DNA of 16,065 bases, taken from contig CANMWZ010000058.1 of NCBI GenBank assembly GCA_947501605.1, positions 1 through 16,065 of the forward strand, written 5' to 3'. Position numbers and translations under genes: made by a program. The first letter of the stretch is position 1, and every line of letters starts with the position of its first letter. This DNA comes from Planctomycetota bacterium. GTDB taxonomy: Bacteria > Planctomycetota > UBA1135 > UBA2386. Positions 1-16,065 of this stretch are shown piece by piece. Below the pieces are notes generated by a model. That model did not search any database and was not told the origin of the DNA. It saw only the letters and a list, made by a program, of their open reading frames with translations.

Positions 1-773
1 AGACCCGCGGCGGCGTGCACTTGCAGGATGGCGAGGCGTTCGCCGTGGCTCGGGGTCGGGAGCAACCCGGGAAGCCGGCGGCAGAGAGCGCTCTTGCCGC
101 TGCCGGGCGGGCCGACAAACAGGACGTTGTGGCCGCCAGCCGCGGCGACGCACAACGCGCGTTTGGGGGTTTCATGGCCGCGGATGTCGCTGAGATCGAT
201 CGTCGAGGGCACTCGCACAGAGGGATGCGCGGTGACCGGATCGAGTTCGCGACGTCCGGCGACCCAATAGATCGCATCGGCAAGCGTCTCGGCGCCGAGG
301 ACACGGAGTCCATCGATGCCGGCGCATCGGCTTGCGTCCACGGTGCTGCACAGCAGTGTGTGCAGTCCGCGAGCCCGCGCCATCAGCGCGATGCTCACGG
401 CACCTCGTGCCGGCAGGAGCTGTCCGCGGAGGGACACTTCGCCGCAGGCGCAGAGGCCCAGCGTGCGAGATGGCGCAAACATGCCGCCCGCGCCAGCAAG
501 TGCCAGGGCGAGCGGCAGGTCGAAGCCCGAGCCGCTCTTGCGCATCGAGGCCGGCGCGAAGTTGACGGTGGTTACGCCCCTTGGCGTCGGCAGGGCGAGG
601 CAGAAGAACGCGTTGAGCACGCGATGATAGGCCTCGCGGACTGCGGCATCGACGAGGCCGAGGATGCGTGGCGTGCCGTCGCTGGCCGACCGCGCGGTGG
701 CCTCGACGGTGATCGGCTCGGCATCGACGCCGACGACCATGCCGGTCGTGATCGTGACGGTAGGTGGGTGCAC
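1..773 (-). CDS. comM: ComM/YifB family Mg-chelatase-like AAA+ ATPase, 3' end truncated by the window edge
   Basis: Manual minus-strand translation from GTG at 773 (alternative in-frame ATG at 740) gives MHPPTVTITTGMVVGVDAEPITVE...ILGLVDAAVREAYHRV...TVNFAPASMRKSGSGFDLPLALAL (Lon-like N-domain motifs of ComM). It continues to DLSDIRGHETPKRALCVAAAGGHNVLFVGPPGSGKS (Walker A). The frame is open to position 1, so it is absent from the ORF track. Confidence 0.93.
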   Translation of the reverse strand, partial: MHPPTVTITTGMVVGVDAEPITVEATARSASDGTPRILGLVDAAVREAYHRVLNAFFCLALPTPRGVTTVNFAPASMRKSGSGFDLPLALALAGAGGMFAPSRTLGLCACGEVSLRGQLLPARGAVSIALMARARGLHTLLCSTVDASRCAGIDGLRVLGAETLADAIYWVAGRRELDPVTAHPSVRVPSTIDLSDIRGHETPKRALCVAAAGGHNVLFVGPPGSGKSALCRRLPGLLPTPSHGERLAILQVHAAAG

Positions 774-862
774 AGCCCTTCTGTGCGAGGAAGGGCCTCG
801 CGGTTACGCGCGAAGTTGCGGATCGGGCTTGCGAGCCGATGCCACTCGCCTGCGCGTTGGCC

Positions 863-1246
863 TCAGCCGCGTTCGGGCAGGCCGCGCAGGAATCGGATCA
901 ACGCCACGGCGCCAGCGCGCGAACCGGGGTGAAAGCCGACTGCGGTCGTTCGGCTCTTGGCGTCGTCGCGGACCAGTTCTGGGCCGTAGGTCAGGGCCGC
1001 GAGTTCGGGGTCGACTTCGCGCAGGGAATCGACGATCGCACCGGCTAGTCCGGGCGCGACATCGGGTCCGACCACGATGCAATGGTGGCCGCCAGACCCA
1101 AAGAACGCCCTCTGCGCGGCCGCGAGGTCGCGGGCGATGTCGATCGCAAACCCGTGGTCCTCCAGCTGGGACAGCAGGGACTGCATCGGTCGCTCATCCC
1201 GGAGAACGGCGAGCAGGTCGAGGCGTCGGTCAGGTGGAAGGCGCAC
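863..1246 (-). CDS. Small CheY/receiver-like protein (degenerate pseudo-receiver), hypothetical
   Basis: C-terminal part of ORF 863..1453. RLDLLAVLRDERPMQSLLSQLEDHGFAIDIARDLAAAQRAF...HCIVVGPD follows the beta1-alpha1-beta2-alpha2-beta3 pattern of receiver domains. Start uncertain: GTG 1246 chosen, alternatives ATG 1315/1321 or 1186. A start at 1453 would overlap the divergent gene. Confidence 0.62.
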   Translation of the reverse strand: MRLPPDRRLDLLAVLRDERPMQSLLSQLEDHGFAIDIARDLAAAQRAFFGSGGHHCIVVGPDVAPGLAGAIVDSLREVDPELAALTYGPELVRDDAKSRTTAVGFHPGSRAGAVALIRFLRGLPERG

Positions 1247-1319
1247 GCAGGTCGTGCATCGGCTCTGCAGTCGAGGCGAGTCAAGGTCGGTGGAGGTCTG
1301 CGCCGATGCAGCCATTGTC

Positions 1320-2363
1320 ATGGTCGTTCGCAACTCGGTTGTTCTCGTTCTTTCTGCGGCCCTCGCATGTGCACAGACCACCTTGGTCTTGCCGTCTTCG
1401 CATGCGACGCTCGAGGGCACGACCTCGACCAACGTCCCGTTCGGTCGCAGCACGCCGATGCGCGTGCAGCAGATCTACGATGCGATGCTGTTCTCTGCAT
1501 CCGGCACGATCACACAGATCGCCTTCCGACTGGACGGCGGCAGCACCGCAACGGGCAAGCAGGTCGACTGCGAGATCCGCATGTCGACGACGCCGCTCGC
1601 GCTGGTCGCAGTGAGCTCGACGTTTGCGGCGAATCGCGGCACCAACGAGACCGTCGTACTGCCGCGTCAGTTGCTCACACTGCCGTCGATGGCCTCGGCG
1701 CAGACGCCGTCGCCAATGCTGGCGCCGATCCCGCTCGCAGTGCCGTTCGCATACAACCCGCAGCTAGGTTCGCTCTGCATCGAGATTGTGGTCTTTGGTC
1801 AGCCCCCCGGGGGCTACACGCTCGACGCTACGTTTGTCTGCAACAGCCCTGAGGTCGCCATCGGTCCCGCCTCGTGCCAGCCGGCGACGGGTCTGCCGTT
1901 GCGGGTCGAGAGCGCCTCCGCCCAGGTGCTCTGGGGTCGCCCGTGGCTCACGCGCGCACTCGATGCTCCCCCTGGATCGCTCGTCATTCTGGCGCTCGGA
2001 TCCACAGAGGTGGGGACCTGGAACGGTGCCCCATTGCCAGTCGACCTCAGCACGGCGGGTGCGCCAAGCTGCTTTGTGAGCATCGACGCGTTGCAGACCT
2101 ACTTCCAGGTGGCGTTGGGCGATGGTTCGGCGACCTTCAACTTCGGGATTCCCAACGACCCGCGGCTCATCGGCGTGACGTTGCGCTACCAGGCCGGGGC
2201 CTTGCAGAATGGGCTGAATGCCCTGGGCGTCATCACCAGCCAGGCCAAGAAGGTCACGATCTGTGGGCTCGAACCAGTGGTGCGTGTCTGGTCGAGTGGC
2301 ACCACGGCTACGGATGGCGTGAAGGAACTCGGTACCGCACCCGTGATCGAAGTCCGGCTGTAG
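1320..2363 (+). CDS. Secreted hypothetical protein with planctomycete-type C-terminal beta domain
   Basis: ATG 1320 gives a signal peptide MVVRNSVVLVLSAALACA|QTT. The N-domain is beta-rich (RVQQIYDA...ITQIAFRLDG...STFAANRG...IPLAVPFAYNP). It is followed by LPVDLSTAGAPSCFVSID...FGIPNDPRLIGVTLRYQAGALQNGLNALGVITS, a pattern I recall from many secreted proteins of uncultured planctomycetes. Codon usage is GC3-rich. Confidence 0.8.
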   Translation: MVVRNSVVLVLSAALACAQTTLVLPSSHATLEGTTSTNVPFGRSTPMRVQQIYDAMLFSASGTITQIAFRLDGGSTATGKQVDCEIRMSTTPLALVAVSSTFAANRGTNETVVLPRQLLTLPSMASAQTPSPMLAPIPLAVPFAYNPQLGSLCIEIVVFGQPPGGYTLDATFVCNSPEVAIGPASCQPATGLPLRVESASAQVLWGRPWLTRALDAPPGSLVILALGSTEVGTWNGAPLPVDLSTAGAPSCFVSIDALQTYFQVALGDGSATFNFGIPNDPRLIGVTLRYQAGALQNGLNALGVITSQAKKVTICGLEPVVRVWSSGTTATDGVKELGTAPVIEVRL

Positions 2364-2563
2364 GACGCGGCGAGCCCCGAGCGAGCCGGGTCCGCCGCAG
2401 CCGGGCAACTCGCGCAGCGTTGCGGTCCACTACGAGAAGATCGCGGTAACGGCGCTCGGCGGTGAGGATACCAGCGTCGCGGTAGGACGGATCGTCCGCA
2501 CCGTCCTGGTCGCCCAGGGAAAGGCTCGAAGTTCCGGCCGTTGCCAGCGTCCATGGCGCGCGC

Positions 2564-2588
2564 GGAACCCGATCTTGCGGTCGCCGTT
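2564..2588 (+). promoter_or_regulatory. Candidate ECF sigma factor promoter GGAAC-N16-CGTT
   Basis: GGAAC (2564-2568), a 16-nt spacer and CGTT (2585-2588), ending 51 nt before ATG 2640. This matches the -35/-10 consensus described for EcfG/SigH-type ECF sigma factors. Confidence 0.45.
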
Positions 2589-2639
2589 GCCGCCGCCCCT
2601 TCGATTGCTCCGCCCCGGTCCGCCGCCCCTCGCTTCGTA

Positions 2640-5600
2640 ATGACGTTCCTTCGCCGCCGGCTCGCGTTCTTCCCGTTCCTTTTGGTGCTCACGGCCGCAG
2701 TCGTCGCCTGGTCACTCCCTCAGGGCGAAGACCTGCTGATTCAGCGACGGTATCGCGAGGCGGTTGCGGCGCTGGAGGCCGCACTGCCCCTCTCTGCGGT
2801 GGGGGAGCAGGACCGCGTGCTGCTGCTCTTGGGTGAGGCGCAGTGGCTTGCTGGCGACCGGAAGGCGGCAACCGAGACCTTGCAGCGACTTCTGCAAGAG
2901 CAAGCAGGTTCAGGCTACGTGCCGCATGCACGCTATCTGCTGGCCAAGGTACACGAGGGCGATGGCAATCTGCGAATGGCGGCGCAGATCTATCGCGACG
3001 AGAGCGAGCGACTGACTGGGTTCCTGCGCAAGGAAGAGGTCGCCAAGGTCTACCTCGAGCTCGCCGACAAGGCTGCGAGCCAGGACCCGCCGGACAACGG
3101 TCGCGTGGTGACCTTCTGCGACCTTGCGCTCGATCTTGGCTTGCGGCCCGAACGGGCGCGCGGCATCGAACTACGGGCGGCCGAAGCCGCGCTTGCCGGC
3201 GGTGCGCATGCAGAATCGGTGAGGCGCCTAGGACCTCTGGTCGAACTCCTGTCCATCGATGGTGGTAAGCGCAAGGCCATGCTGCTGCTCGGTCGCGCTC
3301 GACTCGCGGGTGGCGAACGGACCGCAGCCCGAGCTGTGCTCCGCGACCTCATCGCGCTCGGCAAGGACGCACCCGAGGCGGGGGACGCTGCCTACGAAGT
3401 GGCTCTGACCTTTGGCGTACCGCAGCCACCGGCGGCGCAACTCGATCGTGCGGTTCAGGCGCTCGAGGACCTTCGCCGCGATTGGCCGGCGCACCAGAAG
3501 GCGCGAGTCGCTCAGTACCTCGCCGCCCAGTGCTACCAGGGTGTTGGCCGCGCCGACGACGCGCTGCGCCTGCTGGCGGCGTTCCTCGAGGCGGAGGCCG
3601 GCAAGGGCGGGGAGGAGATCCCAGCAGCCCGAGCGCTGCGGGGCGACGTGCTCGCGCGCCAAGGCAAGACCGATCTCGCGATTGCTGCATGGCGCGAGTA
3701 CCTGGCGCAGCATCCCGCGCATGCCGATTGGGAGCGCGTGCAGCGCGCAATCGTCGACGCCGAGTGGACGCTCGCCAAGCGCGCCTTCGACGACGGCAAG
3801 TCCTTCTACGGAGCCGCGCGCGAGCGGCTCGATGCGTTTGCCCGCGCCTACCCGCTCGACCACCGCAACCCGTGGATCCTCCTGCTGCGCGGCTCGATGT
3901 GCATGCAAGAAGAGAGCTACGAGGCTGCGCGTGCCGAGTTTGCCCGCTGTGTCAGCAAGTACCCAGGTCGCGAGGAGAGCTCGAGTGCACAGTTGACGAT
4001 CGGCGAGATCTTCGAGACCAAGACCTTTGACTACGAGAAGGCACTCGAGGCCTATCGCGCGGTGACGTGGGGCAGCGCCGCCGCCGTCGCGCAGGAGCGC
4101 GTCGCACGACTGACGCAGACGACGGTTCGCGTTCGCACGCCGCGTGTGTTCCGCACCGACGAGCAGCCGGGGTTCGTGCTGACGTCGCGCAACGTCGAGT
4201 CGGTGCGCGTTCGCGTGTTCCGGCTCGATCTCGAAGACTACTTCCGGGCGACGCATCAGGCCGCCAACGTGCATGAACTCGACATCGAGGTGATCGCCGC
4301 TGACCTGACGTTTGACAGCGCGGTCGCTGGCTACGTTCGCTATTGCGAGACCGAGCGCACGGTGTCGCTGCCGCTCAAGGAGCCCGGCGCGTACGTCGTC
4401 AAGGTCGACGACAAACGCTACGAGGCGACGACCATGGTGCTGGTGAGCGACCTCGCGCTGATCACGAAGTCGAGCCGCCACGAGTTCCTCGTGATGACTC
4501 AGAACACGAAGGAGAACCGCATCGAGGCTGGGGTGAAGGTCGTTCTGGGCGACGCCGAAAAGGTGCTGGCCGAAGGCGTGACGGATGCTCAGGGCTTCTT
4601 TCGCTTCCGCGGCAACGAACTGAAGAACTGCGACTCGCTACGCGTGTTTGCCGTCGCCGCCGGCGGCTCAGGTGCGAGCTCGCTCGATCTGTCCGGCATG
4701 GGCTATTCCGCGGGCCTGCTGCCGCGGGGCTACCTGACGACGGACCGGCCGCTGTACCAGCCCGGCCATCGTGTTCACGGCAAGGGCGTCGTGCGCGAGG
4801 TTCACGATGGCATCTATGCGTTGCCGCAGGCGAGCGGTTACGCCGTGCAGGTGCTGTCGCCGAGCGGTCAAGTCGTGATGTTGCGCGATGTAGCGTTCTC
4901 GCCATTTGGCACCTTCGATTTCGATCTCGATCTCGATGCCGAGGCCGAACTCGGCGAATGGCGCATCACGGTCGGCCTTGCCAAGCGTTCCGATCACCAA
5001 TGGCAGACGACGTTCCACGTCGGTCGCTACGAGCGCCCACGGTTGCAACTGACCATCGAGGTGGCCGAATCTGTGGTCTACCGAGGCGAGCACATCCGCG
5101 GCACGCTACGCGCGCAGTGGTTCTATGGGCAGCCGGCCCAGGGTCGCGACGTCGTCGTGCGTCTGCAAATGCCTGACGGCAGTGTCATGGAGCGTCGAGG
5201 CACCACCAACGCCGCCGGCGAAGTGCCCTTCGAACTGCCGACCGAGGACTTCGCCGAAGAGGCCATGGCGGTGCTCGCGGCCGAGATGCCTGCGGACGGC
5301 GTGGGTTCTGGCTTGGCGGTGCCGATCGCGACCAGCGAACTCGACATCGGAGTCACCACACCGCAGCCGGTCTACCTTGCCGGGGAGCCGTTCGAAGTCT
5401 CGGTTGTCGCCAAGGACCGTTCGGGCAAGCCGCTCCAACGCGAACTGACGGCTGTGTTGCTCGCGCTCGAGACCGATCCGCGCAACGGCACCGTGGCCGA
5501 ACGCGAACTCGAGCGCCGCACCGTGCGCACCACTGCCGATGGCGCGGCGAAGACGACTTTCACTGCCGCCAAGGGTGGCCAGATCCGTGTTCGCGTTCAG

Positions 5601-8600
5601 GCCATCGATCGCTTCGCGGTCCCGGTCAGCAGCGAAGTGCAACTGACCATCAGTGGCGACGATGATGCGCAGCGTCTGCGTCTCCTCTGCGGTCGCGAGA
5701 CTTTCAAGGTCGGCGAGAAGGCCGCAGTGCGCCTGGTCAATCGTGCTGGCGCGCGCCTCGCACTGTTGACTTGGCAAGGCGATGGCATCTTGGCCTGCGA
5801 AACTCGGGTAGTGCCGTCGGGTGAGTCGACGATCGAGATGCTGTTGCAGCCGGAGCATGCACCGAATTTTGCCTTCGCCGTGGCCATGGTTGATGGTGAG
5901 CAGTTGCACACTGCCGAACGGCCGTTTCTGGTGCAACGTGACCTGACGATCGAGCTCGAGGCACCAGCAGTGGCGGCCCCAGGTGGCAAGGTCGACCTAG
6001 TGGTGCGGGTGCGCGATCCGCAGGGTCGTCCGCTGCGCGCCGAGATCTCGGTGGCGATGGTCGATGACGCGCTGTTGGCGCTGCACGGCGACAAGGCGCC
6101 GCCGATCGGCGCCTACTTCTACGGGCAAATGCGCGAGACTGCGTTCCGCACGCAGTCGAGTTGCACGTGGTCGTATGACGGCATCACCCGCGCCGTAGAT
6201 GAGGCGCTGCTGAGCGAAGACGCGCGGCGGGCGCTGCCTGCCGCCGAGGCTCCGACCAGCGTGGCCCTGAGCAAGTCGAGTGACGGGCTGTTCGGGCTCC
6301 TGCCCGGGCAGGATGTGGCTGCGGGTGCCACCGCGTTTGACAGCAAAGAGTGGAATCTAGCCGTTGCCTTCGGCGGCGGTACTGGGTCTCTGAGTGCCCA
6401 GGAGCGCGAGAAGTTGGCATACAAGTTGGGGAGCGGCGCTGGCGCGCAAGACGAAGCCAGCAGAGCGCGTGGTTATGCCAGCTTCGCCGGTCGAGGTGTT
6501 CGCAGCGTCGTCGCTGGGTTGCCCTTCGATCTCGGTGCCGGTGGCTTTGACGACCGCATGGTCACCGACCTCCACGTCGGCCCGACGCTGGGATTGGTGT
6601 TCGCCGGCGAAACTCCGGTTGGCGGCGTGCGCGTAGACTTTCGTGAGACGGGTGTTTGGCTCGCGTCTTTGACCACGGGCGACGACGGGACTGCGCGCGC
6701 GACCATCGTCGTGCCGCACAGCACCACATCCTGGCGTCTGCAAGCGCGTGCCGTTACCGCGGATAGCTGGGTCGGCGAAGGGCGCGGCCAATTGCGCTCG
6801 CAGCGCGATGTCCAGGTTGACATCCAGGGTCCGCCGGTCTTGACCGAAGGCGATGAGGTCGCATTCAGCGCGCGCGTACACAACCTTGGCGCCGAGCGCA
6901 GTAGCGGGTCGATGAAGTTCCGGCGCACGATGGGCGAGAAGACCTTCGAAGACGAGCGGGCAATCGAGCTCTCAGCGGGTGGCGAGTTGACGGTCGAGTA
7001 CCCGTTTGTCGCGGCCACGGCCGGCGCTGTCGAGTTGGAAGCGGGCGCCGCGTTGGGCGCTGCTGTCGATGCACTGAAGCGATCGATCCTCGTGCAGCCG
7101 TTTGGGGTCGAGGTCGTCGAGGGGCGCTCTGGCAGCACGCGCGACCGCGCGGCACTCGATCTGTCGCTGCCAGCTGATGGCGAATTCGCCTGGATGCGGA
7201 TGGTGGTGGAGGTCGGGCCCGATCGAGGCCGCGACCTGCTGCGGGCTGCGATCGGCGGCGGCTACCAGTTGCGCAACTGCGTGCAGGTCGAGTCGACTGT
7301 CCTCGCCCGCAGTAGTCGCGGCCTGTCGGCGTTGCTGGTACTCGACTACCTCGAGCACACGAGCGCACTGCTGCCGCTCGATCGCGAACAGCTGCTGGCC
7401 CAGGCCAACGCCGCACTGCAAGGGCTGATCGGCGCCCAGCTGGCGGACGGCAGCTTCTCCTGGGTCGGCAAACGCAGCCAGGACCTGCGCAGTACGAGCC
7501 AGGCGCTGCGATTTCTGTCGGCATGCGTACGGCGCGGTCTTGGGAATGCCGAGTCGCCACGCAATCGCGCTGCCGAAGCGCTGCTGCAGGCCTCGCGAAG
7601 CGCCGGCAACGATCAGCGGGCTGACCTGATGTGGGCCTTGGCCGTCGACGGCCGCGCCCGATTCGAGGCGCTCAACGCGTTGCATCGGACGCGCAACTCG
7701 CTCGGCGCCGACGGCCTCGCTCGGTTGGCGCTCGCTTGGCAGGCATTCGGGCGTGCCGAGCTCGCCAACGAGGTCCTCGTGGCGCTGCAGAAGGCTATGC
7801 CGCCGACGCTGTTCCAGCAGCTCTCGACCGAGACCGTGGCCCTCGCGGCGCGTGCGCTGCTGACTGCCGATCCGCGCGATGGGCTCGGTGTTGCGGCGGC
7901 AGCGGCTGCGAGTTCGTCGCGGTGCGGTGCGGGATGGTCGACGCCGGAAGCGACGACCGCGGCGATCGCGCTGGCCGCGATGCAACAGCGCGAGGGTGCG
8001 GGGGCCGCGCGGGCTACCGAAGTGACCGTGGTGGTCAACGGCCGCGAGTTGGCGACGACGCCGAAGTCCGCGCAAGGTCTCGGCAGCGTGCTGGTCGTCC
8101 CGAGCGAGTGGCTGCAGGCTCGCGGCAACGCGGTGCAGATCCAAGTCGCCGGCGGCGGCGAGGCGTTCTACTCGATCACGCTGGTGGGCTTCCGCAAGGG
8201 CTTTGACGACAAGGTCGCCAATGACTCGCGCGTGCACCTGCAGCGCACCTACCTCGCGGCGCCGCGTCGGTTTGCCGGCCGCGATGTGCCATCTGGCTTC
8301 AGTGTGGTGCAAGGTCAGGGCTACCGGTCCTTCACCAATGAGGTGTCGCGCCTCCGCGTGGGCGAGTCAGCGCTGGCGCAGACCCACTTCGCGGTGCACG
8401 ACCAAGCGCTGGCGCTCCGCGGTTCGCCGCTGGTGCTCGAAGAGCCGCTTCCTGCGGGCTGTTCGGTGCCGCGCGACTCGATCCAGGGTCCATTCGACTA
8501 CGTCGAGGTGCAGCCCGATCGACTCGTTTTCTACTTCCGCGAAGGCGTCAATCTAGGCGTTGTCAGCTACCAACTGCAGGCTCGGTTTGCGGGCTCGTTC

Positions 8601-10523
8601 CGGGCGCTGCCGTCTTTGGTCTACGGCGCCATGCGCCCCGAGTTGCGGTCCTTCGGCAAGGTCTCGACGCTCAGGATCGATGGCAGCCAGCAGGGGGAGC
8701 CCGAGGCCTACCGGTTGACGCCGGATGAGCGCTTCTACCTTGGCAGGTCCGAGTTCGAGGCCGCCGAGAAGGCGACGGGCCAGGAGCGCCAGCGCGCGAG
8801 CACCGCCGCGCAAGAGCACTTGGCGGCACTGCTGAGCGAATGGCAGAAGACTGAGTACCGCCTCCGGGACGACGTCGCCACTGAGGTCGCGCGCATGATG
8901 CTCTACTTGGGTATCGAGCGCGGCGAACAGAAGCAGGTCGTCGAGTACTTCGAGCAACTGAAGGACCGTCAGCCGGATCTCGTGATTCCGTTCGACAAGA
9001 TCCTCGCAGTGGGGCGCAGCTACTTTGATCTCGGCGAGTTCGAGGCGGCGTTGCTGGTGTTCCGCGGCACGGTCGAATCCTCGTTCTTGAAGGACGCGGC
9101 GGTAGCAACCACGTTGAGCGAACGCGGCGAGCACAGGGCCTCGTCGAAGTTCCTGGAACAGTTGCTACTCGCCTATCCGGACCTGCCGACCATGCGGACT
9201 CTCCGCTACAGCATCGCGCAGCAACTTGCCGCCATGGCGGCCGAGGCGGATCCTCTGGTCGCAGTGGATGAGCGCATGGGCTCCATCCAGGAGCTGCGCC
9301 AACGGTCCTTGCAGCAGTTCCGTGAGTTCTTGATTCTCTATCCTGAGGACCCGCTGGCCGAAGAAGTGTCCTTCGCCTGGGCTACGACGCTGCTCGAAGG
9401 CGGAGACCTAAAGGGTGCGCTGGCAGTGGCCGAAGCCGGGCTGCAGCGCTATCCGGACAGCAGCTTCCAAGACGAACTGCTCTACACCGTCGGCTACGCG
9501 CAGTTCGCTCTCGGGCAGCATGACGCGGCATTTGCCGCATTGGAGCGCGTCGCCACCGAGTCCTTCGCTACGGCGACGGGCGGCAAGAGTGAGAGCGAAA
9601 GCAAGTGGCATGCGGTCTACCTCCAGGGGCAGATCTGGCACGCGCGCGGCGAGCCCGAGAAGGCACTCGTGGCCTACGACCAAGTGAAGGACCGTTTCAG
9701 CGACGCGGTGGAAGCGAGTGACTACTTCCGCCACAAGGTGCTGACGATCGACGAGGCCACGACGTTTGCGACCGACGTGTCAGCAGAACTGGCGATCAAG
9801 TTCCGCAACATCGCGCGGGCGCAGGTGCAGGTGTTCCGCGTCGACCTGATGCGGCTTTACTTGTTGGAGAAGTCGCTGAACGACATCCGCGGCATCCAGC
9901 TTCATGGCATCAAGCCGCTGCTGAGTCTGGAAATCGATCTCGGCTCCGGGCGCGACTACAAGGACGCGATCCGCAAGGTTCCGCTCGATGTCAAAGAGCC
10001 GGGCGCCTACCTCTGTGTCGTGCGCGGCGGCGACGTGATCGCTACCGGTATGGTGCTGAAGAGCGACCTTCGCATCGAGGCACAGGAGCAGTTCGCTGAG
10101 GGCCGTATGCGTGTGAACGTCCGCCGTGGGGATGCCTACGTCCATGGCGCGCACGTGAAGATGGTCGGCAGCGGCGACGGTCGGTTCCGCAGTGGGGACA
10201 GCGATCTCCGCGGCGTGTTTGCTGGCGACGGTCTCGTTGGCACGGCGACAGTGCTCGTGGCGCAGGGCGAGAACTACGCGTTCTACCGTGGCTCGGGCGT
10301 GCACCAGGCAACCCGGATCCGCGAGCCGCAGCGGCAACAGGAGTCGGAGCTTGGAGAGGGTCGCGTTGAGCAAGGGCAGGCGGCTGGCCTGCTGCCATTG
10401 TTCGATGCGCTTGACAACAACCTGAATCTCAACGCTTCGAACCGCGGCAGTCAGGTGCTGTGGCTGAAGAACGAGGTCATGAACAAGAAACAGAAGGGCG
10501 TCGAGGTGTATCGCACGAAGTGA
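2640..10523 (+). CDS. Giant secreted TPR-containing bacterial alpha-2-macroglobulin family protein (MG domains, bait region, TED-like and MG8 domains, second TPR+MG module)
   Basis: ORF 2541..10523; ATG 2640 gives signal peptide MTFLRRRLAFFPFLLVLTAAVVAWS (2627 aa). TPR helices occupy ~2730-4110. A2M motifs seen: GYLTTDRPLYQPGH (~4728), AEISVAMVDDALLAL (~6040), VRVDFRETGVW...HSTTSWRLQARAVT (~6627-6760), TED-like AQLADGSFSW (~7434) and WSTPEATTAAIALA (~7935), MG8-like LVLEEPLPAGC...YQLQARFAGSFRALPSLV (~8430-8620). A second TPR block spans ~8720-9730 and MG-like domains ~9740-10300. Confidence 0.9.
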   Translation: MTFLRRRLAFFPFLLVLTAAVVAWSLPQGEDLLIQRRYREAVAALEAALPLSAVGEQDRVLLLLGEAQWLAGDRKAATETLQRLLQEQAGSGYVPHARYLLAKVHEGDGNLRMAAQIYRDESERLTGFLRKEEVAKVYLELADKAASQDPPDNGRVVTFCDLALDLGLRPERARGIELRAAEAALAGGAHAESVRRLGPLVELLSIDGGKRKAMLLLGRARLAGGERTAARAVLRDLIALGKDAPEAGDAAYEVALTFGVPQPPAAQLDRAVQALEDLRRDWPAHQKARVAQYLAAQCYQGVGRADDALRLLAAFLEAEAGKGGEEIPAARALRGDVLARQGKTDLAIAAWREYLAQHPAHADWERVQRAIVDAEWTLAKRAFDDGKSFYGAARERLDAFARAYPLDHRNPWILLLRGSMCMQEESYEAARAEFARCVSKYPGREESSSAQLTIGEIFETKTFDYEKALEAYRAVTWGSAAAVAQERVARLTQTTVRVRTPRVFRTDEQPGFVLTSRNVESVRVRVFRLDLEDYFRATHQAANVHELDIEVIAADLTFDSAVAGYVRYCETERTVSLPLKEPGAYVVKVDDKRYEATTMVLVSDLALITKSSRHEFLVMTQNTKENRIEAGVKVVLGDAEKVLAEGVTDAQGFFRFRGNELKNCDSLRVFAVAAGGSGASSLDLSGMGYSAGLLPRGYLTTDRPLYQPGHRVHGKGVVREVHDGIYALPQASGYAVQVLSPSGQVVMLRDVAFSPFGTFDFDLDLDAEAELGEWRITVGLAKRSDHQWQTTFHVGRYERPRLQLTIEVAESVVYRGEHIRGTLRAQWFYGQPAQGRDVVVRLQMPDGSVMERRGTTNAAGEVPFELPTEDFAEEAMAVLAAEMPADGVGSGLAVPIATSELDIGVTTPQPVYLAGEPFEVSVVAKDRSGKPLQRELTAVLLALETDPRNGTVAERELERRTVRTTADGAAKTTFTAAKGGQIRVRVQAIDRFAVPVSSEVQLTISGDDDAQRLRLLCGRETFKVGEKAAVRLVNRAGARLALLTWQGDGILACETRVVPSGESTIEMLLQPEHAPNFAFAVAMVDGEQLHTAERPFLVQRDLTIELEAPAVAAPGGKVDLVVRVRDPQGRPLRAEISVAMVDDALLALHGDKAPPIGAYFYGQMRETAFRTQSSCTWSYDGITRAVDEALLSEDARRALPAAEAPTSVALSKSSDGLFGLLPGQDVAAGATAFDSKEWNLAVAFGGGTGSLSAQEREKLAYKLGSGAGAQDEASRARGYASFAGRGVRSVVAGLPFDLGAGGFDDRMVTDLHVGPTLGLVFAGETPVGGVRVDFRETGVWLASLTTGDDGTARATIVVPHSTTSWRLQARAVTADSWVGEGRGQLRSQRDVQVDIQGPPVLTEGDEVAFSARVHNLGAERSSGSMKFRRTMGEKTFEDERAIELSAGGELTVEYPFVAATAGAVELEAGAALGAAVDALKRSILVQPFGVEVVEGRSGSTRDRAALDLSLPADGEFAWMRMVVEVGPDRGRDLLRAAIGGGYQLRNCVQVESTVLARSSRGLSALLVLDYLEHTSALLPLDREQLLAQANAALQGLIGAQLADGSFSWVGKRSQDLRSTSQALRFLSACVRRGLGNAESPRNRAAEALLQASRSAGNDQRADLMWALAVDGRARFEALNALHRTRNSLGADGLARLALAWQAFGRAELANEVLVALQKAMPPTLFQQLSTETVALAARALLTADPRDGLGVAAAAAASSSRCGAGWSTPEATTAAIALAAMQQREGAGAARATEVTVVVNGRELATTPKSAQGLGSVLVVPSEWLQARGNAVQIQVAGGGEAFYSITLVGFRKGFDDKVANDSRVHLQRTYLAAPRRFAGRDVPSGFSVVQGQGYRSFTNEVSRLRVGESALAQTHFAVHDQALALRGSPLVLEEPLPAGCSVPRDSIQGPFDYVEVQPDRLVFYFREGVNLGVVSYQLQARFAGSFRALPSLVYGAMRPELRSFGKVSTLRIDGSQQGEPEAYRLTPDERFYLGRSEFEAAEKATGQERQRASTAAQEHLAALLSEWQKTEYRLRDDVATEVARMMLYLGIERGEQKQVVEYFEQLKDRQPDLVIPFDKILAVGRSYFDLGEFEAALLVFRGTVESSFLKDAAVATTLSERGEHRASSKFLEQLLLAYPDLPTMRTLRYSIAQQLAAMAAEADPLVAVDERMGSIQELRQRSLQQFREFLILYPEDPLAEEVSFAWATTLLEGGDLKGALAVAEAGLQRYPDSSFQDELLYTVGYAQFALGQHDAAFAALERVATESFATATGGKSESESKWHAVYLQGQIWHARGEPEKALVAYDQVKDRFSDAVEASDYFRHKVLTIDEATTFATDVSAELAIKFRNIARAQVQVFRVDLMRLYLLEKSLNDIRGIQLHGIKPLLSLEIDLGSGRDYKDAIRKVPLDVKEPGAYLCVVRGGDVIATGMVLKSDLRIEAQEQFAEGRMRVNVRRGDAYVHGAHVKMVGSGDGRFRSGDSDLRGVFAGDGLVGTATVLVAQGENYAFYRGSGVHQATRIREPQRQQESELGEGRVEQGQAAGLLPLFDALDNNLNLNASNRGSQVLWLKNEVMNKKQKGVEVYRTK

Positions 10524-10607
10524 GCTTGGCCAGGGCCGCAGACGAGCCGCACGCACAGCATCCGGCCGCAGCGACTTTGGGACCTCGATGGCGCGAGTGG
10601 GGCTGGC

Positions 10608-12023
<1,416 letters not shown>

Positions 12024-12084
12024 CTGTAGATCCACCTCGGGTGCCAGAATCTAGCGAACCCAGAGGCGGATACCGAACGGCGAA

Positions 12085-13329
12085 TCAGCGCTTCTGCCCG
12101 CTCCCTTCAGCCTTGACTGGCGCCTGATCCGCGCCGGCTTCGGTGCGAGCGGGTGTCATGGGGGCCACTGAGAGTCCCTCCTGCTCCAAGGTCGCAAGCC
12201 ATGCGGGCCACAGGCTCGGGTCGGCGCCAGGGTCCTTGGACCCGAGTTTCGCTAGCGCACTGCGATAGGCGCGCACCACGCGGACGCGCTCGATCGTGAT
12301 GTTCTGGACCGCGACGTCGAGTACCGAGCCACTGTGCAGCACGTCGATCTTGGGGTCAGCGATGAAGGAGCCCGAGGCGACCTCCACGTCGAAGTCGCGG
12401 ACGTAGGCTTGGGACTGAAGAAACGCGACGTGGGCTCGGTTGTGACCGTTGCCGCCGCCGGCGAGCGCAACGCCTGCTTTGGGGCCAGCGAGGACGAGGG
12501 CGCGGAGAGCGGTGACGTCACCGAGCGCTTCGTAGGCCGCTGCTGTCCGAACGCGAACCTCAGCCGAGGAGTGCTCGAGGCCTGGGGCGAGGTACTCGAC
12601 CGCCGCGTGCGAGAGCCCGAGATCGCGACTCATCCGCATCGCCGCCGTGCGCACGGCGGCGTCAGAGTCGAGGATCGCGGTGCGCCATGCAAATGCGTCG
12701 TTGCCGCCGGTGCCGCGATGCAAGAGTGCTGCGATCGCCAGTTCGCGCCGGTCGCGATCGCTGTTGCGGCGGGCCTCGAGGCGCAGGTCTTTGTCGGCAT
12801 TCGGCTCGCGCGCGAGCAGTGCGACACGGGCCTGTTGTTTGCCGAGGCCATCGTTGCGGCGGTGGCCCCGCAGCAGTTCGCGAACGCGCACGTCGGTGTC
12901 GGCAGTCCGGTACTTGCGGGGCATCAACTCGGGTTCGAGCTGGGTGAGGAAGTCATCGATGCGACGCTGGAGCCGATCGCGATCGCTGGCGGGTGCGGCG
13001 AGTACGACGTCGAGGTGCTGCCACATCTCGGACTCCAGCGCCCAGACATGTGCCTGCAGCGCCAGTTGCAATTGCGCGAACGGCGACTCCGACTGTCCTC
13101 GGGCCAGCTCGAGCAGGCGTTGCTTCAGCGCGGCTTCGGGAGTGCGCTCGACCACGTCGGTGGTCGCCACTCGTACCACGCCGTCGCGAGTGGCAACCGC
13201 GAGGACCTCCTTCTCGTCGGTCACCTTGCCGTAGAGCACACGTCCGTCGCGCAACCGGACTTCGTCGGCGTGCAGGCGTGCTAGGGGAACGAGGAATAGC
13301 AACGACAACACGCTGGTGAGGTGCTTCAT
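12085..13329 (-). CDS. Secreted HEAT-repeat protein with a secretin-like beta-hairpin segment
   Basis: ATG 13329 gives signal peptide MKHLTSVLSLLFLVPLARLHA|DEVRLRDGRVLYGKV (small N-terminal beta domain typical of planctomycete secreted proteins). HEAT-like repeats: LDSDAAVRTAAMRM, LEHSSAEVRVRTAAAYEALGD. The C-terminal part reads DPGADPSLWPAW. Confidence 0.8.
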   Translation of the reverse strand: MKHLTSVLSLLFLVPLARLHADEVRLRDGRVLYGKVTDEKEVLAVATRDGVVRVATTDVVERTPEAALKQRLLELARGQSESPFAQLQLALQAHVWALESEMWQHLDVVLAAPASDRDRLQRRIDDFLTQLEPELMPRKYRTADTDVRVRELLRGHRRNDGLGKQQARVALLAREPNADKDLRLEARRNSDRDRRELAIAALLHRGTGGNDAFAWRTAILDSDAAVRTAAMRMSRDLGLSHAAVEYLAPGLEHSSAEVRVRTAAAYEALGDVTALRALVLAGPKAGVALAGGGNGHNRAHVAFLQSQAYVRDFDVEVASGSFIADPKIDVLHSGSVLDVAVQNITIERVRVVRAYRSALAKLGSKDPGADPSLWPAWLATLEQEGLSVAPMTPARTEAGADQAPVKAEGSGQKR

Positions 13330-13496
13330 GGGCGAGTGGATCTGGCGGCAGCAATGGCCGGGCGGGAGATTGCGGTGGGCAGAGGGGCTCCGATCCGTAG
13401 GATCGACCGAAGTCCGGCATCCCGCACCTTTCTGAGGTTTGCTGCTGACGCGGGCCCTGGCATGGGGTCGGGCGTGCAGCGGCGCCGCGCGCAAGC

Positions 13497-14414
13497 ATGA
13501 ACCGTACCGCGAAACGCACACTTCACGCCGTGTCGCTCCCCGTTCTGGCCGTCATGGCCGTTCTGGCCCCGCTGCGGCAAGGCTCGGCCCAGGATGTCGC
13601 CGAGAAGCCCCAAGCTTCGGTGGCAACGGTGCTTGTGGACGCACTGCGCGCAACCGAAGCGCGCGTGCACTCGGTGCGCCTCGAACTCGAGACGAGCGGT
13701 CGAATGCAGGGCGGACTGTCCTTCTCGACCCGCGGTTCCCTTCGTGTCCTGCGCACAGAACAAGGCCGCGCGGCGGCTATGCACTCGGTAGTCGAGTTCG
13801 ACTTTGCCGACGGGCTCGGTGGCAGCATGGAGACTCTGACGACCGACGATGGCGTCGTCGTGCTCCAGCAGGACCCGACCTTCGGCGAGGTCTGTGTGCG
13901 AATCGACAAGGCGATCGTGGGGGATCTCGAATGGGCCGGCATGGTGCTCGAGAAGACGGACCTGCCGTTCCAAGGCGATCCCCGCGGCTCAGCACCGCTC
14001 GGCAGTGCGATGCTCAGCGATCTTGCACTCCGCTTCGATCTCCAGCCAATCGAGAGGCCCGCGGACCCAGCACGCAACGGTCGCTGGTTTGGTGGCGATC
14101 GTCTCAAGGCCGCCAAGATCGAGGAGGCGGGCAACGAGCTTCCGATCAGCGATCGCGTCGAAGTGTTCGTGCGCGAAGCGGACAACGCGTTGCTCGAGGT
14201 CGTGCATCTCCGCGCCGGAGAGATCGTCCAGCGCATCCATGTGAAGTTGCTCGTGCTGGACGAGCCGATGCCACTCGATTCGTTCCGCATGCGTGACCCC
14301 AGCAAGAAGCCGCGCGATGTGAAGGACCATCCGCCGATGTGGCAACAGATCGAGCAGGTGCTGGAGCGGGCGATGGCGAGGGCGGGGGGCGAACTGCGGC
14401 CCAGCAAGCGCTGA
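13497..14414 (+). CDS. Secreted hypothetical protein, probable LolA/LppX-like fold
   Basis: Signal peptide MNRTAKRTLHAVSLPVLAVMAVLAPLRQGSA|QD. An N-terminal helix is followed by meandering beta strands (VHSVRLELETSG...STRGSLRVLR...SVVEFDF...METLTTDDGVVVLQ) and RVEVFVREADNALLEVVHL...EPMPLDSF, resembling the LolA architecture. The fold assignment is inference. Confidence 0.72.
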   Translation: MNRTAKRTLHAVSLPVLAVMAVLAPLRQGSAQDVAEKPQASVATVLVDALRATEARVHSVRLELETSGRMQGGLSFSTRGSLRVLRTEQGRAAAMHSVVEFDFADGLGGSMETLTTDDGVVVLQQDPTFGEVCVRIDKAIVGDLEWAGMVLEKTDLPFQGDPRGSAPLGSAMLSDLALRFDLQPIERPADPARNGRWFGGDRLKAAKIEEAGNELPISDRVEVFVREADNALLEVVHLRAGEIVQRIHVKLLVLDEPMPLDSFRMRDPSKKPRDVKDHPPMWQQIEQVLERAMARAGGELRPSKR

Positions 14415-14428
14415 GAAAGGCGCCAGAT

Positions 14429-14458
14429 TCCTCAGCCTTCTTCTCCTCAGCCTTCTTC
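14429..14458. repeat. Perfect 15-bp tandem duplication spanning the prfC stop codon
   Basis: TCCTCAGCCTTCTTC occurs at 14429-14443 and 14444-14458. Confidence 0.85.
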
Positions 14459-16030
14459 CTCGGTCGGCGGGTGCTCGAGCAGTTCGAGTCCTTTGTAGCG
14501 CGACTTCGCGTAGTCGATCTCGAACTCACTGTGGAACAGGGCGACGAACCGGCCGGCCTCGTCCTTGACGACCATTGGCAGGATCTCGAGTACTTCGTCG
14601 GTCACGTTCAGTACCCAACGCGCGCGCGACCACGGCTTTCGGTCCATGCGCAGTTGCACGTTGTATTCATTCTCCAGGCGCCATTGGAACACCTCGAGCT
14701 GTAGCTCGCCGATGACGCCGAGGATGGCCTCGCGCGCACCGTGTCGCGGCCAGAACGTCTGCACTACGCCCTCCTCGCCGAGTTGCGCCAGACCCTTGCC
14801 GAAGCTCTTCGACATCGACGGTTCCTTCGGCGCCACCTGCGCGAAGATCTCGGGTGCGAAGCGCGGGAAGTTGCGCACCTGGAACGTCGGGCCACCGCTG
14901 AGGACATCGCCGACGCGGAACAACCCCGGATTGATCAGGCCGATCACGTCACCGGGCCAAGCGTCCTCGATCGAGACGCGCTCCTGGCCGAAGAATCGAT
15001 GCGGATGCGACAGGCGGACATCGCGGCCCATGCGCAGGTGTTTGGCCGCCATTCCGCGCTCGAAATGTCCCGACGTCACGCGCAGGAACGCGATGCGGTC
15101 GCGGTGCATTTTGTCCATGTTCGCCGCGACCTTGTAGACGAAGCCGCTGAAGAACGGGGCGTCGGGCTGCACTTCGCCGTCGAGCGTCGGCAGGGGGCCT
15201 GGTGCGGGCGCGATCTCGAGGAACCGCTGGAGGATGTTCTCGACGCCGAAGTTGGTCAGCGCCGAACAGAAGAACATCGGCGACTGCTGCTGCGCCCGGA
15301 ACTTCTCCATCGTGAACGGCTCCACGCAGGTCTCGACCATGTCGAGGTCCTCGAGCAGTTGCAGATGCGCCTTCTCGCCGAGCATCTCCGTGAGCTTTGG
15401 GTCATCGGGACCGGCAGTCAGCACGCCGGCACGCGTGGCGTTGTGCGCTGTCCGTTCGAACAGGAACACTTCCTTGTCACGCAGCGAGTAGACGCCGCGG
15501 AAGTTCTCGCCCGAGCCGATCGGCCACGTGGCCGGGATCATCGTGATGCCGAGAATCTTCTCGACCTCGTCCATCAGGTCGAGCGCCGCGCGCGCCGGTC
15601 GGTCCATCTTGTTGACCACCGTCACGATCGGAATGCCGCGGTCGCGGCAGACCTTGAACAGCTTCTTGGTCTGGGGTTCGACGCCTTTGGCGGCATCGAT
15701 CAGCATCAGTGCAGCGTCGGCGGCGACCAGCGTGCGATACGTGTCCTCGCTGAAGTCCTGGTGGCCCGGCGTGTCGAGCAGGTTGACGCAATGGCCTTGG
15801 TACTCGAACTGGAGCGCTGAGGAAGTGATCGAGATTCCACGTTTCTTCTCGAGCTCCATCCAGTCGGATGTCGCGTGGGCACCGCCGCGCCGCGCCTTCA
15901 CCGAGCCAGCTTCACGAATCGCTCCGCCGTAGAGCAGCAGCTTCTCGGTGAGGGTGGTCTTGCCGGCGTCTGGGTGGGAGATGATCGCGAACGTGCGCCG
16001 GCGTGCGATCTCGTGCGTCAGTTCGGCCAT
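14447..16030 (-). CDS. prfC: Peptide chain release factor 3
   Basis: RRRTFAIISHPDAGKTTLTEKLLLYGGAI, SDWMELEKKRGISITSS, NLLDTPGHQDFSEDTYRTL, NKMDR, ANMDKMHRDRIAFLRV and GELQLEVFQWRLENEY; 527 aa. Confidence 0.98.
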   Translation of the reverse strand: MAELTHEIARRRTFAIISHPDAGKTTLTEKLLLYGGAIREAGSVKARRGGAHATSDWMELEKKRGISITSSALQFEYQGHCVNLLDTPGHQDFSEDTYRTLVAADAALMLIDAAKGVEPQTKKLFKVCRDRGIPIVTVVNKMDRPARAALDLMDEVEKILGITMIPATWPIGSGENFRGVYSLRDKEVFLFERTAHNATRAGVLTAGPDDPKLTEMLGEKAHLQLLEDLDMVETCVEPFTMEKFRAQQQSPMFFCSALTNFGVENILQRFLEIAPAPGPLPTLDGEVQPDAPFFSGFVYKVAANMDKMHRDRIAFLRVTSGHFERGMAAKHLRMGRDVRLSHPHRFFGQERVSIEDAWPGDVIGLINPGLFRVGDVLSGGPTFQVRNFPRFAPEIFAQVAPKEPSMSKSFGKGLAQLGEEGVVQTFWPRHGAREAILGVIGELQLEVFQWRLENEYNVQLRMDRKPWSRARWVLNVTDEVLEILPMVVKDEAGRFVALFHSEFEIDYAKSRYKGLELLEHPPTEEEG

Positions 16031-16065
16031 GGACGGGGGGCGAACACGTTACGCGTTGCGTCCGC

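Follow-up and report, generated by a model that had tools for sequence, protein, structure and literature searches.

A predicted exported alpha-2-macroglobulin of Planctomycetota with duplicated TPR-MG arms and ends resembling those of CAGE proteins

In the known alpha-2-macroglobulins (A2Ms), steric entrapment of a protease needs an oligomeric cage, as the comparison of human A2M with the monomeric ECAM illustrates. Two bacterial types serve as references here: type I, which includes YfhM/ECAM and the Salmonella A2M, and type II, which includes MagD and YfaS. Excerpts of PMC3735191 describe ECAM as a lipoprotein of ~1,650 aa with a CLEQ thioester, encoded beside pbpC. According to the same excerpts, MagD comes from a six-gene operon (magABCDEF), works with the products of that operon, contains no Cys at all and, although it has no thioester, changes conformation with elastase (PMC3735191). 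A further group, the CAGE proteins, comprises Tetrahymena CAGE1, Dictyostelium AbpF and bacterial homologues of ~2,100 aa. CAGE is described in excerpts of a preprint (10.1101/2025.09.22.677704) as a homotetrameric hollow cage, the tetrameric form having been shown only for eukaryotic CAGE; the homologues include eukaryotic ones, in organisms without a bacterial envelope, and those excerpts report no link to proteases.

The window, a 16,065-nucleotide stretch of a Planctomycetota genome, contains an open frame on the + strand (2541-10523) whose ATG at 2640 gives a protein of 2,627 aa, the same frame and start as in an earlier sequence-only reading of this DNA. This start agrees with the homologues, whose N-termini lie at the corresponding MxxxR...hydrophobic stretch. 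Among the homologues listed (n=46), the N-termini run from basic to hydrophobic to AxA-like residues. The window protein has a possible A-W-S/L cleavage site, the segment may alternatively be an uncleaved anchor, and export through Sec is predicted. None of its 14 Cys lies before residue 160, which leaves no lipobox Cys, as had been noted before. A survey located the C-terminal arm in 121 of the 401 Planctomycetota genomes sampled, representing 93 of 288 genera, in frames mostly of 2,550-2,850 aa.

The gene stands alone, with no conserved neighbours and no six-gene mag-type operon. In the window it is flanked by a comM-like gene, secreted proteins without family assignment, gnd and prfC; no pbpC or mag-like gene occurs there, and no tol-pal genes were found in the scanned flanks. 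No flanking family was common to the window and 20 other loci beyond close kin, and penicillin-binding or further A2M families were found in none of the 109 flanking ORFs scanned, which came from the window and all but two (L045 and L046) of the 20 fetched loci, 19 loci in total. The survey thus bears out the earlier description of a stand-alone gene flanked by neither pbpC nor yfa/mag-like genes. A HEAT-like secreted protein, the sole flanking family shared outside near-identical loci, occurred at 4 of the 21 loci, all of one order, and was rejected as a partner. A promoter and terminator scan gave nothing exceeding shuffled expectation.

Table 1. Features of the gene and its product, with window positions and the basis of each assignment.
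Feature	Residues (aa)	Position	Strand	Basis
Whole gene		2640..10523	+	2,627 codons plus stop; open frame and ATG at 2640
Signal-like hydrophobic segment	1-25	2640..2714	+	judged from sequence by eye; no Cys
N-terminal TPR solenoid, ~24 helices = 12 TPR-like repeats	26-492	2715..4115	+	Pfam TPR families; model pLDDT 90.6
Extra N-terminal MG-like beta-sandwich	495-603	4122..4448	+	paralogue of first C-terminal sandwich
MG1-MG6 ring including bait-region domain (BRD)	604-1177	4449..6170	+	Pfam bMG3, MG2, MG3, MG4-like, A2M_BRD; fold
Bait-like hypervariable region (153 aa), Gly/Ala/Ser/Pro-rich	1186-1338	6195..6653	+	conservation and length variation
MG7 (Pfam A2M, PF00207)	1339-1422	6654..6905	+	46.3 bits, cut-off 21
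Split CUB, TED, MG8/bMG10	TED 1529-1788; MG8/bMG10 ~1889-2018	6927..8693	+	structural and profile matches; modelled native A2M arrangement
Former thioester site, N-C-V-Q-V-E-S	1546-1552	7275..7295	+	Cys kept, Gln at +3 absent; aligned with PYGCxEQ of relatives
C-terminal TPR solenoid	2028-2364	8721..9731	+	Pfam TPR families; TIGR02795 (YbgF); model helices
Two C-terminal MG-like beta-sandwiches	2367-2484; 2489-2550	9738..10289	+	model; invariant G..D.RG motif
C-terminal tail: disordered linker, conserved helix, terminal strand ...GVEVYRTK	helix 2589-2614	10290..10520	+	model and tail conservation

By profile and model, the protein has the MG array with BRD, and the TED-split CUB followed by MG8, of the A2M/TEP/C3 superfamily. 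Pfam matches above their cut-offs were bMG3 (aa 602-678, 41.8 bits against 34.9), MG2 (aa 696-794, 75.3 against 32.8) and A2M_BRD (aa 1019-1148, 36.6 against 22.7), with MG3 at aa 797-872 and MG2/MG4-like at aa 905-990, and the MG7 match was the only PF00207 match in the source genome. The bMG10 match (aa 1889-2001) falls under its Pfam cut-off and the HMM scan gave no Pfam TED match. Family profiles align in collinear order with YfhM 241-884 and 1048-1633; within the latter range, aa ~1440-1800 match YfhM 1048-1414, and a further aligned part is YfhM 1497-1633.

AlphaFold models (pLDDT 90.6 for the N-terminal model and 88.2 for aa 1430-2627) agree with this assignment. The MG1-6 ring superimposes on the C3/C4 beta-chain with Z 16.9-17.6 over ~530 residues, and the TED on C4dg with Z 22.8. 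For CUB-TED-MG8 the top scores came from eukaryotic native-state proteins (TEP1r 2PN5, A2M 7S62, CD109 8S3O, C3 8CEM) at Z 29-31, rmsd 3.2-3.8 A, ~530 residues and 13-17% identity; the aa 1430-2627 model gave Z 30.9 with native TEP1r (rmsd 3.4 A, 529 residues), 29.8 with A2M, 29.3 with CD109, 29.0 with C3 and 21.6 with ECAM, and Foldseek matched this region to ECAM from MG7 to the C-terminus at E 2.4e-15. Protease-induced human A2M (6TAV) fits the model worse (Z 20.4, rmsd 12.5 A), and Foldseek TM-scores normalised to the query were 0.19 for activated and 0.33 for native ECAM. As modelled, the CUB-TED-MG8 packing resembles the native, spring-loaded state of A2M. A structure search of the ESM Atlas, with best scores of 0.75-0.76, offers a lead only. 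The A2M domains proposed by the sequence-only reading are thus confirmed by both HMMs and fold; its TED-like region, which Pfam does not match, is confirmed by the YfhM profile alignment and the superpositions, and its order of signal peptide, TPRs, A2M core and ~600 aa of further TPRs and MG-like domains follows from the HMM map and the models.

The full A2M core of that reading has to be amended at the thioester. The CXEQ motif of the superfamily is absent and aa 1546-1552 read NCVQVES. C5 also has no CXEQ yet is counted in the superfamily. The same is true of MagD in the excerpts cited above (PMC3735191). PYGCxEQ is kept in 14 of 52 genome-derived family members and in 2 of 74 database members, and a FastTree phylogeny of the family needs at least three changes of thioester state; with the window protein lacking the motif and these relatives carrying it, the thioester appears to have been lost at least three times. 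Members that bear the thioester carry the same TPR and MG arms, so the arms do not simply substitute for it.

The bait-like segment between the MG1-6 ring and MG7 is less conserved, and occupied in fewer sequences, than any other part of the protein (majority fraction 0.17-0.34). Its length varies from 84 to 281 aa among 52 members, and it is 27% identical to the nearest homologue compared with 50-59% in its flanks. Lying at the position expected of a bait, it is a candidate protease bait; it could also be only a relaxed, disordered linker.

Pfam TPR families match aa 28-470 and aa 2120-2380 (HMM scan), on either side of the macroglobulin body. The modelled N-terminal solenoid resembles the TPRs of MamA, SPY, LGN, CTPR and YbgF (Z 14-17.6), and the N-terminal model aligns with the Salmonella A2M starting at residue 156. 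BLASTP aligns aa 443-605 with aa 2315-2477 at 30% identity (E 7e-11), an internal duplication by which the arms at the two ends, each with TPR and MG parts, are identified as duplicates of each other. The Pfam scan gave no match over the two C-terminal sandwiches (aa 2367-2550); their profile matches the ECAM N-terminal domains 4ZJH/4ZJG (E 2.6e-5), and hhalign pairs them at 98.6% with the two N-terminal MG domains found in standard A2Ms. Conservation in the family alignment is highest over the C-terminal arm (0.55-0.72), peaking for the whole protein at aa 2101-2150 (0.72) in the solenoid. In the tail, model pLDDT is <50 at aa 2559-2587 and 87-93 thereafter. Of the 38 members without a thioester, 37 have the tail, compared with 3 of the 14 that carry CXEQ.

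Among solved structures the best sequence and fold matches are the type I A2Ms (YfhM/ECAM 4RTD, 4ZIQ, 4ZIU and 5A42; Salmonella A2M 4U48), which follow the body in collinear order, starting with its extra N-terminal MG and continuing through MG1-6/BRD, MG7, CUB and TED to MG10; export is a further likeness, predicted only for the window protein. Unlike ECAM, the protein has no lipobox, CXEQ or pbpC neighbour, so it falls outside type I, and its N-terminal TPR arm (470 aa) and C-terminal arm of TPRs, two MG domains and tail (600 aa) are additions to the ECAM plan. With type II it shares a signal peptide (predicted here by eye) without lipobox and the absence of CXEQ; in a comparison made without phylogeny, it differs from MagD in its solitary gene, its Cys residues and its TPR arms. 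The eukaryotic TEP1r, A2M, CD109 and C3 have the thioester and no TPR arms, the reverse of the window protein. A literature search found no paper describing a TPR-A2M-TPR-MG architecture, which accords with the earlier view that it is unlike characterised ones.

Profile comparison relates both ends of the protein to CAGE, a homology newly found here. The family profile aligns with that of CAGE over 337 columns (hhalign 94.7%, E 5.6e-8; aa 506-871 with CAGE 425-783), and the C-terminal half over 482 columns (97.3%, E 2e-11), with MG8, TPR and MG-MG against CAGE 1575-2074; the two C-terminal MG sandwiches alone match the CAGE C-terminus at 97.6%. An HMM of the CAGE C-terminus gave every one of the 52 members a higher score than any of 208 shuffled or reversed controls. 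Armless standard A2Ms align equally well with the CAGE N-terminal MG array (96.0%), and in these comparisons specificity for the window family is confined to the C-terminal match. The two families show the same order of alpha and beta domains, with a collinear N-terminal MG array and a collinear MG8-TPR-MG-MG C-terminus; by hhalign and HMMs with controls, the window protein has both end modules of CAGE, the N-terminal alpha domain with MG array and the C-terminal beta-alpha-alpha-beta unit. Bacterial signal peptides (predicted in the window family) and commonness in Planctomycetota are further likenesses, as far as the excerpted preprint describes CAGE.

The middle of the protein sets the families apart. 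No collinear CAGE match was found for aa 865-1935 (BRD-bait-MG7-CUB-TED), only an MG cross-match at 69%, and CAGE proteins, unlike the window family, have no Pfam-detectable domain. The bacterial CAGE profile matched no PDB chain at E <= 1 in a PDB set without 11KS/11KT, a result that carries no information on fold. Searched against the source genome at E <= 0.01, the full-length CAGE profile found a CAGE gene and not the window gene, and none of five accessions of the window family is in the CAGE homologue table (supplementary file 3, 3,521 proteins). The arm profile matched the separate protein of 2,114 aa in the source genome; it shares a 90% cluster with MEQ1633071.1, which together with its relative WP_372369441.1 forms rows of that table, and we therefore identify it by sequence as a true CAGE gene product. 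Among the 401 genomes, 26 have both families, 95 the window family only and 72 CAGE only, an independent distribution. In a P0085-like family (2,160-2,400 aa) the ends are the same but Pfam detects hardly any A2M core, which shows that the A2M body can degenerate without loss of the ends. Since CAGE proteins have these arms too, partner binding is no likelier a role for them than self-assembly.

We judge it about an even call that the protein is an exported, bait-triggered, non-covalent protease trap of the envelope whose arms either link several copies in a closed assembly or dock them on partners. The absence of a thioester together with arms common to CAGE suggests a likely non-covalent and possibly cage-forming trap. 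In this scheme the protein would pass through Sec, as predicted, into the cell envelope, where a foreign protease would cleave the bait (aa 1186-1338) and set off a conformational change, by analogy with ECAM or MagD. MagD, which responds to elastase in the excerpts cited, provides a working model for such a thioester-less trap (PMC3735191). With no covalent link, entrapment would have to be steric and, as in known A2Ms, would call for an oligomeric cage. As the most conserved part, the C-terminal arm could be the assembly or docking surface. More tentatively, and with a probability clearly short of even, the family may bridge thioester-bearing traps and the megadalton CAGE, which would then be a decayed A2M, with the arms building the cage and the closed multimer acting in the envelope as a steric trap for proteases or other proteins.

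The family adds a third, widespread bacterial macroglobulin design to the lipid-anchored thioester/PBP1C form and the thioester-less mag-operon form. Retention of the thioester in some members and its loss in others make a natural series for asking why a thioester is needed. The collinear ends would give the newly described CAGE a recognisable ancestry and a testable entrapment hypothesis, for which the bacterial proteins are suggested as test cases.

An alternative that we consider unlikely is a monomeric periplasmic macroglobulin tethered by YbgF/CpoB/BamD-type TPR arms to envelope partners such as peptidoglycan synthases, Tol-like proteins or outer-membrane lipoproteins, so that the arms would do the work that a lipid anchor, and PBP1C or Mag partners, do for known bacterial A2Ms. 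It builds on the sequence-only reading, in which fused TPR arms would replace partner subunits of a putative defence or scaffold protein. The architecture, A2M domains, missing lipobox and stand-alone gene of that reading all held up; its interpretation, which is partly supported, misses the thioester loss, the arm duplication and the CAGE link. Thioester loss here beside retention in part of the family, the duplication of the arms and their occurrence in CAGE are observations that go beyond it. YbgF/CpoB, a product of the tol-pal cluster, is a small periplasmic protein that combines an N-terminal coiled coil with a single TPR domain. The tethered arrangement draws support from the missing lipobox and partner gene and from TPR similarity: TIGR02795 (YbgF) scores 96.5 bits at aa 2223-2307 (cut-off 90.1), the N-terminal arm profile matches CpoB 6G5S (E 1.6e-16) and YbgF 2XEV (E 2e-16), and the C-terminal arm profile matches BamD and CpoB. 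The TIGR02795 score arises, however, in TPR repeats that are part of a protein of 2,627 aa, and the TPR matches are generic, designed consensus TPRs scoring higher (9QHB, E 9.4e-55). Against tethering also stand the lack of a conserved partner in the neighbourhood and the presence of the same arms in CAGE proteins, including, in the excerpted preprint, eukaryotic ones without a bacterial envelope.

Less probable again is a CAGE-like container, in which the body no longer senses proteases, the shell is hollow for non-protease cargo and the 'bait' is a flexible linker. The lost thioester and the homology of both end modules to CAGE fit this picture, as do the near-coreless P0085-like family and the absence of a reported protease link for CAGE in the preprint excerpts. 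The body is nevertheless well conserved and modelled in a spring-loaded native state, relatives retain the canonical thioester, and the source genome has its own true CAGE gene, the two families being distributed independently.

That the frame results from chimeric assembly or from separate genes wrongly called as one, raised only because of the gene size and the high G+C (which allows long spurious frames), is improbable to the point of being negligible: nothing supporting it was found, base composition is uniform along 2640-10523, and the absence of full-length homologues, which the earlier reading had named as the sign of a chimera, is refuted by 73 database proteins of 2,400-2,900 aa that align end to end, by the arm survey and by 51 full-length frames recovered from 50 other genomes. 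The gene is thus single and intact. Full-length database homologues are 43-61% identical to its product, which is itself a 100% match to database cluster P0002.

The giant gene occupies an open frame from 2541 to 10523 on the + strand. Its likely start is the ATG at 2640, since homologues begin at the equivalent position, which gives a 2,627-residue product with the N-terminus MTFLRRRLAFFPFLLVLTAAVVAWS; P0002, the copy in the database, is annotated with 29 more residues. G+C content is even along the gene. The 46 homologues listed have, by eye, Sec-signal-like N-termini, with a lipobox-like pattern in only two, and the protein is predicted by the same inspection to be exported. The first cysteine of the query is residue 160, so a lipobox is absent, as the sequence-only reading had stated.

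Pfam was scanned with the whole protein and with 220-residue windows, and neither scan gave a match at aa 1480-1880 or 2380-2627. AlphaFold2 models were built from alignments A1 and A2 of the two protein halves, each of 52 sequences (the window's own and 51 full-length frames taken from 50 further genomes; 10 of 60 fetched loci were left out, having no frame over the BLASTP threshold). Mean pLDDT was 90.6 for aa 1-1200 and 88.2 for aa 1430-2627. The N-terminal half begins with a single long helix and continues with some 24 helices as far as aa 492, after which come beta-sandwiches; aa 492-1177 superpose on Salmonella A2M 156-926 (Z 20.9) and aa 604-1177 on the MG1-MG6 ring of C3/C4 (Z 16.9-17.6). 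The CUB-TED-MG8 part of the C-terminal half superposes on native TEP1r (Z 30.9, rmsd 3.4 A, 529 residues), native A2M (Z 29.8), CD109 (29.3), C3 (29.0), Salmonella A2M (21.8) and ECAM, the E. coli YfhM (21.6), and Foldseek matches this half to ECAM from MG7 to the C-terminus (E 2.4e-15). Beyond MG8 the model has a helical solenoid (aa 2028-2364), beta-sandwiches at aa 2367-2484 and 2489-2550, and a linker modelled with low confidence that leads to a helix and a terminal strand, both predicted confidently. Profiles of the family run collinear with YfhM 241-884 and 1048-1633. The domain description first read from the sequence, TPRs and MG-like domains around an A2M core, is therefore correct. 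This includes its TED-like region (thioester-type domain), which Pfam misses; the model of aa 1529-1788 superposes on C4dg with Z 22.8, beside the TEP1r match.

Features of the giant protein (aa) and of genes (nucleotides of the window, or of contig C6 with fetched locus L092 where named)
Feature	Position	Strand	Basis or remark
TPR families	aa 28-470		Pfam
bMG3	aa 602-678		Pfam
MG2	aa 696-794		Pfam
MG3	aa 797-872		Pfam
MG2/MG4-like domain	aa 905-990		Pfam
A2M_BRD	aa 1019-1148		Pfam
A2M (MG7)	aa 1339-1422		Pfam
CARDB-like	aa 1390-1474		Pfam
bMG10	aa 1889-2001		Pfam, score under cut-off
TPR families	aa 2120-2380		Pfam
comM/yifB-like Mg-chelatase-type ATPase, N-terminal part	3-773	-	housekeeping; cut by window edge
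Predicted secreted protein, ~340 aa	1077-2363, likely start near 1320	+	277 bp upstream of giant gene
gnd, 6-phosphogluconate dehydrogenase	10608-12035	-	housekeeping
HEAT-like secreted protein, otherwise unknown	12085-13521	-	HEAT-like in one relative
Predicted secreted protein, 305 aa	13497-14414	+	without Pfam match
prfC, release factor RF3	14447-16030	-	housekeeping
Two unknown ORFs			window neighbours of giant gene
Bacterial CAGE homologue, 2,114 aa, predicted exported	C6:51264-57605 (L092:2265-8606)	-	90%-cluster member in CAGE table

The A2M core, or body, lies between two arms, each a TPR solenoid with MG-like beta-sandwiches. The junction of last TPR and first MG is duplicated at both ends, since aa 443-605 and 2315-2477 align (30% identity, E 7e-11), and the arm self-match recurs in other genomes as in-frame second hits lying ~5.5-6 kb further upstream. 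A4, a profile of the C-terminal MG pair, has no PDB hits other than the N-terminal domains of ECAM and Salmonella A2M (E 2.6e-5), and hhalign aligns it to the N-terminal MG pair of standard bacterial A2Ms with a probability of 98.6%. Conservation within the protein is highest in the C-terminal arm.

A database search with the query gave 112 proteins at E <= 0.001 from 7,998 candidates scored. The sequence-only reading had proposed a survey of homologues, and 73 of the 112 can be aligned to the query over its whole length (2,400-2,900 aa, 26-61% identity); those that are labelled are all Planctomycetota. Databases carry the family under generic names only ('MG2 domain-containing', 'tetratricopeptide repeat protein', 'TolA-binding protein', 'YfaS/TolA-binding protein'), and we found no description of the architecture in the literature. 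The C-terminal 537 residues have matches at E <= 1e-10 in 121 of 401 sampled Planctomycetota genomes; the C-terminal arm is spread over 71 of 244 high-quality genomes and 93 of 288 genera, mostly in frames of 2,550-2,850 aa. Only one of five other genomes from the window's own taxonomic family has the giant family, and PF00207 has one match in the window's genome. One locus, L051 (G038:C5:38000-57999), holds two full-length paralogues of 2,585 and 2,596 aa in tandem, head to tail. Two others, L093 and L094 (genomes G043 and G070), encode planctomycete A2Ms of ~2,055 aa with a long N-terminal extension, a weak TPR match under cut-off at aa ~33-62 and a Pfam-detected TED; they end at bMG10 and have the same body as the giant family without the C-terminal arm.

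The thioester-aligned site of the query reads NCVQVES, and the query thus lacks CXEQ. Among the 52 genome-derived members PYGCxEQ is present in 14, the Cys only in 15 and neither in 23; the thioester motif is found in two of 74 database members. A FastTree built from the conserved parts (SH-like supports, midpoint root, long branches flagged) requires at least three state changes of the motif, and in it the query belongs to a five-member group that lacks the motif throughout. A conserved C-terminal tail (query aa 2551-2627, ending ...GV(E/Q)V...K/R) occurs in 37 of the 38 members without the thioester motif and is missing from 11 of the 14 CXEQ members, of which 3 have it; the counts come from related sequences and describe a pattern, not a statistical test. 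The usual A2M bait position is occupied by aa 1186-1338, the least conserved and most gapped stretch of the protein, whose equivalent is 84-281 aa long in the 52 members; it has 27% identity to the nearest homologue versus 50-59% in the flanking domains.

The facts fit an exported macroglobulin in its spring-loaded state, with a fast-evolving bait and without a covalent warhead. Monomeric A2Ms need the thioester to hold prey, and steric entrapment is possible for tetrameric human A2M. For this reason a thioester-less giant protein would, by analogy, most plausibly trap as an oligomer. The strongest candidates for its assembly surface are the arms, because they are the most conserved part, are duplicated and are common to a proven cage former. 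Alternatively, YbgF/BamD-like TPRs might tether the protein to envelope partners, which we consider rather unlikely. NCBIfam returned TPR-type models only, and TIGR02795 (YbgF), at 96.5 bits, was barely over its cut-off of 90.1. For trapping, MagD offers a comparison: it lacks the thioester, like the query, yet changes shape with elastase (PMC3735191).

The cage former is CAGE, described in a preprint (10.1101/2025.09.22.677704) as a ~2,200-aa protein without Pfam domains, which in Tetrahymena and Dictyostelium assembles into a hollow homotetrameric cage. The preprint counts 3,521 homologues; most are bacterial, chiefly from Planctomycetota and Verrucomicrobiota. A2M is the top Foldseek hit there for two domains, and fold and organisation are termed novel. 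The domain order reported there (alpha, six beta-sandwiches, alpha-split beta domain, beta, alpha, alpha, beta) parallels that of the giant family. None of five giant-family accessions, nor one from a related family, is in the preprint table. This related family (P0085 and P0114-P0144; 2,160-2,400 aa; Myxococcota among its labels) shares the modules at both termini with the giant family, but Pfam detects almost nothing of an A2M core in it. It matches CAGE at 93.1% and looks intermediate between the giant family and CAGE.

In the window's own genome, A4 matches both ends of a contig 6 frame of 2,114 aa (E 1.9e-6 and 2.3e-4). The protein has no Pfam match; the CAGE table lists MEQ1633071.1, of its 90% cluster, as well as its relative WP_372369441.1. 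Judged by sequence this protein is a genuine bacterial homologue of CAGE, and the genome therefore carries both CAGE and the giant gene. With A5, a 27-sequence CAGE alignment drawn from 1,037 hits, hhalign matched whole-family aa 506-871 to CAGE 425-783 (probability 94.7%, E 5.6e-8, 337 columns), the C-terminal half (MG8, TPR, MG-MG) to CAGE 1575-2074 (probability 97.3%, E 2e-11, 482 columns) and the MG pair alone to CAGE (probability 97.6%, E 3.6e-12, 150 columns). A CAGE C-terminal HMM scored all 52 members at the C-terminal MG pair, from 12.6 (query) to 36.3 bits, whereas no score among the 208 controls, shuffled or reversed, exceeded 2.8 bits; an N-terminal HMM placed 50 of 52 over controls. 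Standard A2Ms without arms match the CAGE N-terminal MG array equally well (96.0%), and on these comparisons only the C-terminal match is specific to the giant family. The middle of the giant family, aa 865-1935, gave no collinear hhalign match to CAGE, and a full CAGE profile run on the window's genome did not recover the giant gene at E <= 0.01. As another alternative to protease trapping, the giant protein might be a CAGE-like container for cargo other than proteases, which seems to us quite improbable. CAGE is present in 98 of the same 401 genomes and occurs with the giant family in 26, against ~30 expected under independence, so the two are separate genes, neither linked nor exclusive.

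The neighbourhood was compared over 20 kb around each of 20 other members by all-against-all BLASTP. None of 109 flanking ORFs matched penicillin-binding, transglycosylase or further A2M families at E <= 1e-5 (121 were picked, minus 12 of L045 and L046, loci left out because their synteny is nearly identical to that of L044; two window ORFs were swapped). The giant gene stands alone, and the earlier remark that no pbpC flanks it holds. The protein at 1077-2363 has no Pfam match, and none of the 20 other loci has a homologue of it next to the giant gene; the one at 13497-14414 has a homologue in the corresponding position in L032, the nearest relative, and in no other locus, and the same-length antisense ORF opposite it (13523-14407, - strand) is probably spurious. 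The sole flanking family outside near-identical loci is the HEAT-like protein, in 4 of 21 loci, all from one order, where it is convergent and downstream of the giant gene, likely as inherited synteny.
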